Assembly (NCBI RefSeq): GCF_003334335.1 | Contig: NZ_QOWQ01000011.1 | Length of the DNA: 64,000 nt | Source: Escherichia coli | GTDB lineage: Bacteria > Pseudomonadota > Gammaproteobacteria > Enterobacterales > Enterobacteriaceae | Strand: one strand, 5' to 3' | In this document: positions 1-64,000 of the stretch, one piece after another | Position numbering within the stretch: the stretch's first letter is position 1 | How the letters are laid out: each line of letters begins with the position of its first letter | Program-made: the position numbers and the translations under genes | The notes under the pieces: generated by a model | The model's input: the letters and a program-made list of their open reading frames with translations, nothing else | Database searches by the model: none | Told to the model about the DNA's origin: nothing

Positions 1-175
1 AAGCCACGGTTGCTGGGGCGAAGTGGTTATCTACGACAAACGCTTGCTGACCAAAAATTATGGCAAGCGACTACTGGATGCATTACCGGTATTTCCGATA
101 GAGCAACCGGAAGTCCCTGAAGGTATAGTTAAAAAGAAAGAAAAAACGAAATCCCCACGCCGTCGGCGGCGTTAA
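1..175 (+). CDS. dinG: ATP-dependent DNA helicase DinG, C-terminal fragment (5' end lies outside the window)
   Basis: Open frame from window edge ending ...KKKEKTKSPRRRRR then TAA at 173-175; recognised DinG C-terminus; followed 27 nt later by ybiB with its own RBS. Confidence 0.8.
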   Translation, partial: SHGCWGEVVIYDKRLLTKNYGKRLLDALPVFPIEQPEVPEGIVKKKEKTKSPRRRRR

Positions 176-202
176 TGATGTGAGTCAGGTAAGGAGTCGT
201 AA

Positions 203-1165
<963 letters not shown>

Positions 1166-1171
1166 TTCTTT

Positions 1172-1248
<77 letters not shown>

Positions 1249-1293
1249 ACGCCCGGCGTGCAGCATAAAAATACAACAAACACATAACATAAA

Positions 1294-2391
<1,098 letters not shown>

Positions 2392-2399
2392 AAAAAAGC

Positions 2400-2421
2400 C
2401 CGTCCAGTGGCGGACGGGCAA
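2400..2421 (-). terminator. Intrinsic terminator hairpin, probably for ybiJ (A-tract on + side, T-tract on - side)
   Basis: gcccgtccagtggcggacgggc inverted repeat immediately preceded by aaaaaaaa on + strand (a U-tract when read on - strand). Confidence 0.5.
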
Positions 2422-2479
2422 ACAAGGGTAACATAGGATCAATGAGGGTTAGAGCATATGCGTCTGTCGGCAAACAGAC

Positions 2480-2618
2480 AGGGAAATACTTGTGCTGGAC
2501 GTAGCGTAAACGCCTGATCCGTCCAACGGTTCGGATTTTGTAGGCCTGATAAGACGCGGTAGCGTCGCATCAGGCATCTGTTGCCGGATGCGGCGTAAAC
2601 GCCTTATCCGTCCTACGA
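2480..2618. repeat. REP/BIME cluster (about three REP units)
   Basis: Copies of gccggatgcggcgtaaacgccttatccgtcctac and tgtaggcctgataagacgcg...gcatcaggc in alternating orientation. Confidence 0.85.
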
Positions 2619-2619
2619 A

Positions 2620-2880
2620 TTACTTATAAATTACCGCAGTACCGCTTAATTTATTGTTGTTGGTGGCGGAAGTGATGCTGTATCCACTGGCACCGGCTGC
2701 CGCGGCTTTCTCAGCCAGTTTCGCTTCCAGGGCATCGAGGGTGGATGCGCCATCGGCAGAAACCACGCCGATTTTATTCATGTTCTGTGCCTGGGATGCC
2801 GTTACCGGTTCCGCCGCGAACACGCCAAATGACAGAGTTGAAAGAGCCATAGCAGCAACAACAGTATTGATAGTTTTCAT
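2620..2880 (-). CDS. ybiJ: YhcN/DUF1471-family small periplasmic protein
   Basis: 86-aa ORF with signal peptide (MKTINTVVAAMALSTLSFGVFA) and C-terminal ...GTAVIYK. Confidence 0.92.
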   Translation of the reverse strand: MKTINTVVAAMALSTLSFGVFAAEPVTASQAQNMNKIGVVSADGASTLDALEAKLAEKAAAAGASGYSITSATNNNKLSGTAVIYK

Positions 2881-3144
2881 AATTAATCTCTCGCAGGTGA
2901 TTTTTGTATAAGTGACGTTGTTTCGTCGATGTGATGAGTATCACGTTTTTTTACGAGAGATAAAATCGAAGAGAATTGACCGCCTTGTTCAAATAAATTG
3001 ATTGATATCTAACCTACTGATAAACCATTTATTTGTTGTACTTATGAACTTGTTTTATACCGCGTGGCAGTCACAGCAGCGTTAAAGGCACGGAATGACA
3101 CGCAAAATACAAATTATACTCGCTATGCATCTCGCCAGTTGTAG

Positions 3145-3411
3145 TTAACGTAACTGGCTGTCTTTCGAACCTCTGCGATTATATCCTGTATAAGCTGGTT
3201 TTTGTAAATCTTTCTCCTGCTGACAATGAATACATAAGCGCACGCCAGGAATGGCTTCCCGACGGGCCTGCGGGATGGGGGCACCGCACTCTTCACATTC
3301 ATCCAGGCTTTCGCCGCGCGGAATTTCACCCCGAGCGCGGGCAATCGCATCTTCAATTGTACTGTTGATCTGTTCGTTGACGGCGTCATCGTTAGCCCAA
3401 CCGGATGCCAT
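3145..3411 (-). CDS. ybiI: DksA/TraR-type C4 zinc-finger protein
   Basis: 88-aa ORF with CEECGAPIP...CIHCQ four-cysteine zinc finger. Confidence 0.92.
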   Translation of the reverse strand: MASGWANDDAVNEQINSTIEDAIARARGEIPRGESLDECEECGAPIPQARREAIPGVRLCIHCQQEKDLQKPAYTGYNRRGSKDSQLR

Positions 3412-3484
3412 ATCGACCTCCCCATATCAATACTTGTACAGTTAAGTGTAGCTAATCCAGGGACGAACTCGGGCAGTTCAAGCA

Positions 3485-4162
3485 TCAGATCTCCGACCAT
3501 TCCCGCAGCAGATTATGATAAAGATTAAGCAGCGACAGGATCTCTTCACTTTCGCCGTAGCGGCTTTTCAGCGACTGAATATTGTTGTCCAGTTCAAACA
3601 GCATGGCGCGCTTTTTATCATCGCGGATCATCGACTGGATCCACATAAATGATGCCACTCGTACGCCGCGGGTTACGGGTGTCACGCAATGCAGGCTGCT
3701 GGAGGGATACAACACGAGATCGCCTGCCGGGAGTTTTACCCGATGTTGTCCGAAGGTGTCATTAACGACCAGTTCGCCGCCGTCGTAGCTTTGTGGATCG
3801 CTTAAAAACAGCGTGGCAGAAAGGTCAGTACGCATCCAGCCGTTTTGTGGATGGCTGCGTACTGCGCCATCCACATGGAAACCATAGGTTTCATTGTTCT
3901 GATAGCGATTAAACAGCGGCGTGGAAAGGGTACGCGGCAAGGCCGCGGCAAAGAATAAAGCATGTTGGTTAACCGCGTTCAGCACCTCATTTTGCAGGGC
4001 GGCGTATAACGTGCTGCGGGTGTCGACCTGTTGATTGTTCTTAACTTGCGCACCTTGTGCGCCGGTGGTGACGCGTCCATCCACCCATTCGGCTTGTTCC
4101 AGTTGTTCGCGAAAACGAGCGACGTCCTGTGGCGATAACACGCCGGGAATGTGGTACATCAT
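3485..4162 (-). CDS. ybiX: PKHD-type Fe(II)/2-oxoglutarate-dependent hydroxylase
   Basis: ORF-track start (4198) trimmed to [10 protein letters not shown] at 4162; HxD motif (GFHVDG); lies 41 nt downstream of fiu on the same strand. Confidence 0.9.
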
Positions 4163-4203
4163 ACAATTTCTCCAAAAAGTGGGGCCTGCGCCCCACATCT
4201 GAA

Positions 4204-6486
4204 TCAGAAATGCATATTGGCTGTGAGCAAGAAGGTTCTTGGCTCGCCCGGGTGATAACGGTAGCCGCTCTTGTTGATTGAGGCGACGTAATCGGTATCA
4301 AACAGGTTGTAAACGTTTAGCTGGAAGTCGAGATTGCGATTAACTCGATACCCCAGTTTGGCATCGGCGACCCAGTAACCTTCGGTAAACGCTGGCGTTC
4401 CCACCGCGCCGTCTGAACCTTTATGCATACTGCCGATATAGCGTGCGCCCGCGCCAACAGAGATATCGTCGGTTGCCTGATATTGGCTCCATAAGGTGAA
4501 GGCGTGCTCCGGGGTATACGGCAGCGATGAGGAACCATCCTGGGCAACATCTTTGCCGTTTTTGATGGTTGCTTTTTGCTGGGTATAGCCGCCAATCACC
4601 TGCCACGCGGGAGTGATATTCCCGGCCACGGATATCTCATAGCCTTCGACGCGTTTCTTACCGTATTGCGAGTAAGTTCCGTCATCATTTTGCTCAACTT
4701 CATTTTCGATATCAGTGCGGAACAGCGCGGCGGTGAGCAACAGACGTTTATCCAGAACCTGCCATTTGGTGCCAATCTCGCTGGTGTTGGCTTTTTGCGG
4801 TTTAAAATCGGTGCGGTTGGCACTGTTACCGCTGCCAGACTGCGCAAGGGCGAAGTTGTTGCCGCCCGGAGGCTGCTGGGAAACGGCATAGTTAATATAG
4901 ACATTGCCGTTTTCCGTCAGGTGATACAGCGCCCCGGCTTTCCAGTTCATCAGATTGCCCGACTTGGCGGTGTCGACGGTGGTGACCGGAGAACCTTTTG
5001 CCACACCAGTTGGGCAGGTGATGGCACCGCGTCCGCTGCCGCCGCAGGCGGTGGCACTGTCATATTCAGTATGATAATTATCCAGACGGATCCCGCCGTT
5101 CAGCTCAAAATCACGGGTGATTTGCAGCGTATCAAAGGCGTAAATTGCGAAGGTATCCGTCTGACCATTGGCGTTTGCGCCGTTGCGCGTCAGGCCGCCG
5201 GGATGAATGCTGCTGTCAGGATGATAAATATTTACCGCGGGTAACGTCACCGGATTAACGCCGTAGTTAGTCTGCGTTTCACGGGTAAATTCCACGCCGG
5301 TACTGACATCATGACCGATAGAACCGGTATAGAACGTCGAGGTCAGGTTGGTCTGGTTGGTGAGAATTTTATTACTCACATCTTTGGTATTCGCCGTGCG
5401 TGACCAGGTCCAGCTATTCACATCGCTGGTGGGCTGAGTAATATTCGACGCCCCGCCCATAATCGCCGTCATCAGGTAATCCTGCTTTACGCGCGACCAA
5501 CGGGTAGTATTGCGAATGGTGGTGTTATCGTTGATGTCGTGCTCAAAACGCATGGTGGCGGTGTCGGTGGTCGAATCGTCGTAATCGGAATCCGTGCCGT
5601 AAAAGTTATGAGTATCAACTTTTCCGGAATGATTCAGGGCCGCCGTTCCCGCAGATGGGGCAGAATAGCCCGGCAAACCGATGGTCGGAATGCCGCCGTC
5701 TGGCGTGTTGTGCTGGGTGACATGCAGATAATTAAGATACAAACGATTCGCTGTACCAAGGCCAAAAGCGACAGAAGGGGCGACGCCGTAACGCTCATTT
5801 TTGACTTTGTCGCGTCCGGCATCGTGCGTTTTTTCGCCCATTACATTCAGGCGCACCGCGGTGGTATCACCAATGACCTGATTGACGTCCAGCGTGCCGC
5901 GGCGGAACCAGGCGCTGCCAATACTGGCGGAGGCGTCAATGCCGGAATCATTGCGCGGCTGCTTGCTGATCATATTGATCGAGCCTGTCGGTGCGCTGCG
6001 CCCGTAGTCGGTGCCGGACGGCCCTTTAATCACTTCGACCTGCTCGGTATTGAAGGTGTCGCGCGAGACGCTGCCGATATCGCGAATGCCATCAATATAA
6101 ATACTGTTAGAGGTATCGGCACCACGCATATAAATGGCGTCGCCAGTGGTGGAGTTACCGTTCTCACCCGCAAAAAACGCACCCACGCCGGGGACGTTTT
6201 TGAGCGCGTCGGTAAGGTTGGTTGCGCCCTGATCTTTAATCACTTGTTCAGAAATTACCGTCATCGTGCGGGTAGTATCCGCTACCGGACGCGAGAATTT
6301 CGGATCGGCAGATTGTTGTGGCGCATAAAGCGAAGGCGTTGATGCTTCGACAACCAGCGTGTCATCCGCGTTAGTTTGCCCTTCGGCGGCGAGTGCCTGA
6401 GCCACAGGCGTGATGCCAATACAAAGACCGGCAAAGAACGTGAGCGAATGAAATTGTCTGGCAGGGAAATTGCGATTGTTTTCCAT
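4204..6486 (-). CDS. fiu: TonB-dependent catecholate-siderophore outer-membrane receptor
   Basis: 760-aa ORF; signal peptide, plug and beta-barrel, C-terminal ...NMHF aromatic terminus; recognised Fiu. Confidence 0.96.
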
Positions 6487-6590
6487 TTTGCAGGTGACTT
6501 TTTCTTATATGTTGAAATTTTCACTGCCACGAGAAAGCCTCTCTGCGGATGCGATGCCACTGTTAATCCCGTGATAGTGCTCGTGAAAGT

Positions 6591-6615
6591 GATAATAATT
6601 TTGATAAGCATTATC
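6591..6615 (-). promoter_or_regulatory. Fur box in the fiu promoter region
   Basis: gataataattttgataagcattatc closely matches Fur consensus GATAATGATAATCATTATC; about 105 nt upstream of the fiu start codon. Confidence 0.7.
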
Positions 6616-6750
6616 ACTTGGAGCGATTTTCTATCACCCATTGCGCGAAAAAGAAATACATTTATTTACATTGAGTTCATATTTGATGTTTTTTGATTAC
6701 AAAACAGACGAAAACTGCATCCAGAGGCGAATGCAGTTACGTTGGTGGGG

Positions 6751-7011
6751 TTATTTGTAGATGGTTGCAGTACCGAACATCTGGTCATTTCCGCCTGCGG
6801 AATTAATGACATAACCTTTCGCGCCTTGTTCGCGCGCTTTTTCTGCCAGTTTATCCTCCAGATCGCTTAGGTTTGATGCGCCAGTTGCCGAAACGGTACC
6901 GGCGGGCCGTAGCTGACCGCTGTCCAGGTTACTCATCGGTTGCGCGGCATAAGCCGTGAGAGAGATTCCGCTCAGGACGGTGGCAATCAGTAGTGTGAGG
7001 CACTTTTTCAT
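6751..7011 (-). CDS. mcbA: YhcN/DUF1471-family periplasmic protein (MqsR-controlled colanic acid/biofilm protein)
   Basis: ORF-track 134-aa ORF trimmed to MKKCLTLLIATVLSGISLTAYA (86 aa) at 7011; paralogous to ybiJ (shared ...DLE.KLAEKA...GAKGY... core). Confidence 0.88.
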   Translation of the reverse strand: MKKCLTLLIATVLSGISLTAYAAQPMSNLDSGQLRPAGTVSATGASNLSDLEDKLAEKAREQGAKGYVINSAGGNDQMFGTATIYK

Positions 7012-7286
7012 AATGACATCCTCATAAATACAACGGGTAGTGCCTGATAAGTGTAGGTCGCCTGCGCGATGCAAATGACGCAAAAAATTGACAGAGATGT
7101 GCTTATTTTTTGAACGATATATTTTTACAAAATAAGACAAATCAATGACATGCATAATGCTGATTTTTATGATGAATTGCCATAAACCATAGCCATGTTA
7201 AGGTTTTGGGGAATGATAAACGCAGCCAGATATTTACCCTGTCGCGTTATGCGGGTATCTTACGCCGCTGCTTAAAGGAGAATGCT

Positions 7287-8213
7287 ATGTCCGCCCAGAA
7301 ACCGGGGTTGCATCCGCGCAACCGTCATCACAGCCGCTACGATCTCGCCACGCTTTGTCAGGTCAATCCTGAACTCAGGCAATTCCTCACGCTTACACCC
7401 GCCGGGGAGCAAAGCGTAGACTTTGCCAATCCGCTGGCGGTGAAGGCGCTCAATAAGGCGTTGCTGGCCCATTTTTACGCCGTAGCGAACTGGGATATCC
7501 CCGACGGTTTTCTCTGCCCACCAGTACCGGGCCGGGCGGATTATATTCATCACCTTGCCGATTTACTGGCAGAAGCAAGCGGAACAATTCCAGCGAATGC
7601 CAGCATTCTGGATATCGGCGTTGGTGCGAACTGTATTTATCCGCTGATTGGCGTACATGAATATGGCTGGCGTTTTACCGGTAGTGAAACCAGCAGCCAG
7701 GCGTTAAGCAGTGCGCAGGCGATTATCAGTTCTAATCCGGGGCTTAACCGCGCCATTCGTCTGCGTCGGCAAAAAGAGAGTGGGGCGATTTTTAACGGCA
7801 TCATCCATAAAAACGAGCAATACGACGCGACCTTGTGTAACCCGCCATTCCACGATTCCGCCGCTGCGGCACGGGCAGGTAGTGAGCGTAAACGCCGTAA
7901 CCTGGGGCTGAACAAAGACGATGCACTGAACTTTGGCGGCCAGCAACAGGAGTTGTGGTGTGAAGGCGGTGAAGTCACCTTTATCAAAAAGATGATTGAA
8001 GAGAGCAAAGGCTTCGCGAAGCAGGTGATGTGGTTTACATCACTGGTATCTCGTGGTGAAAACTTACCGCCGTTGTATCGTGCCCTGACGGACGTGGGCG
8101 CGGTGAAGGTGGTTAAAAAAGAGATGGCCCAGGGGCAAAAGCAGAGTCGCTTTATTGCCTGGACCTTTATGAACGACGAGCAGCGCCGCCGTTTTGTCAA
8201 TCGCCAGCGTTAA
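7287..8213 (+). CDS. rlmF: 23S rRNA m6A1618 methyltransferase
   Basis: Start trimmed to [10 protein letters not shown] at 7287 (AAGGAG RBS at 7275-7280); NPPF methyltransferase motif (LCNPPFHDS). Confidence 0.93.
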
Positions 8214-10435
8214 AGCGTTGGTTCCCCCGGCGGTAACGGTTCAGCCGGGGTCGCGCCCGGAGCAGGCAGCACCTGATAAGTCTGCACTGGCGCGCGAACG
8301 CCCGCCAGGTCGAAATGTTTTTTCACCTGGCTGTCGAGGGCAAAGCGTACCGTCCACTGTTTGAGTGGCAGCGTGGTGAACGAAACACGCAGTGTAAACG
8401 CGGTATTGCTTAAGCCGACAATCCCGGCAAAATTCGGTTCACCAATAATCAGCCCGCGAATTTCTTCGTTTTCCATTAATTCCGCTACCGCATCTTTCAG
8501 TGCCTGATTGGCTTTATCAGCATCTTCATGGCGATCAACATCATAATTTGCCACCACCGAACCAATGCCGCGGACAAAGTTAGCAAAGGTGGTTATCGAA
8601 GACCACGGAATGATGTGATACGCCCCGGTATCCTGTCGTACGCCCACGGAGCGAATCGACATCCGTTCCACTGTGCCGGTCAACGGCCCGATAGTCACCA
8701 AATCTCCAGTGTTCATGCCGTTTTCAAACTGAATAAATACCCCGGTGATAATATCTTTCACCAGCGTTTGCGAACCAAACGAGATAGCCAGACCTAATGC
8801 CCCGGCACCTGCCAGCAATGGCGCGATATTGACGCCGATTTCCGACAACACAATCATGATGGTGATGGTACTGATAATCACCGCCAGCGCGTTACGAAAC
8901 AGCGTAAGCAGGGTACGCGTGCGGGCGCTGGGTAGCGGGCGGCCATGAATATCCGAAGCCAGCCGGTTTTCGATCAAACTGGCGAGCACCGTCCAGCCAA
9001 CCGCCGAGAAGAAAAGAATGAGTGCGATACGGATCAGGATATCTACGGTTTTCTGCCCCGCGCCGTTTTGCAGCCAGTTCCAGAAATCGAACAATCCCCA
9101 TGCGCTCAACAGCAACATTACCGCCACGCAGACTGTCAGAATACGCGCCGTTTTCAGCGCCGCCGACAGCCAGCCATTCAACCGTTTTTGCAGCTCCGGA
9201 TAGTTACGCTGAGTATGTGGCGAGAGAGTGATGGTTTTCGCCAGCCAGCGGGAAAACATACCGGAAACAAACGCTGCGATACCAATAATCGCCAGGCTGC
9301 GCACCGTTGCACCCATCATAAATTTCAGGCTGTTGCCCGGATCGAACAACGAAAAGAAAAACAGCACGATAAAATAGGCGCTTGCCAGCCAGTGCCACAC
9401 CAGCGCAAAGGCGCGGATAAACAGGCTGAAAAAGGCCAGCGAATGCTCCGCGAAGTTGAGCAAATGCTGGGTAATCTCTTTTTTATTACGAAAGATCAGG
9501 TACAACGCCCAGACGGTCATGCACAGCATAATGATGACGTTCGCCAGCGCACCTATCTGTACATTCACCTGATTAGAGATAATCGGCACGGCCACAATCA
9601 GGCCATAACCTATCAAACTGCTTAACCAGCTCAGGCGACGACTCCAGTAACGGGCGCTCTCGTCCTGAATCGTGAACGGGCGCAGCTCCGCCACGTTTGG
9701 GCAAAAAATCAGGCGTAGTACGGCTTTGAAAAATTCAATGAGGGCAAAGGCGTTGAGAAACAAACTTTGTTGGAAAGCGATGGTGCGACTGCCTGCATTC
9801 AGGTTGTCGCTTAATACCTGGCCGACAAATAATGTCAGGGCCAGTAACAGCAGGTCGATAATAAACGCCCCGATAATCATCGCCGGAAGCTGCAACCAGT
9901 TGCTGCGCTCACGATTTTTTTGCCGCGCCCACTGACCCATTTTGCGATACAGCGGCAGTGCGCACAGGCGAATCAGCCAGTAAAAACCAAACACTAATAC
10001 CGCTAACATTGAAAAATGGGTCAGCGCATTGCTGAAGGTTTGTGGATTAAACGGCTTATGCGGGGAGCCGGTGATATTGCGATAAAGTTGCCCGAAGCGG
10101 GCGGAAAGGGCTTCACCATAATGGCGGCTGACTTCGGTGACCTTTTGCAGCACGGTTTGCTCTTCGACCAGCGTCGGCGGCACTATTTTTGGTACCGGTT
10201 CAGCAGGGGGCGTAGCGGCAACGGTGCGCAACTGGTCGATCAACTCTTTACGCGAGGTGTCATTATCCAGCACATCCGCCAGTGCGCCATAGGCCGCTTT
10301 TTTTTGTTCGATATCCGGTTCCGGGGCCGGTTCAGTCGTTGAGTCCGTTGTCGTTGTGGTTGTAACGCCGGGTATGGATACCGCGTGGGCAGGTGCGCCC
10401 AGCAGGCAGAAGAGGATGAACAGGATCCACCGCAT
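8210..10435 (-). CDS. ybiO: MscS-family mechanosensitive channel
   Basis: Start trimmed to [18 protein letters not shown] (signal peptide) at 10435; multiple TM helices and MscS-like C-terminal domain; stop overlaps rlmF stop in a shared TTAA. Confidence 0.92.
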
Positions 10436-10585
10436 GACTCCTCCAGTGAGAAAATAGAGCAAAAAGATAAGTATAGATGCTGGAGGAGGGGCGATTTTAA
10501 ATGAGAGGAATCTGGTGTGCCTCCCTTTCGGGTGAAAGGGAGGAAGGGATATTAAGCAGGTTGCTGACAACGTGCGGGCTTTTTT

Positions 10586-10685
10586 GCCGGATGCGGCGTG
10601 AACGCCTTATCCGTCCTACAAGTTCATGCAATTTTAATAAGTTGCCAGATATCCTGTAGGCCTGATAAGCGTAGCGCATCAGGCA
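10586..10685. repeat. REP/BIME element (two REP units in opposite orientation)
   Basis: gccggatgcggcgtgaacgccttatccgtcctaca ... tgtaggcctgataagcgtagcgcatcaggca. Confidence 0.85.
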
Positions 10686-10695
10686 ATGTGTCTTA

Positions 10696-11418
10696 TTAAG
10701 AGACGTGCTGCAAAAATTCCTGCAAGCGCTGGCTCGGCGGGTTCTTGATCAACACCTGCGGATTGCCATCTTCCGCAATCCGGCCTTTGTCGATAAAGAT
10801 CAGCCGCGAAGCTACTTTCTCGGCAAAACCGATTTCGTGGGTCACGATCACCATCGTCATCCCTTCTTCAGCCAGATCCTGCATAACCTTCAGCACTTCA
10901 TGGCGCAGTTCCGGGTCAAGAGCGGAAGTCGGTTCATCAAACAGCATCATTTTCGGCTTCACCGCCAGCGCGCGGGCAATCGCCACACGCTGCTGTTGAC
11001 CACCAGAAAGTTCGGAAGGGTAGTGATGTGCACGTTCTGCCAGACCGACTTTCGCCAGCAGCTCACGTGCCAGTTTTTCCGCCTCTTCTTTGTTCGCGCC
11101 ACGCACGCGTAGCGGGCCAAACATGACGTTTTCCAGCGCTGTCAGATGCGGGAAGAGGTAAAACTGCTGGAACACCATACCTGCTTCCTGGCGAATCAGG
11201 CGCTCGTCAACTTTCGGATCGTTAACCTTCAGGCCATCGACAATCAGATCGCCGGAGGTGATTTCTTCCAGTTTGTTGATGCAGCGCAGCAGGGTCGATT
11301 TACCGGAACCGGACGGCCCGATAATCACCACGACTTCGCCCTGGGCAATGTTCAAATCGATATTGTGCAGCACCTGGGTTGGGCCAAAGTGCTTGGAGAC
11401 GTTTTTAAATTCAATCAC
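10696..11418 (-). CDS. glnQ: Glutamine ABC transporter ATP-binding protein
   Basis: 240 aa; Walker [13 protein letters not shown] signature LSGGQQQRV. Confidence 0.97.
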
Positions 11419-12074
11419 AGGATTTTCATCCTTCTTTCCAGACGACGCAGAATAAAGCTCAGCACCAGGGTAATAATCAGATAGAACACCGCCACGGCGC
11501 TCCAGATCTCAAGGGCGCGGAAGTTACCGGCAATAATTTCTTGCCCCTGACGGGTCAGTTCCGCCACGCCGATCACAATAAACAGCGAGGTGTCTTTAAT
11601 GCTGATGATCCACTGGTTACCCAGCGGCGGCAGCATACGACGCAGTGCCAGCGGTAAAATGACGTAGCGAATGGTTTCCCAACGTGAAAGACCGAGCGCC
11701 AGTCCTGCTTCACGAAAACCTTTGTGGATAGACAGCACCGCACCACGCGTGATTTCCGCAATATACGCGCCGGAGTTGATCATGATGGTGACCACCGCCG
11801 CAGTAAATGGGTCGATGCGTAAGTCGTTAAACGCCATCGGCAGGGCGAAATAAATAAACATCACCTGGACGACGATAGGTGTGCCGCGGATCACTTCAAT
11901 AAAGACCAGCGCGACGTGGTTGGCTATCCAACCTCCGAAGGTGCGTGCAAAACCTGCCAGCAATCCGATTACCAGACCGCCTGCCAGACCGAGGACCGAA
12001 ATCCACAGGGTCATTTTGGCACCTTCAATCAGAAGCGGAATGGCAGGCCAGATGGCACTCCAGTCAAACTGCAT
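11415..12074 (-). CDS. glnP: Glutamine ABC transporter permease
   Basis: 219-aa polytopic membrane protein; 4-nt overlap with glnQ (translational coupling). Confidence 0.96.
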
Positions 12075-12158
12075 ATGTTGTTCCTGTTACCGTGGTGTAA
12101 ATAATCAAATTCAGGGTAATTAATGGCCCCGGAGCGGGTTTGCGCCCCTCACCCTAAT

Positions 12159-12179
12159 CCTCTCCCCATAGGGGAGAGG
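12159..12179 (-). other. Stable stem-loop in the glnH-glnP intercistronic region
   Basis: cctctcccc-ata-ggggagagg perfect 9-bp inverted repeat between the binding-protein and permease genes. Confidence 0.5.
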
Positions 12180-12212
12180 GAACTGCCAGTGCGTTTTACA
12201 GGTGTAGCGTTA

Positions 12213-12974
<762 letters not shown>

Positions 12975-13013
12975 CTATCCACGGGACGATCCCCTGCGTG
13001 ACATTCACATATA

Positions 13014-13029
13014 TGAAAAAATCGTGCCA
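13014..13029 (-). promoter_or_regulatory. Sigma-54 promoter (glnHp2-like) with a weak -12 element
   Basis: On - strand TGGCAC-GATTT-TTTCA (consensus TGGCAC-N5-TTGCA) about 40 nt upstream of the glnH start. Confidence 0.65.
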
Positions 13030-13102
13030 GTTTTGCAACTCCTTGATTTTTCGAGATGCGGCAAAAACGTGATGCACGATTTATAGGGCAATACCCTGAA
13101 GA

Positions 13103-13133
13103 TGCACCATTCTGGGGCACCAATCTGGTGCGC
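13103..13133. promoter_or_regulatory. Tandem overlapping NtrC (NRI) enhancer sites
   Basis: tgcaccattctggggca and gcaccaatctggtgcgc match NtrC consensus TGCACCA-N3-TGGTGCA; about 80-100 nt upstream of the sigma-54 promoter. Confidence 0.7.
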
Positions 13134-13362
13134 TAAAATTGTGCACTCAACACAGTGATTATTTAGCGTAAAACCTGATGAAAAAACAATCTTTATGTAA
13201 CGATTGTGTGATGATGTGGATACAAAAAATTTACTTAATCAGCTGGAGATAGCAGATGGATGCACTAAATAAGTGCGTTGAGGTGGGCTGCAAAACAAAA
13301 CGGCCTCCTGTCAGGAAGCCGCTTTTATCGGGTACTAAAGTTCTGCACCATCAGCGATGGAT

Positions 13363-14010
<648 letters not shown>

Positions 14011-14126
14011 TTAGATATATTGATAAGAACAATTCTTATTTATCTGCTCGCCAGGAATTTTCGGAATAAATATGCTTTTGCATAATTCGATATATAAAGA
14101 CGGTGTAGAGGAAAAGTAGCGAGAAA

Positions 14127-14156
14127 TTCTGCATGGTTATGCATAACCATGCAGAA
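14127..14156 (-). terminator. Perfect 30-bp palindrome; probable rhtA intrinsic terminator
   Basis: ttctgcatggttatg|cataaccatgcagaa (15+15 perfect) starting 8 nt downstream of the rhtA stop, followed on the - strand by UUUCUCGCUACUUUUC. Confidence 0.5.
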
Positions 14157-14164
14157 ATGTAAAT

Positions 14165-15052
14165 TTAATTAATGTCTAATTCTTTTATTTTGCTCTCTTT
14201 GCGTACTGTCAGCGTAGACCCCATTGAAGCGGCGATGATAGCGCCGAGCGCCAGTAGCTGTATGGGTGTCAGTGTTTCTCCGAGGAAAATCATCCCGGAA
14301 ACGGCAGCCAGCGCCGGTTCCATGCTCATCAGCGTACCAAATGTCCGTGTTGGCAAACGGGTGAGGGCAATCATTTCCAGCGAATAAGGCAGAGCGGTCG
14401 AGAGAATAGCGACAGCCAGACCCAATGGAATAACCGACCAGTGCCAGAGTGCTTCACCAGCCTGAAGCGCTCCAATTGGCACGAAAATTAACGCTGCAAT
14501 CAACGAACCAATTGCCACCGTCGCAGGGCCATGTTCCGCTCCTGCGCGTTGCCCACTTAAAATGTAAATAGCCCAACAAGCCCCGGCCCCCAGTGCCAGC
14601 GCACAGCCGGTTAAATCGACATGGGAAACGTCTTGCCCCAGCGGTAGCAGGAACCACAGACCAAGAACCGCCAGCACAACCCAGACGAAATCTACCGGGC
14701 GACGAGAAGAGAACAGCGCCACCGCCAGTGGTCCGGTGAACTCCAGCGCCACCGCAATACCCAGCGGTACTGTCTGAATAGAAAGATAAAAAAGATAATT
14801 CATCCCACCCAGCGAAACGCCGTAAAACAACAGCGGTAACCGTTGCTCTTTGGCAAAGCGCAGTCGCCATGGCTTAAAGAACGCGATGAGGATCAGCGTT
14901 CCTAATGCCAGACGCAGCGCAGTGACACCCGGTGCGCCCACCAGAGGAAAAAGTGACTTAGCTAACGAGGCTCCACCCTGAATAGACGCCATGGCAACGA
15001 GCAATATGACTATTGGTAACCAGACCGGCATTTTACGTAATGAACCAGGCAT
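14165..15052 (-). CDS. rhtA: Threonine/homoserine exporter (DMT/EamA family)
   Basis: Start trimmed to MPGSLRKMPVWLPIV (295 aa); 10-TM EamA-type protein. Confidence 0.9.
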   Translation of the reverse strand: MPGSLRKMPVWLPIVILLVAMASIQGGASLAKSLFPLVGAPGVTALRLALGTLILIAFFKPWRLRFAKEQRLPLLFYGVSLGGMNYLFYLSIQTVPLGIAVALEFTGPLAVALFSSRRPVDFVWVVLAVLGLWFLLPLGQDVSHVDLTGCALALGAGACWAIYILSGQRAGAEHGPATVAIGSLIAALIFVPIGALQAGEALWHWSVIPLGLAVAILSTALPYSLEMIALTRLPTRTFGTLMSMEPALAAVSGMIFLGETLTPIQLLALGAIIAASMGSTLTVRKESKIKELDIN

Positions 15053-15404
15053 CCTTTCTCCCACAAATATCTAGACTTAAGTAAAGCGTGGAGTGTACTG
15101 GATATACCCAATGCTGGTTGAGCATTTGTTGAAAAAATTTTCCCCCGTTTTGACTAAAATGCGCCAGGATTGATGGAATCATTAGTCTGGTGATTAGGAA
15201 TAATCTGGATGAATGACAGGGAAAACATGCGTAATACTTACGCAGTTCTCTGAAAAAGTGATTTAAATTTAGATGGATAGCGGTGTATGGAAACGTTCTG
15301 TTACATGAAATGGCCCGTTAGACATCACAAATCGCGAAGAGTTTCCCATTAATTTTTGATATATTTAAAACTTAGGACTTATTTGAATCACATTTGAGGT
15401 GGTT

Positions 15405-15920
15405 ATGAAAAAAATTGCATGTCTTTCAGCACTGGCCGCAGTTCTGGCTTTCACCGCAGGTACTTCCGTAGCTGCGACTTCTACTGTAACTGGCGGTTAC
15501 GCACAGAGCGACGCTCAGGGCCAAATGAACAAAATGGGCGGTTTCAACCTGAAATACCGCTATGAAGAAGACAACAGCCCGCTGGGTGTGATCGGTTCTT
15601 TCACTTACACCGAGAAAAGCCGTACTGCAAGCTCTGGTGACTACAACAAAAACCAGTACTACGGCATCACTGCTGGTCCGGCTTACCGCATTAACGACTG
15701 GGCAAGCATCTACGGTGTAGTGGGTGTGGGTTATGGTAAATTCCAGACCACTGAATACCCGACCTACAAACACGACACCAGCGACTACGGTTTCTCCTAC
15801 GGTGCGGGTCTGCAGTTCAACCCGATGGAAAACGTTGCTCTGGACTTCTCTTACGAGCAGAGCCGTATTCGTAGCGTTGACGTAGGCACCTGGATTGCCG
15901 GTGTTGGTTACCGCTTCTAA
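15405..15920 (+). CDS. ompX: Outer membrane protein X (8-strand beta-barrel)
   Basis: Start at ATG 15405 (MKKIACLSALAAVLAFTAGTSVA signal peptide); C-terminal ...GVGYRF. Confidence 0.96.
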   Translation: MKKIACLSALAAVLAFTAGTSVAATSTVTGGYAQSDAQGQMNKMGGFNLKYRYEEDNSPLGVIGSFTYTEKSRTASSGDYNKNQYYGITAGPAYRINDWASIYGVVGVGYGKFQTTEYPTYKHDTSDYGFSYGAGLQFNPMENVALDFSYEQSRIRSVDVGTWIAGVGYRF

Positions 15921-15940
15921 TCACTTTGGTGATATAAAAA

Positions 15941-15970
15941 ATCCGCCTCTCGGGGCGGATTTTTGTTTTT
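15941..15970. terminator. Bidirectional intrinsic terminator between convergent ompX and opgE
   Basis: aaaaaatccgcctctcggggcggatttttgttttt: GC stem flanked by A-tract and T-tract. Confidence 0.8.
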
Positions 15971-17552
15971 AAGGTTTCGGGTCGAAAATATCGGTTCCGA
16001 GATGGTTGTAATCCACCTTCTGTAACTGGAAGTTGGTGATGTATATCGGCCCGGCTTTCTTCTCAGATATAAACGGGTATTTGATGTTAATTTCCTTCGC
16101 TTTAATCCCCGTCCACTGGGAGAAAAAGCCTAAGAAGTCATTGGCTGAGCGGCGGGCTTTAATCACACGATGCGCTTTATCGTCGCTGGAAATGACCATA
16201 AAAGGCACCTGGAAATTTTGCTGATATTTATCATCATGGGCAAGGTATTGCACGTCTTTACCGCGCTCTTTAAAGGCCAGACCGTGGTCAGAAAAGTAAA
16301 CCAGCGAGAAGCTGCTGCCGCTGTTGCGTAACTGATCGTACAGCTTGCGCAGTAAATCGTCCGTTTGCGTCATGGTATAGAGATAGCACGACGTTTCTTT
16401 CGATTGCACAAAGGTTTCGTATTTTCCTTGTGTCCTGTCGCAGGCCTGCGGATGTGAGCCCATCAGATGTAGAACAATCAGCTGCGGTTGCGAGTGCTCT
16501 TGCGCCAGCACTTGAGCGGTCATATCCAGTAACGCTTCGTCTTTGGTGTTTTTATCTGCTTCAAAATTACCTTCTTTCAGGAAGTACACTTCATCTGCTC
16601 GTTTGGCGATGCTGGCGATAGCGGTATCGTATTCGCCGATTTGACCCTGGTTGGAAAACCACCAGGTCTGGAAGCCCGCGCGATTTGCCAGGGTGACAAA
16701 GTTATCCTGAAACTGTGGTTTGCCATCGACAACGCGATTGAGCGTTAAGCCAAGCGATTTCTGCGTGGAGCCACTGGCGGCAATGTAGTCAGCAAATATC
16801 AAACCGTTAACGCTGCTGGCAAACGGGGTATTGTCCCAGTGACCGCCAAAGGCACCGAGGGCATCGCGACGCGCGCTTTCACCGATCACCACCACATAGG
16901 TCTGATACTTCGGCTTAACGGCAGTGACCGTCCAGGTATCTTTCATTCCGGAAAGTTTTGCCATCCGTTCTTGCTCTTCAATCACCTCGTTATTATTGAC
17001 GATGACATCCTTAGCAAAACGAAATACCGGATAGCCAGTATCTTTCAGTTTAAATACGCCACCCCAGGCCAGGTTTTGCACGGGAGCAACAAAAAATGTC
17101 GCCACACTGAATACCAGACACAGGCTGTCGAAGGTATTCCAGCGCGCTTTTTCATTCTCTTTTTTTCGCCTGATTGCTATTACGCCGAGCGCAAAAATAA
17201 ATAAGCCGACCAGGTAGCTGTACCACGGAAAAATCGTCAGGATTTCGGTCGACTCTTCCATATTGGTGGAGTGCAATGCCAGCAATGTATTGAAATTAGG
17301 CGCGCCGTAGGCCTGAGCAAAAGGGAAATAACAAGCCGCCACCAGCGAACTGACACCGACCAGAACTTTTTGTACGCGAGGCAATGTTCGCCATAGCAAA
17401 AGCAAAATAGCCGTAAACGCAGCGGTGTAGAGCAAACTGAAGGGGTAACCTAAGCCGAGGTTAATTAATAGCGACTGTAAAAAGTAGAACGCAGTCCACG
17501 GGCTAAATACCCGGCTACGGGTAACAAGCGATTCTTTGAGGGTTAAATTCAT
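15969..17552 (-). CDS. opgE: Phosphoethanolamine transferase (OPG modification), sulfatase-like
   Basis: 527-aa ORF; N-terminal TM segments plus sulfatase-type domain; recognised OpgE/YbiP. Confidence 0.93.
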   Translation of the reverse strand: MNLTLKESLVTRSRVFSPWTAFYFLQSLLINLGLGYPFSLLYTAAFTAILLLLWRTLPRVQKVLVGVSSLVAACYFPFAQAYGAPNFNTLLALHSTNMEESTEILTIFPWYSYLVGLFIFALGVIAIRRKKENEKARWNTFDSLCLVFSVATFFVAPVQNLAWGGVFKLKDTGYPVFRFAKDVIVNNNEVIEEQERMAKLSGMKDTWTVTAVKPKYQTYVVVIGESARRDALGAFGGHWDNTPFASSVNGLIFADYIAASGSTQKSLGLTLNRVVDGKPQFQDNFVTLANRAGFQTWWFSNQGQIGEYDTAIASIAKRADEVYFLKEGNFEADKNTKDEALLDMTAQVLAQEHSQPQLIVLHLMGSHPQACDRTQGKYETFVQSKETSCYLYTMTQTDDLLRKLYDQLRNSGSSFSLVYFSDHGLAFKERGKDVQYLAHDDKYQQNFQVPFMVISSDDKAHRVIKARRSANDFLGFFSQWTGIKAKEINIKYPFISEKKAGPIYITNFQLQKVDYNHLGTDIFDPKP

Positions 17553-17823
17553 ATGCCACTATCGTAACAAACGCCATGTGCTTACCCTGGCGTCAAGGGT
17601 CAATACCTGCAAGAGTGCGTGAAGAGTGGAAAGGGGTCCGCATCCGCGAGCCGCAATATACGCAGGGCTGCAAGAAGATAGAGCGAGCCGCCGTTCAGGT
17701 CAACTACTGACGAACAAATCTTTTGCGAAGGGGATTGCAAATCCGACAAAAAGTGGGGTTTTTCAGACCAAAACGCGTTATGCCTGCATGAAAGCAGGAG
17801 TGAAGCGGCGTACCGCGACGCCG

Positions 17824-17952
17824 CTATTTATCGGAAGGTTTATCTTGCTGCGGTTTGTTGTTGACCATATCGCACAACATAGAGAGCAGCATTAACCGTA
17901 CTTTAAAGGGAGAATGACTAAACACGCGCATACACCTCTTGAACTCATTCAT
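17824..17952 (-). CDS. mntS: Small protein MntS (formerly sRNA rybA), 42 aa, manganese homeostasis
   Basis: Not in ORF track (<60 aa). Hand-translated - strand: MNEFKRCMRVFSHSPFKVRLMLLSMLCDMVNNKPQQDKPSDK then TAG; MntR-type palindromes lie 60-90 nt upstream. Confidence 0.85.
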   Translation of the reverse strand: MNEFKRCMRVFSHSPFKVRLMLLSMLCDMVNNKPQQDKPSDK

Positions 17953-18010
17953 AAGACCTCCTGACTTGCTAATCCCGTCGATCCTTGAGGGATGATTGCA
18001 TTACATACAG

Positions 18011-18044
18011 ATATAGCACAGGCTATATTATATAGCTATTGCTA
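18011..18044. promoter_or_regulatory. MntR operator(s) in the mntS promoter region
   Basis: atatagc-acag-gctatat palindrome followed by tatatagctattgc; resembles MntR site AAACATAGC-N4-GCTATGTTT. Confidence 0.6.
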
Positions 18045-18137
18045 AAACGTTAATTTTTTGTACCTTCGCAACTCTGGTTTACAATGTGCGCACGAAATGA
18101 GAACGCTATGTATGCGTCACCATAATGAGGAAGCACA

Positions 18138-18605
18138 ATGAGTCGTCGCGCAGGTACGCCAACAGCAAAAAAAGTGACGCAGTTAGTGAACGTGGAAGAG
18201 CACGTTGAAGGGTTCCGCCAGGTCAGAGAGGCGCATCGGCGCGAGCTTATTGATGATTACGTTGAGCTGATTTCTGACTTGATCAGGGAAGTGGGGGAAG
18301 CTCGTCAGGTGGACATGGCTGCTCGTCTGGGAGTTTCGCAACCGACGGTGGCTAAAATGCTTAAGCGGCTGGCAACCATGGGGCTGATTGAAATGATCCC
18401 CTGGCGTGGCGTGTTTTTAACGGCAGAAGGAGAGAAGCTGGCGCAGGAAAGCCGCGAGCGACATCAGATAGTCGAAAATTTCTTGTTGGTGTTGGGCGTC
18501 AGTCCGGAAATCGCCCGTCGCGACGCGGAAGGCATGGAGCACCATGTTAGTGAAGAGACGCTCGACGCTTTTCGTTTGTTTACCCAGAAACACGGTGCCA
18601 AATGA
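18138..18605 (+). CDS. mntR: Mn(II)-responsive transcriptional regulator, DtxR family
   Basis: 155 aa; HTH plus DtxR-type metal-binding domain; 4-nt ATGA overlap with ybiR. Confidence 0.95.
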
Positions 18606-19720
18606 GCCTGCCTTTTTTACGCACGCTGCAAGGCGATCGTTTTTTTCAGTTATTAATTCTTGTTGGTATCGGATTAAGCTTTTTCGTGCCCTTTGCACCG
18701 AAATCCTGGCCTGCTGCTATCGACTGGCACACCATCATCACCTTAAGCGGCCTGATGCTGCTGACCAAAGGTGTGGAGTTAAGCGGTTATTTTGATGTGC
18801 TGGGGCGCAAAATGGTGCGCCGCTTTGCTACGGAGCGTCGGCTGGCGATGTTTATGGTGCTGGCGGCGGCGCTGCTTTCTACCTTTCTGACCAACGATGT
18901 CGCGCTGTTTATTGTTGTTCCGCTGACTATCACGCTAAAAAGACTGTGTGAGATCCCGGTTAATCGGCTGATTATTTTTGAGGCGCTGGCAGTCAACGCT
19001 GGTTCGCTACTGACGCCAATTGGCAACCCGCAAAATATTCTTATCTGGGGACGTTCTGGTCTTTCGTTTGCCGGATTTATTGCCCAAATGGCACCGCTGG
19101 CTGGCGCAATGATGCTGACGCTCCTGCTCCTGTGCTGGTGTTGTTTCCCTGGAAAGGCGATGCAATACCATACGGGGGTGCAAACACCGGAGTGGAAACC
19201 GCGGCTGGTGTGGAGTTGTCTGGGGCTGTATATCGTCTTTCTGACGGCGCTGGAGTTCAAACAAGAGCTGTGGGGACTGGTGATTGTGGCGGCAGGCTTT
19301 GCGCTGCTGGCACGTCGCGTGGTGCTCAGTGTGGACTGGACGCTGCTGCTGGTGTTTATGGCGATGTTTATCGACGTCCATTTACTGACCCAGCTTCCAG
19401 CGTTGCAAGGCGTGTTGGGTAACGTGAGTCATCTATCTGAACCCGGGTTATGGTTAACGGCAATCGGTTTATCGCAGGTGATCAGTAACGTGCCGAGTAC
19501 CATATTGTTGCTGAACTATGTGCCGCCGTCTTTATTACTGGTATGGGCGGTAAACGTAGGTGGCTTTGGGTTATTACCCGGATCGCTGGCAAATTTGATT
19601 GCGCTACGTATGGCGAACGATCGCCGCATCTGGTGGCGTTTCCATCTCTATTCAATACCGATGCTGTTGTGGGCGGCGTTGGTGGGATATGTTTTGTTAG
19701 TTATACTCCCGGCCAACTAG
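18602..19720 (+). CDS. ybiR: Putative ion transporter (ArsB/NhaD-like permease superfamily)
   Basis: 372-aa polytopic membrane protein co-transcribed with mntR. Confidence 0.9.
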
Positions 19721-19734
19721 GGTCTGGCAAATAA

Positions 19735-19765
19735 AAAAGGCGGATTATGAGTCCGCCTTTTGCTT
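19735..19765. terminator. Bidirectional intrinsic terminator between convergent ybiR and ldtB
   Basis: aaaaaaggcggattatgagtccgcctttt. Confidence 0.8.
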
Positions 19766-19778
19766 TAAGTTTTGAAGA

Positions 19779-20699
19779 TTAATTCAGACGAACCGGCATC
19801 CCGGAGCGGTTTTTAATCGCTTCATCAAGAACAACCTGGTCAACATCTGGCTGACCGGTCACTGTCTGCACGCTCTTCGTCAGGGTAATTGGCACAATTT
19901 CCTGACCTTCAAACTGGGCTTCGGTGGTAGACAGCGGGTTATGGACTTCAATATAACGGCTGCCGTCTGGCTCGGTGGTCGCTTTTACCGGCTCATCAAT
20001 AAACTGTACGCGGGTACCGACCGGTACTTTCTCGAACAGGAATTTGATGTCTTCGTTACGCAGACGCACACAACCATGACTTACACGCAGGCCGATACCG
20101 AAGTTGGCGTTGGTGCCATGGATAGCATACAGGCGACCGATATAGAGTGCATACAGCCCCATCGGGTTATCCGGACCTGCCGGAACGACAGCCGGAAGCG
20201 GTTCGCCCGCAGCGCGGTACTCTGCGTGCATTTTGGCGGTCGGCGTCCAGGTCGGGCCTGCTTTTTTACGCTCAACTTTGGTGGTCCAGTTGATAGGCGT
20301 ATCTTTGCCTAACTGACCAATGCCGATCGGCAGCACGATAACGGTGTTGGTCCCTTTCGGATAGTAATAAAGACGCATCTCAGCACTGTTAATGACGATG
20401 CCTTCATGAACGGTATCCGGCAGGATCAGCTGCTGCGGAATGTTCAGTACAGTACCGCCTTTCGGCAGGAAGGTATCCACACCCGGGTTCGCTTCCATCA
20501 TATTGGAAAGCCCCATCTGGTACTCGGCGGCAAAATACTCCAGCGGCTGAGTGTTACCTTCAGGAATGGTGATCACCTGATTCTGACCAACCAGGCGACT
20601 CCCGTCGGTTGGCAGAGGATAAGTTACCGCAGAGGCGGTACTGCAAAAGCCGACAACAGCGAAGGCCGCTGCGAATAATGTTTTCAATTTCATATTCAT
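19779..20699 (-). CDS. ldtB: L,D-transpeptidase (YkuD domain)
   Basis: 306 aa; signal peptide; catalytic SHGCVRL motif. Confidence 0.95.
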
Positions 20700-20917
20700 G
20701 TTAAGCGAGATTTTGTGCCTGGCAGGCCATTGGGTTGAGAATATTAGAGTATTGGAAGCGCATTATAAGTTCATTCCAGCTCACAGTGAAATCAGATGTG
20801 TACGAAATCACATTTTTTGCCTTTGGCTTGAGTGTAGACCTTAAGCGAGGAGCAGGATCTTCTTTCAGACTTATGGCATAATGCGCGGTTTGTCATATCT
20901 CTTTTCAGGATACGCCT

Positions 20918-22510
20918 GTGTTAGTTTCCAGTAACGTCACCATGCAGTTCGGCAGTAAGCCGTTGTTTGAAAACATTTCCGTCAAATTTGGCGGCGGCAA
21001 CCGTTACGGCCTGATTGGCGCGAACGGTAGTGGTAAATCCACCTTTATGAAGATCCTCGGCGGCGACCTTGAGCCGACGCTGGGTAACGTTTCCCTCGAT
21101 CCCAACGAGCGCATTGGTAAACTGCGTCAGGATCAGTTTGCCTTTGAAGAGTTCACTGTGCTGGATACGGTGATCATGGGGCATAAAGAGTTGTGGGAAG
21201 TGAAGCAGGAGCGCGACCGCATCTATGCTTTGCCGGAAATGAGTGAAGAAGACGGCTATAAAGTGGCCGATCTGGAAGTTAAATACGGCGAAATGGACGG
21301 TTACTCTGCGGAAGCTCGCGCCGGTGAACTGTTGCTTGGCGTGGGAATTCCAGTGGAACAGCACTACGGCCCGATGAGTGAAGTTGCTCCTGGCTGGAAG
21401 CTGCGTGTGCTTCTGGCGCAGGCGCTGTTTGCTGATCCGGATATTCTCCTGCTCGACGAACCGACCAACAACCTCGACATCGACACCATTCGCTGGCTGG
21501 AACAGGTGCTGAACGAGCGTGACAGCACCATGATCATCATCTCGCACGACCGTCACTTCCTTAACATGGTCTGTACCCACATGGCGGATCTGGATTACGG
21601 CGAGCTGCGCGTTTATCCGGGTAACTACGATGAGTACATGACGGCGGCGACCCAGGCGCGTGAACGTCTGCTGGCCGATAACGCCAAGAAGAAAGCGCAG
21701 ATTGCTGAGTTGCAATCTTTCGTTAGCCGCTTTAGCGCCAACGCCTCGAAATCTCGCCAGGCAACTTCGCGCGCGCGCCAGATTGATAAAATCAAACTGG
21801 AAGAGGTGAAAGCCTCCAGCCGTCAGAACCCGTTCATCCGTTTTGAACAGGATAAGAAACTGTTCCGTAACGCGCTGGAAGTGGAAGGTCTGACCAAAGG
21901 GTTTGATAACGGTCCGCTGTTTAAAAATCTCAACCTGCTGCTGGAAGTGGGTGAAAAACTGGCGGTACTGGGTACCAACGGCGTCGGTAAATCAACGCTG
22001 CTGAAAACGCTGGTGGGCGATCTGCAACCGGACAGCGGCACCGTAAAATGGTCTGAGAACGCGCGCATTGGTTACTATGCTCAGGACCACGAATATGAGT
22101 TTGAAAATGATCTGACCGTGTTCGAATGGATGAGCCAGTGGAAGCAGGAAGGCGATGACGAGCAGGCGGTACGCAGTATTCTCGGTCGTTTGCTGTTCAG
22201 CCAGGACGACATCAAAAAGCCAGCTAAAGTGCTTTCCGGTGGGGAAAAAGGGCGGATGCTGTTTGGTAAGTTAATGATGCAGAAGCCGAACATTCTGATC
22301 ATGGACGAACCGACCAACCACCTGGATATGGAATCCATTGAGTCGCTGAACATGGCACTGGAACTGTATCAGGGCACGCTGATCTTTGTTTCACACGACC
22401 GTGAGTTCGTAAGCTCCCTGGCGACCCGCATTCTGGAAATCACCCCGGAACGCGTGATCGACTTTAGCGGTAATTACGAAGATTACCTGCGTAGTAAAGG
22501 GATCGAGTAA
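20918..22510 (+). CDS. ybiT: ABC-F family ATPase (two ABC domains, no permease)
   Basis: 530 aa from GTG start; Walker [10 protein letters not shown] and GTNGVGKST; two LSGG-type signatures. Confidence 0.94.
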
Positions 22511-22570
22511 GTGATTATCCGTCACCCCGATACTGTCGGGGTGACGGCGGCTGATGACAAATGCAAAATA

Positions 22571-22670
22571 GCCTGATGCGCTACGCTTATCAGGCCTACG
22601 CAGTACCTGCAATATATTGAATCTGCAGGACTTTGTAGGCCGGATAAGGCGTTAACGCCGCATCAGGCAT
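22571..22670. repeat. REP/BIME element
   Basis: gcctgatgcgctacgcttatcaggcctac ... tgtaggccggataaggcgttaacgccgcatcaggcat. Confidence 0.85.
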
Positions 22671-22750
22671 TAACAAAGCGCATTTGTCAGCAATCTGAGT
22701 AACGTCGAATCGATTTTCTTAATCCCACATCAATTCACTTCCATTAATTC

Positions 22751-24016
22751 TCAAACATCCATGCCCAACGCTCGCTTACCGTGAATGTTGAGGTCGGCAA
22801 GCGTAAAGCGTCCTTCCCAGTTTGTTTCATAGTCCTCGCGCGGGAAGTCGCCCGGTGATGCGCCTTTTTCCAGTGCGGCCTTCACCTTGTGCGCGTAGGC
22901 AAGATTTTTCTCGCACATCGGTGCCGCAGGAATGTACATCACGTTGCCCCAACCTTGTTGATTTTCAACGGGGGCAACGGAATGGATGACGTCGCAGTGC
23001 CACCAGACGGAGTCTCCGGCTTCGAGTTTTGGAATGCTGGTTAACGCCTCAATCAACAGTGGATGCCATTGCTCTGATACCGGCAATACTCTTCCGGGCG
23101 CTACGCCGCACAGTTCATCCTCCGGCACATCATCAAGCAGCGGACGTAACAGTACGTACGCCATAGCTTCAGGAATGGGCACGACGTGCAGCAGCCCCTG
23201 ACCAGGCAGCATATCAGAGAGCGCTGTCCAGCCCTGGAATGTCCGAAACACGGAACATTTGGTGGTGTTGTCCACCGTGTACTCTTCAACTTCCGTACGA
23301 TGTGCCGCATGCCAGGGATCATATTGCGCCAGATTGCCATTAAAGACGTTGGCGAAAACGCGCTGATACGCTGGAAGCAGCCAGCGTTCCAGTGCCCCGG
23401 AGTCGGTATGCGCTCCAAGACCTTTGGAGGTCGTTCCGGGCGGACGGCGGCGGATACGGTCAGGGTAGATGACGCTCACATCCGGGTTAAACCATTGCTT
23501 TCCATCACTTTCAAATGTCCACAGACGATTGAGAAACGACTGCGCATTCGCCATTTCTTCACTCTGGCGGGCCTGCATTTGCGCCTGCGACCAGTAGATG
23601 GGGTAAATCTCGGGACGTGAAGCGCTGAGCGTCCCGAAGAAATTATCGCCGGGGCCTTTGTAGACCTCGTCAAAGCGGTTGCGGTCCAGATAGTCCAGCA
23701 TCGACTGATCCCAGCCTAGCGCTTGTTCGCGGGGGAAATGGCCTTTTATCACCGCACAACCGCGACGTTTAATCTGTTCGCGCTGCTCTGCAGTAACATG
23801 ACCTGCTTTGATATCGGCATAAGACAGCACCGGCCAGACGGTATCGCCCTGTGCTTTGAGTGCGTTGATTTCAGCCACTCGCGTGGCAATGTCATCGCTT
23901 AGCTGATTAAAGATCTGCTGGACGTCGCCAAGCTGCGCCCGCAGCGCGTGCTTCATCTGACGGATAGCTGCTTTGTGATCGGCAGGCAATGTGTCGCTGG
24001 TAAAAGTAGAAGCCAT
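22751..24016 (-). CDS. ybiU: DUF1479-family protein of unknown function
   Basis: Start trimmed to MASTFTSDTLPADHK (421 aa); recognised YbiU. Confidence 0.88.
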   Translation of the reverse strand: MASTFTSDTLPADHKAAIRQMKHALRAQLGDVQQIFNQLSDDIATRVAEINALKAQGDTVWPVLSYADIKAGHVTAEQREQIKRRGCAVIKGHFPREQALGWDQSMLDYLDRNRFDEVYKGPGDNFFGTLSASRPEIYPIYWSQAQMQARQSEEMANAQSFLNRLWTFESDGKQWFNPDVSVIYPDRIRRRPPGTTSKGLGAHTDSGALERWLLPAYQRVFANVFNGNLAQYDPWHAAHRTEVEEYTVDNTTKCSVFRTFQGWTALSDMLPGQGLLHVVPIPEAMAYVLLRPLLDDVPEDELCGVAPGRVLPVSEQWHPLLIEALTSIPKLEAGDSVWWHCDVIHSVAPVENQQGWGNVMYIPAAPMCEKNLAYAHKVKAALEKGASPGDFPREDYETNWEGRFTLADLNIHGKRALGMDV

Positions 24017-24167
24017 AACCACCTCTCATTAACTTTCATTCGAAACCATTCTGATTTGCATGTGACAATATAAGTTATAAATAAGTTAATGCAAGTTTAA
24101 TGATTTGATGTGATGTACAGGATGTAAAAAGAAGGGAAAACCGGAGCGCACGGCTCCGGTAGAGAGG

Positions 24168-24983
24168 TCAGCTGTTAAAAGGGGATGTGTTATCCAGCAC
24201 CGCCTGAATCACATTCAGCGCGCCTTCATGATTATTATCATCGGTAGCGTAACGGGCGATTTGTTTAATGTTTTCCGCAGCATTGCCCATCGCAAAGGAA
24301 TAACGCGCCATTTTCAGCATCTCCGCATCGTTACCGCTGTCGCCAATCGCTACCACATTTTGCGGTGACAGATCCCAGCGTTTCAGTAACCGCGAAATAC
24401 CGTTTGCTTTATGTAGACCGGGAATAATCAGGTCGATAAAGCCAAAACCACTGGTAACGGGTTTCATAATGCCATCGAGCGCTACGTGCAGTTTGTCGAT
24501 CACTAACGGGATTTGTTCATCCGGCAGGTTGAGCGAAAACTTGAACAGTACGTCGTCAATCTCCTGATAATCTTTTACAGGTTTCAGGCGATGGTAGTGT
24601 TTTGCCATCAGTGCGACAAATGCTTCGGGGGCATTTTCGCTGACATATGCACTTTGCAGACCGCAGGCGACAAAATTGAGTTGCTTATCTTTTAGCAACT
24701 CGCCAATAACAATCCGCGATTCATGTCGGGTCAGTTCGCCGTGGAACAACTGCTTGCCATGTTCGTAAACCAGTGCGCCGTTTTCCGCGACAAAAGAGAT
24801 CTCATCCTTTAGCTCAGGAAAGAATGAAATAAGCTGGTAATACTGATTACCGCTGGCAACAACGAACTTAATGCCGCGCTTTTTCAGTTCCTGATATTGC
24901 GCCATAAAACGTGGTTGGTTGTACGTTTTGGCGTCGTTAAGAAAAGTACCGTCCATGTCTGTGACGATAACTTTTACGCTCAT
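24168..24983 (-). CDS. ybiV: HAD-superfamily Cof-type sugar phosphatase
   Basis: 271 aa; HAD motif I DMDGT (VTDMDGTFL), GDSGND motif; paralog of ybjI in this window. Confidence 0.94.
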
Positions 24984-25128
24984 AGGTGTGCTCCTGGCTC
25001 GAAAATGAAACCGTAACAGTGTAATAACAATGTGACGCAGAGCACAAATTATATTTCGAATGAAAGTAAGGATGAAATTGATGATGTGAATGATTTAGCC
25101 CGGCGACGACGCCGCCGGGCCGAGGAGA

Positions 25129-27561
25129 TTACAGCATATGTTCAGTACGGGCGATGATATCGTCCTGAGCGTCTGGAGAGAGCGCGGTGAAGAACGCGGA
25201 ATAGCCCGCGACACGCACTACCAGATCGCGATACTGATCGGGATGTTTTTTCGCATCCAGCAGCGTTTCGCGGGAAACGATGTTGTACTGAATATGCCAG
25301 CCTTTATGCACTTCAAAGAAGGTACGCAGCAGGATCATCAGTTTCTGCTTGTCAGATTCGTTCTCCAGCGTTGCCGGATTCAGTTTCTGGTTGAGCAACA
25401 CGCCGCCGAGAATCGCTGCCGTAGGCAGTTTACCCACTGAGCCAATGACCGCAGTAGGGCCAAGATGGTCAGTACCGGAGGCCGGGCTTGCGCCTTCTGC
25501 CAGCGGGGTGTGGGCTTTACGCCCGTCCGGTGTTGCCATAGTCTGCGCGCCAAACGGTACGTTAGCGGAGATTGATGACGTACCCGCGTAATAGTTGCCG
25601 CCAACCGGACCACGACCGTAGCGCGGATTATGGTACTGTTTCAGTTCGTCGATATAGGTCTGATAAGCGCGAGCCAGCAGCGTATCGACAGTATCATCGT
25701 CGTTGCCGTACTTCGGCGCACCGTTAATCAGCCGCTGACGCAGCTGCTCGTGAGTCAGGCCGTCGAAGTCATCTGCCAGTGCGGCAGCAAGCTGTTGCTG
25801 ACCAATCGCACCTTGTTCAAACACCAGTTTCTTCACTGCCGCCAGGCTGTTGCCGAGGTTGGCAATGCCGACCTGCAGGCCAGAAACCCAGTCATATTTC
25901 GCGCCGCCTTGCTTGATACTTTTCGCTCGCTCAATACAGTCATCCACCAGCGCCGAGCAGAGAATATCGTGCACGTTCTCTTCCAGCATGGTGTCGACGA
26001 CATATTCGATTTCGATTGATTTGCGGGTGTAGTAACGGATTTGCGTATCCCACGCGTCCATCACTTCATCGAAGTTGTTGAAGTTACCTGCCGACAACGC
26101 TTTTTCTTGTGGCAGGAACACTTTGCCGCTGGTGGCATCATGCCCGCCTTCCAGCGCCGCCAGCATCACGCGGGCGAAGTTGATAAAGCTCATGCCGGTA
26201 CAGCGATAGCCCCATTTGCCACCGACGGCGGTTTCTATACAACCAATCGCTGCGTAGTCATAAGCGTCCTGCGGTTCAATACCGAGTTTAATAAATTCCG
26301 GGATCACGATTTCGTCGTTGTTGAACGCCGGCATCCCGAAGCCGCAACGGATCACCTGTACGCAGGCGTCGAGGAAATCGTTGCTCATTCCTGCATGGTA
26401 ACGCACGCTGAGGTTAGGCTGAGTGGAACGCAGGCGACCGCAGGATTCGAGGATCGCGTAAGAGAGTGGATTCACCGCGTCCATTGGTTGACCATCAACC
26501 AGATTTTGCCCGCCAATAGTGACGTTCTGATACAGCGGACTTCCCGCAGAGGCTTTTGAGTGTGAGCCGGAGCGGATCTTGTTCACTTCCAGCAGTTTCA
26601 GCCAGCAGCTATGCAGCATCTCGATGGCGTGTTCGCGATCCAGCGTCTGGTTGAGTTCAACGTCGCGGCGATAGTACGGGTAGAGATACTGGTCCATACG
26701 ACCAAACGATACTGAGTGACCGTTAGATTCGATCTGCAAAATCAACTGGATGAAGTAACACAGTTGCAGCGCCTGCCAGAAAGTCTGCGGCGGCTGGTGG
26801 GCGATAAGATCGCAGTTTTCTGCCATCGCCAGCAGTTCATCGCGACGGCTTTCGCGGGTTTCGGTCGCGGCCATTTCACGCGCCAGGGCAGCGAAACGTT
26901 CAATGTGTTCACTGACTGCCACCAGCACGATATCAATCGCTTTCAGGAATTGCTCACCGTGTAAATCTTCCAGCACCGTCAGGTTGATGCGCGAGCGACG
27001 TTCCGCTACTTTCTCGCGCAGACCATCAAGCCCTTTTTCCAGCAGCAGCGGGAAATTCACCGCCAGGTGCGCATCGCCGGAGGTCATATTGCCTTCCGCT
27101 TTAATGATTCCGGTCGCCAGCAGACCTTTTTGCTCATCGGTAAACATGCCGTAGCAGCGATCCTGTACGGTCTGACCGCGCCACCACGGGCACACTTCAT
27201 GCAGAACGCGTTTGTTCTCTTCGCTCACCGCAAAGCCAGCACCGGGACGATCTGCCAGATCATCAATCTCTTTTTCGATCCACGAGACAGTATATTCCGG
27301 GAAGATCGGCGCGGCGCGAACTTCGCTTGCCTGGTTGCCAATGATCAACTCATCGTGTTTGATCCAGATGGTGCGATTCGCCAGGTGATGCGCCAGTGCC
27401 AGCGCGCGACGTACCGGGATCGGCTTATCGAGATGTTGTTGATACATCTCGGTATAGTGCTGCGCGCGCTCGGTACAGACTGGCGGTTTCACAATATGCA
27501 CCAGCGCATTTTTGTGCGCTTTAATGCGGTCGCTGAGCGTGTCCAGTTTCAGTGTGGTCAT
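25129..27561 (-). CDS. ybiW: Glycyl radical enzyme (pyruvate formate-lyase-like; substrate unknown to me)
   Basis: 810 aa; C-terminal glycyl-radical signature RVAGYSA. Confidence 0.95.
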   Translation of the reverse strand: MTTLKLDTLSDRIKAHKNALVHIVKPPVCTERAQHYTEMYQQHLDKPIPVRRALALAHHLANRTIWIKHDELIIGNQASEVRAAPIFPEYTVSWIEKEIDDLADRPGAGFAVSEENKRVLHEVCPWWRGQTVQDRCYGMFTDEQKGLLATGIIKAEGNMTSGDAHLAVNFPLLLEKGLDGLREKVAERRSRINLTVLEDLHGEQFLKAIDIVLVAVSEHIERFAALAREMAATETRESRRDELLAMAENCDLIAHQPPQTFWQALQLCYFIQLILQIESNGHSVSFGRMDQYLYPYYRRDVELNQTLDREHAIEMLHSCWLKLLEVNKIRSGSHSKASAGSPLYQNVTIGGQNLVDGQPMDAVNPLSYAILESCGRLRSTQPNLSVRYHAGMSNDFLDACVQVIRCGFGMPAFNNDEIVIPEFIKLGIEPQDAYDYAAIGCIETAVGGKWGYRCTGMSFINFARVMLAALEGGHDATSGKVFLPQEKALSAGNFNNFDEVMDAWDTQIRYYTRKSIEIEYVVDTMLEENVHDILCSALVDDCIERAKSIKQGGAKYDWVSGLQVGIANLGNSLAAVKKLVFEQGAIGQQQLAAALADDFDGLTHEQLRQRLINGAPKYGNDDDTVDTLLARAYQTYIDELKQYHNPRYGRGPVGGNYYAGTSSISANVPFGAQTMATPDGRKAHTPLAEGASPASGTDHLGPTAVIGSVGKLPTAAILGGVLLNQKLNPATLENESDKQKLMILLRTFFEVHKGWHIQYNIVSRETLLDAKKHPDQYRDLVVRVAGYSAFFTALSPDAQDDIIARTEHML

Positions 27562-27566
27562 GGTTG

Positions 27567-28466
27567 TTATCCTCGTAAGGTCGCGGTTAACCCTTTCTGG
27601 CAGGCATACTGCTGGGCAAAGTCGAGCAGTTCTGGCGCATCAAGCGGTTTTTCCGGGGCGTCATAGGGCAGATTAAGTAAGTGATATTTGTTGATGCCCA
27701 GCGTGTGGTAGGGCAGAAAATGAATTTCGCCAACGTGCAGCTCGTCGGCGGCAAAATCGGTAATGGCTTTTACAGAGGTTTCGTCGGCATTAAAGCCCTG
27801 AATCAGCGGCACGCGGATAATGATTTTTTTGCCCGCTGCGGCGAGTTTTTTCAGGTTATCCAGCACTCTGGCGGCGTTACCGTCGGTCCACTGTTTAAAC
27901 GGCGCGTCGGCAACGTGTTTTAAATCGGCAAGAAACAGATCGATATAGGGCAGAGAAGGGGCGATATATTTCCACGGCACATGCAGACAGGTTTCTACCG
28001 CAGTATGAATGCCTGCCTCGTGGCTGGCTTGCAGTAGCGCCATCGCCATTTCCGGCTGCATAAAGGGCTCACCACCCGAAAGCGTTAAACCGCCGCCGCT
28101 GCGATCGTAAAACGGTTTATCGCGCAGAACGGTCGTCATGATCTCCTCAACGCTTTTCACTTCACCACACACGGTTAATGCCTGTGTCGGACAGCAGTCG
28201 GTTAACGCCGTCAGATGCTCCGGGGTTAACTTTTCCCGATGAATAAGCAAACCATTCAGCGCGCGCTCAATCACTTCCGGCGCGGCCTTAGCGCACAGCT
28301 CGCAGCCTTCCAGACACAGTCGTGCGTCATACAGCAGATCCTGCGTGCGGGCGCGGCTTTCCGGGTTCTGACACCAGCGGCAGCCCAGCGAACAGCCTTT
28401 AAGAAATACGACCGTGCGGATACCGGGGCCATCATGGGTCGAGTAGCGCTGAATATTGAAAATCAT
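27567..28466 (-). CDS. ybiY: Glycyl-radical-enzyme activating enzyme (radical SAM)
   Basis: Start trimmed to [18 protein letters not shown]; radical SAM CxxxCxxC (CSLGCRWC) plus extra Cys clusters; 5 nt upstream of ybiW on the same strand. Confidence 0.92.
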
Positions 28467-28596
28467 AGTTGCCTCTCTATTTCGTTCAAGCATTAAAATA
28501 CTTTCGAATGAAAGTTAGATTGATGTGCGTCAACTGTTCAGAGAGTTTTCCCGTGATAGTCTACATTCAGACAAAAAGTACATTTTGAGGATGGTT

Positions 28597-29259
28597 ATGG
28601 AACTGTATCTGGATACTTCAGACGTTGTTGCGGTGAAGGCGCTGTCACGTATTTTTCCGCTGGCGGGTGTGACCACTAACCCAAGCATTATCGCCGCGGG
28701 TAAAAAACCGCTGGATGTTGTGCTTCCGCAACTTCATGAAGCGATGGGCGGTCAGGGGCGTCTGTTTGCCCAGGTAATGGCTACCACTGCCGAAGGGATG
28801 GTTAATGACGCGCTTAAGCTGCGTTCTATTATTGCGGATATCGTGGTGAAAGTTCCGGTGACCGCCGAGGGGCTGGCAGCTATTAAGATGTTAAAAGCGG
28901 AAGGGATTCCGACGCTGGGAACCGCGGTATATGGCGCAGCACAAGGGCTGCTGTCGGCGCTGGCAGGTGCGGAATATGTTGCGCCTTACGTTAATCGTAT
29001 TGATGCTCAGGGCGGTAGCGGCATTCAGACTGTGACCGACTTACACCAGTTATTGAAAATGCATGCGCCGCAGGCGAAAGTGCTGGCAGCGAGTTTCAAA
29101 ACCCCGCGTCAGGCGCTGGACTGCTTACTGGCAGGATGTGAATCAATTACTCTGCCACTGGATGTGGCACAACAGATGATTAGCTATCCGGCGGTTGATG
29201 CCGCTGTGGCGAAGTTTGAGCAGGACTGGCAGGGAGCGTTTGGCAGAACGTCGATTTAA
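28597..29259 (+). CDS. fsaA: Fructose-6-phosphate aldolase 1 (transaldolase-like)
   Basis: ORF-track start trimmed to [14 protein letters not shown] at 28597 (220 aa). Confidence 0.94.
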
Positions 29260-29334
29260 CCGGACGTTCTGCATCCTCATAAATTGCTGATGACGTGGCG
29301 GAGTGCCGCGTCTTATCAGGCCTGGAGGTGGCAA

Positions 29335-30084
29335 TTACTGCCCACACACCTCACACCCCGGATTACGCATCAGTTTCATTTCGCGAAACTGACAGGTCAT
29401 CGCATCGTACATGACGATTTTCCCGCTGGCCGGTTTGCCATAACCTGCCAGCATTTTGATCGCTTCCATTGCCTGCAACGAACCAATTACGCCGATCAAC
29501 GGTGCCATTACGCCTGCTTCCACGCAGGTTAATGCATTTTCACCAAACAAACGGCTAAGGCAGCGATAGCACGGTTCACCGTCCTGATAAGTAAAGACGG
29601 TGATTTGACCTTCCATACGAATTGCCGCGCCGGAAACCAGCGGTACCTTCGCGGCAAAACAGCCTGCGTTCAGTTGATTACGTACCGCAACGTTATCCGT
29701 ACAGTCGAGCACCAGATCGTGTTCAGCAATCAATGCTGCAAGTTCTGCGTCATCCAGCAGTGCATTGACTGGCGTAATCGCGATATGTGGGTTGATCCGC
29801 GTCAGGGCGTCACGGGCGGATTCCACCTTCGGTTGCCCGACCGTGGCATCACTGTGCAGTGTCTGGCGTTGCAGATTCGAGAGCGAAACCGTGTCGAAGT
29901 CGAGCAGCGTCAGGTTACCGACACCGGCGCTTGCCAGATACTGCGAGGCTGCACAGCCGAGGCCGCCCAGGCCCACTATCAGCACGCGAGAATCTTTCAG
30001 CGCCTCCTGGCCGTCAAAATCAAAGCCGCGCAGAATGATTTGCCGGTTGTAGCGCAGCATCTCCTGATCGCTGAGTTCCGCCAT
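29335..30084 (-). CDS. moeB: Molybdopterin-synthase adenylyltransferase (ThiF/MoeB family)
   Basis: 249 aa; GLGGLG nucleotide-binding motif; C-terminal CxxC...CxxC. Confidence 0.96.
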   Translation of the reverse strand: MAELSDQEMLRYNRQIILRGFDFDGQEALKDSRVLIVGLGGLGCAASQYLASAGVGNLTLLDFDTVSLSNLQRQTLHSDATVGQPKVESARDALTRINPHIAITPVNALLDDAELAALIAEHDLVLDCTDNVAVRNQLNAGCFAAKVPLVSGAAIRMEGQITVFTYQDGEPCYRCLSRLFGENALTCVEAGVMAPLIGVIGSLQAMEAIKMLAGYGKPASGKIVMYDAMTCQFREMKLMRNPGCEVCGQ

Positions 30085-31319
30085 TACAGGCCTCCGAACA
30101 ACGCGTTAAACGGTTCTACTTCCACCCATTCGCCCACTTCCACATTGCCGCGATCGCGTTCCAGCACGATAAAGCAGTTGCCGAGGCTAAAGGAGCTAAA
30201 TATATGTGAACCCTGATGTCCGGTGGTCGTCACTTCCAGTTCGCCATCGGCGTTGCGTTGCAGCACGCCGCGCTGGAAATCAAGACGTCCTGGCGTTTTT
30301 TTCAGGCGGGACGCTGTGCGTACGCGCTGGCGCGCGGGCAGGCCGCTGGCGGTGTTACCGCTTAGTTTTGCCAGCAAAGGCTGTACCAGTTGATAGAAGG
30401 TCAGCGTCGCTGAAACCGGGTTGCCCGGCAGGCCGCAGAACCAGCTATTGCTGAGTTTACCGAACGCGAACGGTTTACCTGGTTTAATCGCCAGCTTCCA
30501 GAAGGCGATCTCCCCCAGCTCTTCAAGAATCGTTTTGGTGTAATCCGCCTCACCCACTGAAACACCGCCGGAACTGATCACCACATCCGCCTGGCTGTCG
30601 GCTTCAATAAATGCGGCGCGCAGGGCATGGGGATCGTCGCGGATAATCCCTAAGTTAATTACCTCGCATCCCAACTGTTCTAACATCAGGTGTACGGCGA
30701 GACGGTTGGTATCGTAGATTTGGCCGTCGCCCAGCGGCTGACCGGGCAACTGGAGTTCATCACCGGTAGAAAAAAGCGCTACACGCACTTTACGAATCAC
30801 CGGAACTTCGGCAATCCCCAGTGAAGCAATTACTGGCAGCTCTGCGGTAGTCAGGCGAGTTCCCGCCGGGAAAACAACCGCACCTGCAGAGATATCTTCA
30901 CCGCGACGGCGAATATTTTGCCCGCTACGCACTTCAGCAGTAAAACGCACGCCATTGTCCATTTGTTCAGTCTGCTCCTGCATCACCACCGCTTCGCAGC
31001 CTTCCGGCACCGGCGCACCGGTCATAATACGAATGCAGGTACCCGCAGGCCATTCACCATGGTATGGCTGACCGGCAAAGGATTTACCGGCAACGGGCAG
31101 CGGTTGCCCGGAGGCAATATCGGCTAAACGCACCGCGTAGCCGTCCATTGCGGAGTTATCAAACCCCGGAACATCAAGCGGCGAAACGACATCGCTCGCC
31201 AGAATACGACCAAAACACTGTACCAGTGGCAGCGTTTCCTGGGCGGTCAGTGGGGTGACGCGAGAAAGCATCTCATTAAGCGCGGTGTCGAGCGACATCA
31301 ATCCGGTGGTAAATTCCAT
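30084..31319 (-). CDS. moeA: Molybdopterin molybdenumtransferase
   Basis: 411 aa; recognised MoeA; 1-nt overlap with moeB start. Confidence 0.96.
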
Positions 31320-31522
31320 GAAAACACTCCTGCGGAGGCAAAATCGAATTTGCCTATTATGTCAGAAAAACGCCACAGACTGTATGCCACCTCGGGCGTA
31401 GCGCTGGGTCCTGCCTTTACATGCCATATCCATCTTTCTATATTCAAAAATTGAATGAGTAATTCATAAAAATTCTGATATTTATAGCAAAAGTGGCGAA
31501 CCACCCTTAATGGACGAATACT

Positions 31523-32488
31523 ATGGGCAAAGCAGTCATTGCAATTCATGGTGGCGCAGGTGCAATTAGCCGCGCGCAGATGAGTCTGCAACAGGAATTA
31601 CGCTACATCGAGGCGTTGTCTGCCATTGTTGAAACCGGGCAGAAAATGCTGGAAGCGGGCGAAAGTGCGCTGGATGTGGTGACGGAAGCGGTGCGTCTGC
31701 TGGAAGAGTGTCCACTGTTTAACGCCGGAATTGGCGCTGTCTTTACGCGTGATGAAACCCATGAACTGGACGCCTGTGTGATGGATGGTAACACCCTGAA
31801 AGCCGGTGCGGTGGCGGGCGTTAGTCATCTGCGTAATCCGGTTCTTGCCGCCCGGCTGGTGATGGAGCAAAGCCCGCATGTGATGATGATTGGCGAAGGG
31901 GCAGAAAATTTTGCGTTTGCTCGTGGCATGGAGCGCGTCTCGCCGGAGATTTTCTCCACGCCTTTGCGTTATGAACAACTACTGGCAGCGCGCAAGGAAG
32001 GGGCAACCGTCCTCGACCATAGCGGTGCGCCACTGGATGAAAAACAGAAAATGGGCACCGTGGGGGCCGTGGCGTTGGATTTAGACGGCAATTTGGCGGC
32101 AGCCACGTCCACAGGCGGAATGACCAATAAATTACCCGGACGAGTTGGCGATAGTCCCTTAGTGGGTGCCGGATGCTACGCCAATAACGCCAGTGTGGCG
32201 GTTTCTTGTACCGGCACGGGCGAAGTCTTCATCCGCGCGCTGGCGGCATATGACATCGCCGCGTTAATGGATTACGGCGGATTAAGTCTCGCGGAAGCCT
32301 GCGAGCGGGTAGTAATGGAAAAACTCCCTGCGCTTGGCGGTAGCGGTGGCTTAATCGCTATCGACCATGAAGGGAATGTCGCGCTACCGTTTAACACCGA
32401 AGGAATGTATCGCGCCTGGGGCTACGCAGGCGATACGCCAACCACCGGTATCTACCGTGAAAAAGGGGACACCGTTGCCACACAGTGA
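31523..32488 (+). CDS. iaaA: Isoaspartyl dipeptidase / L-asparaginase (Ntn hydrolase)
   Basis: 321 aa; autoproteolytic site region GTVGAVALD. Confidence 0.94.
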
Positions 32489-34346
32489 TGAACTTGATGC
32501 CGGTAATGTGCTGGCGGTTGAAAATCTGAATATTGCCTTTATGCAGGACCAGCAGAAAATAGCTGCGGTCCGCAATCTCTCTTTTAGTCTGCAACGCGGT
32601 GAGACGCTGGCAATTGTTGGCGAATCCGGCTCCGGTAAGTCAGTGACTGCGTTGGCATTGATGCGCCTGTTGGAACAGGCGGGCGGTTTAGTACAGTGCG
32701 ATAAAATGCTGTTGCAGCGGCGCAGTCGCGAAGTGATTGAACTTAGCGAGCAGAACGCTGCACAAATGCGCCATGTTCGCGGTGCGGATATGGCGATGAT
32801 ATTTCAGGAGCCGATGACATCGCTGAACCCGGTATTTACTGTGGGTGAACAGATTGCCGAATCAATTCGTCTGCATCAGAACGCCAGTCGTGAAGAAGCG
32901 ATGGTCGAGGCGAAGCGGATGCTGGATCAGGTACGCATTCCTGAGGCACAAACCATTCTTTCACGTTATCCGCATCAACTCTCTGGCGGGATGCGCCAGC
33001 GAGTGATGATTGCGATGGCGCTGTCATGCCGCCCGGCGGTGCTGATTGCCGATGAGCCAACCACCGCGCTGGATGTCACTATTCAGGCGCAGATCCTGCA
33101 ATTAATCAAAGTATTGCAAAAAGAGATGTCGATGGGCGTTATCTTTATCACTCACGATATGGGCGTGGTGGCAGAGATTGCCGATCGGGTACTGGTGATG
33201 TATCAGGGCGAGGCGGTGGAAACGGGTACCGTCGAACAGATTTTTCATGCACCGCAACATCCTTACACCCGTGCGCTGTTAGCTGCTGTTCCGCAACTTG
33301 GTGCGATGAAAGGGTTAGATTATCCCCGACGTTTCCCGTTGATATCGCTTGAACATCCAGCGAAACAGGCCCCCCCCATCGAGCAGAAAACGGTGGTGGA
33401 TGGCGAACCTGTTTTACGAGTGCGTAATCTTGTCACCCGTTTCCCTTTGCGCAGCGGTTTGTTGAATCGCGTAACGCGGGAAGTGCATGCCGTTGAGAAA
33501 GTCAGTTTTGATCTCTGGCCTGGCGAAACGCTATCGCTGGTGGGCGAGTCTGGCAGCGGTAAATCCACTACCGGGCGGGCGTTGCTGCGCCTGGTCGAAT
33601 CGCAGGGCGGCGAAATTATCTTTAACGGTCAGCGAATCGATACCTTGTCACCCGGCAAACTTCAGGCATTACGCCGGGATATTCAGTTTATTTTTCAGGA
33701 CCCTTACGCTTCGCTGGACCCACGTCAGACCATCGGTGATTCGATTATCGAACCGCTGCGTGTACACGGTTTATTGCCAGGTAAAGACGCGGCTGCACGC
33801 GTTGCGTGGTTGCTGGAGCGCGTGGGCCTGTTACCTGAACATGCCTGGCGTTACCCGCATGAGTTTTCCGGCGGTCAGCGCCAGCGCATCTGCATTGCTC
33901 GCGCGTTGGCATTGAATCCAAAAGTGATCATTGCCGACGAAGCCGTTTCGGCGCTGGATGTTTCTATTCGCGGGCAGATTATCAACTTGTTGCTCGATCT
34001 CCAGCGTGATTTCGGCATTGCGTATCTGTTTATCTCCCACGATATGGCGGTGGTAGAGCGGATTAGTCATCGTGTGGCGGTGATGTATCTCGGGCAAATT
34101 GTTGAAATTGGTCCACGGCGCGCGGTCTTCGAAAACCCGCAGCATCCTTATACGCGTAAATTACTGGCGGCAGTTCCGGTCGCTGAACCGTCCCGACAAC
34201 GACCGCAGCGTGTACTGCTGTCGGACGATCTTCCCAGCAATATTCATCTGCGTGGCGAAGAGGTGGCAGCCGTCTCGTTGCAATGCGTCGGGCCGGGGCA
34301 TTACGTCGCACAACCACAATCAGAATACGCATTCATGCGTAGATAA
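32475..34346 (+). CDS. gsiA: Glutathione/peptide ABC importer ATP-binding protein (dual ABC domain)
   Basis: ORF-track start rejected; TTG at 32475 gives [12 protein letters not shown]... (623 aa); two Walker A motifs GESGSGKS; overlaps iaaA end by 14 nt. Confidence 0.88.
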
Positions 34347-34365
34347 CATTCAGGCGGAGAATAAA

Positions 34366-35903
34366 ATGGCAAGAGCTGTACACCGTAGTGGGTTAGTGGC
34401 GCTGGGCATTGCGACAGCGTTGATGGCATCTTGTGCATTCGCTGCCAAAGATGTGGTGGTGGCGGTAGGATCGAATTTCACCACGCTCGATCCGTATGAC
34501 GCAAATGACACGTTATCTCAGCCGTAGCGAAATCGTTTTACCAGGGGCTGTTCGGTCTGGATAAAGAGATGAAACTGAAAAACGTGCTGGCGGAGAGTTA
34601 TACCGTTTCCGATGACGGCATTACTTACACCGTGAAATTGCGGGAAGGCATTAAATTCCAGGATGGCACCGATTTCAACGCCGCGGCGGTGAAAGCGAAT
34701 CTGGACCGGGCCAGCGATCCGGCGAATCATCTTAAACGCTATAACCTGTATAAGAATATTGCTAAAACGGAAGCGATCGATCCGACAACGGTAAAGATTA
34801 CCCTCAAACAGCCGTTCTCAGCGTTTATTAATATTCTTGCCCATCCGGCGACCGCGATGATTTCACCGGCAGCGCTGGAAAAATATGGCAAGGAGATTGG
34901 TTTTTATCCGGTGGGAACCGGACCGTATGAACTGGATACCTGGAATCAGACCGATTTTGTGAAGGTGAAAAAATTCGCGGGTTACTGGCAGCCAGGATTG
35001 CCCAAACTGGACAGCATAACCTGGCGTCCGGTGGCGGATAACAACACCCGCGCGGCAATGCTGCAAACCGGTGAAGCGCAGTTTGCTTTCCCCATTCCTT
35101 ACGAGCAGGCCACACTGCTGGAGAAAAACAAAAATATCGAGTTGATGGCCAGTCCGTCAATTATGCAGCGTTATATCAGTATGAACGTGACGCAAAAGCC
35201 GTTCGATAACCCGAAGGTCCGTGAGGCGCTGAATTACGCCATTAACCGTCCGGCGCTGGTGAAAGTTGCCTTTGCGGGCTATGCAACGCCAGCTACTGGT
35301 GTGGTACCGCCAAGTATCGCCTACGCGCAAAGTTATAAACCGTGGCCTTACGATCCAGTGAAAGCGCGCGAATTACTGAAAGAGGCGGGATATCCCAACG
35401 GTTTCAGTACCACGCTGTGGTCGTCACATAACCACAGCACCGCGCAGAAAGTGCTGCAATTTACCCAGCAGCAGTTAGCGCAGGTCGGGATTAAAGCCCA
35501 GGTGACTGCGATGGATGCCGGACAGCGGGCGGCAGAAGTTGAAGGTAAAGGGCAAAAAGAGAGCGGCGTGCGGATGTTCTACACTGGCTGGTCGGCTTCA
35601 ACCGGCGAAGCGGACTGGGCACTATCGCCGCTGTTTGCCTCGCAGAACTGGCCACCGACGCTGTTTAATACCGCGTTTTACAGCAATAAACAGGTGGATG
35701 ACTTCCTGGCTCAGGCACTGAAAACTAATGATCCGGCGGAAAAGACCCGCTTATATAAGGCGGCGCAGGATATCATCTGGCAAGAATCGCCGTGGATCCC
35801 GCTGGTGGTAGAAAAACTGGTGTCGGCACACAGTAAAAACCTGACCGGTTTTTGGATCATGCCAGACACCGGCTTCAGCTTTGAAGACGCGGATTTGCAA
35901 TAA
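34366..35903 (+). pseudogene. gsiB: Periplasmic substrate-binding protein GsiB (family-5 SBP), frameshifted
   Basis: ATG 34366 with RBS gives signal peptide + 53 aa then TAG at 34525; the rest ([20 protein letters not shown]... to 35903) continues in the +2 frame; frame 3 has no start between the stop at 34506-34508 and ATG 34569. Confidence 0.8.
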
Positions 35904-35920
35904 GCAACGCAGGGAGTGGA

Positions 35921-36841
35921 ATGCTTAATTACGTTATCAAACGATTACTGGGGTTGATTCCGACGCTGTTTATCGTCTCGGTGCTGGTGTTTTTATTTGT
36001 CCATATGCTGCCCGGCGATCCGGCGCGATTGATTGCCGGGCCCGAAGCTGATGCGCAGGTTATAGAACTGGTGCGTCAGCAGCTGGGGTTGGATCAGCCG
36101 CTGTATCACCAGTTCTGGCACTATATCAGCAATGCTGTGCAGGGGGATTTTGGCCTGTCGATGGTGTCGCGTCGTCCGGTTGCCGATGAGATTGCCAGCC
36201 GCTTTATGCCAACGCTGTGGCTGACCATAACCAGTATGGTCTGGGCGGTTATATTTGGTATGGCGGCGGGAATTATCGCCGCCGTCTGGCGTAACCGTTG
36301 GCCGGATCGATTGAGTATGACCATTGCGGTGTCGGGGATCTCGTTTCCGGCATTTGCTCTGGGGATGCTTTTAATTCAGGTATTCTCCGTTGAACTGGGC
36401 TGGCTGCCTACCGTGGGAGCAGACAGTTGGCAGCACTACATTTTACCCTCCCTGACGCTCGGCGCGGCAGTGGCCGCCGTGATGGCGCGCTTTACCCGCG
36501 CGTCGTTTGTCGATGTTTTAAGCGAAGATTATATGCGTACCGCGAGGGCGAAAGGGGTGAGCGAAACCTGGGTTGTCCTCAAACACGGGCTACGTAACGC
36601 GATGATCCCGGTAGTGACCATGATGGGCTTACAGTTTGGCTTTTTGCTCGGTGGTTCCATCGTTGTGGAGAAAGTTTTCAACTGGCCGGGACTTGGACGC
36701 TTACTCGTTGACTCCGTAGAAATGCGTGATTACCCGGTGATTCAGGCGGAAATTCTGCTTTTCTCGCTGGAATTTATTCTTATCAACTTAGTGGTGGATG
36801 TGCTTTACGCCGCCATTAACCCGGCTATCAGGTACAAGTAA
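35921..36841 (+). CDS. gsiC: Glutathione/peptide ABC importer permease
   Basis: 306 aa; DppB-like permease. Confidence 0.95.
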
Positions 36842-36843
36842 GG

Positions 36844-37755
36844 ATGCGACTATTTAACTGGCGACGTCAGGCGGTGTTAAACGCCATGCCACTGGTCAAA
36901 CCTGACCAGGTACGTACACCGTGGCATGAATTCTGGCGACGATTTCGCCGTCAGCATATGGCGATGACCGCCGCATTATTCGTTATTTTATTGATTGTGG
37001 TGGCCATTTTTGCACGCTGGATCGCTCCCTATGACGCCGAAAATTATTTTGATTATGACAATCTGAATAACGGACCTTCTTTGCAGCACTGGTTTGGCGT
37101 CGATTCACTGGGGCGTGACATTTTCAGCCGTGTCCTGGTTGGTGCGCAAATCTCGCTGGCGGCGGGCGTGTTTGCCGTGTTTATCGGTGCGGCGATCGGG
37201 ACGTTGCTGGGCTTGCTCGCTGGATATTATGAAGGCTGGTGGGATCGGCTGATCATGCGCATTTGCGATGTGCTGTTTGCCTTCCCGGGTATTTTACTGG
37301 CGATCGCTGTTGTTGCGGTGTTGGGAAGCGGCATTGCTAACGTGATTATTGCAGTCGCCATTTTTTCCATCCCCGCGTTTGCCCGCCTGGTGCGCGGCAA
37401 CACGCTGGTGTTGAAACAGCAAACCTTTATTGAGTCAGCACGCAGTATTGGTGCCAGCGATATGACCGTTTTGTTGCGTCATATCCTGCCTGGGACCGTC
37501 TCTTCTATCGTGGTGTTTTTCACCATGCGCATTGGTACCTCGATTATCTCTGCCGCCAGCCTCTCATTTCTCGGCCTCGGTGCGCAGCCGCCGACACCAG
37601 AGTGGGGAGCAATGCTCAATGAGGCTCGAGCGGATATGGTTATCGCGCCGCATGTCGCTGTTTTTCCGGCCCTGGCTATTTTTCTGACCGTACTGGCGTT
37701 CAATTTGTTGGGCGATGGTTTACGCGATGCGCTGGATCCGAAAATTAAAGGATAG
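36844..37755 (+). CDS. gsiD: Glutathione/peptide ABC importer permease
   Basis: 303 aa; DppC-like permease; 2-nt gap after gsiC. Confidence 0.95.
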
Positions 37756-37932
37756 TTACGTTTGAATATTGCTTGAAAGGGTAATCACCTCACAGGAAAT
37801 TATTGCCCTAAGCAAGTGTTGTAACTTTCTGCTGATTTTGTAGAATCGGGTAATTTGGTTAAAAAGCCGCAGCAAGGGACAATTTTTGCAGCGGCACAGC
37901 GTTCAGATAGTTATTTTGTTAAATGTATTAAC

Positions 37933-40281
37933 ATGCTGAGTTTATACGAAAAGATAAAGATAAGGCTGATAATTTTATTTTTATTGGCAGCACTGTCATT
38001 TATTGGTCTTTTTTTCATCATTAACTATCAACTGGTATCGGAGCGCGCGGTAAAACGTGCCGATAGCCGCTTTGAACTTATTCAGAAAAACGTTGGCTAT
38101 TTCTTTAAAGATATTGAACGTTCGGCCCTGACATTAAAGGACTCACTGTATTTATTAAAAAATACAGAGGAGATTCAACGCGCCGTGATTCTTAAAATGG
38201 AAATGATGCCATTTTTAGACTCGGTGGGACTGGTACTTGATGATAATAAATATTATCTTTTTTCGCGGAGGGCGAATGATAAAATCGTTGTTTATCATCA
38301 GGAACAAGTAAATGGACCGCTTGTCGACGAGTCAGGGCGGGTTATTTTTGCCGATTTTAACCCATCGAAACGACCGTGGTCGGTGGCTTCAGATGACTCT
38401 AACAACAGCTGGAATCCGGCATACAATTGCTTTGATCGTCCGGGTAAAAAATGTATCTCTTTTACGCTACACATCAACGGCAAAGATCACGATTTGTTAG
38501 CGGTGGATAAAATTCATGTCGATTTAAACTGGCGATATCTGAACGAGTATCTTGATCAAATCAGCGCTAATGATGAAGTTCTATTTTTGAAACAAGGCCA
38601 TGAGATCATTGCCAAGAATCAACTCGCTCGTGAAAAACTGATTATTTATAATAGCGAAGGTAATTATAATATTATTGATTCTGTCGATACTGAATATATC
38701 GAAAAAACATCAGCGGTGCCAAACAACGCATTATTCGAAATCTATTTTTATTATCCTGGCGGTAATTTATTGAACGCATCAGATAAACTTTTTTATCTGC
38801 CGTTTGCGTTCATTATTATCGTATTGCTGGTGGTTTATTTAATGACCACTCGTGTGTTCCGTCGGCAATTTTCTGAAATGACAGAGCTGGTTAATACGCT
38901 GGCGTTTTTGCCTGACTCAACGGATCAAATCGAGGCTCTGAAAATTCGTGAAGGCGATGCGAAAGAGATTATCAGCATCAAAAATTCGATCGCGGAAATG
39001 AAAGATGCCGAAATTGAACGGTCAAATAAATTGCTCTCACTGATCTCTTACGATCAGGAAAGTGGTTTTATTAAAAATATGGCGATTATTGAGTCTAACA
39101 ATAATCAGTATCTGGCTGTGGGGATCATCAAACTGTGTGGTCTGGAAGCCGTGGAAGCGGTGTTTGGTGTTGATGAGCGCAATAAAATCGTCAGGAAATT
39201 GTGTCAGCGAATTGCCGAGAAATATGCGCAATGCTGCGATATCGTGACATTCAATGCCGATCTCTATTTACTTCTGTGTCGGGAAAATGTACAGACATTT
39301 ACCCGTAAAATAGCGATGGTAAACGATTTTGACAGCAGCTTTGGCTACCGCAATCTGCGCATCCATAAGTCTGCCATTTGTGAACCTTTGCAGGGGGAAA
39401 ACGCCTGGAGTTACGCAGAAAAACTGAAACTGGCGATTTCCAGTATCCGTGACCATATGTTCTCAGAGTTTATTTTCTGTGATGACGCGAAACTCAACGA
39501 AATAGAAGAGAATATCTGGATTGCGCGTAATATTCGCCATGCAATGGAAATTGGCGAACTATTCCTCGTCTATCAACCGATCGTTGATATTAACACCCGC
39601 GCCATTCTGGGCGCGGAGGCGTTGTGCCGTTGGGTGTCTGCGGAGCGGGGGATCATTTCACCGCTGAAGTTCATTACCATTGCTGAAGATATCGGGTTTA
39701 TCAATGAGCTGGGTTATCAGATTATTAAAACGGCAATGGGTGAATTCAGACATTTTAGTCAGCGTGCGTCGCTGAAGGATGATTTCTTACTGCATATTAA
39801 TGTTTCGCCCTGGCAGTTAAACGAACCACACTTTCATGAGCGTTTTACCACCATCATGAAAGAAAATGGCCTGAAGGCGAACAGCCTCTGTGTTGAGATC
39901 ACTGAAACCGTGATCGAGCGAATTAATGAACATTTTTATCTCAATATTGAACAACTGCGTAAACAAGGGGTACGGATATCGATTGATGACTTTGGCACCG
40001 GTTTGTCAAACCTGAAACGTTTTTATGAAATTAATCCAGACAGCATAAAGGTGGACTCGCAATTCACCGGCGATATTTTCGGTACTGCGGGAAAAATTGT
40101 GCGCATTATTTTCGACCTGGCACGCTATAACCGGATCCCGGTGATTGCGGAAGGCGTAGAGAGCGAAGACGTTGCGCGCGAATTAATCAAATTAGGATGT
40201 GTTCAGGCTCAGGGGTATCTGTACCAGAAACCCATGCCATTCTCCGCCTGGGATAAAAGTGGAAAATTAGTAAAAGAGTAG
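37933..40281 (+). CDS. pdeI: c-di-GMP phosphodiesterase (membrane-anchored, EAL domain)
   Basis: Start trimmed to [16 protein letters not shown] (782 aa); EAL motif (GAEALCRWV); visibly AT-rich coding sequence. Confidence 0.9.
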
Positions 40282-40288
40282 TTTACGT

Positions 40289-41617
40289 ATGTCCAGAATC
40301 AATAAGTTCGTACTTACAGTCAGTCTGCTGATTTTTATCATGATTTCAGCAGTTGCCTGCGGGATCTACACTCAAATGGTAAAGGAACGGGTGTATAGCC
40401 TGAAACAGTCCGTTATTGATACTGCTTTTGCGGTGGCAAATATTGCTGAATATCGGCGTAGCGTGGCAATTGATCTTATCAACACGCTAAATCCCACGGA
40501 GGAACAGCTGTTGGTTGGTTTGCGCACAGCTTACGCCGACTCGGTTTCCCCCTCTTATTTGTACGATGTCGGTCCTTATCTGATTTCCAGTGACGAATGT
40601 ATTCAGGTAAAGGAGTTCGAGAAAAATTATTGTGCAGATATTATGCAGGTTGTGAAGTATCGACATGTCAAAAATACAGGGTTTATCTCTTTTGACGGTA
40701 AAACCTTCGTCTATTACCTCTATCCGGTAACTCACAATCGTAGTCTGATATTTTTGCTTGGTCTGGAGCGTTTTTCTTTACTGTCAAAATCGCTGGCGAT
40801 GGACAGCGAGAACCTGATGTTCTCTCTATTTAAGAACGGTAAACCGGTGACCGGTGATGAATATAATGCTAAAAACGCCATCTTCACCGTTTCGGAAGCG
40901 ATGGAGCACTTCGCCTATTTGCCGACCGGATTGTATGTATTTGCGTATAAAAAAGATGTTTATTTGCGGGTTTGTACATTGATTATTTTCTTTGCCGCAT
41001 TGGTGGCAGTGATATCGGGTGCCAGTTGCCTCTATCTGGTACGCAGAGTGATTAATCGTGGTATTGTGGAGAAAGAAGCCATCATTAATAACCATTTTGA
41101 ACGCGTACTGGATGGCGGGCTTTTCTTTTCGGCTGCCGATGTCAAAAAACTCTACAGTATGTATAACTCGGCGTTCCTGGACGACCTGACCAAAGCAATG
41201 GGCAGAAAATCCTTTGACGAAGATTTAAAAGCGCTGCCGGAAAAAGGCGGTTATTTGTGCCTGTTTGACGTCGATAAATTCAAAAACATTAACGACACCT
41301 TCGGTCATTTGCTGGGCGATGAAGTGTTGATGAAAGTGGTGAAAATCCTTAAATCACAGATCCCGGTAGATAAAGGTAAAGTCTACCGCTTCGGCGGTGA
41401 CGAATTTGCGGTGATTTATACGGGTGGAACGCTGGAAGAGTTGCTATCGATTCTAAAAGAAATCGTTCATTTCCAGGTGGGAAGCATTAATTTAAGTACC
41501 AGTATCGGTGTAGCACATTCAAATGAATGTCCTACCGTCGAACGCTTGAAAATGCTGGCGGATGAGCGGCTGTATAAGAGTAAGAAAAACGGCAGGGCAC
41601 AGATTAGCTGGCAGTAA
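40289..41617 (+). CDS. dgcI: Diguanylate cyclase (GGDEF domain)
   Basis: 442 aa; intact GGDEF ([11 protein letters not shown]); 7-nt gap after pdeI. Confidence 0.93.
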
Positions 41618-41663
41618 TCATTATTCGCAGGCCGGACAAATGATTTTGCCCGGCCTGAATTAA

Positions 41664-42989
41664 TTAAACCCGGCTACCCCACAAATCGTACTCATCGGCG
41701 TGCTCGACTTTCACACGCAGGATATCACCCGGCTTAACGTTGGTTTCACCATTGAGATAAACCGCGCCGTCGATTTCCGGTGCATCTGCCATGCTGCGAC
41801 CAATCGCGCCTTCTTCGTCCACTTCGTCGATAATCACCAGAATTTCACGGCCCACTTTCTCTTGCAGGCGCTCGGCGGAAATCTGCTGCTGCAGCTGCAT
41901 GAAACGGTTCCAGCGTTCTTCTTTAACTTCTTCCGGAACCTGGTCAGGCAGGGCATTGGCGTCTGCACCTTCAACCGGGCTGTATTTAAAGCAGCCAACG
42001 CGATCCAGACGCGCTTCTTTCAGGAAGTCGAGTAGCATCTGGAAATCTTCTTCTGTCTCGCCAGGGAAGCCGACAATAAAGGTTGAGCGTAGGGTCAGTT
42101 CCGGGCAGATTTCGCGCCACTGTTTGATGCGCGCCAGTTGGCGATCTACAGAACCCGGACGCTTCATCAGTTTGAGAATGCGCGGGCTGGCGTGCTGCAA
42201 CGGAATGTCCAGATACGGCAGGATTTTGCCTTCTGCCATCAGTGGGATGACGTCGTCCACATGCGGATAAGGGTAAACGTAGTGCAGACGTGTCCAGATC
42301 CCCAGTTTCGATAACTGTTCGCACAGGCTGACCATGCTGGTTTTTACCGGCTCGCCGTTGTGGAAGCCAGTACGATGTTTAACATCAACGCCATAGGCGG
42401 AAGTATCCTGCGAGATCACCAGAATCTCTTTAACGCCCGCATCTACCAGACGTTTCGCTTCACTTAACACTTCGCCAATCGGACGGCTCACCAGGTCGCC
42501 GCGCATAGACGGAATAATGCAGAAGGTGCAGCGGTGATTACAGCCTTCAGAAATTTTCAGATAGGCATAATGACGCGGCGTCAGTTTCACACCTTGTTCT
42601 GGCACCAGGCTCAGGAATGGGTTGTGTTTCGGTTTTGGCACGTAGTGATGAACGTGCTCCAGAACCTGCTCATAGCTATGAGGCCCGGTGATTTCCAGCA
42701 CTTTCGGGTGGACTTCGCGGATCTGATCTTCTTTTGCCCCCAGACAACCGGTCACAATAACCTTGCCGTTTTCATTCAACGCTTCACCAATGGCTTCCAG
42801 TGATTCTTGTACCGCGCTGTCAATAAAGCCGCAGGTGTTGACGATCACCATGTCCGCATCGTCATAGCTCGGTACCACGTCATAACCTTCAGTGCGGAGT
42901 TCGGTGAGAATACGCTCTGAATCAACAAGGTTTTTCGGACAGCCAAGGGAAACAAAGCCGATTTTCGGCTGGGGAGTTACTTTGCTCAT
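41664..42989 (-). CDS. rimO: Ribosomal protein S12 methylthiotransferase (radical SAM)
   Basis: 441 aa; radical [11 protein letters not shown]; N-terminal MTTase Cys triad. Confidence 0.96.
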
Positions 42990-43201
42990 AGCTTAAAAAA
43001 TATTCAGTTACAGGAAAGGTCAGGGCAGGGATTCTACAGAGTTCTGGATAAAATTTGTATCGCAATCTCATTCGCTGGCGGAGGCGAAGGAAATGTAAAT
43101 TTTGTTAATTCGGCGTGAAGAATTGATCCTGGACAGCATTTTGCTCAAAAAATAGCCATACTATTTAATTGCAACAAGGCTGGGAAGAGGAGGATCGAAG
43201 T

Positions 43202-43585
43202 ATGTTCGTTGACAGACAGCGAATCGATCTGCTGAACCGGTTGATCGACGCACGCGTTGACCTCGCCGCATACGTGCAACTGAGGAAGGCAAAAGGATAC
43301 ATGTCCGTCAGCGAAAGCAATCATCTACGAGATAACTTTTTTAAACTGAATCGCGAACTGCACGATAAATCGCTGCGGTTGAATCTTCATCTGGATCAGG
43401 AAGAGTGGAGTGCTCTTCATCATGCTGAAGAAGCATTAGCGACAGCCGCAGTATGTTTGATGAGTGGGCACCATGATTGCCCGACTGTTATTACCGTCAA
43501 CGCCGATAAGCTTGAAAATTGTCTGATGAGCTTAACGCTGAGTATCCAGAGCCTGCAGAAGCACGCCATGCTTGAGAAGGCCTGA
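43202..43585 (+). CDS. bssR: Biofilm regulator BssR
   Basis: Start trimmed to MFVDRQRIDLLNRL at 43202 (127 aa) with GAGGAG RBS at 43187-43192. Confidence 0.9.
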   Translation: MFVDRQRIDLLNRLIDARVDLAAYVQLRKAKGYMSVSESNHLRDNFFKLNRELHDKSLRLNLHLDQEEWSALHHAEEALATAAVCLMSGHHDCPTVITVNADKLENCLMSLTLSIQSLQKHAMLEKA

Positions 43586-43590
43586 AAACT

Positions 43591-43615
43591 AAGGGGGAGA
43601 AAGCGTCTCCCCCTT
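43591..43615 (+). terminator. Stem-loop downstream of bssR (possible terminator)
   Basis: aagggggagaaagcgtctccccctt hairpin 6 nt after the bssR stop; weak U-tract. Confidence 0.5.
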
Positions 43616-43695
43616 CATGTTTAAGTTTTTGTAAAAATGAATTTGTTATCTCCTCCACTGACTACGCTTTAAGCCAGAGTCAATCCGGAGGCGTT

Positions 43696-44811
43696 ATGCA
43701 TCGACAATCCTTTTTCCTTGTGCCCCTTATTTGTCTTTCTTCCGCTCTCTGGGCGGCTCCTGCAACGGTAAATGTCGAAGTACTGCAAGACAAACTCGAC
43801 CATCCCTGGGCACTGGCCTTTTTACCCGATAATCACGGTATGTTAATCACTCTGCGCGGCGGCGAGTTGCGTCACTGGCAAGCAGGAAAAGGATTATCTG
43901 CGCCGCTTTCCGGAGTTCCGGACGTTTGGGCGCACGGGCAGGGCGGCCTGCTGGACGTGGTTTTAGCGCCTGATTTTGCTCAGTCTCGCCGCATCTGGTT
44001 AAGTTATTCCGAAGTTGGCGATGATGGCAAAGCCGGAACTGCTGTGGGTTATGGCCGCTTAAGTGATGATCTCTCAAAAGTGACCGACTTCCGCACCGTC
44101 TTTCGCCAGATGCCAAAACTGTCTACCGGCAACCATTTTGGCGGGCGGCTGGTATTCGACGGTAAAGGTTATCTTTTTATTGCTCTGGGCGAAAACAATC
44201 AGCGCCCGACGGCGCAGGATCTGGATAAATTACAGGGCAAACTGGTGCGTCTGACCGACCAGGGCGAAATCCCGGATGATAATCCTTTTATAAAGGAATC
44301 CGGTGCGCGCGCCGAGATCTGGTCTTATGGCATTCGTAATCCGCAAGGAATGGCGATGAATCCGTGGAGTAATGCACTGTGGCTGAATGAACATGGCCCG
44401 CGCGGTGGTGATGAAATTAATATCCCGCAAAAAGGCAAAAACTACGGCTGGCCGCTGGCAACCTGGGGAATCAACTATTCAGGCTTTAAGATACCGGAAG
44501 CGAAAGGGGAGATCGTCGCCGGGACCGAGCAACCTGTTTTTTACTGGAAAGATTCGCCCGCTGTGAGCGGCATGGCCTTCTATAACAGCGATAAATTCCC
44601 CCAGTGGCAGCAAAAATTATTTATTGGCGCGCTGAAAGATAAAGATGTCATTGTGATGAGCGTCAACGGCGACAAAGTGACAGAAGATGGCCGTATTTTA
44701 ACGGACAGAGGGCAGCGAATTCGTGATGTTCGCACTGGACCCGACGGTTATTTATACGTTCTCACCGACGAGTCCAGTGGGGAATTACTTAAAGTTAGCC
44801 CACGCAATTAG
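43696..44811 (+). CDS. yliI: Soluble aldose sugar dehydrogenase (PQQ-dependent beta-propeller)
   Basis: 371 aa with signal peptide; recognised YliI. Confidence 0.93.
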
Positions 44812-45434
44812 CTAACGGGAATCATCACCACTTTGCGCACTGCGGGGCGTTCAGTGAGTTGCTGATACCAGCGTTGCAGATTTGGACGCGGTGTCCAGGT
44901 CAGGCCAACGTTAAACAAATTGTAGATGAACGGTGCGATAGCGATATCGCCCACACCAAACTCGTCGCCAGAGAACCATTTTACTTTTGCCAGTTCCGCA
45001 TCGAGCAGGGCAAACAGGGCGTCGCACTCTTTGCAACTGGCATCAATGGCGGCCTGATCGCGCTCTTCCGGTGGTGTTCTGACTAATCCCATCAGGATCC
45101 CGCGATGAGCATTACTGAGCGTCTGGTTTGCCCAGTCCATCCATTTTTCCGCTTCCGCACGACGTGCCGGTGAGTCGATCCACAGGCGTTTTTGCCCGTA
45201 CTGTGCCGCCAGATAGCGGACAATGGCGTTTGATTCCCAAAGAATGAGATCACTTTCGTCGTCACGCAACAACGGCACCAGCCCGTTAGGGTTCATCGCC
45301 AGAAAATCAGCATCGTGATTTATCCCAAACTCACGGCCCGCGAGAATTTGCTCATAAGGTAGTTCCAGTTCTTCGAGCGTCAGCAATACTTTTTTTACGT
45401 TAGTTGAATTATTCCGACCCCACAGCGTAATCAT
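44808..45434 (-). CDS. gstB: Glutathione S-transferase
   Basis: Start trimmed to [15 protein letters not shown] (208 aa); 4-nt convergent overlap with yliI. Confidence 0.92.
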
Positions 45435-45680
45435 ACTCACCCCTTTTCCGACAGGCAGCCACAGGCTGAACAGGACTCCGATGGTGAAGTAAAGTTAACT
45501 TTTAAGCAACAGCTGGCAAAAAAATGACACCAGAAGCAGCGAAGCGGCAGGATATTGCATAAACTTTAAAAACTTTACCAACTTACGGTTTCTTTAAGTT
45601 TGTGTGTGCGTTATTAATCACCAAACTTATCATACGGCGATATAACGTATTTTTTTTGAATGGATACTCGGGTGGCATTT

Positions 45681-46883
45681 ATGACGCAATACTCCTCTCT
45701 CCTTCGTGGTCTTGCAGCGGGTTCTGCATTTTTATTCCTTTTTGCCCCAACGGCATTCGCGGCGGAACAAACCGTTGAAGCGCCGAGCGTGGATGCGCGT
45801 GCATGGATTTTAATGGATTACGCCAGCGGTAAAGTGCTGGCAGAAGGCAATGCGGATGAGAAACTGGATCCCGCGAGCCTGACTAAAATCATGACCAGCT
45901 ATGTGGTTGGGCAGGCGCTTAAGGCCGATAAGATTAAACTCACCGATATGGTGACGGTCGGTAAAGATGCCTGGGCGACGGGAAATCCGGCACTGCGTGG
46001 TTCATCGGTAATGTTCCTCAAACCGGGCGATCAGGTTTCGGTGGCAGACTTGAACAAAGGTGTGATTATCCAGTCCGGTAATGACGCCTGTATTGCGCTG
46101 GCTGATTACGTTGCCGGGAGCCAGGAGTCATTTATTGGTCTGATGAATGGTTATGCCAAAAAACTGGGTCTGACCAACACTACCTTCCAGACGGTGCACG
46201 GCCTGGATGCGCCGGGGCAGTTCAGCACCGCGCGCGATATGGCATTGCTGGGTAAAGCATTGATCCACGATGTGCCGGAAGAGTACGCCATTCATAAAGA
46301 GAAAGAGTTCACCTTCAACAAAATTCGTCAGCCTAACCGTAACCGTCTGCTGTGGAGCAGCAATCTGAATGTTGATGGCATGAAGACAGGAACCACGGCA
46401 GGCGCGGGATATAATCTGGTTGCTTCGGCTACCCAGGGCGATATGCGTTTAATCTCCGTAGTGTTGGGGGCGAAAACCGACCGTATCCGTTTTAATGAGT
46501 CTGAGAAATTATTGACCTGGGGTTTCCGCTTCTTTGAAACCGTGACGCCAATTAAACCTGATGCCACCTTTGTGACTCAGCGCGTCTGGTTTGGTGATAA
46601 GAGCGAAGTGAATCTCGGGGCAGGTGAAGCGGGCTCAGTGACCATACCGCGTGGGCAGCTGAAAAACCTGAAAGCGAGTTATACGTTAACGGAACCGCAG
46701 CTTACCGCACCGCTGAAAAAAGGTCAGGTTGTCGGGACCATTGATTTCCAGCTTAACGGTAAATCCATTGAGCAGCGTCCGCTGATCGTGATGGAAAATG
46801 TGGAAGAGGGCGGATTCTTTGGTCGGGTGTGGGATTTCGTGATGATGAAATTCCATCAGTGGTTCGGCAGCTGGTTCTCTTAA
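45681..46883 (+). CDS. dacC: D-alanyl-D-alanine carboxypeptidase (PBP6)
   Basis: Start trimmed to [10 protein letters not shown] (400 aa); SxxK motif (ASLTK), SGN and KTG motifs. Confidence 0.95.
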
Positions 46884-46890
46884 TCTTCTG

Positions 46891-46923
46891 ATAACCGGAT
46901 GGCGCGAAACGTCATCCGGTTAT
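46891..46923. terminator. Bidirectional terminator between convergent dacC and deoR
   Basis: ataaccggatg-gcgcgaaacgt-catccggttat inverted repeat. Confidence 0.65.
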
Positions 46924-46929
46924 ACGTCA

Positions 46930-47688
46930 TTAATACATCAACTTAATGCGCTGCGTCTGCGCGTACTTCACATACTCATCTTCCGGGCAACAATCGCTCA
47001 CCACAATATCAAAGCGTTTCAGGTCACCCATGCGCGCCGGACGCACCTTGCCAAATTTACTGTGGTCGACAACCAGCACATGCTTTTGCGCCATCGACAT
47101 GGCCCAGTGTTTTACCGGCAACTCTTCAAGATTAAAACAGGTAGCGCCTTTACTGACATGCACGCCCGCCGCAGAATAAAAAGCGATATCCGGGCAAAAA
47201 TTATTCAGCGTTTGCTGAAAATCGATGGGTTTGAAAATGGCGTTGCTGGCGTGAAATTCACCACCGCAAAGAAACGCGCGGCAATGGGGTTTCTCTTTCA
47301 GCGCCAGAAAGGTATTTAGCGAATAACAAACGGCGGTAAAAGGGATTTCATTATCAATCGCTTCAATAATCCACGGCGTGGTGGTGCCACAGTCAAAAAA
47401 GAGGGTCTGATCGGGTTCTACCAGCGTCGCAGCCAGTTTTGCCGCCCGGCGTTTTTCTTCCACCAGGCGGGATTTTTGATCGCTTAACAGGTAATGGCTG
47501 GCACTGCGCGGTTCCAGAACAATATAGCCGCCGAGCAAAACGACGGGCGCACTGTGGTTGTTCAGATCGCGACGAATCGTCATCTCCGAAACCCCAAGCA
47601 GGGCGGCGGCGTCTTTAAGATGTAACTTATCGCTGCGTTTTAATTCTTGCAGCAGCTGCCCGATACGCTCTTCGCGACGTGTTTCCAT
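46930..47688 (-). CDS. deoR: DeoR-family transcriptional repressor of deoxyribonucleoside catabolism
   Basis: 252 aa; N-terminal HTH, C-terminal sugar-phosphate-binding domain. Confidence 0.95.
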   Translation of the reverse strand: METRREERIGQLLQELKRSDKLHLKDAAALLGVSEMTIRRDLNNHSAPVVLLGGYIVLEPRSASHYLLSDQKSRLVEEKRRAAKLAATLVEPDQTLFFDCGTTTPWIIEAIDNEIPFTAVCYSLNTFLALKEKPHCRAFLCGGEFHASNAIFKPIDFQQTLNNFCPDIAFYSAAGVHVSKGATCFNLEELPVKHWAMSMAQKHVLVVDHSKFGKVRPARMGDLKRFDIVVSDCCPEDEYVKYAQTQRIKLMY

Positions 47689-47745
47689 AATCCCTCTGAA
47701 TAGTTATTGAAGCGAGCCGCTCAATACTACACTTTTTAGCAGAGA

Positions 47746-48342
47746 TCAGTCACGCACCCAGCCTTTGCGGATCGGTAATGCAAAACAGACGCGATACCAC
47801 GATTGCAGACGTTGATAGAGTTTATGCCCCATCGCTTGCCAGATAATCTGGGCACTAAGGCAGCCAATCATACCTGCCAGCAATCCACCGAGCATATCCA
47901 GCGGCCAGTGGACGCCAAGATAAACGCGCGACCAGGCAATGACGACGGCCAGCACCATTAAAAGTGAGCCGGACCACAGGCGATGCCAGCATAAAAATGC
48001 CAGTGCAAAGGTGAAAATCACCGTACCGTGATCGCTTGGGAATGAGTCATCCGCCGCATGATGCAGGAAGTTATAGCCGATATTTTCGACAAAGGGTCGG
48101 TCGTGCGGAAAAAGATGTCCCATCGTCCAGGACACAAACAGGCTGACCGCCAGCGCGATAGCGATTTTTATCACCAGTTGCCGTTGTGCTGTAAGCCCCC
48201 ACAACCAAAGTACCACGGCCAGCAACGGCACCACGGTAATCAAATCTTTAGCAATAAAAATCGCCAACGAGATCATCCACGGAGCCGAGTCTGGCGTCGC
48301 GTTAATAAGAGAGAATAGAGAGAGATTCAAATTTTCCAGCAT
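47746..48342 (-). CDS. ybjG: Undecaprenyl-pyrophosphate phosphatase (PAP2 family)
   Basis: Start trimmed to MLENLNLSLFSLIN (198 aa); PAP2 motifs (PSDH, SR...H). Confidence 0.9.
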   Translation of the reverse strand: MLENLNLSLFSLINATPDSAPWMISLAIFIAKDLITVVPLLAVVLWLWGLTAQRQLVIKIAIALAVSLFVSWTMGHLFPHDRPFVENIGYNFLHHAADDSFPSDHGTVIFTFALAFLCWHRLWSGSLLMVLAVVIAWSRVYLGVHWPLDMLGGLLAGMIGCLSAQIIWQAMGHKLYQRLQSWYRVCFALPIRKGWVRD

Positions 48343-48626
48343 AACTTCCCGACGCAAAGTGATTAAAAGGGAGCCAATACAGGCAAGTCGTTGAGAATAA
48401 AGTGCAGGTTAAACTGGGTAAAGCGGCATCGTCTTATTTCCCTCAAGCGGCCTGTTTACGGTGGGTGATTGTAACGGGCATAGGTTAAATAAAACTTAAA
48501 GAAAGCGTAGCTATACTCGTAATAATGTAAGAATGTGCTTAACCGTGGTTTCAGCTACAAAATTCGCTTTCTCGTTAGCTGCGCTTTTATTAAACTCTGC
48601 GCGATTATTATTGGCGAAGAAATTGC

Positions 48627-49859
48627 ATGCAAAATAAATTAGCTTCCGGTGCCAGGCTTGGACGTCAGGCGTTACTTTTCCCTCTCTGTCTGGTGCTTTA
48701 CGAATTTTCAACCTATATCGGCAACGATATGATTCAACCCGGTATGTTGGCCGTGGTGGAACAATATCAGGCGGGCATTGATTGGGTTCCTACTTCGATG
48801 ACCGCGTATCTGGCGGGCGGGATGTTTTTACAATGGCTGCTGGGGCCGCTGTCGGATCGTATTGGTCGCCGTCCGGTGATGCTGGCGGGAGTGGTGTGGT
48901 TTATCGTCACCTGTCTGGCAATATTGCTGGCGCAAAACATTGAACAATTCACCCTGTTGCGCTTCTTGCAGGGCATAAGCCTCTGTTTCATTGGCGCTGT
49001 GGGATACGCCGCAATTCAGGAATCCTTCGAAGAGGCGGTTTGTATCAAGATCACCGCGCTGATGGCGAACGTGGCGCTGATTGCTCCGCTACTTGGTCCG
49101 CTGGTGGGCGCGGCGTGGATCCATGTGCTGCCCTGGGAGGGGATGTTTGTTTTGTTTGCCGCATTGGCAGCGATCTCCTTTTTCGGTCTGCAACGAGCCA
49201 TGCCTGAAACCGCCACGCGTATAGGCGAGAAACTGTCACTGAAAGAACTCGGTCGTGACTATAAGCTGGTGCTGAAGAACGGCCGCTTTGTGGCGGGGGC
49301 GCTGGCGCTGGGATTCGTTAGTCTGCCGTTGCTGGCGTGGATCGCCCAGTCGCCGATTATCATCATTACCGGCGAGCAGTTGAGCAGCTATGAATATGGC
49401 TTGCTGCAAGTGCCTATTTTCGGGGCGTTAATTGCGGGTAACTTGCTGTTAGCGCGTCTGACCTCGCGCCGCACCGTACGTTCGCTGATTATTATGGGCG
49501 GCTGGCCGATTATGATTGGTCTATTGGTCGCTGCTGCGGCAACGGTTATCTCATCGCACGCGTATTTATGGATGACTGCCGGGTTAAGTATTTATGCTTT
49601 CGGTATTGGTCTGGCGAATGCGGGACTGGTGCGATTAACCCTGTTTGCCAGCGATATGAGTAAAGGTACGGTTTCTGCCGCGATGGGAATGCTGCAAATG
49701 CTGATCTTTACCGTTGGTATTGAAATCAGCAAACATGCCTGGCTGAACGGGGGCAACGGACTGTTTAATCTCTTCAACCTTGTCAACGGAATTTTGTGGC
49801 TGTCGCTGATGGTTATCTTTTTAAAAGATAAACAGATGGGAAATTCTCACGAAGGGTAA
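48627..49859 (+). CDS. mdfA: Multidrug efflux MFS transporter
   Basis: 410 aa, 12-TM MFS; recognised MdfA/Cmr. Confidence 0.96.
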
Positions 49860-49861
49860 AA

Positions 49862-49892
49862 AAATGCCTGACTGCTTTGTGCGATCAGGCAT
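49862..49892. terminator. Possible stem-loop terminator between convergent mdfA and ybjH
   Basis: aatgcctga...tcaggcatt inverted repeat with a large loop. Confidence 0.35.
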
Positions 49893-49899
49893 TCTCGAA

Positions 49900-59944: not shown

Positions 59945-61078
59945 GTGAATGACGCTATCCCTCGCCCGCAGGCGAAAACCCGTAAGGCGCTGACGCCGCT
60001 ATTAGAAATCCGCAACCTGACCAAATCCTACGATGGTCAACATGCGGTGGATGATGTCAGCCTGACCATCTACAAAGGTGAAATCTTCGCGCTGCTGGGC
60101 GCATCCGGCTGTGGCAAGTCCACGCTGCTGCGTATGCTGGCAGGTTTCGAACAACCTTCTGCCGGACAGATAATGCTTGATGGCGTCGATTTGTCACAGG
60201 TTCCGCCTTACCTGCGCCCCATCAATATGATGTTTCAGTCTTACGCGCTGTTTCCGCATATGACCGTGGAACAGAACATCGCTTTTGGCCTGAAACAGGA
60301 CAAACTACCGAAAGCGGAAATTGCCAGCCGGGTCAATGAGATGCTCGGCCTGGTGCATATGCAGGAGTTCGCCAAACGCAAACCGCATCAGCTTTCCGGT
60401 GGTCAGCGACAACGTGTGGCCCTGGCCCGAAGCCTTGCGAAGCGCCCGAAACTATTACTGCTCGATGAGCCGATGGGCGCGCTGGATAAAAAGCTGCGTG
60501 ACCGGATGCAGCTTGAAGTGGTGGATATTCTGGAGCGCGTCGGTGTGACTTGTGTGATGGTCACCCACGATCAGGAAGAGGCGATGACCATGGCGGGGCG
60601 CATCGCCATTATGAATCGTGGGAAATTTGTCCAGATTGGCGAACCGGAAGAGATCTACGAGCATCCGACTACCCGCTATAGCGCCGAATTTATTGGCTCG
60701 GTAAACGTCTTTGAAGGCGTACTCAAAGAGCGTCAGGAAGATGGCCTGGTGCTTGATTCGCCGGGGCTGGTGCATCCACTGAAAGTCGACGCGGATGCCT
60801 CGGTGGTCGATAACGTGCCGGTACATGTGGCGCTGCGCCCGGAAAAAATCATGCTTTGCGAAGAGCCGCCCGCCAATGGTTGTAACTTCGCGGTGGGGGA
60901 GGTGATACACATTGCCTATCTCGGCGATCTTTCGGTGTATCACGTTCGTCTGAAAAGTGGGCAGATGATTAGCGCCCAGCTACAAAACGCCCATCGTCAT
61001 CGTAAAGGGTTACCGACCTGGGGCGACGAAGTGCGTTTGTGCTGGGAAGTGGACAGCTGTGTGGTGCTGACGGTTTAA
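59945..61078 (+). CDS. potG: Putrescine ABC transporter ATP-binding protein
   Basis: GTG start at 59945 (MNDAIPRPQAKTRK; 377 aa); Walker A GASGCGKST, signature LSGGQRQRV. Confidence 0.93.
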   Translation: MNDAIPRPQAKTRKALTPLLEIRNLTKSYDGQHAVDDVSLTIYKGEIFALLGASGCGKSTLLRMLAGFEQPSAGQIMLDGVDLSQVPPYLRPINMMFQSYALFPHMTVEQNIAFGLKQDKLPKAEIASRVNEMLGLVHMQEFAKRKPHQLSGGQRQRVALARSLAKRPKLLLLDEPMGALDKKLRDRMQLEVVDILERVGVTCVMVTHDQEEAMTMAGRIAIMNRGKFVQIGEPEEIYEHPTTRYSAEFIGSVNVFEGVLKERQEDGLVLDSPGLVHPLKVDADASVVDNVPVHVALRPEKIMLCEEPPANGCNFAVGEVIHIAYLGDLSVYHVRLKSGQMISAQLQNAHRHRKGLPTWGDEVRLCWEVDSCVVLTV

Positions 61079-61087
61079 GGAGCAAAG

Positions 61088-62041
61088 ATGAGTACACTTG
61101 AACCTGCTGCCCAGTCGAAACCGCCGGGCGGATTTAAGCTGTGGTTGTCGCAGCTGCAAATGAAGCATGGGCGCAAACTGGTCATTGCGTTGCCATATAT
61201 CTGGTTGATCTTGCTGTTTCTGCTGCCATTTCTGATTGTCTTTAAAATAAGCCTGGCGGAGATGGCGCGCGCTATTCCACCTTATACCGAACTGATGGAG
61301 TGGGCTGACGGGCAACTGTCCATCACTCTTAATCTCGGTAATTTTCTGCAACTGACCGACGATCCGCTCTATTTCGATGCTTATCTCCAGTCGCTACAGG
61401 TGGCTGCGATTTCGACATTTTGCTGTTTACTGATCGGCTATCCGCTGGCGTGGGCGGTGGCGCACAGTAAGCCTTCGACCCGTAATATTTTATTACTACT
61501 GGTGATCCTGCCGTCGTGGACCTCGTTTCTGATCCGCGTTTATGCCTGGATGGGAATATTAAAAAACAACGGTGTGCTGAATAATTTTCTGCTGTGGCTG
61601 GGGGTTATCGATCAACCGCTGACCATTCTGCATACCAATCTGGCCGTTTATATCGGCATTGTTTACGCTTACGTGCCGTTTATGGTACTGCCGATTTATA
61701 CCGCGTTGATTCGTATTGATTATTCGCTGGTGGAAGCAGCGCTGGATCTCGGTGCACGACCGCTGAAAACGTTCTTTACTGTGATCGTGCCGCTGACTAA
61801 AGGTGGGATTATTGCCGGATCGATGCTGGTGTTTATCCCGGCTGTGGGCGAGTTTGTGATCCCGGAACTGCTCGGTGGCCCGGACAGCATCATGATCGGG
61901 CGCGTGCTATGGCAAGAGTTTTTCAATAACCGCGACTGGCCGGTGGCCTCGGCGGTAGCGATCATCATGTTGCTGCTGCTAATTGTGCCGATAATGTGGT
62001 TCCACAAACACCAGCAAAAAAGCGTGGGAGAACACGGATGA
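61088..62041 (+). CDS. potH: Putrescine ABC transporter permease
   Basis: 317 aa; 6-TM permease. Confidence 0.95.
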   Translation: MSTLEPAAQSKPPGGFKLWLSQLQMKHGRKLVIALPYIWLILLFLLPFLIVFKISLAEMARAIPPYTELMEWADGQLSITLNLGNFLQLTDDPLYFDAYLQSLQVAAISTFCCLLIGYPLAWAVAHSKPSTRNILLLLVILPSWTSFLIRVYAWMGILKNNGVLNNFLLWLGVIDQPLTILHTNLAVYIGIVYAYVPFMVLPIYTALIRIDYSLVEAALDLGARPLKTFFTVIVPLTKGGIIAGSMLVFIPAVGEFVIPELLGGPDSIMIGRVLWQEFFNNRDWPVASAVAIIMLLLLIVPIMWFHKHQQKSVGEHG

Positions 62042-62883
62042 ATAATTTACCGGTAGTTCGTTCGCCCTGGCGGATTGTGATTTTGCTGCTGGGCTTTACC
62101 TTTCTCTACGCGCCAATGCTGATGCTGGTTATCTATTCGTTTAACAGCTCGAAGCTGGTGACGGTGTGGGCCGGCTGGTCAACGCGCTGGTATGGTGAGT
62201 TATTGCGCGATGACGCGATGATGAGTGCGGTTGGTTTAAGTCTGACAATTGCGGCCTGTGCGGCGACGGCGGCGGCGATCCTCGGAACTATTGCGGCGGT
62301 GGTGCTGGTGCGCTTTGGCAGGTTTCGCGGATCAAATGGCTTTGCCTTTATGATCACCGCGCCGCTGGTAATGCCAGATGTCATCACGGGCTTGTCGCTG
62401 TTGTTATTATTCGTCGCGCTTGCTCATGCCATTGGCTGGCCTGCGGACCGCGGTATGCTCACCATCTGGCTGGCGCATGTCACTTTTTGTACGGCTTATG
62501 TGGCGGTCGTTATTTCTTCAAGATTGCGGGAACTGGATCGCTCGATAGAAGAAGCAGCGATGGATCTCGGTGCGACGCCGCTGAAAGTGTTTTTCGTCAT
62601 TACGCTACCGATGATCATGCCCGCGATCATTTCTGGCTGGTTACTGGCTTTTACTTTGTCGCTTGATGATCTGGTGATCGCCAGCTTTGTTTCCGGGCCG
62701 GGAGCCACCACGTTACCGATGCTGGTCTTTTCCAGCGTGCGGATGGGGGTGAATCCGGAAATCAACGCCCTGGCAACATTGATCCTCGGCGCGGTCGGAA
62801 TTGTCGGATTTATCGCCTGGTATCTGATGGCTCGCGCAGAAAAACAGCGGATACGCGACATCCAGCGTGCAAGACGTGGCTGA
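62038..62883 (+). CDS. potI: Putrescine ABC transporter permease
   Basis: Start trimmed to MNNLPVVRSPWR at 62038 (281 aa); ATGA overlap with potH stop. Confidence 0.93.
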   Translation: MNNLPVVRSPWRIVILLLGFTFLYAPMLMLVIYSFNSSKLVTVWAGWSTRWYGELLRDDAMMSAVGLSLTIAACAATAAAILGTIAAVVLVRFGRFRGSNGFAFMITAPLVMPDVITGLSLLLLFVALAHAIGWPADRGMLTIWLAHVTFCTAYVAVVISSRLRELDRSIEEAAMDLGATPLKVFFVITLPMIMPAIISGWLLAFTLSLDDLVIASFVSGPGATTLPMLVFSSVRMGVNPEINALATLILGAVGIVGFIAWYLMARAEKQRIRDIQRARRG

Positions 62884-62942
62884 AGACACTAAAATTTGCC
62901 AACCTGGCTACATAATGCCGCGCATGTCGCGGCATTGTTTTC

Positions 62943-63431
62943 ATGGAAGACGAAACGTTGGGATTTTTTAAGAAAACATCTTCATCTCATGCTCGCCTGA
63001 ATGTGCCTGCGCTGGTGCAGGTGGCGGCGCTCGCCATTATTATGATCCGTGGCCTCGACGTGCTGATGATTTTCAATACGCTGGGCGTGCGCGGTATTGG
63101 CGAGTTCATTCATCGCAGCGTACAAACCTGGAGTTTAACGCTGGTCTTTTTAAGCAGTCTGGTGCTGGTTTTCATTGAGATCTGGTGTGCGTTTTCACTG
63201 GTGAAAGGGCGTCGCTGGGCGCGCTGGCTATATCTGCTGACACAAATCACCGCCGCAAGTTACTTGTGGGCGGCTTCGCTGGGGTACGGTTATCCGGAGC
63301 TGTTCAGCATTCCCGGTGAATCAAAACGTGAAATCTTCCATAGCCTGATGCTGCAGAAGCTGCCGGATATGCTCATCCTGATGCTGCTGTTCGTTCCCTC
63401 GACCAGTCGGCGGTTCTTCCAGTTGCAATAA
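62943..63431 (+). CDS. ybjO: Inner membrane protein of unknown function
   Basis: 162 aa; recognised YbjO. Confidence 0.9.
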   Translation: MEDETLGFFKKTSSSHARLNVPALVQVAALAIIMIRGLDVLMIFNTLGVRGIGEFIHRSVQTWSLTLVFLSSLVLVFIEIWCAFSLVKGRRWARWLYLLTQITAASYLWAASLGYGYPELFSIPGESKREIFHSLMLQKLPDMLILMLLFVPSTSRRFFQLQ

Positions 63432-63471
63432 TGTGTATAATCGTCGCCCCTGATGATGTGAAGGTCAATGT

Positions 63472-64000
63472 ATGCAGTGCGCACTTTACGACGCGGGTCG
63501 CTGTCGTTCCTGTCAGTGGATAATGCAGCCGATTCCAGAGCAACTCTCCGCTAAAACCGCCGATCTTAAAAATCTGCTCGCCGACTTTCCGGTTGAGGAA
63601 TGGTGCGCGCCGGTGTCAGGCCCGGAACAAGGGTTTCGTAATAAAGCCAAAATGGTGGTGAGTGGTAGCGTTGAAAAACCACTGCTCGGTATGCTGCATC
63701 GCGATGGCACACCAGAAGACCTTTGTGACTGCCCGCTTTATCCTGCCTCATTTGCGCCCGTTTTTGCGGCGCTAAAACCGTTTATCGCCCGAGCGGGGTT
63801 AACGCCCTACAACGTGGCGCGTAAGCGTGGCGAACTGAAATACATTCTGCTGACTGAAAGCCAGAGTGATGGAGGCATGATGCTGCGCTTTGTACTGCGT
63901 TCTGATACCAAGCTGGCGCAACTGCGTAAGGCGCTGCCGTGGTTACACGAACAACTACCGCAGCTGAAAGTTATTACCGTCAATATTCAGCCGGTACATA
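63472..64000 (+). CDS. rlmC: 23S rRNA m5U747 methyltransferase, N-terminal part (3' end outside window)
   Basis: Not in ORF track (no stop in window). ATG 63472 gives [20 protein letters not shown]... with an N-terminal Cys cluster; open to window end. Confidence 0.85.

Follow-up and report, generated by a model that had tools for sequence, protein, structure and literature searches.

Gene content of the locus

The window, which is the whole 64,000-nucleotide stretch of Escherichia coli DNA that was analysed, contains two small genes, ybiJ and mcbA, that flank the genes fiu, ybiX and ybiI (Table 1). Positions 1–10955 are 100.000% identical to positions 835046–846000 of E. coli K-12 MG1655, and 5417 of the 5426 complete E. 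coli genomes match the region over 80% or more of the query length. The RefSeq annotation of the matching genomes carries gene names identical to those assigned here, and comparison with MG1655 b0802–b0806 (RefSeq/EcoCyc) reveals no difference in sequence, gene calls or names. The initial annotation, which described two 86-residue DUF1471 paralogs on the same strand on either side of fiu–ybiX–ybiI, is thus confirmed in its coordinates and protein properties, and its names for the three intervening genes agree with NCBIfam and RefSeq.

Table 1. Features of the ybiJ–mcbA locus, in window coordinates
Feature	Positions	Strand	Product or content	Basis
mcbA (ybiM, b0806)	6751–7011	-	86 aa	ORF listing, NCBIfam, Pfam, RefSeq
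Terminator-like hairpin 3′ of mcbA	6701–6738	-		Sequence, RNA fold
fiu promoter-like site and Fur-box array	6585–6637	-		Promoter scan, motif matches
fiu (b0805)	4204–6486	-	TonB-dependent catecholate siderophore receptor, 760 aa	NCBIfam, annotation
ybiX (b0804)	3485–4162	-	PKHD-type Fe(II)/2-oxoglutarate hydroxylase, 225 aa	NCBIfam
ybiI (b0803)	3145–3411	-	DksA/TraR-family C4 zinc-finger protein	NCBIfam
Conserved 67-bp block upstream of ybiJ	2914–2980	-	Contains CRP palindrome	Alignment, motif scan
ybiJ (b0802)	2620–2880	-	86 aa	ORF listing, NCBIfam, Pfam, annotation
Long 3′ region of ybiJ	2390–2613	-	REP-type element, sRNA ZbiJ, terminator hairpin	Rfam, annotation, fold

All five proteins score above the curated NCBIfam equivalog cut-offs: YbiJ (NF007611, 173.1 bits versus 110), McbA/YbiM (NF040473, 174.5 versus 110), Fiu (NF007349, 1507.6 versus 686), YbiX (NF003972, 519.8 versus 399) and YbiI (NF008243, 160.5 versus 96). 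The four cysteines of YbiI are visible in its sequence as C-x2-C … C-x2-C (CEEC…CIHC), and the protein falls just under the cut-off of the narrower TraR subfamily model TIGR02419 (59.5 versus 59.7). The mcbA reading frame spans 6751–7155(-), the annotated start at 7011 giving 86 residues, and that of ybiX extends to 4198, beyond the annotated gene. Downstream of fiu, ybiX follows after 41 bp and ybiI after a further 73 bp; the spacers between mcbA and fiu and between ybiI and ybiJ are both 264 bp.

YbiJ and McbA as DUF1471 paralogs

In a gapless BLASTP alignment, YbiJ and McbA share 40 of 86 residues (47% identity, 60% positives, E = 1e-22), a similarity far beyond chance, and on this sequence evidence they are homologues, as had been proposed; YbiJ is also named as a McbA paralog in the literature. 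Pfam PF07338 (YdgH/BhsA/McbA-like, DUF1471) is found at residues 34–86 of both YbiJ (E = 1.2e-17) and McbA (E = 3e-19), each covering model positions 1–55 in full. The N-termini read as a basic start, a hydrophobic core and an A-x-A site, and by eye a signal peptide of 22 residues is predicted for each (…VFA|AEP in YbiJ, …AYA|AQP in McbA); in one medium, an msfGFP fusion of YbiJ was faintly enriched at the envelope. The structures found are those of distant family members, which have a mixed alpha+beta fold, and none is of YbiJ or McbA, the solved chains 2noc_A and 2ma4_A being weak sequence matches (E = 1e-4 to 3e-5). The dN/dS values of 0.03–0.19 indicate purifying selection on both genes.

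How the two came to lie so close is less clear-cut. An ancient local duplication of a single DUF1471 gene, with fiu–ybiX–ybiI coming between the copies, is plausible but unproven, with chances slightly short of even, since YbiJ, McbA and BhsA are about equidistant (43–47% identity); alternatively, two paralogs that had dispersed independently ended up beside fiu–ybiX–ybiI. Clustering of DUF1471 genes argues for duplication: yjfN and bsmA are adjacent in K-12 with yjfY 8 kb off, Salmonella also has adjacent DUF1471 pairs, and for 10 genes in 4.64 Mb simple arithmetic from the coordinates leads one to expect about 0.08 pairs within 4.1 kb, against two seen. The common orientation and identical length of ybiJ and mcbA point the same way, as does YbiJ being, narrowly, the best K-12 paralog of McbA (72 versus 70 bits). 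However, YbiJ and McbA each score higher with the BhsA profile than with the other's, bootstraps in the neighbour-joining tree are 12–32% for every grouping of YbiJ, McbA and BhsA (McbA+YbiJ 28%, McbA+BhsA 15%, YbiJ+BhsA 12%), and there is no residual DNA similarity beyond the coding regions.

Two related ideas were rejected. A recent conversion event between the two genes is contradicted by the lack of any long stretch of shared DNA; only 25 nt at the 3′ end are similar, at 72% identity. The equal 264-bp spacers are not the trace of a duplicated unit, as they share no similarity and their lengths differ elsewhere (293 versus 300 bp in C. braakii).

Probable separately controlled transcription units

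Operon boundaries were inferred from the sequence and from published expression tables. The Fur regulation attributed earlier to the iron operon is well founded. A promoter-like site upstream of fiu (-35 GTGATA, -10 GATAAT, 6610–6637(-)) has its -10 element overlapped by a Fur-box array at 6585–6621, made of four overlapping matches at 6-bp spacing (12–15/19 to GATAATGATAATCATTATC, the best being 15/19), and alignment of fiu upstream regions shows TGATAATG.TTATCA.AAT.ATTATCA to be conserved in 10 genera. Published ChIP-exo data place a Fur peak at fiu–ybiX(–ybiI), and in RNA-seq the deletion of fur raises fiu, ybiX and ybiI by log2 fold changes of 5.47, 5.21 and 3.04 in MG1655 and of 10.0, 7.1 and 5.3 in W3110 (PMC10164565). 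The three genes are also members of the Fur-1 iModulon, and they are described as one operon in E. coli (PMC12004943). fiu–ybiX(–ybiI) is thus a Fur-regulated unit. Its genes are probably transcribed from the promoter under the array, with Fe-Fur repressing and iron starvation derepressing it. The receptor/oxygenase pair fiu–ybiX is probably the ancient functional core, to which ybiI was added later; ybiI may also have an internal promoter, and the ybiX–ybiI spacer carries a sigma-S/H/F/E RNA polymerase SELEX peak.

Upstream, mcbA is followed by a hairpin with a 10-bp stem and then a U-rich tract, folding at -16.5 kcal/mol (z = -4.4; 0 of 200 shuffles equally stable), its stem being present in Escherichia, Citrobacter, Silvania and Leclercia. 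Upstream of mcbA or ybiJ no Fur-box match of at least 14/19 was found; the best, at 12–13/19, are at the background level for AT-rich DNA. McbR is reported as the mcbA repressor (Zhang 2008, as conveyed by citing papers), and mcbA would be a monocistronic gene under this reported repression, ending at its own hairpin terminator.

Downstream, ybiJ has a promoter region of its own. In an alignment of 10 genera the 67-bp block upstream of it is nearly invariant and contains a CRP palindrome, CGTGATACTCATCACA, at 2930–2945, the half-sites of which are invariant across genera. CRP binding at ybiJ is documented by SELEX, ChIP-seq and Footprint-seq (Kd 1.9 nM), and the 64-kb window holds only three CRP-type sites with at most one mismatch. 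At this threshold, a motif scan also found such a site upstream of bhsA, yhcN, yahO and yjfY, and none upstream of mcbA. Beyond the palindrome, the best ungapped matches of the block to the upstream regions of other DUF1471 genes reach 26–32/67, and no shared block was found. ybiJ is acid-induced, ranking with the unlinked yhcN and bhsA among the 20 genes most strongly induced at pH 4.4, and its CRP site is of the bhsA/yhcN kind. The 3′ region of ybiJ includes a REP-type element at 2543–2613 (Rfam naRNA4 RF02564, 78.4 bits versus a gathering score of 59.5), ZbiJ at 2390–2486, annotated in MG1655 (zbiJ) and described as an Hfq-binding sRNA from the ybiJ 3′ UTR (PMC8175672), and a terminator hairpin at 2398–2419 followed by U8 (z = -4.0). 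This long 3′ UTR yields ZbiJ.

The weak response of ybiJ to Fur

On deletion of fur, mcbA does not change significantly (log2 fold change 0.40, p = 0.31), and ybiJ rises by 1.24 in MG1655 and 3.08 in W3110 (PMC10164565). Neither flanking gene thus qualifies as a member of the Fur-repressed operon, mcbA being unresponsive and ybiJ only weakly responsive. The 2.4- to 8.5-fold rise nevertheless means that ybiJ is not wholly separate from the iron unit. The hairpin 3′ of ybiI lacks a U-tract, and its fold does not reach significance (z = -1.6); because no clear intrinsic terminator is thus present there, part of the transcription that starts at the derepressed fiu promoter probably continues into ybiJ, and the weak response looks like such read-through.

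A stronger proposal is that ybiJ and ZbiJ are genuine distal parts of the Fur-controlled transcript, both being raised deliberately by read-through during iron starvation. It finds support in the monotonic fall of the fur-deletion response along the genes in two strains (fiu > ybiX > ybiI > ybiJ: 5.47/5.21/3.04/1.24 and 10.0/7.1/5.3/3.1), in the nearly flat response of other-strand or upstream neighbours (ybiC -0.03, rlmF 0.02, mcbA 0.40; PMC10164565) and in the missing U-tract after ybiI. However, ybiJ has neither a Fur peak nor a strong Fur box, published lists of the Fur regulon and iModulon omit the gene, its rise could be indirect (e.g. stress in fur mutants), the ybiI–ybiJ spacer contains the strongly conserved independent promoter region, and Rho-dependent termination after ybiI is beyond prediction by the methods used. 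Regulation of this deliberate kind is possible but rather unlikely; it is compatible with the preferred reading of separate units, to which it adds a function for the read-through. The full chain, in which iron starvation derepresses fiu, transcription reads over ybiI into ybiJ and its 3′ UTR, and the Fur regulon feeds a DUF1471 envelope protein and the Hfq-binding ZbiJ, is less likely still and is put forward as speculation. If true, it would link iron limitation to an envelope-stress/sRNA output recorded in no current Fur regulon list.

Synteny and the test for co-evolution

The five-gene order is kept in six genera (Escherichia, Citrobacter, Silvania, Leclercia, Pseudocitrobacter and Raoultella), so that synteny, as anticipated, extends to other enterobacteria. 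This order reflects general collinearity, because synteny is equally well preserved for the flanking housekeeping genes rlmF, ybiO and ybiB; the arrangement has probably been inherited vertically, flanks included, in part of the Enterobacteriaceae. mcbA is absent from its slot in K. michiganensis, K. grimontii and K. spallanzanii, where the other genes remain, and the same holds for Salmonella, according to PMC4092069. ybiX is paired with fiu in every complete locus, including those of Pantoea and Enterobacter ludwigii, in which no DUF1471 gene was found within 10 kb of fiu–ybiX.

Co-evolution of the two small proteins, also proposed initially, was assessed by a mirror-tree comparison of distance matrices from 25 genomes, with a partial Mantel correction for the distances of RlmF, YbiO and YbiB, which is a crude test. 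The raw correlation between McbA and YbiJ distances (r = 0.64) becomes r = -0.21 (p = 0.99) in the partial test: the co-evolution signal is gone once species divergence is removed. The mean Kimura distance is 0.54 for McbA (0.45 for its mature region), 0.20 for YbiJ and about 0.19 for the flanks, so that McbA diverges 2.2–2.7 times faster than YbiJ. After correction McbA distances still correlate with those of YbiI (r = 0.44) and Fiu (r = 0.36), values from a crude partial Mantel test of a type known to be unreliable.

Interpretation

We consider it very probable that, at this K-12 locus, old and diverged DUF1471 paralogs happen to flank an iron operon, as separately controlled head-to-tail units and not as a co-evolving module. 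The arrangement is ordinary, because it is a fully annotated K-12 stretch with separately controlled units; the genes, the paralogy, Fur control of fiu–ybiX(–ybiI), the CRP site of ybiJ and ZbiJ are already published or annotated for K-12.

A single functional stress/biofilm and iron-uptake module comprising all five genes, as suggested in the initial annotation, in which the flanking DUF1471 proteins would co-evolve and would work with Fiu in the envelope, is very unlikely: a common strand, an order kept in six genera, two predicted periplasmic proteins next to the outer-membrane protein Fiu, mild ybiJ derepression (PMC10164565) and the McbA correlations with Fiu and YbiI that persist after correction would fit it, but they are opposed by the hairpin insulation and Fur-unresponsiveness of mcbA, by differing regulators (McbR, as far as the citing papers report it, versus CRP/acid for ybiJ), by the loss of mcbA in three Klebsiella species and Salmonella (PMC4092069) while fiu–ybiX–ybiI–ybiJ remain, by fiu–ybiX loci devoid of a nearby DUF1471 gene, by the negative partial correlation and unequal rates of McbA and YbiJ, and by the equal synteny of housekeeping neighbours. 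The useful outcome is a negative one: neither physical bracketing by paralogs nor conserved order in a collinear core-genome region counts as evidence that genes form a functional module.

Comparison with known systems

The domain, the length of about 90 residues and a predicted signal peptide are what YbiJ and McbA have in common with the DUF1471/YhcN/BhsA-McbA family (PF07338; Eletsky et al. 2014, PMC4092069), which comprises about ten E. coli paralogs, some encoded by adjacent genes. The published adjacent pairs (yjfN–yjfO, yhcN–ycfR-like) touch directly, whereas ybiJ and mcbA are separated by three unrelated genes. With the CRP-dependent bhsA and yhcN, ybiJ shares the TGTGA-N6-TCACA site and induction at pH 4.4, and with bhsA a 3′-UTR-derived sRNA (PMC8175672); mcbA, unlike these three genes, has no CRP site and lies outside the cited acid-induced set. 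As to the iron genes, pairs of a TonB-dependent receptor and a 2-oxoglutarate/Fe(II) oxygenase are known as PiuA–PiuC in Pseudomonas and Acinetobacter and as CciT–CciO in Caulobacter (PMC12004943), and fiu–ybiX is the same conserved Fur-controlled pair, which ybiI and the DUF1471 neighbours join only in the rlmF–ybiB context and not at the displaced fiu–ybiX loci of Pantoea and E. ludwigii.

Identity and layout of the locus

Bases 1–10,955 of the window match positions 835,046–846,000 of Escherichia coli K-12 MG1655 with 100.000% identity (window coordinate + 835,045 gives the MG1655 coordinate); the locus is that of K-12 itself, and the whole finding is already known. The five genes of interest are read in the order mcbA, fiu, ybiX, ybiI and ybiJ, with gaps of 41 bp between fiu and ybiX and 73 bp between ybiX and ybiI. 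All five proteins exceed the curated NCBIfam cut-off for their named family, which together with the annotation upholds the gene names of the initial annotation; its coordinates, strand and lengths of 86 amino acids for YbiJ and McbA proved exact on an ORF check. Of 5426 complete E. coli genomes, 5417 match at least 80% of a 4.9-kb query taken across the region. IS4 or IS621 insertions are found inside the fiu region in some strains among the genome matches.

Features of the ybiJ–mcbA locus and other elements in the window
Feature	Position	Strand	Remarks
mcbA	6751-7011	minus	ORF and RefSeq annotation of matching genomes; first in transcription direction
Hairpin and U-rich tract	6701-6738		3′ of mcbA; 10-bp stem
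AT-rich block	about 6650-6675		upstream of the fiu Fur boxes
Promoter-like site of fiu	6610-6637		-35 GTGATA, -10 GATAAT
Fur-box array	6585-6621		four matches, 6-bp spacing
fiu	4204-6486	minus	second
ybiX	3485-4162	minus	third
Weak Fur-like match	3511-3529		14/19; inside ybiX 3′ end
ybiI	3145-3411	minus	fourth
Conserved block	2914-2980		67 bp, upstream of ybiJ
CRP-type palindrome	2930-2945		within the 67-bp block
ybiJ	2620-2880	minus	fifth
REP-type element	2543-2613	minus	directly 3′ of ybiJ
Second REP copy	2493-2528		83% identical direct repeat
ybiE	2458-2517	plus	19-aa ORF, antisense to ZbiJ
ZbiJ	2390-2486	minus	annotated and validated Hfq sRNA, from the far 3′ UTR of ybiJ
ES036/CssrF	22592-22634	minus	Rfam, 41.6 bits
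RybB	52930-53008	minus	sRNA; Rfam, 105 bits

The Fur-controlled unit and the position of mcbA

The description of fiu, ybiX and ybiI as a Fur-regulated operon is essentially right, as attested by a Fur-box array, short intergenic gaps and published data. In the 264-bp spacer ahead of fiu, a promoter scan returned a promoter-like site that is overlapped by the Fur-box matches (the best 15/19), and alignment shows the array to be nearly invariant from Escherichia through Klebsiella and Raoultella. The same spacer contains the AT-rich block ATGTAAATAAATGTATTT, conserved in all ten genera aligned. Published Fur ChIP-exo data assign a peak to the fiu-ybiX unit in MG1655 and to all three genes in W3110 and W (PMC10164565 supplement). 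fiu, ybiX and ybiI are all members of the Fur-1 iModulon, and another paper states that the three share an operon (PMC12004943). YbiI is a TraR/DksA-like zinc-finger protein whose placement in an iron operon was noted in 2009. The ybiI gene may have its own internal promoter as well, since genomic SELEX located RNA polymerase holoenzymes of four minor sigma factors (sigma-S, -H, -F and -E) at the ybiX-ybiI spacer (PMC5493296) and the weak Fur-like match lies near this peak, ~100 bp upstream of ybiI.

The mcbA gene is outside this unit: it is upstream of the Fur-controlled promoter, behind a terminator, and its expression is unchanged in a fur deletion (RNA-seq log2FC 0.40, p 0.31; PMC10164565 supplement). 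The terminator-like hairpin folds at -16.5 kcal/mol (z -4.4), a stability equalled by none of 200 shuffled sequences, and its stem is retained in four genera of the alignment. According to papers citing Zhang et al. 2008, McbR (YncC) is reported as the mcbA repressor.

Regulation of ybiJ and its 3′ region

ybiJ is mostly independent of the fiu unit. Its own 264-bp upstream spacer contains a block that is nearly invariant in ten genera, from Escherichia to Klebsiella/Raoultella, and far more conserved than the remainder of the spacer. Within it lies the palindrome CGTGATACTCATCACA, with one mismatch to the CRP consensus TGTGA-N6-TCACA; only three CRP-type sites at this threshold (≤1 mismatch) occur in the whole 64-kb window. 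Such sites are found upstream of five of the ten K-12 DUF1471 genes (ybiJ, bhsA, yhcN, yahO and yjfY), and the motif scan returned none upstream of mcbA, fiu, ybiI, yjfN or bsmA. Positions recorded for this set, besides 2930-2945 in the window, are L046 about 5990-6005 and L049 about 7482-7497. CRP binding at ybiJ has been observed by genomic SELEX (PMC3105977), by ChIP-seq in ETEC (PMC4287617) and by Footprint-seq, which gave a Kd of 1.9 nM (PMC12871828), and the bhsA and yhcN sites are also published. At pH 4.4, ybiJ is among the top twenty induced genes, as are yhcN and bhsA (PMC10746267). These sites, the binding data and the acid induction thus group ybiJ, in its regulation, with paralogs elsewhere in the genome and not with adjacent mcbA.

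It is nevertheless likely that some transcripts started at the fiu promoter continue into ybiJ. In fur deletions the log2FC values of fiu, ybiX, ybiI and ybiJ are 5.47, 5.21, 3.04 and 1.24 in MG1655, and 10.0, 7.1, 5.3 and 3.1 in W3110 (PMC10164565 supplement). Read-through is suggested by this stepwise drop in the direction of transcription, by the flat response of opposite-strand neighbours, and by the nature of the hairpin 3′ of ybiI, which is without a U-tract and not significant (z -1.6). If it occurs, Fur-dependent transcription reaching ybiJ and ZbiJ in this way might conceivably be functional.

A search against Rfam matched the REP-type element 3′ of ybiJ to naRNA4/CssrE (78.4 bits versus a gathering score of 59.5), and a second, related copy follows it. 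ZbiJ ends in a strong hairpin and U8, overlapping the end of the convergently transcribed hcxB. The paralog bhsA likewise has a 3′-UTR sRNA, BhsB.

Homology and origin of the YbiJ/McbA pair

That the two small proteins are homologous is borne out by BLASTP alignment, with 47% identity across all 86 residues, no gaps and E 1e-22, and by full-length matches of both to the Pfam DUF1471 model PF07338 (residues 34–86 in each). Read by eye, both N-termini resemble a Sec signal peptide of 22 residues with A-x-A at its end. The dN/dS values of 0.03–0.19 for both genes, obtained against orthologs from Escherichia, Citrobacter, Silvania and Leclercia, point to purifying selection.

Whether the two are each other's closest relatives was considered among the ten family members of MG1655, and neither identities, profiles nor tree demonstrated it. 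At 47, 47 and 43% identity, YbiJ, McbA and BhsA are about equidistant; YhcN shares 45% identity with YbiJ. The NCBIfam BhsA profile scores YbiJ and McbA each higher than the other's own profile does, and BhsA scores about equally on the YbiJ and McbA profiles. A bootstrapped NJ tree recovered the orthologs of McbA and those of YbiJ as groups, each at 72%, with only 28% for McbA+YbiJ, 15% for McbA+BhsA and 12% for YbiJ+BhsA. Local duplication is a plausible, not a demonstrated, origin of the pair, because DUF1471 members cluster beyond chance expectation: yjfN adjoins bsmA in K-12, and by our own arithmetic (10 genes in 4.64 Mb) only ~0.08 pairs within 4.1 kb would be expected. Comparison of ybiJ and mcbA gave no sign of recent gene conversion.

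Synteny and co-evolution

A synteny scan with Fiu as query (one genome per species) returned 44 loci. The bracketed arrangement is real: the five-gene order occurs in Escherichia, Citrobacter, Silvania, Leclercia, Pseudocitrobacter and Raoultella, where rlmF and ybiO border it at one end and (hcxB and) ybiB at the other, and the protein in the mcbA slot has its highest score against E. coli McbA in every case. The bracket is no more syntenic than the housekeeping genes around it, and mcbA is its dispensable member. It is absent from its slot in K. michiganensis, K. grimontii and K. spallanzanii, with a 204-aa ORF instead in K. michiganensis (L016, 9089-9703); in Pseudocitrobacter faecalis, mcbA and fiu lie apart, with ~9 kb of other ORFs in between (L014, 870-10000). 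Salmonella is reported to lack McbA but to have YbiJ (PMC4092069), and Pantoea and Enterobacter ludwigii carry fiu-ybiX alone, the other locus genes being absent within 10 kb. Contigs deposited as part of an 'uncultured Bacteroides' MAG or as 'Streptomyces sp. DH24' (L027, L043 and L044) carry fiu 98–100% identical to that of E. coli; they include contigs of 398 and 381 bp with coverage below 2, and are most likely contamination.

In the 25 genomes carrying all genes, McbA has a mean Kimura distance of 0.54, or 0.45 when the mature region is taken by itself, compared with 0.20 in YbiJ and about 0.19 in RlmF/YbiO/YbiB. The raw Mantel correlation of McbA with YbiJ is 0.64, and all protein pairs correlate because of shared phylogeny. 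Once flank distances are regressed out, the partial correlation is -0.21 (p 0.99), so that this crude test, partial Mantel being unreliable, lends no support to the proposed co-evolution of the two proteins. Residual correlations of 0.44 (McbA-YbiI) and 0.36 (McbA-Fiu) persist. The initial annotation thus holds for homology, gene names, Fur operon and synteny, and fails for co-evolution and for a single stress/biofilm and iron-uptake module.

Comparison with known systems

The family, its approximately ten E. coli paralogs and the occurrence of adjacent paralogs were described by Eletsky et al. 2014 (PMC4092069), and YbiJ is explicitly named a McbA paralog in a 2025 preprint. Within the Fur unit, the receptor/oxygenase pair fiu-ybiX corresponds to PiuA-PiuC and CciT-CciO (PMC12004943).

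Follow-up and report, generated by a model that had tools for sequence, protein, structure and literature searches.

Rho-dependent transcripts have been described as ending precisely at stable stem-loops that lack both a U-tract and an upstream A-tract; a mild bias of C over G is found downstream, and the stem-loop shields the RNA from PNPase and RNase II (Dar & Sorek 2018). The element REP325 has been reported to act both as a partial Rho-dependent terminator and as an mRNA stabiliser (bioRxiv 10.64898/2026.03.23.713779). Canonical intrinsic terminators are represented close to our locus by those of dps and ompX, whose GC-rich stems of 7-9 bp are followed by UUUUGUUUU or UUUUUGUUUUU; both have strong Term-seq 3' ends (Adams 2021), which fall at ~13295 and ~15966 of the window, i.e. 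of the entire 64,000-nucleotide stretch of Escherichia coli DNA that was analyzed. At the level of DNA, the sites detected by Dps ChIP-seq are enriched in inverted repeats (Antipov 2017, PMC5553809).

The palindrome between rhtA and dps shares characteristics with each of these systems. As in the class of Dar & Sorek 2018, a stem-loop lies just past the coding sequence, without a proper U-tract or upstream A-tract and followed by an excess of C over G, though one that runs through most of the distal spacer, and its stem and loop sizes resemble those of intrinsic terminators; it differs from that class in the short UUU that follows the stem in the E. coli copy, and its Rho dependence is putative. 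Because of this UUU directly past the stem, the E. coli rhtA hairpin is intermediate between the two terminator classes. With the dps and ompX terminators it has in common the position past a stop codon on the sense strand, but it is longer (13 bp) and AU-richer (5 G-C pairs), with the tail UUUCUCGC and a terminator score of -4.5. Like REP325, it is an extragenic palindrome between co-directional genes, for which we propose that it protects the upstream mRNA and limits read-through; unlike the REPs, which form a multi-copy family with a consensus, it is single-copy, unrelated in sequence and vertically inherited at one locus. Finally, it resembles the inverted-repeat targets of Dps in that it lies within a 420-bp regulatory fragment of dps, adjacent to a Dps-protected band, yet the affinity of Dps is higher for the promoter-proximal half of that fragment (PMC4433220, PMC5553809), and the comparison favours selection at the RNA level.

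The locus and its palindrome

The window represents the glnH-dps-rhtA-ompX region of E. coli. Many E. coli chromosomes carry the intergenic stretch with 100% identity; of 5426 complete genomes of the species, 5422 contain the region. Both dps and rhtA are encoded on the minus strand, with rhtA upstream of dps; window positions are converted to NC_000913.3 by adding 835045, which places the hairpin at 849172-849201. The elements of the locus are as follows.

13363..13866, minus strand: dps coding sequence
13867..13967, minus strand: dps core promoter and 5' UTR block, conserved and separate from the hairpin, ~160 nt downstream of it
14049..14109, minus strand: C-rich, G-poor, poorly conserved spacer past the hairpin; putative Rho-loading (rut-like) region
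14110..14126, minus strand: tail UUUCUCGCUACUUUUCC, which follows the stem immediately and forms a weak U/pyrimidine tract with interruptions (from the sequence; unconserved in orthologues)
14127..14156, minus strand: stem-loop of the rhtA mRNA 3' UTR, equivalent to the 30-bp palindrome (from sequence, fold and covariation in 36 distinct orthologous sequences)
14165..15052, minus strand: rhtA coding sequence (threonine/homoserine exporter)

The original prediction of a perfect 15+15 inverted repeat at 14127-14156, 8 nt past the rhtA stop and about 260 nt before the dps start, agrees with our measurements in every respect: TTCTGCATGGTTATG|CATAACCATGCAGAA is an exact repeat with 100% complementarity and no spacer, separated by 8 nt from the rhtA stop codon TAA (14165-14167) and by 260 nt from the dps ATG (13864-13866). 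No other perfect palindrome without a spacer has arms of 8 nt or more in the window. Among 100 random control sequences from a first-order Markov model the longest arm was 11 nt, and the expected number of palindromes with 15-nt arms is ~6e-5 per window. Two further hairpins were noticed elsewhere in the window. One (CCGTCACCCCGATACTGTCGGGGTGACGG, 22519-22547), just past a TAA, has a perfectly paired stem of 12 bp and is followed by a REP-like GCCTGATGCGCTACGCTTATCAGGCCTAC at 22570-22600; the other (GCGGAAAGCGTGATTGACGCTTTCCGC, 57398-57424), whose stem of 11 bp is likewise perfect, apparently lies inside a coding region. The loop measures 5 nt in both.

Read as rhtA-sense RNA, the palindrome becomes 5'-UUCUGCAUGGUUA-UGCA-UAACCAUGCAGAA-3', a 13-bp stem with 5 G-C pairs and a 4-nt loop. 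The stem alone contributes about -18 kcal/mol; a context of 101 nt folds at -19.9 kcal/mol (z = -4.4), a value that none of 200 shuffled sequences equalled. The palindrome is perfect because the loop UGCA is self-complementary by accident. This perfection is incidental: outside the genus Escherichia the loop measures 4-8 nt and is not self-complementary, and the symmetry at the DNA level, with a hairpin on both strands, holds within Escherichia only. A promoter scan of 13300-15400 predicted no sigma-70-like site, and hence none inside the palindrome.

The 30-mer, counted as present wherever 28 nt or more of it matched exactly, occurs in 5366 of the 5426 complete E. coli genomes, at one site each and with no annotated feature beneath; the two places reported per genome are the two strands of this single palindromic site. 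In about 56 genomes the region is present and the 28-nt exact run is missing. The occurrence at one locus in single copy indicates a vertically inherited element rather than a REP-like repeat. A search for the half-site elsewhere in the genome had been suggested along with the original prediction; it was carried out as a scan of the window, which revealed no second site with up to two mismatches and only unconvincing matches with three, and as the count of the full element, found once per genome. A permissive Rfam scan of 13000-15500 gave nothing at the palindrome, its weak matches being confined to the dps terminator. These matches, on the hairpin GCGGCUUCCUGACAGGAGGCCGUUUUGUUUUGC (13290-13325, minus strand), are below threshold (ctRNA_p42d with 26.9 bits against a gathering score of 50, STnc70 and isrD) and most likely express a generic resemblance among terminators.

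Conservation and covariation of the hairpin

A scan for Dps with one genome per species yielded 80 loci, in 77 of which rhtA is located directly upstream of dps. A strong hairpin is found at the same place in 77 other rhtA-dps loci of Enterobacteriaceae; the median hairpin has 14 pairs and folds at -17.3 kcal/mol. In nearly every genus that keeps a spacer of ~220-400 nt (typically ~300 nt), the hairpin starts 0-16 nt past the rhtA stop. Two loci of the scan come from very short contigs, one of 703 nt assigned to 'Marinobacter sp.' and one of 573 nt assigned to 'Streptomyces polyasparticus'; their Dps proteins are 92-97% identical to that of E. coli, and both contigs are apparently enterobacterial contaminants in the respective assemblies.

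The outer stem UUCUGCAUG/CAUGCAGAA is common to Escherichia, Salmonella, Citrobacter, Enterobacter, Lelliottia and others. Genera that share it differ in the inner stem and the loop, which results in hairpins of 28-31 nt in total with loops of 4-8 nt. In Buttiauxella, Cedecea, Klebsiella pneumoniae and K. oxytoca, a hairpin of unrelated sequence occupies the same position; Kosakonia and Raoultella also count among the genera with a different hairpin sequence at this place. Compensatory differences are seen in Kosakonia and Phytobacter, e.g. UUCAGCAUG/CAUGCUGAA, and E. albertii carries a double change from C-G to U-A, with diverged flanks; this E. albertii-type variant had no match among the E. 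coli genomes. In four loci of Enterobacter and relatives, outer pairs of the GGCC...GGCC type extend the hairpin to 17-19 pairs and -25 to -29 kcal/mol. Here the hairpin starts at or within the stop codon, so that a terminating ribosome would need to melt its base.

Some lineages lack the structure. The two Pseudocitrobacter and three Trabulsiella loci have a spacer of 115-130 nt in which the rhtA stop is not followed by a strong hairpin, and Klebsiella indica, with a spacer of 217 nt, has no comparable hairpin. In Pseudocitrobacter and Trabulsiella, the loss of the hairpin apparently coincided with that of the distal spacer. These lineages can thus do without the element.

Across 61 spacers of similar length, identity amounts to 0.72-0.73 in the arms, 0.45 in the loop and 0.26-0.46 in the flanks. 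The core promoter block of dps shows values of 0.58-0.98 in most 10-nt bins (one bin has 0.40), and the distal spacer 0.26-0.59. The hairpin has an invariant core, GCAU/AUGC. Conservation of the outer stem amounts to ~73% and spans Escherichia, Enterobacter, Citrobacter and Salmonella, with Raoultella sharing it in part; UUCUGCAUG/CAUGCAGAA is conserved beyond what pairing alone demands. In the distal region upstream of dps there is also a second, small inverted repeat, TTATGCAAAAGCATAA (14071-14086), which shares the motif TATGCA with the centre of the large palindrome and adjoins a modest conservation peak at AAGCATATTT (identity 0.59, compared with ~0.32 for its neighbours).

Pairing was counted on a MAFFT alignment of 36 distinct orthologous sequences. 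Standard pairs occupy 88.9% of the cells, a share that drops to 29-44% if the 3' partner is displaced by 1-3 columns, and 10 of the 16 pairs show changes on both sides. Compensatory cells number 49, as opposed to 17.5 in shuffled alignments, and the observed value was reached in none of 500 shuffles. The same helix was predicted independently by RNAalifold.

Informative with respect to the strand are the G-U wobbles, because the other strand would carry A-C mismatches at these pairs. The rhtA sense strand of the alignment contains 15 G-U or U-G cells, at no fewer than five separate positions and lineages, versus 2 A-C cells. For hairpins picked on the sense strand, the sense strand is the more stable one in 42 cases versus 12 (p = 4e-5), with 53 versus 11 G-U pairs. 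Picking the hairpins on the antisense strand introduces the opposite bias; even so, the sense strand leads by 37 to 22, a difference that is not significant (p = 0.11). Folding the whole first 65 nt gave no difference between sense and antisense (41 versus 33, p = 0.54); as the G-rich antisense flanks confound this test, the comparisons limited to the hairpin were used instead. The variable spacing of the arms, the unrelated sequences in other genera and the strand asymmetry together argue that the RNA hairpin of the rhtA transcript is the entity under selection. We consider it very probable that the palindrome is an rhtA 3'-end element acting at the level of RNA.

Tail, downstream spacer and mapped 3' ends

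In intrinsic terminators, a stable sense-strand stem-loop past the stop codon runs directly into a U-rich tract of some 7-9 nt. The stem-loop is present 8 nt after the rhtA stop; the U-rich tract is not matched by the rhtA tail UUUCUCGC, which holds 4 U in 8 nt. In E. coli K-12 three U follow right after the stem, and a second run, UUUU, lies 12 nt further on. A consensus terminator scan, which requires 5 T in 8, did not call the rhtA hairpin and called other hairpins of the region. The d'Aubenton-Carafa-type score is -4.5 at best for rhtA, as compared with +24.5 for the dps terminator and +32.8 for that of ompX. The U-tract is also unconserved: the score d exceeds 0 in only one of 78 loci, most of which have 1-4 U in the first 8 nt past the stem, and genera that conserve the hairpin have tails such as ...GCAGAAUAUCCAAUUG in Citrobacter and ...GCAGAAUAAAGGCC in Enterobacter. 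Since the hairpin was kept while the U-tract was lost in most orthologues, the conserved function rests on the hairpin and not on the U-tract. A stable stem-loop with no U-rich sequence after it is what characterizes a protective 3' stem-loop, and this is what the rhtA locus presents.

Past the hairpin, C outnumbers G by about 2:1 (1081:543 across 60 nt in 78 loci). In E. coli, the first 30-nt bin after the hairpin centre contains C10/G3 and another bin C6/G3. The skew spans most of the distal spacer; because the whole distal intergenic region is G-poor, it is not specific to the stretch that follows the hairpin.

The Term-seq tables of Adams 2021 list no 3' end at the rhtA hairpin; these lists are thresholded, and the expression of rhtA may be too low, so the missing entry is weak negative evidence. 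In one table the entry 848852(-) is followed directly by 850273(+), in another 848340(-) is followed by 850293(+), and neither mentions rhtA. Nor is rhtA among the entries of the TERMITe supplements. Literature searches combining rhtA with terminator, Term-seq, Rho or ProQ returned nothing relevant and no link between rhtA and Rho. In the INTERFACE study, rhtA is an EMSA-confirmed target of the sRNA SroA (PMC6172242). Two observations concern neighbouring 3' ends: Adams 2021 labels the strong end at 848340(-) (window 13295) as 'orphan' instead of assigning it to dps; and a palindromic hairpin, TGCGTAATACTTACGCA (15228-15248, both strands), in the divergent rhtA-ompX region near yliM was called on the minus strand by the terminator scan and coincides with the plus-strand 3' ends 850273 and 850293 upstream of ompX.

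Competing explanations and the role of the hairpin

The palindrome is positioned in a region described as regulatory for dps. The 'dps regulatory region' of Melekhov 2015 is a 420-bp fragment whose distal half was reported to be necessary for maximal dps expression (PMC4433220). By primer mapping, the 5' end of F1 is located at 14295 and the F1-R2 product measures exactly 420 bp, with the palindrome inside, 140-169 nt from F1. This location, the perfect 15+15 symmetry within Escherichia and arms that are ~73% conserved across genera would suit a double-stranded operator through which a dimeric transcription factor acts on dps or rhtA. The dimeric-regulator site for dps that had originally been considered is nevertheless very improbable in the light of the orthologues: the loop length varies (4-8 nt; total length 28-31 nt) and half-site spacing is therefore not fixed, different hairpin sequences stand at the same place in Buttiauxella, Cedecea, Kosakonia, Klebsiella and Raoultella, and G-U wobbles keep the pairing of RNA but break the symmetry of DNA. 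Moreover, the window holds no second half-site at two or fewer mismatches, the full element occurs once per genome, and the site lies ~215-245 nt upstream of the dps promoter core. To our knowledge, no regulator motif resembles the palindrome. Symmetry at the DNA level is equally needed by a cruciform, the other structural reading of the original prediction, in which the element would be a target for nucleoid proteins such as Dps. Both strands must then pair, yet the orthologues have sense-strand G-U pairs, which the opposite strand would carry as A-C mismatches, and their loops, up to 8 nt long, are not palindromic. A set of arms of 30 bp is also short for cruciform extrusion in vivo. We regard this explanation as quite improbable, although the palindrome is perfect with an AT-rich centre, its single-stranded DNA folds at -13.3 kcal/mol (z = -6.2), and inverted repeats are enriched among Dps ChIP-seq sites (PMC5553809). 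A lead that remains is the Dps-protected DNase I band '~175 nt from primer F1', which maps to ~14121 in the tail, ~6 nt from the palindrome; the oligonucleotide Y9 added the 3' arm and the tail so as to cover this protected site. The footprint comes from an in vitro experiment with protein in 5-fold excess, and of the two halves Dps preferred the promoter-proximal one (PMC4433220).

At the level of RNA, the reading of the palindrome as an rhtA terminator stands in one part and weakens in the other. That it is a transcript-end hairpin is borne out by compensatory change and sense-strand G-U pairs; that it is an intrinsic one gains little from a score of -4.5, 4 U in 8 nt of tail and the lack of a listed 3' end. 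An efficient Rho-independent terminator, in which the 13-bp hairpin and the UUUCU tail release RNA polymerase without a factor, is accordingly doubtful, though it deserves to be kept in mind: the hairpin is stable and stands directly past the stop on the sense strand, K-12 has its UUU right after the stem and UUUU 12 nt on, and the score is borderline rather than hopeless. It has to be set against the consensus scan, which passes over the hairpin, the far higher scores of neighbouring terminators with mapped 3' ends, the thresholded tables of Adams 2021, and the missing U-tract in most genera that conserve the hairpin. It is improbable that the hairpin is more than a passive transcript end, although the invariant GCAU/AUGC core and the ~73% conserved outer stem could mark a sequence-specific site for an RNA-binding protein or a regulated read-through switch that couples rhtA to the dps promoter; a DNA-level target for feedback by Dps on its own distal regulatory region belongs to the same group of readings. 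That the element is an extragenic palindrome and nothing more, arisen by chance or belonging to a dispersed family, can practically be dismissed, given the expectation of ~6e-5 per window, a random maximum arm of 11 nt, the conservation with covariation, and the absence of an Rfam match. A REP or other dispersed extragenic palindrome was rejected as a candidate, as many copies with a consensus would be expected and one site per genome was seen.

Based on the comparative evidence and the anatomy of the locus, we presume, with a probability of about 0.6, that the palindrome reflects in DNA an RNA stem-loop that defines and protects the 3' end of the rhtA mRNA, with termination largely by Rho. 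Points that speak against this model are the missing 3' end in the tables of Adams 2021, the unspecific C-over-G skew, the non-significant strand asymmetry for hairpins picked on the antisense strand, the excess conservation of the outer stem, and the lineages devoid of the hairpin. According to this model, RNA polymerase leaving rhtA would be stopped, mainly by Rho, within the spacer, which is untranslated, rich in C and poor in G; some weak intrinsic termination at the UUUCU tail might be added in E. coli. Exonucleases working from 3' to 5' would then trim the transcript back to the hairpin. The predicted outcome is a stabilised rhtA mRNA, with limited read-through into the promoter region of dps, which follows at a distance of 160-220 nt, so that the hairpin may serve as an insulator of the dps promoter against rhtA read-through.

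The rhtA hairpin is an uncharacterised example of a well-known type of element and, as such, an ordinary feature; a conspicuous palindrome in a much-studied region is thereby accounted for. The 420-bp fragment known as the dps regulatory region includes the 3' end structure of the upstream gene, and effects ascribed to its distal half, e.g. a weak promoter-like site or Dps footprints, could partly reflect the rhtA hairpin. rhtA is a target in the engineering of threonine-producing strains, where elements of mRNA stability matter in practice. Furthermore, the locus offers a clean single-locus case of a hairpin conserved without its U-tract, and it bears on the question of how many E. coli gene ends arise by processing after Rho termination as opposed to intrinsic terminators.

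Follow-up and report, generated by a model that had tools for sequence, protein, structure and literature searches.

Which gene, if any, occupies the intergenic region between opgE and mntR in Escherichia coli, and how is its expression controlled? A preliminary description of this locus had proposed that a 42-aa open reading frame (ORF) on the minus strand of the gap is the small-protein gene mntS, that palindromes of the MntR type lie upstream of it, and that ORF calling with a 60-aa cutoff would leave the gap empty. We followed up these proposals in a stretch of 64,000 nucleotides, hereafter the window, to which all coordinates refer unless K-12 numbering is indicated.

A 42-codon gene between opgE and mntR

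The gap spans positions 17553–18137 and thus measures the 585 bp that had been given for it. It is bordered on one side by opgE (minus strand, 527 aa, phosphoethanolamine-transferase family, taken from the ORF list), whose 5′ side ends at 17552. On the other side lies mntR (18138–18605, plus strand, 155 aa), which is divergent from mntS and encodes the Mn-sensing repressor that acts on the boxes described below. The assignment of mntR was based on RefSeq and on a match to the NCBIfam equivalog NF008273 with 269 bits at a cutoff of 153. The gene order in a matching E. coli record is ldtB, ybiR, mntR, mntS, opgE, ompX, yliM, rhtA and dps, and we therefore assigned the window to the ompX–mntR region of E. 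coli.

On the minus strand, positions 17952–17824 comprise 42 codons and a TAG stop codon, beginning with ATG. The translation, MNEFKRCMRVFSHSPFKVRLMLLSMLCDMVNNKPQQDKPSDK* (42 aa), is letter for letter the peptide reported previously. A Shine-Dalgarno sequence, AGGAGG, can be read 4 nt before the ATG (17957–17962, minus strand), and the start codons of mntS and mntR are 186 bp apart. When compared with the NCBIfam equivalog NF033226, which carries the model title ‘manganase accumulation protein MntS’, the peptide scored 96 bits at a cutoff of 36 (E = 6.3e-28), with the match covering residues 1–39 of 42. RefSeq calls mntS under the matching sequence in all 12 of 12 E. coli records that were sampled across the ranking, and the published mutagenesis primers for the gene match the mntS sequence of the window (PMC4361602). 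Of 5426 complete E. coli genomes, 5422 contain the 585-bp gap at an identity of at least 95%, and the gap is over its whole length 100% identical to a K-12-lineage chromosome that bears annotated mntS. Compared with MntS (RybA) of E. coli K-12 (b4705, NF033226/PF26599), the protein, the flanks (opgE and mntR-ybiR) and the 585-bp gap are all identical. It is the same gene, and the window holds a further copy without any difference from the K-12 reference locus.

A search of 5.8 billion proteins returned 136 MntS matches, of which the 120 listed measure 38–72 aa. The names among the matches listed are MntS or a synonym, such as ‘manganase accumulation protein MntS’ and ‘Mn(2)-response protein, MntR-repressed’, besides generic labels such as ‘hypothetical protein’. 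The family PF26599 is shown on every MntS homologue in a precomputed Pfam column. Our own Pfam-A scan of the mntS peptide gave no match even at E ≤ 10; since the library versions differ, this blank was not counted against membership.

To assess conservation, we assembled 80 mntR loci from different GTDB species, covering Escherichia, Citrobacter, Salmonella, Enterobacter, Klebsiella, Raoultella, Kluyvera, Kosakonia, Leclercia, Lelliottia, Franconibacter and other genera. An mntS ORF divergent from mntR, with its ATG at a near-constant distance of about 185 bp, was present in 77 of the 80 loci; the three exceptions are two contigs without upstream sequence and one insertion. Together with the window this yielded 78 mntS copies, all of which start with ATG and encode 41–44 aa. 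Over the first 33 codons, the pairwise differences are distributed as 30%, 14% and 56% among codon positions 1, 2 and 3. Relative to the window sequence, mean pS is 0.52 and mean pN 0.09, which corresponds to a pN/pS of about 0.18. Of the other reading frames, neither remaining sense frame stays open in more than 1 of 78 loci, and none of the three antisense frames in more than 14. In addition, each of the 12 commonest upstream variants among the orthologous loci has a motif of the GGAGG type in the Shine-Dalgarno position. These patterns indicate that the mntS ORF is under purifying selection and that its signature is protein-coding. They agree with an earlier and smaller analysis, for which the figures quoted by Martin et al. 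(PMC4361602) are just 2 non-silent among 15 mntS substitutions.

At the protein level, the family marks that we checked were a length of about 41–44 aa and an N-terminus of the form MNEF-RC...FSHSPF-VRL. Sixteen residues are invariant among 36 diverse orthologues (M1, N2, E3, R6, C7, V10, F11, H13, S14, P15, F16, V18, R19, L20, L22 and K33). The peptide of the window has all 16, including the ‘PF’ motif and Pro15.

As anticipated, the 42-codon mntS is missed by an ORF list with a 60-aa cutoff. The expectation of an empty gap did not hold, as the list places an 89-aa antisense ORF there (17626–17895, plus strand). Antisense ORFs of at least 60 aa occur at the mntS position in just 13 of 78 orthologous loci and vary widely in length. 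This ORF is not conserved and was rejected as a gene.

Taken together, we consider it almost certain that the locus is E. coli mntS, the transcript of which was historically named RybA, with its MntR operator. Nothing that we found contradicts the identification of mntS made in the preliminary description, which was also right to call the locus a known one: it is well studied and already known in detail. MntS is a textbook case both of transporter regulation by a small protein and of gene birth from a signal peptide. Reading the raw sequence recovered a functional 42-codon gene and its operator, both of which ORF calling with a length threshold misses, and the locus can serve as a clean positive control.

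The MntS protein and its origin

We calculated an AlphaFold2 model of MntS from our own alignment. The model (mean pLDDT 76.5) contains a helix at residues 2–13, a break at S14-P15 and a second helix at residues 16–31, followed by a polar C-terminal tail that is of low confidence or disordered. This matches the description of MntS by Wright et al. as two helices kinked at Pro15. A sequence search of the PDB found no MntS structure.

The function of the protein has been characterized experimentally. Overproduction of MntS leads to Mn hypersensitivity, the tagged protein is seen on Mn limitation, and frameshifts at F11 and F16 abolish the phenotype, for which hfq is not needed (PMC4361602). MntS causes Mn sensitivity only with MntP, which it binds and inhibits. 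It self-associates when Mn is present, and its proposed role is to block the residual exporter when Mn falls from high levels to low ones (bioRxiv 10.1101/2023.06.02.543501). The mntP gene lies outside the 64-kb window. In the mechanism that we propose, the strong Shine-Dalgarno sequence would drive translation of a 42-aa protein consisting of a helix, a Ser-Pro kink, a second helix and a polar tail. MntS would then bind the Mn exporter MntP and inhibit efflux, so that the cell retains Mn, while at high Mn its self-association is proposed to free MntP.

Several stress-induced proteins of less than 50 aa are known to bind and tune larger membrane transporters, among them AcrZ with AcrB, KdpF with KdpABC and MgtS with MgtA. 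On general knowledge, MntS resembles AcrZ, KdpF and MgtS in its length of less than 50 aa, in its induction by a specific stress and in tuning a membrane transporter. It differs from them in that it inhibits an exporter, whereas the others stabilise or activate an importer or pump. It is also predicted to be less hydrophobic than these proteins and is described as having become soluble.

With respect to its origin, MntS derives from the signal peptide of MntR-linked SitA, the periplasmic Mn-binding subunit of SitABCD (Wright et al. 2023/2024). The signal peptides of MntR-associated SitA proteins share with MntS the motif FSHSPF(K/R)(V/L)RLML and a length of about 40–45 residues. Loss of the AXA cleavage motif and of the secreted domain, together with a lower hydrophobicity, sets MntS apart from the SitA group (Wright et al.). 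We searched 1.84 billion representative proteins in one pass with a profile from our own alignment and obtained 35 proteins, all of at most 147 aa; a full-length SitA was not among these 35. Among them was P0151 (147 aa; E = 8e-4 in the library search), in which FSHSPFRLRLMLVGMM...NAQA occupies residues 16–44. In a direct comparison by hhalign, its residues ~16–44 matched the MntS profile with a probability of 97.4% and E = 1.1e-11. For the remainder of P0151, the matches are Mn/metal ABC substrate-binding proteins of the MntC, SloC and ZnuA families. In this SitA-type protein the MntS-like segment is followed by AQA and then by a mature binding domain, whereas in MntS it is followed by the polar tail and a stop codon. 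P0151, for which no contig placement was found, is a single fragmentary protein; by its sequence, it independently supports the signal-peptide origin of MntS.

The MntR boxes and the RybA transcript

The palindromes upstream of mntS had been described as ATAGC-N4-GCTAT repeats. One of them is exact: box 2, proximal to mntS, reads ATAGC-CTGT-GCTAT at 18013–18026. The other, the distal box 1 (TTAGC-AATA-GCTAT, 18032–18045), has one mismatch to this pattern and ends at 18045, 1 nt further than the end at 18044 that had been given. Both boxes are conserved and carry no strand assignment. The exact motif was observed twice in the 64-kb window, compared with 0.07 expected occurrences, and none of 100 shuffles reached two. 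Its second occurrence is in the dps promoter (13916–13929, CACATAGCCGGTGCTATAC), where it overlaps a -10-like TATACT.

Of the 78 loci, 76 possess the two TAGC-N4-GCTA cores, always at a spacing of 19 bp. Among these 76, 65 share an identical 18-mer (ATATAGCCTGTGCTATAT) made up of box 2 and its flanks. The composite operator pattern of 31 bp was found in 66 of 84 fetched loci, and where loci were anchored on mntR its distance upstream of the mntR start is about 95–125 bp. When the 190 bp preceding the mntS ATG were aligned, a nearly invariant block of about 65 bp (18061–17998) stood out from flanks that vary. A reading of the conserved TGTAATGCAATCATC block as a Fur box, made by eye without a convincing gapless alignment to the Fur consensus, was dropped.

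The regulation suggested by these repeats is well documented. According to Waters 2011, as cited in PMC4361602, mntS is repressed by MntR:Mn. RegulonDB holds the curated entry ‘MntR / mntS / repressor / manganese treatment’, and dps is likewise curated as MntR-repressed (PMC4207228). A PmntS-egfp reporter falls with Mn in the wild type, is unresponsive in an mntR mutant and responds again once mntR is restored (PMC9806134). The Mn-dependent repression by MntR proposed in the preliminary description is thus borne out by published experiments, alongside near-invariant MntR-type repeats in a fixed 19-bp register. The E. coli MntR operators at mntH and dps share the ATAGC-N4-GCTAT core palindrome with mntS. 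The mntS operator differs from the dps site in the window, which is a single box, in having two boxes in a fixed 19-bp register and in its possible sharing with the divergent regulator gene; the mntH site lies outside the window. When cytoplasmic Mn is high, Mn-loaded MntR dimers would occupy the two inverted repeats 19 bp apart and block transcription of mntS; when Mn is scarce, this repression would be lifted. The block would probably act by promoter occlusion.

On published Northern blots, RybA appears as seven species with a common 5′ end, from 205 to about 400 nt long (PMC4361602). At its 3′ side, RNA folding and conservation point to a GC-rich hairpin at 17804–17825 (minus strand; stem GCGGCGT/ACGCCGC, loop CGCGGT) as the mntS/RybA terminator or 3′ stabiliser. 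The hairpin begins at the G of the mntS stop codon and is 90–100% conserved, above the level of the adjacent C-terminal codons. The stem core GCGGCG/CGCCGC is present in about 74 of 78 loci, and two loci show a compensatory swap from T-A to A-T. The tail behind the hairpin is TTCACTCC in Escherichia, whereas most other genera have TTCATTTTT, a canonical intrinsic terminator. A terminator scan of the region found none, because the U-tract is degenerate in E. coli. A weaker second hairpin, CCTGC/GCAGG (17798–17783), lies further downstream and, with an RNA 3′ end at 17771, would account for a longer form of RybA (17771–17798, minus strand; RNA fold and Term-seq). Beyond Escherichia, conservation in the region of this second hairpin is poor.

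Published Term-seq 3′ ends at K-12 positions 852845, 852816 and 852973 correspond to window positions 17800, 17771 and 17928; the offset (K-12 = window + 835045) was verified on four quoted 61-mers. The end at 17800 is 4 nt beyond the first hairpin. The mntS mRNA would thus reach at least the 3′ ends at 17800 and 17771, and the decayed U-tract of Escherichia fits the reported ladder of read-through RNAs from 205 to about 400 nt. RybA has also been reported as a target of ProQ and RhsFI (PMC7618764), and the hairpin would be a natural candidate for ProQ binding. The fold of the whole RybA transcript is not unusual (z = -1.15). In the gap, Rfam 15 has no family at gathering thresholds, and permissive thresholds gave only a chance snoRNA match with E = 0.87.

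Could the ORF and the palindromes have arisen by chance in AT-rich intergenic DNA? Short reading frames abound, with 79 of 20 aa or more listed in a 5-kb span, and if one mismatch is allowed, the motif is expected 1.7 times per window. The exact motif, however, is expected only 0.07 times, the two boxes stay in register in 76 of 78 loci, the equivalog match is far over its cutoff and the ORF shows purifying selection. Motif rarity, NF033226, selection and box conservation together rule this explanation out, and we give it practically no weight. RybA was first found as an sRNA candidate. It might act primarily as a regulatory sRNA in which the 42-codon ORF is secondary or incidental, or, in a weaker version, as a dual-function RNA, for example as a riboregulator of aromatic amino acid genes under peroxide stress. 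Its listing as a ProQ and RhsFI target (PMC7618764) and a 3′ hairpin more conserved than the adjacent C-terminal codons would suit such a role, and Martin 2015 (PMC4361602) explicitly leaves room for an sRNA function in other contexts. This is opposed by the strong coding signature (pN/pS 0.18, third-position bias, conserved ATG and GGAGG) and by the frameshift alleles, which lose the Mn phenotype; the effect is independent of Hfq (PMC4361602), and INTERFACE saw no Hfq dependence either. The unremarkable transcript fold and the lack of an Rfam 15 family argue in the same direction. We regard a primarily regulatory or dual-function RNA as very improbable, and a function of RybA as RNA only is ruled out by the coding signature together with the frameshift data. 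The preferred reading remains a protein-coding mntS under MntR control.

Candidate divergent promoters and prophage attachment at the operator

Next, we aimed to place the promoter of mntS relative to the boxes. By hand assignment and conservation, a candidate promoter was located at 18025–18061 (minus strand). It consists of an A-tract (18061–18054), a -35 element TTAACG (18053–18048), a 17-bp spacer that contains box 1 and a -10 element TAATAT (18030–18025), with a predicted start near 18018–18019, within box 2, which also covers the edge of the -10 element. TTAACG is kept in 67 of 76 loci and the A-tract ACAAAAAA in 64 of 76, while the -10 element is variable at its first base only (nAATAT). 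A promoter scan reported no minus-strand promoter upstream of mntS, as the candidate falls under the scan thresholds.

A second conserved element is the hexamer at 18000–18005, which reads TGTAAT on the minus strand and ATTACA on the plus strand. It lies in a block (18012–17999) that is about 100% conserved. The invariant ATCTGTATGTAATG on the mntS side contains it as TGTAAT in 67 of 76 loci, and the consensus TATAAT is found in 7 of 76. On the plus strand, the promoter scan reported the site ATTACA-18-TATATT at 18000–18029, of which TATATT (18024–18029, between the boxes) is conserved in 64 of 76 loci. The hexamer could serve mntS as an alternative -10 element on the minus strand or, on the plus strand, form the -35 element of a promoter for the divergent mntR, with TATATT as the -10. 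We infer the exact -35/-10 assignment of mntS from sequence, with two candidates for the -10 element, at 18030–18025 and at 18005–18000. Whichever candidate promoter is taken, the boxes lie across or right beside core promoter elements, the classical arrangement for occlusion. A search of supplementary data for the 5′ end of RybA found none given. Presumably EcoCyc places the rybA 5′ end at K-12 853,064, that is, window position 18019, which would favour the TTAACG/TAATAT promoter. In either case, a sigma-70 promoter in the mntS–mntR intergenic region would give rise to a short mRNA.

The conserved plus-strand site raises the possibility that the palindromes are a shared bidirectional operator, which controls the divergent mntR(-ybiR) promoter, and thereby MntR autoregulation, as much as it controls mntS. 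The ATTACA-18-TATATT site overlaps with box 2, and transcription from it would begin within box 1; ATTACA and TATATT are kept in 67 and 64 of 76 loci, and the conserved block reaches symmetrically past both boxes. Wright et al., moreover, infer that the association of MntS with MntR was inherited from an ancestral MntR-linked sitA operon. On the other hand, our literature search gave no statement from experiments about autoregulation of mntR in E. coli, and TGTAAT is equally readable as a minus-strand -10 element, with the shift to the consensus TATAAT in 7 loci weakening the case for a plus-strand -35. We therefore treat a shared operator as a realistic prospect, though one that we stop a little short of favouring. 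If it is correct, the term ‘operator of mntS’ tells half the story.

The centre of the operator is also the place where prophages have integrated in other strains. E. coli AHB29 has a complete P2/186-like prophage, about 32 kb long, inserted between mntR and mntS. The junction on the mntR side is identical to the window down to 18022, and the junction on the mntS side is identical from about 18036. A core, GCT(A/T)TATAATATAGC, is duplicated at both prophage junctions. From the extent of the identities it follows that the duplicated core is the 15-bp operator centre GCTATATAATATAGC (18022–18036, no strand), which comprises the inner half-sites of both boxes and the linker; in the window this site is unoccupied. 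Prophage integration in the operator centre is thus an observed event, and a junction between an integrase gene and mntS was detected in 27 of 5426 complete E. coli genomes (about 0.5%). Strain 1919D3 is a further lysogen. The reconstructed attP and the integrase had no close match among deposited phage genomes, and a literature search returned no paper tying prophage integration to mntS or mntR. The site differs from that of PhiECO1/PhiECO3 described by Nilsson et al.; the CFT073 prophage sits between rcdA and ybjL.

In the lysogens, and with the unrelated element found at the same base in a Citrobacter, the operator is split. The mntR gene is left with box 1 alone, and mntS is left with box 2 and a degenerate half-site supplied by the phage, while the -35 element and the A-tract are lost. 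Because of this split, lysogeny would be expected to rewire manganese homeostasis. The full reading, in which the 31-bp dual operator is a bidirectional element for overlapping divergent promoters, its centre is the core of a P2/186-like att site and lysogeny rewires Mn homeostasis, is possible but, in our estimate, rather unlikely to hold in all its parts. The use of the operator centre for prophage attachment could be relevant to how strains differ in Mn handling.

For a locus as well described as this one, what may be new would lie in the shared-operator and prophage-attachment readings. Beyond these, the comparison adds a picture of the control region in which the dual operator is fixed, a divergent promoter is probably shared and the Escherichia terminator has a decayed U-tract. 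As a minor observation, Citrobacter sp. R56, whose insert carries cargo ORFs with no PADLOC or NCBIfam match, diverges from the window at the same base, 18022, with unrelated arm sequence.

Prophage integration at the MntR dual operator

In E. coli AHB29 (NZ_OZ547246.1; loci L082 and L083), a P2/186-like prophage uses as its attachment core the 15 bp at the middle of the MntR dual operator, GCTATATAATATAGC (window 18022-18036). This prophage of about 32 kb sits between mntR and mntS, and its insertion splits the dual operator. Among 5426 complete E. coli genomes, 27 carry this junction. The mntS-mntR gap region is entirely absent from four of the 5426 genomes, and two matches to the gap fall in plasmid records. 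An unrelated insert in Citrobacter sp. R56 (locus L012) breaks the operator at the same base as the E. coli prophage. No match to the prophage was found among deposited phages, and a literature search found no paper on prophage integration at mntS or mntR.

In the Citrobacter insert, a cargo ORF of 265 aa (L012 1308-2105, minus strand) adjoins the attachment site. With its CxxC and HH motifs it resembles an HNH protein by eye; neither PADLOC nor NCBIfam gave a match.

RNA 3′ ends of mntS and the opgE upstream region

Comparison with orthologous loci revealed that the U-tract 3′ of the mntS terminator hairpin (window 17800-17804) is degenerate in Escherichia, TTCACTCC, and intact in most other genera, TTCATTTTT. 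This degeneracy is probably the reason why several read-through RNA species of mntS/RybA have been reported in E. coli. The longer of these species, extending to about 400 nt, would enter the region of the promoter-like site and leader of opgE on the same strand. Published Term-seq data place two RNA 3′ ends within coding sequence: one at window 17928 (minus strand), 24 nt into the mntS ORF, and one at 18149 (plus strand), 12 nt into mntR. These ends may reflect processing, pausing or attenuation.

Upstream of opgE, we observed a predicted promoter-like site, TTGACC-17-TATCTT (window 17675-17703, minus strand), both hexamers of which are essentially invariant over the 78 mntS-mntR loci compared. 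The long 5′ leader of opgE also contains a conserved hairpin, ACGCCA-N11-TGGCGT, at window ~17572-17594.

An MntR-type palindrome upstream of dps

The only other exact copy of ATAGC-N4-GCTAT within the window lies 5′ of dps at 13916-13929. This copy, with the context CACATAGCCGGTGCTATACTTA, sits 50-63 bp ahead of dps (ATG at 13866, minus strand) and shares bases with a -10-like TATACT. The palindrome fits the repression of dps by MntR, as described by Yamamoto (2011), cited in PMC5553809 and PMC4207228.

Small ORFs and other RNA families

Besides mntS, a second gene of the window falls under the 60-aa ORF cutoff, namely yliM, a 66-bp CDS annotated by RefSeq between ompX and rhtA (~15287-15352, plus strand). 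Of the ORFs that reach 60 aa, just one lies mainly within the opgE-mntR gap, a mechanically called ORF of 89 aa (17626-17895, plus strand) antisense to the 3′ end of mntS. It was rejected as unconserved, since antisense ORFs reach 60 aa in just 13 of the 78 loci.

Outside the mntS locus, an Rfam scan of the window at the gathering threshold matched RybB (52930-53008, 105 bits), naRNA4/CssrE (2543-2613, 78 bits) and ES036/CssrF (22592-22634, 42 bits), all on the minus strand. These are known families unrelated to the mntS finding.

Follow-up and report, generated by a model that had tools for sequence, protein, structure and literature searches.

A glycyl-radical enzyme (GRE) gene, ybiW, and the gene of its radical-SAM activase, ybiY, lie in Escherichia coli between fsaA, which encodes a fructose-6-phosphate aldolase (FSA), and the genes ybiV and ybiU, an arrangement which raises the question of what substrate the enzyme acts on and which of its neighbours belong to the same system. 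The question was pursued on a 64-kb stretch of E. coli DNA (hereafter the window, meaning the whole stretch that was analysed), and with high confidence the locus can be regarded as serving the catabolism of 1,5-anhydroglucitol (AG) in E. coli. The core system is already known from a 2024 publication (Ma et al., J Am Chem Soc 146:26187), so that the labels "orphan" and "under-described system", given to the module in the original prediction, are out of date, because both the substrate and the structures appeared in that year. The main finding thus adds no new biology and represents an independent recovery of the 2024 discovery from raw sequence; the remaining value lies in ybiU and ybiV, and the structure of YbiU has been solved.

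Organization of the locus

The annotated gene order is ybiU, ybiV, ybiW, ybiY, fsa and moeB, and the placement proposed beforehand, with four genes on the minus strand and fsaA divergent from them, was recovered without change (Table 1). The gene starts are those of PGAP, mapped from E. coli chromosomes matching the window at 100% identity, while the longest open reading frames start too early for three genes (ybiY at 28493, fsaA at 28525, and ybiU at 24022). The gap between the ybiY stop and the ybiW start was measured as the anticipated 5 nt (27562-27566), and 130 bp separate the divergent ybiY and fsaA. The sole match found in Rfam is a REP-derived element in the ybiT-ybiU spacer.

Table 1. 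Coordinates of genes and predicted regulatory features in the window
Feature	Position	Strand	Description
ybiU	22751-24016	-	Gig2-like/DUF1479, PhyH-type Fe(II)/2-oxoglutarate-oxygenase fold
ybiV	24168-24983	-	Cof-type HAD-IIB sugar phosphatase
ybiW	25129-27561	-	Glycyl-radical lyase that opens the ring of 1,5-anhydroglucitol-6-phosphate by C-O cleavage
ybiY	27567-28466	-	Radical-SAM activase of YbiW
fsaA	28597-29259	+	Fructose-6-phosphate aldolase
Intrinsic-terminator-like hairpin and T-run	24140-24160	-	Directly past the ybiV stop, parts ybiV from ybiU
Predicted -10 TTTAAT of the ybiY-ybiW promoter	28492-28497	-	Lies in the block aTTTAAT, conserved across 68 aligned spacers
Perfect -10 TATAAT upstream of ybiV	25048-25053	-	Overlapped by operator 2
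Probable operator 1	28500-28515 (core TTTCGAATGAAA, 28502-28513)		Perfect palindrome ACTTTC-N4-GAAAGT, common to the divergent ybiY and fsaA promoters
Probable operator 2	25052-25067 (core TTTCGAATGAAA, 25054-25065)	-	Upstream of ybiV, overlaps the -10
Probable operator 3	24032-24047 (core TTTCGAATGAAA, 24034-24045)	-	Between the predicted ybiU promoter and the ybiU ribosome-binding site
FNR-type box TTGATgtgcGTCAA	28520-28533		9/10 to consensus; conserved; putative function

The enzymes and the anhydroglucitol pathway

The four recognisable enzymes, YbiW, YbiY, FsaA and YbiV, all score over the curated cutoffs of their families. YbiW reached 1410.9 bits against TIGR01774 (PFL2/glycerol-dehydratase subfamily, cutoff 678.2), the PFL-like and Gly_radical domains PF02901 and PF01228 are present on its cluster representative, and the PDB entries 8id7_A and 8yjn_A, named "YbiW", match it over the full length (residues 1-810, 1863 bits), the PflD structure being deposited as 8yjo. 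YbiY reached 370.2 bits against TIGR02494 (GRE-activating radical-SAM enzyme, cutoff 174.35). The two motifs expected of the pair are in place, namely the glycine loop RVAGYSA at residues 783-789 of YbiW, with Gly786 as the radical residue, and the CX3CX2C cluster CSLGCRWC at residues 25-32 of YbiY (Cys 25/29/32), which is accompanied by a second, auxiliary cluster CLEGCELC at residues 51-58 (Cys 51/55/58). FsaA gave 451.5 bits against NF009296 (fructose-6-phosphate aldolase; also TIGR00875; cutoff 306) and harbors its Schiff-base lysine, Lys85, within VVKVP, while YbiV, which is identical to PDB 1rlm/2hf2, gave 221.3 bits against TIGR00099 (Cof-type HAD-IIB phosphatase, cutoff 137) and bears the nucleophile motif DMDGT at residues 9-13.

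According to the summary of Ma et al. 2024 in PMC12441222, YbiW opens 1,5-anhydroglucitol-6-phosphate (AG6P) and PflD opens 1,5-anhydromannitol-6-phosphate, both to 1-deoxyfructose-6-phosphate, and a PTS step and anaerobic growth on AG are described as well. The earlier proposal of an anaerobic phosphosugar pathway, in which FSA cleaves the product of the GRE, agrees with this account. In the published pathway AG is taken up through the PTS as AG6P, YbiY puts the radical on Gly786 of YbiW, and the latter converts AG6P into 1-deoxyfructose-6-phosphate by radical ring-opening C-O cleavage. FSA accepts hydroxyacetone as a donor, and FsaA would split the ring-opened product into glyceraldehyde-3-phosphate and hydroxyacetone, which would be turned into 1,2-propanediol by GldA; the FsaA and GldA steps reportedly appear in the abstract of the original work, besides the secondary summary. 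1,5-Anhydromannitol would be handled likewise by the pflD-pflC/fsaB-gldA/frw locus. The YbiW protein is, moreover, strongly increased in Shigella in the pig gut.

Conservation of the linkage and the second locus

The sample for synteny comprised 80 Enterobacterales species, with 78 loci evaluable for fsaA, and in 66 of the latter fsaA adjoins ybiY-ybiW in divergent orientation, the 12 loci in which it is not beside ybiY belonging mostly to Klebsiella, Raoultella, Phytobacter and Kosakonia. At 17 loci the module is situated in a different chromosomal neighbourhood, and fsaA is kept in 16 of these. The linkage of GRE, activase and FSA, whose absence outside E. coli had been named in advance as a refuting outcome, is therefore conserved and survives relocation. 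In Rouxiella the cluster is extended by genes for a ROK kinase, a dehydrogenase of the GldA family and an MFS transporter for glucose/galactose. FGGY or ROK kinases, SorC or DeoR regulators and epimerases were found near distant YbiW homologs (43-54% identity), which were taken from 50%-identity representatives; no FSA gene was found within reach of the five homologs, whose contigs are mostly short, and the claim of linkage is therefore confined to the Enterobacterales.

A second GRE pair had been anticipated near fsaB in the frw region, and it was found in K-12, where gldA-fsaB-ptsA is divergent from frwC-frwB-pflD-pflC-frwD. The linkage accordingly occurs twice in E. coli as envisaged, but a simple block duplication was rejected because the identities between the loci are unequal, amounting to 70% for FsaA/FsaB, 37.6% for YbiW/PflD and 35.9% for YbiY/PflC. 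Common regulation of both loci was also rejected, since neither a YciT operator nor an FNR box was detected in the frw/pflD promoter region.

Regulation by YciT and a putative FNR site

The exact 12-mer TTTCGAATGAAA, which is probably the operator of YciT, occurs in three copies in the window, exclusively in the promoter regions of ybiY/fsaA, ybiV and ybiU. Across species, the operator motif was found upstream of ybiY in 77/80 loci, 72-78 nt upstream of ybiV in 56/58 and 14-32 nt upstream of ybiU in 55/57, and orthologs of YciT (57-78% identity, over the NCBIfam YciT cutoff) adjoin the module in 13 of the 17 relocated loci. A figure legend of Gao et al. 2021 (NAR 49:9696) assigns a YciT ChIP-exo peak to the region upstream of ybiY/fsaA, the binding motif is given there as palindromic, and the RNA-seq results for the yciT deletion list all five genes as derepressed, with log2 fold changes of +7.7 (ybiY), +7.0 (ybiU), +3.5 (ybiW), +2.2 (ybiV) and +1.8 (fsaA), ybiU being the most abundantly derepressed gene. 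After coordinate conversion, the ChIP-exo peaks tabulated for ybiV and ybiY could not be brought into exact agreement with the operators, from which they lie 100-150 bp away, whereas those of ybiO and ompX do coincide with similar palindromes. We infer that YciT, a repressor of the DeoR type, would control ybiU, ybiV, ybiW, ybiY and fsaA as a single regulon through three conserved operators, each transcription unit having its own, and this layout, together with the FNR box, provides a testable wiring diagram for YciT.

The promoter calls are based on cross-species conservation, because a generic promoter scan performed no better than chance (5 matches versus 5.4 expected), its sole match near ybiY overlapping the start codon. 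Of the 68 ybiY-fsaA spacers that were aligned, at least 90% have kept TTGA-N6-TCAA, and the box matches the FNR consensus (TTGAT-N4-ATCAA) at 9/10 positions in E. coli and at 10/10 in several species. Its centre lies 41.5 bp from the ybiY transcription start implied by the conserved -10 and approximately 42 bp from the predicted fsaA start. The conserved box was found only at ybiY/fsaA, and no FNR box was detected at the ybiV or ybiU operators. This distribution is consistent with a class-II FNR site that would confine expression to anaerobiosis solely for the oxygen-sensitive ybiYW/fsaA pair, with ybiV and ybiU presumably transcribed from their own FNR-independent promoters.

YbiU, YbiV and a possible oxygen-compatible arm

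YbiU adopts a double-stranded beta-helix fold that is PhyH-like and closest to known Fe/2OG oxygenases. Its iron-triad (HxD...H) residues H203, D205, H340 and H345 align with those of Gig2 and do not vary among 11 sequences, the most distant at 46% identity; fold and triad fit an oxygenase. The residues R187 and R189-191 of an arginine-rich loop, which could hold a phosphate, are likewise invariant. No function of YbiU was found in the literature searched or in NCBIfam, and a word-index search retrieved only Enterobacterales homologs of 85-99% identity, nearly all of them from Enterobacter. The surroundings of homologs on Burkholderia chromids (45% identity) are uninformative or unannotated. 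On plasmids of Pantoea and Duffyella (Erwiniaceae), sets of HAD phosphatase, YbiU and YciT, or of YbiU and YciT, occur without any GRE, the P. ananatis plasmid set carrying the same operator, and in Rouxiella and Mangrovibacter ybiU is rejoined with fsaA or yciT.

The three 12-mers, the confinement of the FNR box to ybiY/fsaA and the plasmid trio lacking a GRE suggest that YbiU and YbiV might represent a second, oxygen-compatible arm. One repressor would then govern two modules, an oxygen-sensitive arm under FNR and YciT (ybiY-ybiW, fsaA) and an oxygen-compatible arm under YciT only (ybiU, ybiV), with YbiU producing glucose-6-phosphate or glucose and YbiV acting in dephosphorylation, a proposal that is tentative and rather unlikely. 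As an Fe(II)/2-oxoglutarate oxygenase, YbiU would hydroxylate C1 of AG6P or of free AG to yield glucose-6-phosphate or glucose, respectively, and the phosphatase YbiV would relieve or feed this step. For the YciT-only arm, ybiU possesses predicted sigma-70-like hexamers of its own (TTGCAT/TATTGT) and ybiV a perfect -10, both with an operator and without an FNR box.

AG, a sugar analogue present in food and blood, is a clinical marker of glycaemia, and in G6PC3 deficiency and GSD-Ib it is AG6P that causes the neutropenia. It was stated in a 2025 review that an aerobic AG-metabolising enzyme had not been found so far, and that a probiotic route to lower AG would need an enzyme working in air; if the proposal were true, YbiU would be this missing enzyme. 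YbiU has the fold of an oxygenase, is repressed by YciT together with the lyase and reaches high expression when this repression is lifted, and it is therefore a concrete and cheap candidate for an assay.

Alternative explanations

The RefSeq label of YbiW in K-12 is still "putative pyruvate formate lyase", and the protein has been grouped with PflB and TdcE in papers, from which it might be read as a spare pyruvate or 2-ketoacid formate-lyase (PFL) with fsaA as a mere neighbour. This reading is extremely improbable, as YbiW scored 154 bits against PFL (1h16) compared with 550 bits against B12-independent glycerol dehydratase, attained only 165 bits in the PFL equivalog with its cutoff of 994, and retains fsaA after relocation to many contexts. 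The active site of PFL carries a Cys-Cys pair, whereas the Cys loop of YbiW (GCIE, residues 440-443) presents a single active-site Cys followed by x-Glu. The AG6P activity published for YbiW, as summarised in PMC12441222, contradicts a formate-lyase as well. It is unlikely, though to a lesser degree, that the TTGA-N6-TCAA box is the site of a CRP-family or other regulator or an extension of the YciT operator, oxygen control then being only post-translational through radical quenching. The box is 4 bp from the YciT palindrome, DeoR-type repressors often use several half-sites, and the literature search found no reports of FNR binding or of transcription starts for ybiY, ybiW or fsaA; the match to the FNR consensus, the spacing from the implied ybiY start and the absence of the box at the ybiV and ybiU operators, which have the YciT core in common with the ybiY/fsaA operator, argue for FNR.

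A further explanation, also very unlikely, takes ybiV and ybiU for unrelated genes that came to lie downstream of ybiW in Enterobacteriaceae and have no part in anhydro-sugar metabolism. The relocated modules lend it some weight: both genes are missing from the locus in 15/17 and ybiV in 17/17, ybiU being present only at two loci (L067 and L081). The E. coli-type arrangement could moreover be a single inherited accident, and YbiV is a broad-range phosphatase. Against it stand the separate operator copies at fixed positions in 56 loci for ybiV and 55 for ybiU, the derepression of both genes in the yciT deletion data of Gao et al. (approximately 130-fold for ybiU), the renewed association of ybiU with fsaA or yciT in Rouxiella and Mangrovibacter, and the recurrent plasmid-borne sets, including that of P. 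ananatis with its operator.

Comparison with known systems

Within TIGR01774, YbiW keeps company with B12-independent glycerol dehydratase and other GRE eliminases (PDB 1r8w, 5i2a; CutC, HypD), with which YbiW/YbiY share a Cys loop with one Cys and a Glu, and an activase that bears additional clusters of the ferredoxin type. The substrate of YbiW is by contrast a cyclic ether sugar phosphate, and the reaction described in the summarised literature is a ring opening rather than a loss of water or amine. The PflD-PflC/FsaB/GldA/Frw PTS system (8yjo) follows the same logic of GRE, activase and FSA paralog leading, according to the same summary, to the same product, and it differs from the ybiW locus in having its own PTS and gldA.

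For the suggested YbiU reaction, the anhydrofructose pathway of Sinorhizobium morelense, in which C1 hydroxylation converts 1,5-anhydromannitol to mannose, would serve as a precedent, although the hydroxylating enzyme is described as P450-like and YbiU has the fold of an Fe/2OG oxygenase with a proposed activity. The repair of AG6P by human G6PC3, which is not a HAD enzyme, is a precedent for the proposed dephosphorylation by YbiV.

The YciT regulon (DeoR family) of Gao et al. 2021 lists the same repressed genes (ybiY, ybiW, ybiV, ybiU, fsaA), and the study was made without knowledge of the substrate. A single "ybiUVWY operon" was given there, whereas the present sequence points to three promoters, each with an operator, and to a terminator that separates ybiV from ybiU. 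The "anhydroglycolysis" of YbiW-YbiY/FsaA in E. coli MG1655 (Ma et al. 2024; 8id7, 8yjn) belongs to the same locus, with all 810 residues matching and the same neighbours; its core is no different, and what is added here is the FNR box, the layout of three YciT operators and the pairing of ybiU with yciT.

Organization of the locus and its protein families

The genes ybiU, ybiV, ybiW, ybiY and fsaA belong to an 8-kb stretch that E. coli chromosomes match at 100% identity and that was found in 5,426 of the 5,426 complete genomes searched. In the RefSeq annotation of an identical strain, the gene order is ybiT (+), ybiU, ybiV, ybiW and ybiY (all −), fsa (+), and moeB and moeA (−), and the curated starts make ybiY, fsaA and ybiU shorter than in the mechanical ORF list. 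These coordinates bear out the arrangement originally noted, in which ybiW and ybiY are 5 nt apart and divergent from fsaA, here over 130 bp, with ybiV and ybiU downstream. The motifs originally noted are likewise present: YbiW carries the glycyl-radical motif RVAGYSA at residues 783–789 and a GCIE cysteine loop at 440–443, while YbiY carries CSLGCRWC, of the CxxxCxxC type, at residues 25–32 together with additional cysteine clusters.

In NCBIfam, four of the five proteins exceeded curated cutoffs, which assigned YbiW to the PFL2/glycerol-dehydratase glycyl-radical subfamily (1411 bits), YbiY to the glycyl-radical-enzyme (GRE) activases (370 bits), FsaA to fructose-6-phosphate aldolase (FSA, 451 bits) and YbiV to the Cof-type HAD-IIB hydrolases (221 bits). 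No NCBIfam model matched YbiU, which is placed by Pfam in PF07350, 'Gig2-like', previously DUF1479. With 550 bits against glycerol dehydratase and 154 bits against pyruvate formate-lyase, YbiW is much the nearer to the former, and its older label as a pyruvate formate lyase is therefore wrong.

Several peculiarities of the surrounding DNA were also recorded. The spacer between ybiT and ybiU consists of a REP/BIME element (window 22560-22680; Rfam match ES036 at 22592-22634, −), which accounts for the many partial matches per genome of the 8-kb stretch, and in some E. coli strains this spacer contains a copy of IS621 of the IS110 family (L091 1290-2270). Directly 3' of the ybiW stop lies a GC-rich hairpin without a T-run, GCCCGGCG-N7-CGCCGGGC (window 25098-25120, −), possibly a weak terminator or an element that stabilises the mRNA before the ybiV promoter. 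In one NCBI assembly, a 1047-residue call (P0007) joins HAD domains to YbiW (100% identity, 92% of the query), probably as a YbiW-YbiV read-through from a deletion or an assembly error.

Features of the locus and of related loci (unprefixed coordinates refer to the window; L-numbers denote surveyed loci from other genomes)
Feature	Coordinates	Strand	Basis or remark
ybiU	22751-24016	-	RefSeq annotation of identical strain
ybiV	24168-24983	-	RefSeq annotation of identical strain
ybiW	25129-27561	-	RefSeq annotation of identical strain
ybiY	27567-28466	-	RefSeq annotation of identical strain
fsaA	28597-29259	+	RefSeq annotation of identical strain
Candidate FNR box TTGATgtgcGTCAA	28520-28533		9/10 to FNR consensus
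Candidate operator palindrome ACTTTCGAATGAAAGT	28500-28515		ybiY-fsaA spacer
Putative ybiY -10 TTTAAT	28492-28497	-	conserved block in spacer alignment
TTTCGAATGAAA upstream of ybiV	25054-25065		overlaps perfect TATAAT
TTTCGAATGAAA upstream of ybiU	24034-24045		between TTGCAT/TATTGT putative promoter and ribosome-binding site
Palindrome CCTTTCGGGTGAAAGG	10524-10539		near ybiO, exactly under converted YciT ChIP-exo peak
Palindrome GGTTTCGGGTCGAAAA	about 15975-15990		downstream of ompX, exactly under converted YciT ChIP-exo peak
Rouxiella aceris expanded cluster	L067 5074-19056		yciT-like, ybiU, fsaA, ybiY, ybiW, ROK kinase, GldA-family dehydrogenase, second yciT-like gene, gluP-type MFS transporter, ptsG
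Pantoea and Duffyella megaplasmid sets	L092 5925-9089; L094 5956-9055; L096 5001-7107

Published pathway

A summary of Ma et al. 2024 (PMC12441222) describes how a PTS phosphorylates 1,5-anhydroglucitol (AG) and 1,5-anhydromannitol, and how YbiW and PflD convert the 6-phosphates to 1-deoxyfructose-6-phosphate by an oxygen-sensitive glycyl-radical cleavage, which enables E. coli and many gut bacteria to grow on anhydroglucitol. The original prediction that the GRE makes a phosphosugar cleaved by FSA is correct and has already been demonstrated. The feature is real and was correctly read, and its description as an under-described system does not hold for its core function, which has been known since 2024. 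Exactly this protein is represented by two Protein Data Bank entries (8id7 and 8yjn, 'YbiW') and PflD by one (8yjo).

FsaA or FsaB reportedly splits 1-deoxyfructose-6-phosphate into glyceraldehyde-3-phosphate and hydroxyacetone, the latter of which is said to be reduced by GldA to 1,2-propanediol. Hydroxyacetone is an accepted aldol donor for FSA, consistent with this cleavage step.

Linkage with fsaA

The proposed position of fsaB beside pflD-pflC in the frw region is real in K-12, where gldA-fsaB-ptsA is divergent from frwC-frwB-pflD-pflC-frwD; yijO, an AraC-type gene, lies at the end of this cluster. The arrangement of GRE, activase and FSA genes does occur twice, as had been proposed, but a block duplication is ruled out by the unequal identities between the two E. 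coli loci, which amount to 70% for the aldolases and only 37.6% and 35.9% for the radical enzymes and activases. From this it follows that duplication or recruitment of the aldolase took place much later, which argues for a linkage driven by function.

The linkage is also retained among relatives, as the synteny scan of one genome per species revealed for 80 Enterobacterales loci (YbiW 85–99% identity); the refuting case named at the outset, no conserved linkage outside E. coli, was thus not borne out. The gene ybiY was directly upstream of ybiW in 80/80 loci, and of the 78 loci with sufficient upstream sequence, 66 had a divergent fsaA as the neighbour. The E. coli neighbourhood (moeAB ... 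ybiVU-ybiT) was common to 63 loci, which for that reason count as approximately one event. In the remaining 17, which are the informative ones, ybiY-ybiW resides beside orn/rsgA/psd, beside pdeR/yciT/pyrF or in several unique contexts, and these relocated modules were accompanied by fsaA in 16/17 and by ybiV in 0/17. The Rouxiella cluster, which also harbors a ROK-family kinase, a GldA-family dehydrogenase, a glucose/galactose-type MFS transporter and ybiU and adjoins ptsG, is nearly the whole pathway in a single place; its gluP-type transporter gene has its own upstream TTTCATATGAAA site.

In 12 loci, mostly from Klebsiella, Raoultella, Phytobacter and Kosakonia, fsaA is missing at the moeB/ybiY position. 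Loss between moeB and ybiY was seen in L014, L026, L033, L034, L036, L040, L041, L061, L071 and L072 (Klebsiella, Raoultella, Phytobacter, some Kosakonia and two Enterobacter sp., L036 and L071), and these loci retain moeB-ybiY-ybiW-ybiV-ybiU wherever the locus sequence extends far enough. No FSA gene was found within reach of five distant YbiW homologs (43–54% identity; most on short contigs). The nearest non-enterobacterial homolog (54% identity; L084 4110-15652, GCA_002841395.1) is surrounded by genes for a ROK kinase, a DeoR regulator, a Cof-type HAD, a lyxose-isomerase-family protein, a lactonase and a second GRE with activase, with no FSA within 8 kb.

YciT and the promoter elements

A gene for a 250-residue DeoR-family protein adjoins the module in 13 of the 17 relocated loci; these proteins are 57–78% identical to E. 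coli YciT and exceed the NCBIfam YciT cutoff. In six of the 13, the module lies inside the yciT-yciH-pyrF locus, where E. coli has yciT alone. This agrees with the binding and derepression data of Gao et al. (NAR 2021), who detected ChIP-exo peaks of YciT at ybiV and at ybiY/fsaA and refer to the five genes as an 'uncharacterized pathway'. In the RNA-seq of their supplement, deletion of yciT derepressed all five (log2 fold change +7.7 for ybiY, +7.0 for ybiU, +3.5 for ybiW, +2.2 for ybiV and +1.8 for fsaA), and ybiU had by far the highest read count. A second DeoR-family gene of the window (46993-47655, −), away from the module and 27% identical to YciT, is probably deoR itself, a different family member.

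Alignment of 68 distinct ybiY-fsaA spacers revealed two near-invariant blocks, TTGA-N6-TCAA and, 4 bp off, the palindrome ACTTTC-N4-GAAAGT followed by aTTTAAT. In the window, the first block corresponds to the candidate FNR box TTGATgtgcGTCAA and the second to ACTTTCGAATGAAAGT. If TTTAAT serves as the -10 element, the centre of the candidate FNR box would be 41.5 bp away from the transcription start, a class-II position, and the palindrome would span -30 to -15, where repressors usually bind; the distance of the box to a plausible extended -10 of fsaA would likewise be ~42 bp. Three exact copies of the core 12-mer TTTCGAATGAAA are present in the 64-kb window, one in the ybiY-fsaA spacer and one each 5' of ybiV and ybiU, against about 0.01 expected by chance in 128 kb of two-strand sequence. 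Among the 80 loci, TTTC-N4-GAAA was kept at a fixed distance from ybiY (77/80), ybiV (56/58) and ybiU (55/57). No FNR-like box was found in the ybiV or ybiU promoters, and ybiU is a separate transcription unit, as a terminator-like hairpin with a T-run lies 3' of ybiV.

After coordinate conversion, the two ybi peaks of Gao et al. lie 100–150 bp from the candidate operators, whereas their peaks at ybiO and ompX, although weaker, coincide with TTTC-N4/5-GAAA palindromes. Because of this discrepancy the three ybi sites are kept as candidates, if well-supported ones, for YciT operators. The ybiO and ompX palindromes, CCTTTCGGGTGAAAGG and GGTTTCGGGTCGAAAA, are related to the ybi operator but weaker. 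The K-12 ptsA-frwC spacer (L001 8223-8530) contains neither a YciT operator nor an FNR-like box, so that the regulatory wiring differs between the two anhydro-sugar loci.

Working model and the place of YbiU

In the proposed model, YbiW is, as shown elsewhere, the activase-dependent lyase that converts AG 6-phosphate to 1-deoxyfructose-6-phosphate, and all five genes are repressed by YciT, as published omics show. To this the present analysis adds three candidate operators and a putative class-II FNR site confined to the oxygen-sensitive pair, whereas ybiV and ybiU would each have a promoter of their own that does not depend on FNR. The remaining interest resides in this regulatory layout and in the function of YbiU.

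The published pathway, in the portion available, leaves ybiU and ybiV without a role. In a translated plasmid search, 79 megaplasmids of Pantoea and 3 of Duffyella yielded YbiU homologs (67–74% identity). Two of the Pantoea records were inspected, and in these a gene for a Cof-type HAD hydrolase 51% identical to YbiV is divergent from YbiU-YciT, with no radical enzyme found near this set; the P. ananatis spacer holds the exact 12-mer TTTCGAATGAAA. Duffyella, as listed, carries YbiU-YciT only, likewise with no GRE; Rouxiella has yciT-ybiU-fsaA on a single strand and Mangrovibacter ybiU-yciT. The tie between YbiU and YciT is thus at least as tight as that between the radical enzyme and YciT.

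It is conceivable, though speculative and on balance unlikely, that YbiU would be the oxygen-dependent counterpart, hydroxylating C1 of AG(-6-P) to yield glucose(-6-P), with YbiV as the associated phosphatase. According to a 2025 review, no aerobic anhydroglucitol enzyme is known; a rhizobial reaction that turns 1,5-anhydromannitol into mannose is a precedent for the chemistry proposed for YbiU.

Follow-up and report, generated by a model that had tools for sequence, protein, structure and literature searches.

Escherichia coli ybiV and ybjI, two Cof-type HAD-IIB phosphatase genes very probably separated by a duplication that preceded the radiation of the core Enterobacteriaceae

The window analyzed here, a 64,000-nucleotide stretch of Escherichia coli DNA (contig NZ_QOWQ01000011.1), belongs to the chromosome and has the standard gene order: ybiT, ybiU, ybiV, ybiW, ybiY, fsa, moeBA, iaaA, gsiABCD, pdeI, dgcI, rimO, bssR, yliI, gstB, dacC, deoR, ybjG, mdfA, ybjH, ybjI, ybjJ, rcdA. 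Two of these genes, ybiV and ybjI, encode Cof-type HAD-IIB phosphatases. They lie on the same strand, their starts are 26,102 bp apart, and both open reading frames (ORFs) lie exactly where an original prediction had put them when it described a pair about 26 kb apart. The features relevant to the two loci are the following.

22751..24016, minus strand: ybiU, DUF1479 protein, downstream of ybiV (ORF and annotation)
24140..24160, minus strand: terminator-like GC hairpin with a T-rich tail, TTTCCCTTCT, 8 nt past the ybiV stop codon (predicted by consensus scan)
24168..24983, minus strand: ybiV (supH), Cof-type HAD-IIB sugar-phosphatase, 271 aa (ORF; RefSeq name on 100% identical DNA)
25129..27561, minus strand: ybiW, glycyl-radical enzyme, directly upstream of ybiV and co-directional with it (ORF and annotation)
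27567..28493, minus strand: ybiY, glycyl-radical activating enzyme (longest ORF and annotation; the annotated start is probably internal to this ORF)
48627..49859, plus strand: mdfA, multidrug MFS efflux pump, a conserved neighbor of the ybjJ-ybjI pair (ORF, annotation and synteny)
49900..50184, minus strand: ybjH, small protein, downstream of ybjI (ORF and annotation)
50270..51085, minus strand: ybjI, Cof-type HAD-IIB phosphatase (FMN / ARPP phosphatase), 271 aa (ORF; RefSeq name)
51085..52293, minus strand: ybjJ, MFS transporter (ORF and junction sequence; MFS family matches are weak)

Each phosphatase gene had been described as sitting beside a transporter or metabolic gene, and this holds for both: ybiV is located between ybiW and ybiU, and ybjI follows directly after ybjJ. 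The ybiW-ybiV spacer measures 145 bp. Within it, right after the ybiW stop codon, we found a GC-rich inverted repeat, GCCCGGCGGCGTCGTCGCCGGGC, at 25097-25120 on the minus strand; because it has no clear T-tract, this repeat may be a weak terminator or an RNA-stability element. At the second locus, the TGA stop codon of ybjJ overlaps the ATG of ybjI by one base (TGATG), an overlap which suggests that ybjJ and ybjI constitute an operon with translational coupling. The ybjI ATG is at 51085; the TTG that precedes it by one codon is not annotated as the start. In strain 300709, a P2-like prophage lies just beyond rcdA, beside the ybjJ-ybjI operon (L002:17177-29201), with genes for an integrase, CI, CII, a replication endonuclease, ogr, a portal protein and a terminase.

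Both genes are near-universal in the species. A megablast comparison of 1.2 kb around each gene with 5,426 complete genomes of E. coli matched the ybiV region in every one of them and the ybjI region in 5,423; a ybjI-region match covering 80% was missing from five. An IS1A/IS1B element interrupts ybjI in several of the complete genomes, and for each region five matches fell on records labelled plasmid.

The identity of the two products was established from several sources. RefSeq features on 100% identical E. coli DNA name them sugar-phosphatase YbiV and, for ybjI, 5-amino-6-(5-phospho-D-ribitylamino)uracil phosphatase. The ybiV product matches the solved YbiV/SupH structures (PDB 1RLM, 1RLO, 1RLT and 2HF2) over its full length, residues 1-271 to 1-271 with E=5e-180, and no difference was found; together with the RefSeq name and the ybiW-ybiV-ybiU context, the 1RLM match places it in the YbiV orthologous group. 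In the same way, the RefSeq name on identical DNA and the ybjJ-ybjI context place the second product in the YbjI group, and no difference from E. coli YbjI was found. The PDB copy searched contains no YbjI structure, since the best solved match for this protein is YbiV, at 51% identity.

At the level of the family, both proteins exceed the curated cutoff of 137 bits of the Cof-type HAD-IIB profile TIGR00099, with scores of 221.3 (YbiV) and 192.7 bits (YbjI), each aligned to profile positions 1-256 of 256, and both are thus members of the subfamily. All four catalytic motifs of HAD superfamily phosphatases, DxDG(T), the Ser/Thr of motif II, the Lys of motif III and the acidic (G)DxxND of motif IV, are present in both, and residues D9, D11, T13, S44, K192, D215, N218 and D219 are identical between them. 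In the NCBIfam profile search neither protein reached an equivalog cutoff. Cof, YbhA, YidA and YigL have the same fold family (TIGR00099/TIGR01484) and catalytic motifs, but their equivalog models scored far under cutoff on both proteins. Streptococcus mutans SMU.1108c (PDB 3L7Y) belongs to the same Cof subfamily and aligns with either protein at ~174-179 bits. Some representatives of the subfamily are of double length with two matched stretches, or carry the unit as the C-terminal part of a far longer protein (P0009, 528 aa; P0073, 540 aa; P0103, 1275 aa), and the double-length ones are apparent fusions of two Cof-type units.

One candidate relationship was considered and rejected. The B. subtilis YcsE-type proteins (NF045966) are Cof-type HAD phosphatases reported, like YbjI, to dephosphorylate ARPP and FMN (PMC8475336), and NF045966 was the second-best NCBIfam match for both E. 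coli proteins. The scores of 109.9 bits for YbiV and 99.4 bits for YbjI are under its cutoff of 220, and since YbiV outscores YbjI the match is uninformative on riboflavin specificity. We therefore did not consider YbjI an ortholog of the YcsE-type riboflavin phosphatases.

Compared with each other, YbiV and YbjI align without gaps by BLASTP, with 139 identities in 270 positions (51%), 67% positives and E=3e-101, well clear of the value of about 30% identity below which their paralogy was to have been abandoned. Their description as two Cof-type HAD phosphatases with long common blocks is borne out: all four of the quoted peptide blocks occupy identical positions in the two proteins, among them a 22-letter block, FVAENG and the pair formed by a 12-letter block and DLIIPGVHKANG, which is at residue 184 in each. 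A search of the whole window by tblastn with both proteins found no third copy. E. coli has been reported to have seven Cof-like paralogs, YbiV and YbjI among them (PMC3040653), and the other Cof-type proteins of E. coli K-12 that we compared (Cof, YbhA, YidA, YigL) are 21-26% identical to YbiV or YbjI. The two are each other's only close relative in E. coli. To this extent the term close paralogs is justified, although closeness in the sense of recency is overstated for proteins that are 51% identical and are separated by about as much from Firmicute homologs (45-52%).

The long identical blocks would be consistent with a recent duplication, or with ongoing gene conversion between the two loci, but the DNA leaves this explanation with next to no probability. 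The two genes are 57% identical in nucleotide sequence and 38% identical at third codon positions, no DNA-level match between the two regions is better than 71% over 213 nt, and by the Nei-Gojobori method pS is 0.80, past the saturation limit, with dN at 0.44. In addition, orthologs of the two copies fall in separate clades with congruent genus groupings in the first of the trees described below. The identical blocks coincide with the HAD motif regions and are thus explained by purifying selection. We rejected recent duplication and gene conversion on the saturation of synonymous sites, and the same saturation, together with the occurrence of both orthologs across the core Enterobacteriaceae, agrees with the prediction that the duplication is ancient.

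Similarity is unevenly distributed along the proteins. Identity is 70% over residues 1-80, 37% over residues 81-182 and 51% over residues 183-271, so that the core is 60% identical and the cap (~residues 81-182) 37%. Outside the genes, similarity stops at the ends of the coding sequences: blastn and tblastx comparisons of 7 kb around each gene revealed neither flank paralogy nor repeats of the kind left by a segmental duplication.

We analyzed the genomic context of both genes in other bacteria, using the best 80 of at least 505 relatives found in representative bacterial genomes with a two-protein alignment query and ranked by similarity to YbiV. Orthologs of YbiV accounted for 34 of these 80 loci, with 75-98% identity, in Escherichia, Citrobacter, Salmonella, Enterobacter, Lelliottia, Klebsiella, Kluyvera, Kosakonia, Pluralibacter, Trabulsiella, Pseudocitrobacter, Phytobacter and others; ybiW adjoins ybiV in 33 of the 34, and ybiU does so in most. 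Another 33 loci among the best 80 carried YbjI orthologs (64-96% identity), in the same genera and additionally in Cedecea, Siccibacter, Dryocola and Yokenella. There ybjJ abuts ybjI in every case (33/33), usually with mdfA on the other side. Because each ortholog has kept its own neighborhood across the core Enterobacteriaceae genera, the duplication predates their radiation. Both genes are on one contig in 18 genomes of this sample; 16 of these have them 21-29 kb apart, and 17 have them on one strand. This layout, like the duplication, is thus older than the radiation of these Enterobacteriaceae.

Several departures from these arrangements were observed. In Superficieibacter electus (L024:2797-10193), the one YbiV locus lacking an adjoining ybiW, the gene is located between moeB and ybiT, without ybiW, ybiY, fsa or ybiU; the phosphatase has thus been retained there without the glycyl-radical cluster at its locus. 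In Salmonella enterica subsp. diarizonae CCUG 30040T (L011:4477-9322), ybiV is on the plus strand and its neighbors ybiU and ybiW on the minus strand, as if this gene alone had been inverted; in all other YbiV loci among the best 80 of at least 505, the three have a common direction. In an uncultured Cedecea sp. (L048:4799-12448), ybjJ-ybjI abuts mntR-ompX-rhtA-dps-glnH, and the ~35 kb lying between these two gene groups in E. coli, within which the ybiV region falls, are elsewhere or missing.

The remaining loci of the sample carry more distant relatives. The copies of Mangrovibacter, Entomohabitans and Shimwellia are 58-61% identical to YbiV; that of Pantoea sp. Mb-10 is 52% identical to YbiV and 50% to YbjI; those of Yersinia, Rouxiella, Rahnella and an Enterobacterales MAG are 46-56% identical; and those of Listeria newyorkensis, Breznakia and two Bacillus species show 45-52% identity to YbiV as well as to YbjI. 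The Firmicute homologs have the same length and motifs, but they belong to another phylum and have no synteny with the ybiW or ybjJ contexts. Neither neighborhood was found around any of these non-ortholog relatives among the best 80 of at least 505 loci, and the enterobacterial ones adjoin instead smrA/fnr, melR, exoX/ptrB, ansP with a GGDEF regulator, or an MCP gene. The homolog of Rahnella inusitata (L078:2691-6819) closes a co-directional run of three genes, serine-hydrolase/beta-lactamase-like, ROK-kinase-like and MFS. The product of the MFS gene is 29% identical to YbjJ, and the run may distantly echo the arrangement of ybjJ and ybjI.

Phylogenetic trees were obtained by neighbor joining from Kimura-corrected protein distances with 200 bootstraps. 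In the first tree, made from the 80 loci (the best of at least 505) and four E. coli outgroups, the Firmicutes branch first, followed by the Yersiniaceae-type copies and then by a pair of clades united with 70% support, YbjI (79%) on one side and Pantoea plus the Mangrovibacter-type/YbiV clade (96%) on the other; within the latter, the Mangrovibacter type and YbiV form a group with 100% support. The second tree, to which 117 full-length representatives were added, is arranged otherwise, with the Yersiniaceae copies joining YbjI (48%), the Pantoea and Mangrovibacter copies joining YbiV (63%), and the joint clade at 27%. The stem branch of YbiV is 0.19, compared with ~0.06-0.07 for YbjI, and its N-terminus reads KVIVTDMDG where YbjI and all outgroups have KLIAVDMDG. 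This long stem and divergent N-terminus make YbiV look like the faster-evolving, derived copy. Two enterobacterial lineages can clearly be distinguished in these comparisons, and by this reckoning the duplication that separated YbiV from YbjI goes back at least to the Enterobacteriaceae crown. The phylogeny proposed for dating the duplication thus supplies this minimum age, although bootstrap values of 27-70% at the deep nodes leave the order of earlier events loosely fixed.

Taken together, these observations make it very probable that ybiV and ybjI, the two known E. coli members of one subfamily of Cof-type HAD-IIB phosphatases, derive from a single-gene duplication before the core Enterobacteriaceae radiated, followed by divergence of the cap and by fixation in separate neighborhoods. 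Where the second copy arose is a different matter. The original prediction called the duplication local, and what stands of this is the proximity of the two genes, their common strand and their conserved spacing. We calculated that two given genes would fall within 26 kb of each other on a circle of ~4.9 Mb with a chance of about 1%. The other marks of a local event were not seen: the 7 kb flanks have no paralogy, no two copies lie within ~12 kb of each other as a tandem intermediate would (among the best 80 of at least 505 loci), the YbiV-side relatives of Mangrovibacter, Shimwellia, Entomohabitans and Pantoea occupy four different, unrelated loci, and the deep nodes that bear on the question have the low support given above. 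An in situ origin of the second copy is plausible, with chances that we regard as roughly even.

Alternatively, the duplication may have occurred at or near the base of the Enterobacterales, or the copies may have been dispersed, with differential loss and relocation making the 26 kb proximity secondary or coincidental. Four-point quartet analysis is relevant here. YbiV grouped with the Mangrovibacter type in 100% of cases, and the arrangement pairing YbiV with Pantoea and YbjI with Yersiniaceae was obtained in 92%. Like the second tree, these groupings of Pantoea with YbiV and of Yersiniaceae with YbjI imply two lineages older than the Enterobacteriaceae, and the positions of the Pantoea/Mangrovibacter- and Yersiniaceae-type relatives at unrelated loci, as well as the dissimilar flanks of ybiV and ybjI, would be expected from such a history. 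However, it leaves the low chance of such proximity and the conservation of strand and spacing across genera to be accounted for, and the first tree puts the Yersiniaceae outside both the YbiV and YbjI clades. When Firmicutes were included, the quartet uniting YbiV with YbjI against Yersiniaceae and Firmicutes was recovered in 56% of quartets and 68% of group-mean bootstraps, versus 37% and 31% for YbiV with Firmicutes against YbjI with Yersiniaceae. We consider this non-local history a real but minority possibility.

A third explanation is that already-diverged members of the subfamily were acquired by independent horizontal transfer, for example from Firmicutes, in which case ybiV and ybjI would be xenologs. 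Mean identities are 48.7% between YbiV and YbjI, 45.6% between YbiV and Firmicutes, 49.4% between YbjI and Firmicutes and 52.5% between YbjI and Yersiniaceae, so that the Listeria, Bacillus and Breznakia homologs are about as similar to both proteins as these are to each other. The subfamily is also large beyond the enterics, a threshold of E<=1e-30 giving 607 representative clusters at the 50% identity level, and the GC contents of ybiV (46.7%, GC3 52%) and ybjI (45.6%, GC3 48%) are below those of ybiW, ybiU, ybjJ and mdfA (GC 52-55%, GC3 58-63%) and of the whole window (51%). This low GC could reflect a foreign ancestry of the subfamily or plain codon usage. In both trees all Enterobacterales sequences form one group with the Firmicutes outside it, which speaks against transfer, although the bootstrap for this group is 27-29%. 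Furthermore, the quartet of YbiV with Yersiniaceae against YbjI with Firmicutes was essentially never recovered (1 of 500), that of YbiV with Firmicutes against YbjI with Yersiniaceae is equally explained if the Yersiniaceae copies are YbjI orthologs, and two independent insertions 26 kb apart on one strand are unlikely. Transfer therefore appears improbable, and we retain a single-gene duplication as the source of the pair.

What the two enzymes do can be considered in the light of their residues and of published work. By analogy with the family, Asp9 would act as the nucleophile, with Asp11 in the same DxDGT motif, Ser44 and Lys192 would belong to the catalytic set as well, and Asp215, Asn218 and Asp219 would serve for Mg2+. 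As the full HAD catalytic set is present in both, YbiV and YbjI would each be expected to hydrolyze phosphomonoesters via a Mg2+-dependent aspartyl-phosphate intermediate. The HAD-IIB cap is the substrate-specificity surface. Divergence between the two proteins is thus concentrated mainly in the inserted, substrate-selecting domain, and the change sits where an altered substrate would be expected.

This pattern fits the published substrates: YbiV acts on sugar phosphates, YbjI on FMN and on ARPP, an intermediate of riboflavin synthesis. YbiV has been employed as a sugar-phosphate phosphatase acting on mannose-6-P and glucose-6-P (PMC12801476). YbjI shares with YigB the ability to dephosphorylate ARPP and FMN, and deleting ybjI or yigB singly does not cause riboflavin auxotrophy (PMC7017516, PMC8475336); as cited in these two articles, the activity of YbjI goes back to Haase et al. 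(2013) and Kuznetsova et al. (2006). The link of ybjI to the riboflavin pathway is thus documented, as the original prediction stated, and the suggestion of subfunctionalization agrees with the literature insofar as functions have diverged and the published substrates differ (PMC7017516, PMC8475336, PMC12801476).

The neighborhoods may offer further indications. According to Ma et al. (JACS 2024, as cited in PMC12441222), the glycyl-radical enzyme YbiW turns 1,5-anhydroglucitol-6-phosphate into 1-deoxyfructose-6-phosphate. YciT, a regulator of the DeoR type, binds at ybiV, ybiY and fsaA and influences the expression of these genes (PMC8464067). The ybiV gene is fixed behind the ybiY-ybiW glycyl-radical sugar-phosphate cluster, whose YciT regulation it is reported to share, and ybjI would be coupled to the MFS transporter gene ybjJ. 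We propose, as a speculation that we regard as doubtful, that these neighborhoods correspond to dedicated rather than promiscuous roles, with YbiV as an overflow phosphatase of the YbiW/FsaA pathway and ybjJ-ybjI as a phosphatase-exporter module. If so, YbiV would act as a safety valve by dephosphorylating accumulating 1,5-AG6P or 1-deoxyfructose-6-phosphate, a role that would explain both the position of ybiV behind ybiW in nearly all of its loci and the shared YciT regulation. The cargo exported by the ybjJ-ybjI module, if it exists, would be a dephosphorylated flavin precursor or a sugar.

The paralogy of ybiV and ybjI, the structures of YbiV, the family membership of both proteins and their differing substrates are already known, and beyond the correct annotation of the two genes our results matter little. 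They place the duplication before the core Enterobacteriaceae, and they add that YbiV and YbjI have diverged from each other about as far as from their Firmicute homologs, and that a local duplication is not confirmable from sequence. They also add that ybiV and ybjI are each locked in a different conserved operon context, which provides testable hints on physiological roles that are still poorly defined.

Follow-up and report, generated by a model that had tools for sequence, protein, structure and literature searches.

In the present study, we conclude with high confidence that gsiA of Escherichia coli is translated from the UUG codon at position 32475 through an ordinary, strong Shine-Dalgarno (SD) sequence, and that its overlap with the upstream gene iaaA is a derived state which arose by loss of the iaaA stop codon. 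The window, by which we mean the whole stretch of 64,000 nucleotides that was analysed, carries the two genes as co-directional neighbours, and all features given below lie on its plus strand. The iaaA gene, coding for an isoaspartyl/beta-aspartyl peptidase of 321 amino acids, occupies 31523..32488 according to the ORF list and to RefSeq, which annotates the identical sequence in K-12, and its stop codon TGA is read directly at 32486-32488. The gsiA gene, coding for a fused double ABC ATPase of 623 amino acids, occupies 32475..34346, as given by the open reading frame and the NCBIfam equivalog NF007613, and its start codon TTG lies at 32475..32477. The initial annotation had placed the start of gsiA at this TTG, with the N-terminus MPHSDELD, and the RefSeq annotation, a peak of initiating ribosomes in vivo and the comparison of 19 Enterobacteriaceae all agree with it. 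Its overlap of 14 nt with iaaA is likewise exact on direct reading (32475..32488): the 3' end of the iaaA frame is GAA AAA GGG GAC ACC GTT GCC ACA CAG TGA, and the gsiA frame from 32475 is TTG CCA CAC AGT GAT GAA CTT GAT, that is M-P-H-S-D-E-L-D. The shared nucleotides correspond to gsiA codons 1-4 plus 2 nt and to iaaA codons 318-321 plus the stop, so the distance from the iaaA stop to the gsiA start is -14 nt and termination takes place 11 nt from the UUG.

Both the TTG start and its overlap of 14 nt with iaaA are already known and are standard E. coli annotation. RefSeq starts gsiA at the TTG with the same overlap in all three E. coli genomes that were checked, two of which are identical to the window at the junction and the third of which was the most divergent match (96.7%). 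The RefSeq coordinates in K-12 BW25113 are equivalent to 31523-32488 for iaaA and 32475-34346 for gsiA, and the K-12 gene (b0829, formerly yliA; U00096.3, start 867520) has the same start, the same 623-aa product and the same overlap. Furthermore, of 5,426 complete E. coli genomes, at least 5,130 matched the 61-nt junction (32445-32505) without a difference over the stretch that aligned. Compared with the K-12 record, the operon in the window differs only away from the junction, by one substitution in IaaA and a frameshift in gsiB.

The reading frame itself leaves a limited number of starts to be considered. In E. coli the gsiA frame is open upstream as far as a TAA at 32352, and between this stop and the Walker A motif the other in-frame candidates are ATG 32367, ATG 32376, GTG 32457, GTG 32508 and ATG 32541. 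The initial annotation had stated that no ATG gives a plausible N-terminus for GsiA, and this holds, because the upstream ATGs have no SD sequence and ATG 32541 cuts into the first beta-strand; the two in-frame GTGs were left out there, and one of them, GTG 32508, is the start of the 2006 GenBank record. Full-length GsiA scores 1375 bits with the equivalog model NF007613 for GsiA, the ATP-binding protein of the glutathione ABC transporter, whose curated cutoff is 1077, and positions 1-623 of the model correspond to residues 37-659 of the longest ORF, which is the protein from the TTG; since the model was itself built from annotated proteins, this agreement is in part circular. The solved DppD and OppD homologues begin 4-5 residues before the motif VLAVENL and align from their own residues 4-5 to GsiA residues 9-13. 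Located 6 nt upstream of the TTG, within iaaA codons 314-316, is the SD sequence AAGGGG at 32463..32468, which was identified by the energy of its duplex with the anti-SD. This duplex reaches -7.8 kcal/mol at a spacing of 5, a value that only 1.7-2.9% of 3,000 random window positions attain, and the SD site at the TTG is thus more than chance. The SD energies of the rival starts are all -3.0 kcal/mol or weaker.

Experimental mapping of starts bears directly on this codon. Nakahigashi et al in 2016 used tetracycline-inhibited ribosome profiling (TetRP) to re-map UUG and GUG starts, and in their Table S2 (row 8) yliA (gsiA) has a new initiation site at -33 nt, a TTG (PMC4909307). In their three samples the signal was 46.3/140.5/70.6 at the TTG against 0/0/2.98 at the 2006 GTG start; the site is that of the 2014 GenBank re-annotation. 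It is not one of those that were verified with lacZ fusions (status '6. nt'), and no N-terminal peptide is given for it (PMC4909307). The TetRP signal is placed on the first base of the P-site codon and is therefore 8 nt from the position of iaaA termination. The initial annotation had named initiation profiling and N-terminal proteomics as checks on this start. In the profiling, the TetRP peak is present in vivo at this codon, and Ribo-RET gives 0 reads there, in a data set that detects only about 18% of annotated starts. INRI-seq, an in vitro method that detects 70% of annotated starts, also gave 0 reads at the gsiA site in all five replicates, with a fragment that comprised 150 nt of the ORF and the 30 nt before it. 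Among the TRAINSPOTTER entries listed, where the N-terminus of IaaA appears, there is no N-terminal peptide of GsiA.

The comparison across species was made by a scan for IaaA with one genome per species, which yielded 80 loci, among them 19 from Enterobacteriaceae with alignable junctions. In these 19, codon 1 of gsiA is always an initiator (TTG in 11, GTG in 5 and ATG in 3), and other Leu, Val or Met-neighbour codons do not occur there. TTG is found in Escherichia, Citrobacter and one Enterobacter; GTG in Enterobacter, Lelliottia and Kluyvera; and ATG in Leclercia, Cedecea and Enterobacter sp. Ag1. The SD sequence stands at the same place in 19/19, with energies from -7.4 to -12.6 kcal/mol. 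Downstream of codon 1, codons 2-8 encode P-H-S-x-E-L-D in all 19 species with synonymous changes (CCA/CCG, CAC/CAT, AGT/AGC/TCC, GAA/GAG, CTT/CTG/CTC/CTA/TTG and GAT/GAC), so that conservation of the coding type sets in at the start, and a conserved upstream ORF is absent. In addition, eight genomes of five genera have in-frame stops just upstream of the gsiA start, 4-5 codons before it in Enterobacter, Lelliottia, Cedecea and Mixta and farther upstream in Kluyvera, and a conserved N-terminal extension is therefore excluded.

Two other main starts have to be weighed against the TTG. Initiation at GTG 32508..32510 would give a GsiA of 612 amino acids that does not overlap iaaA. This GTG stood as the annotated start until the 2014 record, and the N-terminus that it gives falls short of the solved DppD/OppD homologues by just 3-4 residues. 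However, TetRP leaves it nearly empty next to values of 46-140 at the TTG, its SD energy is -2.3 kcal/mol, and the 11 codons 5' of it evolve like coding DNA, with P-H-S-x-E-L-D kept and the changes synonymous. The codon itself, number 12 of gsiA, reads GTA or GTT in 8 of the 19 Enterobacteriaceae, and the old GTG is for this reason an internal valine (Val12). This start is already largely refuted, and we regard it as very improbable. An upstream start at ATG 32367, ATG 32376 or GTG 32457, which would lead to a GsiA of 629-659 amino acids and a deep overlap with iaaA, is more improbable still. In its favour are the gsiA frame, open to the TAA at 32352 in E. coli, and the recurrence of ATG 32367 in Escherichia and Citrobacter; the latter codon lies within the conserved IaaA sequence IDHEGN (GAC CAT GAA), which would by itself be enough to preserve an ATG. 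These upstream codons have no usable SD (+0.2 to -3.0 kcal/mol), and the extension is covered neither by the GsiA family model nor by the solved homologues. Moreover, GTG 32457 is specific to E. coli, being GCG in other Escherichia and GGG in Citrobacter, and the in-frame stops that precede the conserved start in Enterobacter, Lelliottia, Kluyvera, Cedecea and Mixta also stand against an upstream start. ATG 32367 and ATG 32376 were rejected as they add 33-36 residues encoded inside iaaA, without an SD or a counterpart in the homologues. ATG 32541 was rejected too, since it would remove the first beta-strand of the nucleotide-binding domain, to which DppD and OppD align.

With the start at the TTG, the origin of the overlap can be read from the C-terminus of IaaA in relatives, where the stop positions were set by walking the frame from the start of the alignment. 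The C-terminus GIY(R/K)E, with TAA as the stop, is shared by Leclercia, Enterobacter, Lelliottia, Kluyvera and Enterobacter sp. 10-1; the end GIYRE with its stop is found in seven relatives, in contrast to the longer end of Escherichia and Citrobacter. Mangrovibacter IaaA ends at the homologous place with GIWQE, and short ends are likewise present in Mixta, Cedecea and Enterobacter sp. Bisph1. In the relatives with GIY(R/K)E the TAA abuts the SD sequence (GAA TAA GGGGG), and gsiA starts 10-13 nt past the stop. Escherichia and Citrobacter have AAA in place of this stop (iaaA codon 314, Lys, 32462..32464; placed by the junction alignment and the IaaA C-termini), and IaaA runs on for 8 residues as KGDTVATQ until its frame meets the next stop, a TGA within gsiA codons 4-5. 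The ancestral iaaA would thus have ended with GIYRE-TAA just before the SD, 10-13 nt 5' of the gsiA start, and a single change of TAA to AAA in the lineage of Escherichia and Citrobacter would have removed the stop. The polarity of this change rests on parsimony over the sampled species, with Salmonella and Klebsiella absent from the loci. Through such a stop loss the intercistronic ribosome-binding site would have become coding DNA, while the SD, the spacing and the start were left unaltered. As the ancestral stop was lost, the 14-nt overlap is a lineage-specific by-product, and the simplest reading of the alignments is that it is derived and was not built for coupling. The 8-residue tail of IaaA is probably constrained by the initiation signals of gsiA and not by the function of IaaA. 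The proposed ancestral layout has a known counterpart in the E. coli gene pairs spaced by +9 to +12 nt with the SD in the spacer, a class of 203 pairs that its authors read as showing mostly independent, SD-driven initiation (PMC10666635). The present E. coli junction differs from this class in that iaaA has lost its stop and the spacer is now part of the iaaA coding sequence; the ribosome-binding site is unchanged.

The initial annotation had taken the overlap to imply translational coupling of gsiA to iaaA. This does not follow, as the overlap is a by-product of stop loss and its -14 nt fall outside the range of -8 to +6 nt that the authors of reinitiation tests in E. coli take to allow efficient coupling. 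UUG is a weak initiator, and since termination of iaaA occurs only 11 nt from it, some coupling of the two genes is plausible from the arrangement of the junction. Initiation on gsiA would be directed mainly by the SD, and ribosomes that end iaaA 11 nt downstream may add a coupled component, perhaps an appreciable one, either because the site is kept unfolded or by local reinitiation; the weak UUG probably holds the output of GsiA below that of IaaA. A tighter form of coupling, in which ribosomes end at the TGA (32486-32488), back up by 11 nt and reinitiate at the UUG, seems to us unlikely, and the same doubt attaches to its consequence that the output of GsiA would follow that of IaaA.

Several features of the locus nevertheless speak for tight coupling. 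The stop and the start are 11 nt apart with the SD inside iaaA, the initiator is the weak UUG, and the isolated gsiA fragment gave no INRI-seq reads as against the TetRP peak in vivo. Of 23 Enterobacterales loci, 22 also have a tight junction, from -17 to +13 nt, and in 11 betaproteobacterial loci an in-frame ATG forms ATGA with the iaaA stop. On the other hand, termination-reinitiation in E. coli drops steeply with distance: the authors of the tests regard -8 to +6 nt as the permissive range, longer overlaps lie outside the tests, and hardly any coupling was left once the gap reached about 20 nt (PMC10666635). The SD, the spacer and the start are the same as in relatives whose genes stand 10-13 nt apart, and a strong, conserved SD suggests de novo initiation. 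As for the empty INRI-seq site, the method misses 30% of annotated starts anyway. In a kasugamycin translatome obtained with polysome microarrays, iaaA is classed as 'resistant' with a KEV above 2, whereas gsiA has a KEV of 0.73 (p = 0.27); according to a review, coupled downstream genes tend towards more kasugamycin resistance than other genes, and the unlike response of the two genes is weak and indirect evidence against tight coupling. A hairpin at 32443-32504 encloses the SD, the TTG and the iaaA stop, but its z of -1.1 (28 of 200 shuffles fold as well) and its arms, which cannot pair in Citrobacter or E. albertii, count against a role, and coupling through the unfolding of this RNA was rejected. 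In the previous studies of coupled pairs of the ATGA and TGATG types by Huber et al (2019, 2023; PMC6728339, PMC10666635), the genes are likewise co-directional neighbours with the SD in the upstream ORF, and the downstream start adjoins the upstream stop, as it does at iaaA-gsiA. The E. coli junction differs from these pairs in its overlap of 14 nt in place of 4 or 1 and in its UUG start, and the ATGA form does occur at several iaaA-gsiA junctions of Betaproteobacteria. We consider it somewhat less likely again that, after the stop loss, translation of gsiA became substantially dependent on iaaA through backward reinitiation over 14 nt. If it did, the relatives and E. coli would offer a natural before-and-after pair for the evolution of coupling, and backward reinitiation would fix the ratio of IaaA to GsiA for a shared substrate pathway.

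Leaving aside how translation is started, the neighbourhood of the two genes is widely kept. Right after iaaA stands a gsiA orthologue (64-94% identity) in 75 of the 80 species loci; the linked loci belong to Gammaproteobacteria, to many Betaproteobacteria and to one Brucella, and contig ends cut two of the other five. In the literature, gsiABCD has been described as 'entirely operonic' with iaaA encoded alongside (PMC10355420), and in a paper of 2023 that deals with gsi, iaaA still figures as 'an ORF of unknown function'. The conserved order of the genes is strong evidence for an iaaA-gsi operon partnership, and the link between IaaA and the Gsi importer would be ancient and in some way functional. 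IaaA is an isoaspartyl (beta-aspartyl) dipeptidase/asparaginase. Gsi was reportedly characterised as a glutathione importer by Suzuki et al in 2005, and Parry and Clark in 2002 are said to have linked ybiK/iaaA to CysB control and glutathione use. Of the idea in the initial annotation that Gsi imports peptides processed by IaaA, the genomic association is the part that is supported, and an import of IaaA substrates does not follow from it; our literature search found no paper tying GsiB to isoaspartyl peptides.

The TTG start of gsiA matters little past correct annotation, for it has been in the K-12 record since the 2014 GenBank version (U00096.3). A modest addition of this analysis is that the overlap can be explained by a lineage-specific loss of the iaaA stop and not by a design for coupling. 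Another is the adjacency of iaaA and gsiA in 75 of the 80 sampled proteobacterial species, which bears on the role of IaaA and Gsi. Neither the origin by stop loss nor this linkage would surprise a specialist.

Finally, the window is K-12-like, and over its first 50 kb it differs from BW25113 by six substitutions and one deletion. The deletion removes one G of gsiB at about 34520-34522, where other E. coli have CTCAGGCCGTAG and the window has CTCAGCCGTAG. This frameshift of 1 nt cuts GsiB off after 53 residues, and it is absent from all 5,409 complete E. coli genomes that gave a match to the region. The source strain may have a true inactivating mutation here, or the sequence may be in error. 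In iaaA, a difference at 31961 changes serine 147 of K-12 IaaA to proline (S147P) in the window.

In gsiB (34366-35903), one G is missing at 34520-34522 of the window, so that CTCAGGCCGTAG of other E. coli reads CTCAGCCGTAG. This 1-nt deletion shifts the reading frame, which runs into a stop at 34525-34527, right after ...TLSQP, and the remainder of GsiB is legible from 34569 in a different frame. Among the 5,409 complete E. coli genomes matching the stretch, none carries the deletion, and the best match reached 98.4% with one gap. If the deletion is real, GsiB, which binds glutathione for the Gsi importer, would be inactivated in the source strain; otherwise, the missing base is an error of the sequence rather than a mutation.

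Comparison with K-12 BW25113 over the first 50 kb of the window showed that 3 of the 7 differences are located in the 6.2 kb of the iaaA-gsi operon. Codon 147 of iaaA (31961) is CCT (Pro) in the window versus TCT (Ser) in BW25113, giving IaaA S147P, and the RefSeq IaaA protein of strain T159A is identical to that of BW25113. The other two are the gsiB deletion and a synonymous substitution at 35944 in gsiC. Elsewhere, substitutions were found in the dps-rhtA intergenic region (13910), in ybiU (22856, synonymous, and 23842, A59T) and in ybiW (27012, E184K), each of them a transition (C/T or G/A).

At the junction of iaaA (31523-32488) and gsiA, an imperfect inverted repeat, ACCGGTATC ... GATGCCGGT, spans 32443-32504 and could form a hairpin holding the gsiA Shine-Dalgarno sequence, the TTG start (32475-32477) and the iaaA stop. 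The stability of this potential hairpin did not exceed that of shuffled sequence (z = -1.1), and the structure lacked conservation in E. albertii and Citrobacter.

In the INRI-seq supplement (in-vitro initiation profiling), alternative peaks are reported at an in-frame ATT at iaaA +15 (10.8 CPM; window about 31537, K-12 866582) and at an out-of-frame ATT at gsiD +8 (157 CPM; window about 36852, K-12 871897). Lange et al. (2017) listed iaaA, with a 5' UTR of 32 nt per RegulonDB, among 137 kasugamycin-'resistant' transcripts (response value, KEV, above 2.0), and the values for gsiA (0.73) and gsiB (0.79) were average.

Among the 80 iaaA loci, taken from one genome per species, 11 from Betaproteobacteria (L026, L030, L035, L046, L054, L058, L062, L063, L068, L072 and L078; iaaA stop region at about 3940-3990) have ATGA at the iaaA stop, formed from an in-frame candidate ATG of the gsiA frame. 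With these putative gsiA starts, the junctions resemble the classic 4-nt coupling arrangement, unlike the loci of Achromobacter, Bordetella, Collimonas and Paraburkholderia, where gaps of 20-130 nt separate iaaA from the putative gsiA start.

Follow-up and report, generated by a model that had tools for sequence, protein, structure and literature searches.

The DNA analyzed here, hereafter the window, is a stretch of 64,000 nucleotides that is colinear with positions 835046-899046 of Escherichia coli K-12 MG1655, from dinG to rlmC. It contains five adjacent genes on the plus strand in the order iaaA-gsiA-gsiB-gsiC-gsiD. The first of these, iaaA (31523..32488), is intact, lies directly upstream of gsiA and overlaps its start; its product shows an S147P difference from MG1655, a residue common to E. 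coli C. The ATPase subunit gene gsiA (32475..34346) is intact and has no difference from MG1655 b0829. The two permease subunit genes, gsiC (35921..36841) and gsiD (36844..37755), are also intact, with one synonymous change in gsiC at position 35944 (codon 8). In the glutathione ABC importer GsiABCD, gsiB provides the periplasmic binding protein, and it is the only MG1655 gene in the window that is interrupted. A longest-ORF listing of the window gave gsiA as 32367-34346 (659 aa from an upstream ATG, against 623 aa annotated) and pdeI as 37855-40281 (808 aa from a TTG, against 782 aa annotated); we rejected both extended starts as longest-ORF reporting artefacts, not sequence differences from MG1655.

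The whole gsiB interval (34366..35903, plus strand) is 1538 nt long, one G short of the 1539 nt (512 aa) of the intact gene, MG1655 b0830 (869411-870949). RefSeq matches across this interval are all annotated gsiB. Frame 1 runs from the ATG at 34366 for 53 codons and ends at a TAG at 34525-34527. The 53-aa product of this 5′ fragment (34366..34527, plus strand), as defined by the ORF list and the translation, consists of a Sec-type signal peptide (residues 1-26), 26 mature residues (27-52) and a single frameshift-derived Pro. The signal peptide presumably ends at the boundary between CAFA and AK, a position suggested by the sequence and by what is known of GsiB; the chain in the crystal structure 1UQW starts just ahead of AKDVV. 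The remainder of the gene lies in the -1 frame. Frame 3 is open from directly after a TGA at 34506-34508 to a TAA at 35901-35903, and the 3′ part of gsiB within it (34521..35903, plus strand) encodes residues 53-512 in 460 codons, including the SBP_bac_5 domain, in a sequence that matches 1UQW/YliB identically. This part has no start of its own before the ATG at 34569, which is the first ATG, GTG or TTG in the frame. The longest ORF with a start codon (34569..35903, plus strand) therefore runs from Met69 to the end of the gene and encodes 444 aa, a product for which PF00496 is recorded. The two frames share a stretch of 19 nt (34509-34527), which reads CACGTTATCTCAGCCGTAG.

A base-by-base walk along all 64,000 bases detected eight substitutions and one indel relative to MG1655. 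At the protein level, the substitutions change four amino acids and introduce no stop codons. The sole indel shortens the GG of CAGGCC to a single G (MG1655 869566-869567; window 34521..34522, plus strand), and the same walk against E. coli C placed the deletion at the same site. It is the one difference between the window and b0830 across the whole of gsiB, changing CAGGCCGTAGCG in MG1655 to CAGCCGTAGCG in the window; the deletion allele reads CAGCCGTAG and the intact allele reads CAGGCCGTAG. As a result, G34521 both completes the Gln52 codon (CAG) and opens the Ala53 codon (GCC), and a premature TAG follows two codons downstream. The split is a discrete feature of the sequence rather than a statistical pattern: since both halves are 100% identical to gsiB, chance resemblance is not at issue.

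These results bear out a first-pass annotation of the window, made from its letters and an ORF list. It had described a frame 1 product with a signal peptide that terminates at 34525-34527, and a frame 3 that continues from 34521 to 35903 with a stop at 34506-34508 and no start before 34569; the ORFs and translations agree with both descriptions. It had also proposed that one missing G near 34520-34523 splits a single ORF of about 512 aa, and that this could be checked by alignment to b0830. The alignment revealed exactly one missing G, at 34521/2, in a gene whose intact form encodes 512 aa. The sequence TLSQAVAKSF, which it had given for intact GsiB at this junction, is found there in both MG1655 and the crystallised protein 1UQW. 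An identical reference sequence would have argued against the proposal; instead, MG1655 has the G, and none of the complete genomes described below matches the site exactly.

To what extent is this allele present in public sequence data? An 80-nt query centred on the deletion site matched 5,422 of the 5,426 RefSeq complete E. coli genomes. The allele is rare, since none of these 5,422 genomes carries the deletion: no match to the 80-nt query reached 100%, and the best matches were all at 98.8%, corresponding to 80 matches and one gap. Megablast searches of RefSeq complete E. coli genomes with 80-nt, 1.5-kb and 24-kb queries also returned no exact match, and the best 24-kb matches (E. coli C, WG5, NCTC122 and others) retain the G. 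Exact-sequence look-ups of the two residual gsiB products, by contrast with the complete genomes, located the lesion in Logan assemblies. In SRR1815430, the 53-aa peptide was located on a contig of 42,024 bp that recurs in five samples. The SRR1815430 locus (L013) is 100.000% identical to window positions 24366-44527 (20,162 bases), deletion included. The peptide is also called on a 20,381-bp contig of SRR32903638, whose loci (L014 and L005) have the deletion and differ from the window solely at position 35944, where they keep the ancestral C. In all, the exact deletion allele was found in about six to seven read sets. A literature search for frameshifted or pseudogene forms of gsiB yielded only general work on pseudogenes and on frameshifting, and one for the accessions of the two runs gave no hits.

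The first-pass annotation had left two options for the missing base, a sequencing or assembly error and a genuine mutation. An error would mean that gsiB is truly intact in the strain and that one G went missing from the consensus. Indels of one base are the most frequent kind of consensus error, the allele is missing from every matching complete genome, and other public assemblies of this region do contain such errors (L004, L006, L009 and L011, in which gsiA is split too). Those error-prone assemblies, however, have three to four gaps per 7.3 kb, compared with a single gap over the 64 kb of the window, and this is its only indel relative to both MG1655 and E. coli C. The deletion also lies within a run of two bases, not a long homopolymer, and no base has been lost from the neighbouring longer runs (TTTT at 34536 and GGGG at 34544). 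The lesion is also reproduced in independent sequence data. Two or more unrelated read sets contain it, including one whose contig recurs in five samples; SRR1815430 and SRR32903638 probably come from different projects and years, given that their accession numbers are far apart. If the window had itself been assembled from SRR1815430, SRR32903638 would be the only fully independent witness, and it is this carrier that has a different base from the window at a SNP lying 1.4 kb from the deletion. Because separate read sets share the lesion, and the two haplotypes that carry it are distinguished by a nearby SNP, it points to an inherited mutation rather than an assembly error. We therefore consider an error very unlikely, and the second of the two options is favored by the recurrence of the lesion in independently assembled public read sets together with its standing as the sole indel in 64 kb against two references. 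The gsiB frameshift is in all likelihood a real, lineage-specific mutation, a reading based on agreement between assemblies.

The two haplotypes also bear on the age of the mutation. Since the change at 35944 is absent from SRR32903638, which has the deletion, the deletion predates this SNP. Given that gsiA, gsiC and gsiD are intact and that the single synonymous change among them postdates the deletion, the pseudogene is young.

We next consider the background in which the mutation arose. In addition to the deletion, 10 substitutions separate the window from E. coli C (CP020543), compared with eight from MG1655. E. coli C was entertained as a closer relative than MG1655 and was rejected on these base-by-base counts. 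The source looks like a natural lineage, about equidistant from K-12 and C in this region, and not a K-12 derivative; the lineage is of K-12/C type and presumably belongs to phylogroup A. Four positions are specific to the window in comparison with both MG1655 and C, namely 22856, 23842, 35944 and 50001. They correspond to a synonymous change in ybiU, A59T in YbiU, the synonymous change in gsiC codon 8 and A62S in YbjH, respectively. YbiU A59T was tried as a lineage marker by which relatives could be checked for an intact gsiB. It was discarded as a shared polymorphism, because the exact protein is also present in lineages that are 1-1.5% divergent (L017 and L018), and its 10-kb flank moreover ends about 500 bp short of the deletion; T59 in the window may reflect recombination or homoplasy. 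Two intergenic repeats of about 130-155 bp (10557-10687 and 22549-22703) are 81-87% identical to each other and to other intergenic sites in MG1655, and resemble REP/BIME elements. As computed from contig coordinates, a Logan contig of the lineage ends at about window position 22635, inside the second repeat.

The loss of gsiB might have been adaptive or deliberately introduced instead of a neutral accident. Public assemblies contain several distinct lesions within the opening 200 nt of the gene, and the lack of secondary decay in gsiA, gsiC and gsiD indicates that the event in the window is recent. Lesions within the first ~200 nt leave the same 444-aa ORF as the window allele, and they differ from it in nature, position and background. 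In L003 and L008, CAG (Gln60) is changed to TAG at the position equivalent to window ~34542, in a K-12-type background and in two runs with 2024-era accessions; speculatively, these C-to-T nonsense alleles might be engineered. In L006, L007, L009, L010 and L011, the GGGG at window 34544-34547 has become GGG or GGGGG, with L010 being of K-12 type, and in L012 (GCA_958328395.1) an IS1 insertion lies early in gsiB. Several of these lesions, however, lie in assemblies with many other indels and may be errors, and those in assemblies that also split gsiA probably are. Furthermore, no more than 95 blocks (80 recorded contigs) of a very extensive collection contain the 444-aa product, and some of these cases are plainly assembly errors. 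The exact allele, seen in a handful of read sets and in no complete genome, has a frequency that fits the mutational background. The specific proposal that recurrent early lesions across unrelated read sets represent parallel adaptive inactivation, so that loss of GsiB was selected, is in our view highly improbable; if it were true, shutting off the uptake of glutathione disulfide or gamma-glutamyl peptides could benefit the lineage in its niche. In a weaker version of this proposal, a signal-less 444-aa fragment would be made and have a cytoplasmic role. The broader alternative of an adaptive or deliberately introduced loss in the window itself strikes us as extremely improbable. We see no sign of selection for the loss of gsiB in the lesion frequencies across public assemblies.

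The weakest alternative, that a -1 ribosomal frameshift or transcriptional slippage restores GsiB or that the two pieces function separately, is scarcely credible: a -1 shift within the 19-nt overlap would yield a near-normal protein, and low-level non-programmed frameshift suppression is said to occur in E. coli, but an X XXY YYZ slippery heptamer is absent throughout 34366-34527, the overlap has no homopolymer of four or more bases, all 5,422 matching complete genomes have gsiB in a single frame and none has the two-frame split, the 53-aa piece holds only 27 mature residues, and the 444-aa piece has neither a signal peptide nor a strong Shine-Dalgarno sequence. Because the split is not conserved among the complete genomes, there appears to be no selected recoding signal, and programmed -1 frameshifting and slippage were rejected on the slippery-site and conservation evidence. 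Re-initiation at Met69 is possible in principle. The predicted Shine-Dalgarno duplex at this codon (34569) has an energy of -3.1 kcal/mol, compared with -6.6 kcal/mol for the native gsiB start and -7.8 kcal/mol for gsiC, and re-initiation would be expected to be poor because of this weak site. Missing both the signal peptide and the initial 42 mature residues, any product that starts at Met69 could probably neither reach the periplasm nor fold as a complete binding protein.

Having weighed these alternatives, we propose the following consequences of a real mutation in gsiB. In this reading, one G was lost from the GG at codon 52/53 in a natural E. coli lineage of K-12/C type. Ribosomes initiating at the normal ATG produce a 53-residue peptide and stop at the TAG at 34525-34527, leaving the remaining 460 codons stranded in the -1 frame with no start before Met69. 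Functional periplasmic GsiB would not be made, judging from the reading frames, and GsiA, GsiC and GsiD, whose genes are intact, would have no binding protein to work with. In addition, Rho-dependent polarity caused by the 1.4 kb of gsiB mRNA that is left untranslated may lower gsiCD expression. According to knock-out data, glutathione import by the Gsi system depends on GsiB (PMC6236770). In strains that lack gshA, deleting gsiB eliminates the response to GSSG and leaves that to GSH, which is taken up via Opp, so that it is mainly GSSG import that is lost; OppA is unable to replace GsiB at the Gsi permease, with no cross-talk from OppA (PMC11719327). On this basis, the predicted phenotype of the strain is a loss of Gsi-mediated uptake, with glutathione disulfide no longer imported and reduced glutathione still entering via Opp.

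The finding bears chiefly on how the locus is described. In annotation, gsiB should be labeled a frameshifted pseudogene instead of being entered as a pair of hypothetical proteins. Import by Gsi, comprising glutathione disulfide uptake and the use of glutathione as a sulfur source by this route, should be left out of metabolic models of the strain. More generally, independent public read sets can distinguish a true indel from an error without recourse to the original reads, and gsiB provides a clean example.

With regard to classification, the gsiB region shows homology to SBP_bac_5 (PF00496) and to GsiB, as expected for a family-5 (cluster C) substrate-binding protein, and it lies in an operon with cognate ATPase and permease genes. 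No single ORF, however, joins the signal peptide to a complete binding domain, and gsiB here is therefore a pseudogene within this family, not one of its functional members. It has the features of a frameshift pseudogene, an indel whose length is not a multiple of three and a premature stop, relative to MG1655, E. coli C and the 5,422 complete genomes alike. We conclude that the gene, itself well characterised, has here an ordinary null allele of a very common kind that arose recently and at the level of the strain. The closest known counterpart is GsiB of E. coli K-12 (YliB, b0830, UniProt P75797, PDB 1UQW), whose gene has the same nucleotides over all 1538 retained bases and whose locus shares the gene order and chromosomal neighbourhood of the window. 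In contrast to K-12 gsiB, the ORF in the window is split into 53 aa and 444 aa, from which no intact product is possible. The expected outcome is the same as for the Keio ΔgsiB::kan mutant (BW25113 background), namely a Gsi system without its binding protein. Whereas the Keio allele is an engineered replacement, the allele in the window is a spontaneous point frameshift that, unlike the Keio allele, leaves a long untranslated gsiB mRNA upstream of gsiCD, and the polar effects of the two alleles may differ accordingly.

Follow-up and report, generated by a model that had tools for sequence, protein, structure and literature searches.

The pdeI-dgcI pair of Escherichia coli: an AT-rich, H-NS-bound c-di-GMP islet probably gained once in the Escherichia ancestor

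Introduction

Between the convergent genes gsiD and rimO, Escherichia coli carries two neighbouring genes, pdeI and dgcI, for a predicted c-di-GMP phosphodiesterase and a predicted diguanylate cyclase. How did this pair come to lie there, and what keeps it in check? An earlier note on the sequence proposed an old horizontal acquisition and probable silencing by H-NS. Here, we analysed the locus within a window of 64,000 nucleotides, that is, the whole stretch of DNA under study (contig NZ_QOWQ01000011.1, assembly GCF_003334335.1). The locus proves to be the pdeI-dgcI (yliE-yliF) pair already well known from E. coli; it forms an AT-rich insertion of 3.9 kb. Our main reading, to which we assign a probability of roughly 0.8, is a single gain of the cassette in the Escherichia ancestor, followed by vertical inheritance, of an H-NS-coated c-di-GMP module.

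Results

Layout of the locus

Genes were identified by megablast against annotated E. coli genomes, and the annotation of pdeI was taken from RefSeq. The order is gsiABCD, pdeI (+), dgcI (+), rimO (41664-42989, -) and then bssR. The last of these lies one gene further on, next after rimO, where the earlier note had placed it, and its tie to the islet is one of position only. The annotated start of pdeI is the ATG at 37933; the mechanical open reading frame begins at TTG 37855. The islet and its right edge comprise the following features.

37756..37932, + strand: AT-rich spacer from the gsiD stop codon to the pdeI start (G+C 0.364 over 37756-37854)
37819..37846, + strand: promoter-like element TTGTAA-16 nt-TAGAAT (consensus scan, 9/12 matches)
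37933..40281, + strand: pdeI (yliE), 782 aa (RefSeq annotation, Pfam)
40282..40288, + strand: 7-nt spacer TTTACGT from the pdeI stop (TAG, 40279-40281) to the dgcI ATG (40289), read from the sequence
40289..41617, + strand: dgcI (yliF), 442 aa (Pfam GAPES2 and GGDEF)
41271..41280, + strand: exact H-NS high-affinity motif TCGATAAATT, the sole exact match in the window
41628..41657, no strand assigned: REP-like hairpin where dgcI and rimO converge (RNA fold -20.3 kcal/mol, z = -4.24)

The spacer at 37756..37932 marks the left edge of the insertion and holds the promoter region for pdeI-dgcI. Nothing corresponding to it is present between gsiD and rimO in Citrobacter, Enterobacter, Mangrovibacter and Salmonella, where these genes are 45-116 bp apart. 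E. coli, E. albertii and E. fergusonii share the block ATTTTGTAGAATC without change, against 63% conservation in the surrounding spacer; the TTGTAA-16 nt-TAGAAT element may act as a promoter. The tables of Higashi 2016 (PMC4720273) name a transcription unit yliEF, and their S3 Table places a known yliEF promoter in the yliD-yliE intergenic region. Inside the islet, promoter-like and terminator-like sites numbered 9 and 7 against 10.8 and 6.0 expected; with no excess, the scan gives no sign of spurious intragenic promoters. No Rfam match was found in 36500-44000, even at E <= 1.

At the other end, the hairpin resembles that of the Citrobacter werkmanii gsiD-rimO spacer (GTAGGCCGGATAAGACG...CTTACCCGGCCTAC compared with GCAGGCCGGACAAATGATTTTGCCCGGCCTG) and is probably an ancestral element of this spacer and the right insertion edge. 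It was missed by the terminator scan because it has no T run.

The two genes share a strand with minimal spacing, and their adjacency is kept in diverged copies. The 7-nt distance given by the earlier note was confirmed from the stop and start codons; in four further copies of the cassette (34-43% identity), it ranges from -23 to +9 nt. This spacing is in line with co-transcription of pdeI and dgcI, and the two may also be co-translated through coupling.

Composition of the islet

The G+C content of 37756-41617 is 0.420 (42.0%) compared with 0.510 (51.0%) across the whole window. These 9 points lie far beyond the 2-point margin within which the earlier note would have given up its description of the pair as markedly AT-rich. 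Among all 3862-bp sliding windows (mean 0.509, sd 0.024), this stretch is the minimum, about 3.7 sd below the mean. Both edges are sharp: the 500-bp profile drops at 37750 from 0.53 to 0.37-0.41 and recovers at 41500-41750 to 0.52-0.55, and the flanking gsiD and rimO stand at 0.531 and 0.526. Thus, the islet differs distinctly in composition from the host DNA around it.

Of the window's 49 long open reading frames, pdeI and dgcI have the lowest G+C, GC1 and GC3. All three codon positions are depressed, GC1 and GC2 as much as GC3. The FYMINK residues make up 0.35 and 0.33 of the two products (window 0.247 +/- 0.039), a departure of +2.6 sd, so the AT-richness could in part be a feature of the proteins instead of a mark left by a foreign genome; amino-acid composition (codon positions 1 and 2) accounts for about half of the excess.

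Codon adaptation, which the earlier note had named as a further check, was measured with Sharp-Li weights. CAI was ordinary, at 0.275 for pdeI and 0.290 for dgcI in a window that spans 0.22-0.74 (0.343 +/- 0.096), and so was rare-codon use. Since CAI did not discriminate the islet genes, codon adaptation was rejected as a mark of foreignness. The raw synonymous-codon distance was unremarkable until corrected for gene length. GC3 corrected for amino-acid content was low for both genes (pdeI -5.3 sd, dgcI -2.4 sd).

The depression of GC1 and GC2, the FYMINK values and the ordinary CAI would all suit a different history, in which the common ancestor of Enterobacteriaceae already had the pair and the other genera lost it, its AT-richness being due to weak expression and to the residues that make up membrane and periplasmic sensor proteins. 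The same account would also fit the behaviour of G+C over time: in three Escherichia species, the chromosomal pair stays at 0.39-0.43 with dS saturated, and no drift toward the genome value is seen. This steadiness is not predicted by simple amelioration and counts against acquisition. The corrected GC3 of pdeI speaks against the ancestral history, as does the distribution of the pair, described below.

Domain content of DgcI and PdeI

DgcI consists of TM1, a periplasmic GAPES2 sensor, TM2 and an active-type GGDEF domain. Hydrophobic segments lie at 4-31 and 223-252; Pfam placed GAPES2 at 26-229 (E 2e-143) and GGDEF at 295-437 (PF00990, E 1.6e-24), and TIGR00254 scored above its cut-off. The active site, with GGDEF at residue 369, and the metal-binding Asp are intact, and RFGGDEF and FDVDKFKxIND are kept in all DgcI paralogues. 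The published signature table lists the site as KNDHDRGGDEF (Spurbeck 2012). DgcI has no RxxD inhibition site; KGKV stands five residues upstream of GGDEF. E. coli DgcI is a predicted cyclase; activity is published for the Shigella flexneri orthologue, which gave the highest c-di-GMP of four cyclases in a GG-dependent manner. DgcI was toxic in a published two-hybrid screen.

PdeI has a related plan, with TM1, a periplasmic CHASE9-containing sensor, TM2, a degenerate GGDEF-like region and an EAL domain (hydrophobic segments 7-36 and 282-310; Pfam CHASE9 at 35-150 and EAL at 532-767). The EAL profile is matched over its full length (PF00563, E 2e-69, model positions 2-236 of 236), and the solved EAL domain 5yrp matches at E 1e-43. 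Every catalytic and metal-binding residue (EALxR, N, ExxE, DD, K, E, Q) is present, in the motifs EALCRW, NVSP, EITE, DDFG, KVD, EGVE and QGY, which are kept in four paralogues; Table 1 of Spurbeck 2012 likewise gives each PdeI EAL signature residue at consensus. Judged by these intact motifs, the EAL domain is predicted to be catalytically competent.

The middle region of PdeI lacks both the GG(D/E)EF motif and the catalytic Asp. No match to the Pfam GGDEF model was obtained in PdeI, and only full-length NCBIfam models align, from residue ~377; pairwise BLAST found no significant similarity between this region and the GGDEF domain of DgcI. The mapping of the motifs draws on the NCBIfam alignments, the paralogue alignment and the literature. 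By eye, the GGDEF position in five cassettes reads NADLY, SSDLY, NKNKY, STETY or SPYKY, and with the motif lost PdeI itself is not a plausible cyclase. The direction of its effect on c-di-GMP is disputed in print: overexpression of pdeI raised c-di-GMP 11-fold in one report, and in phage N4 resistance overexpressed pdeI acted like other phosphodiesterases. G412S in PdeI is reported to abolish the rise seen on overproduction, and the Gly equivalent to G412 is conserved in the paralogous cassettes.

Distribution and age of the insertion

Every one of the 5426 complete E. coli genomes has a match to the region; in 5390 of them it is covered to at least 80%, at 95-100% identity, and the pair lies between gsiD and rimO. 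At the same gsiD-rimO site, E. albertii has the pair with 88% (PdeI) and 93% (DgcI) identity, and E. fergusonii with 70% and 78% and a G+C of 0.40 and 0.39; GsiD is 97% and 87% identical in these two species. A protein fragment from E. marmotae was recovered as well. Between species, dN/dS is 0.05-0.08, which indicates purifying selection on both genes; for yliF within E. coli, Higashi 2016 (PMC4720273) gives dN/dS as 0.0041/0.0775.

The site is empty in related genera. A scan of a genome collection yielded at least 11 Enterobacterales loci among 80 listed, and GsiD look-ups added four more. In eight other Enterobacteriaceae, gsiD and rimO stand directly tail to tail; they are 45-116 bp apart in Salmonella enterica, S. 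bongori, Citrobacter werkmanii, C. amalonaticus, Enterobacter sp. Bisph1, Enterobacter sp. BIGb0383 and Mangrovibacter. Three further Enterobacteriaceae have other or no called content between gsiD and rimO, among them Klebsiella, where ~540 bp without a called gene separate the two. These data are most simply explained by one insertion in the ancestor of Escherichia. An ancestral pair would require several independent, near-precise deletions (in the Salmonella, Citrobacter and Enterobacter/Mangrovibacter lineages) instead of one gain.

Relatives of the cassette lie on mobile elements. Paralogous cassettes in the same order, with 34-43% identity to the islet and a G+C of 33-35%, are found in E. 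ruysiae as well as on plasmids of E. coli and Salmonella, often immediately preceding bcsABC. An IncHI1B plasmid and E. ruysiae each carry the cassette with bcsABC; on a Salmonella plasmid it sits beside ccdAB and a KfrA-domain gene. About 100 plasmids hold the cassette or a DgcI relative at 34-41% identity. Such mobile relatives have already been described (bioRxiv 10.1101/2025.05.09.653004).

Classical hallmarks of mobility are missing. As the earlier note had stated, the window copy has no integrase or IS element in its list of open reading frames, and a repeat search found no convincing flanking direct repeat; there is no tRNA anchor either. Direct and inverted repeats were considered as insertion scars and discarded, the matches being short and due to chance, such as 15 nt shared by 37703 and 41307, the second copy inside dgcI. 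A word-indexed donor search of 5.8 billion clustered proteins returned nothing between 43% and 70% identity. An exhaustive search for the GAPES2 sensor gave 36 representatives among 1.84 billion clusters, mostly E. coli protein fragments, and two full-length distant matches on ~1.5 kb contigs without context. With so few representatives no donor can be named, which is a point against acquisition. The missing integrase, IS element, tRNA gene and repeats are another, yet their absence is expected for an old insertion.

Weighing these results, we regard an ancestral pair as quite unlikely. The lack of mobility genes and repeats would agree with it; among the 5.8 billion clustered proteins, however, the search found no non-Escherichia orthologue exceeding 43% identity, and the paralogous cassettes are plasmid-borne. 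A recent or recurrent acquisition, with the islet still moving among E. coli strains, is very improbable. Mobilizable plasmids do carry relatives, IS1 insertions and one IS1-bounded deletion are present at the locus, and a neighbouring rimO-proximal spot varies between strains. Nevertheless, the islet occupies the same site in nearly every E. coli genome and in E. albertii and E. fergusonii, the divergence of PdeI scales with that of the flanking GsiD, and plasmid copies of 34-43% identity are not the source of the chromosomal alleles.

The old horizontal acquisition proposed by the earlier note is thus upheld by a pair at one site in three Escherichia species, not throughout Enterobacteriaceae, by empty sites elsewhere and by plasmid-borne relatives. 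Additionally, the S2 Table of Higashi 2016 (PMC4720273) tags yliF 'L/N', which, judging by the methods cited there, we read as transfer predicted by both the Lawrence-Ochman and Nakamura methods; this tag points the same way.

H-NS occupancy and expression

The earlier note had referred the question of silencing to H-NS ChIP data, and published ChAP-seq tables give the islet as H-NS-bound. Specifically, the yliD-yliE (gsiD-pdeI) spacer, yliF and the yliEF unit are listed as bound in the S2 and S3 Tables of Higashi 2016 (PMC4720273), and yliG at its 3' end only. Sites with at most one mismatch to the high-affinity motif of Lang et al. 2007 fall inside the islet in 3 of 11 cases, the islet being 6% of the window, an enrichment that lends weak support because the numbers are small.

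Published expression is low and heterogeneous. DgcI was undetectable and dgcI showed 'very low if any expression', and pdeI marked a subpopulation of 2.1-2.6%, the rare expressing cells (~2%) lying at the base of a static biofilm. A native 250-bp promoter on a plasmid drove pdeI in a subpopulation.

Induction at 37 °C over 23 °C is typical for H-NS-repressed genes. Both pdeI and dgcI are reported to be expressed more highly at 37 °C than at 23 °C.

H-NS silencing would account for the low expression, and the probable silencing of the earlier note gains published occupancy of the spacer, dgcI and the yliEF unit; the silencing step itself we infer. In the literature searched, no report of yliEF derepression in an hns mutant was found. 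Alternatively, H-NS occupancy may be incidental and low expression may come from a weak promoter or specific regulators, with no xenogeneic silencing. That literature result for pdeI and dgcI, the plasmid-borne native promoter that acts in a subpopulation and the weakly enriched motif matches would fit this explanation, which we nonetheless consider unlikely: H-NS binding spans the promoter spacer as well as coding DNA, the temperature response is that of H-NS-repressed genes, and a multi-kb tract at 42% G+C falls in the range preferred by H-NS filaments.

Discussion

Taken together, these observations lead us to propose a single gain followed by vertical inheritance. A 3.9-kb two-gene cassette would have entered the convergent gsiD-rimO spacer in the common Escherichia ancestor, just past the gsiD stop codon and ahead of a pre-existing hairpin. 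Its products would be two inner-membrane enzymes that make and break down c-di-GMP, both equipped with a periplasmic sensor of their own: in PdeI a CHASE9-type sensor is joined to a degenerate GGDEF-like region and a presumably competent EAL domain, in DgcI a GAPES2 sensor to a GGDEF domain that lacks a feedback-inhibition site. The yliEF genes would be read as a single unit from the conserved promoter-like element in the AT-rich spacer 5' of pdeI. Being about 9 points more AT-rich than its surroundings, the DNA would for that reason be coated by H-NS, from the end of gsiD to the end of rimO, and this coating would in turn hold expression very low under standard conditions. Expression may then be conditional (37 °C over 23 °C) or confined to rare cells (~2%, at the base of a static biofilm), and the pair, once made, may constitute a self-contained module, source and sink in one, that receives two inputs from outside.

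Cassette relatives stand directly ahead of accessory cellulose synthase operons on plasmids; the chromosomal cassette is therefore most likely the orphaned regulatory head of a mobile cellulose synthase unit, as we infer from this arrangement. A bolder extension is that PdeI and DgcI form one sensory device, in which PdeI activates DgcI (or another cyclase) via GGDEF-GGDEF contact, and that the H-NS-silenced head of the former cellulose synthase operon fires in rare surface-attached cells. This idea would fit two facts, namely the loss of the GGDEF motif and metal-binding Asp in all five cassettes and the conservation of Gly412, whose change to Ser abolishes the rise in c-di-GMP. We put it forward as a speculation, more doubtful than probable by a good distance.

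The genes, their domains, the predicted foreign origin, H-NS binding and mobile relatives are all already in print. Our analysis adds the empty site in eight other Enterobacteriaceae, the likely insertion point directly past the gsiD stop codon and ahead of the retained hairpin, and an AT-richness that persists genus-wide under purifying selection.

Compared with known systems, the locus is that of E. coli K-12 pdeI (yliE, b0833) and dgcI (yliF, b0834), with megablast identity of 99-100%, the same neighbours, and domain content and motifs as published; nothing differs in substance. O157:H7 has a toxin-antitoxin insertion beside rimO, which the window copy does not have. The dosC-dosP (dgcO-pdeO) operon likewise joins an antagonistic cyclase and phosphodiesterase. 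DosC and DosP, however, are haem sensors of the cytoplasm, and their cyclase gene precedes the phosphodiesterase gene; PdeI and DgcI sit in the membrane and have periplasmic sensors, and their gene order is the reverse. Classical islands have a tRNA anchor, an integrase and repeats; the islet has none of these and is only two genes long. Higashi et al. 2016 (PLoS Genet, PMC4720273) list it by name among the core genes of E. coli that were acquired long ago and are bound by H-NS, in segments common to the strains studied.

Further counterparts are the plasmid-borne and accessory CHASE9-EAL and GAPES2-GGDEF cassettes by the bcsA2-4 cellulose synthase clusters described by the Roemling laboratory (bioRxiv 10.1101/2025.05.09.653004). 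These have the same gene order, near-zero spacing and the same architecture, in which the EAL domain has every catalytic residue, the degenerate GGDEF-like region retains the G412-equivalent Gly and the cyclase carries RFGGDEF. They differ from the islet in that bcsABC follows them or they are plasmid-borne, whereas the chromosomal islet has no adjacent effector operon; their identity to it is 34-43%, and their G+C is 0.33-0.35 compared with 0.42 in the islet.

The pdeI-dgcI islet is compositionally distinct

The islet at 37756-41617 begins with the first base past the gsiD stop codon and ends with the stop codon of dgcI. Gene order was taken from the RefSeq annotation of a strain 100% identical to the window.

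5' of pdeI, plus strand: iaaA and gsiABCD
37819-37846: predicted promoter-like element, holding a ATTTTGTAGAATC block
37933-40281, plus strand: pdeI (yliE)
40289-41617, plus strand: dgcI (yliF)
41664-42989, minus strand: rimO (yliG)
beyond rimO: bssR, yliI, gstB and dacC

The 7-nt pdeI-dgcI gap and the gene neighbourhood described in the earlier note were confirmed in every detail by sequence and annotation. The ATTTTGTAGAATC block is invariant across three species.

The AT-richness that the note had claimed was borne out. The G+C content of the islet is 0.420 versus 0.510 for the window, the lowest value for any 3862-bp sliding window (mean 0.509, sd 0.024), and the 500-bp profile has sharp edges at both ends. 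The most AT-rich part, 37750-39000 (0.37-0.41), is the sensor half of pdeI. Among the window's 49 long ORFs, pdeI and dgcI have the lowest G+C, GC1 and GC3 and nearly the lowest GC2. Because the AT-coded FYMINK residues are raised in both proteins (0.35 in PdeI, 0.33 in DgcI, versus 0.247 ± 0.039 for the window), amino-acid composition accounts for a substantial share of the AT excess; GC3 conditioned on amino-acid content nevertheless remains low, at -5.3 sd (pdeI) and -2.4 sd (dgcI). Codon adaptation, which had been proposed as a test of foreignness, does not discriminate, whereas base composition does: CAI, computed with Sharp-Li weights, is ordinary (0.275 and 0.290 versus 0.343 ± 0.096), near that of gsiA, gsiC and gsiD, and rare-codon use is not unusual relative to the window.

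Only one other 1-kb stretch of the window falls below 45% G+C (13001-14000, 0.447), around a minus-strand 167-aa ORF; close to it, ORF 15405-15920 stands out with a CAI of 0.74, by a wide margin the highest in the window.

The pair occupies one site in three Escherichia species

The window derives from the E. coli chromosome: region 37000-42500 aligns at 95-100% identity with every one of the 5426 complete E. coli genomes, of which 5390 reach a coverage of at least 80%. Coverage is below 80% in 36. IS1 events occur at the locus in a few strains (comparison locus L003, 4832-5660; match H1). In LD27-1, IS1 lies under the match and pdeI is annotated just as a CHASE9 protein; HCP30S3_I2 carries an IS1-bounded deletion from about 37790 to the dgcI 3' end. 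Several PLSDB "plasmid" records with pdeI at >99% identity (0.7-4.9 Mb, plus two of 55 kb from single-cell assemblies) look like misfiled chromosome sequence.

A RimO-based genome scan was followed by local tblastn, with further sites added via GsiD look-ups. Among the loci listed, the pair lies at the same site in E. albertii (PdeI 88%, DgcI 93% identity) and E. fergusonii (70% and 78%; G+C 0.40 and 0.39), where the flanking proteins are 78-98% identical. In other genera, gsiD and rimO face each other tail to tail across 45-110 bp in Citrobacter werkmanii, Enterobacter sp. Bisph1, Enterobacter sp. BIGb0383 and Mangrovibacter. The site is likewise empty in Citrobacter amalonaticus (87 bp) and in two Salmonella species, S. 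enterica (90 bp) and S. bongori (116 bp). In Klebsiella pneumoniae the two genes are separated by about 540 bp without a called gene (L093, 7234-7770); Enterobacter sp. Ag1 has an OmpV/MipA-like ORF in place of the pair, and Superficieibacter about 3 kb of unrelated ORFs. A collection of 5.8 billion clusters contained no orthologues at 43-70% identity. A single gain on the Escherichia stem is the simplest explanation of the whole distribution, whereas loss of the pair outside Escherichia would require several near-precise deletions. The distribution thus supports the old horizontal acquisition that the note had proposed.

A hairpin at 41628-41657 between dgcI and rimO (-20.3 kcal/mol, z -4.2) resembles one in the Citrobacter gsiD-rimO spacer; we therefore place the insertion point after the stop codon of gsiD and ahead of the hairpin. 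As the note had stated, the window copy carries no integrase or IS element (ORF list), and a repeat search found no convincing flanking repeat. The islet has no Rfam match.

The spot 3' of rimO varies by lineage (window 41618-41663; comparison loci L002 7619-8618, L005 1959-2729, L006 11327-14369, L010 11327-12203, L093 7234-7770). K-12-type strains have a REP-like hairpin, which in O157:H7 is replaced by about 1 kb with an MqsA-like HTH antitoxin and a RelE/ParE toxin; E. albertii and Superficieibacter have a HEAT-repeat ORF resembling the "putative lyase" PRK09687. Nearby, the moeA-gsiA interval contains iaaA in E. coli, Salmonella enterica, Citrobacter and Klebsiella but lacks it in E. fergusonii and S. 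bongori (L086 2346-2580; L092 1314-1516). The K. pneumoniae genome examined has GsiD called as an extended 410-aa product (L093 6001-7233) and a LacY-like MFS transporter gene between rimO and bssR (L093 9329-10570).

Diverged cassettes on plasmids

Tblastn against plasmids found relatives of PdeI (38% identity) and DgcI (34-41%) on about 100 plasmids from E. coli and one from Salmonella. IncHI1B plasmid pS143-2 carries the order CHASE9-EAL, GGDEF, bcsA, bcsB, with bcsC further on. In E. ruysiae, bcsABC likewise follows the cassette; a Salmonella plasmid that bears ccdAB plus a KfrA-domain gene carries the cassette but no bcs genes. The association of such cassettes with bcs is described in a 2025 Roemling-laboratory preprint (bioRxiv 10.1101/2025.05.09.653004). 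These paralogous cassettes have a gene spacing of -23 to +9 nt, a G+C of 0.33-0.35 and conserved EAL and GGDEF catalytic residues. Every cassette encodes a phosphodiesterase whose GGDEF-like region is degenerate and retains the Gly412 equivalent.

GAPES2, the sensor of DgcI, is a tiny family: 36 of 1.84 billion cluster representatives match at E <= 0.001, mostly fragments of the E. coli protein, and that search names no donor lineage. The sensor (dgcI part 40289-41068) hardly occurs outside Escherichia and its plasmids.

H-NS binding and selection

In the S2 and S3 Tables of Higashi et al. 2016 (PMC4720273; ChAP-seq in K-12, SE11 and SE15), yliF, the yliEF unit, the yliD-yliE spacer and yliD are H-NS-bound, and yliG is bound at its 3' end only. 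As tabulated there, the H-NS patch covers the islet and spills slightly into both flanks. The same tables tag yliF "L/N" in the transferred-gene column, which we read, from the methods cited in that paper, as Lawrence-Ochman plus Nakamura. The H-NS motif TCGATAAATT (Lang 2007) has its sole exact match in the window at 41271, inside dgcI, and of the 11 sites with one mismatch or none, three are in the islet, a distribution that hints weakly at H-NS there. A search of the literature found no hns-mutant expression data for pdeI or dgcI; we infer H-NS silencing of the islet, a step beyond the published binding, where the note had called it probable.

Substitution rates show that both genes are maintained and not decaying. 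Comparing pdeI of E. coli with that of E. fergusonii gives a dN/dS of 0.078 (dS saturated), and comparing dgcI of E. coli with that of E. albertii gives 0.049; within E. coli, the tables give yliF dN 0.0041 and dS 0.0775 (Higashi 2016).

PdeI, DgcI and c-di-GMP

In PdeI (782 aa), hydrophobic segments span 7-36 and 282-310, and Pfam places a CHASE9 domain at 35-150 and a full-length EAL domain at 532-767, with all EAL signature residues present. Between TM2 and EAL sits a GGDEF-like region, undetected by Pfam, aligned by NCBIfam full-length models from residue ~377 and described as divergent by two sources, one being the preprint bioRxiv 10.1101/2025.05.09.653004. Mapped by eye, this region carries NADLY at the motif position and lacks the first metal-binding Asp; Gly412 is retained. 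DgcI (442 aa) combines two hydrophobic segments (4-31 and 223-252), a GAPES2 domain (26-229, E 2e-143) and a GGDEF domain (295-437) with RFGGDEF intact and the upstream RxxD site absent.

According to published work, PdeI overproduction raises c-di-GMP 11-fold, an effect abolished by G412S, yet pdeI overexpression confers phage N4 resistance, like other phosphodiesterases. PdeI itself cannot plausibly synthesize c-di-GMP; therefore, the reported rise requires a partner protein, and the most obvious candidate is DgcI, encoded next to it. Shigella DgcI is reported as the most productive among four cyclases. Published expression data describe DgcI protein as undetectable and yliF as having "very low if any expression"; both genes are higher at 37 C than at 23 C in CFT073, and pdeI marks 2.1-2.6% of cells in static biofilm.

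Taken together, these data support both the observation and the interpretation of the earlier note. The residual point is mechanistic, namely the source of the positive effect of PdeI on c-di-GMP. The locus is textbook E. coli, and each element of the story has been published.
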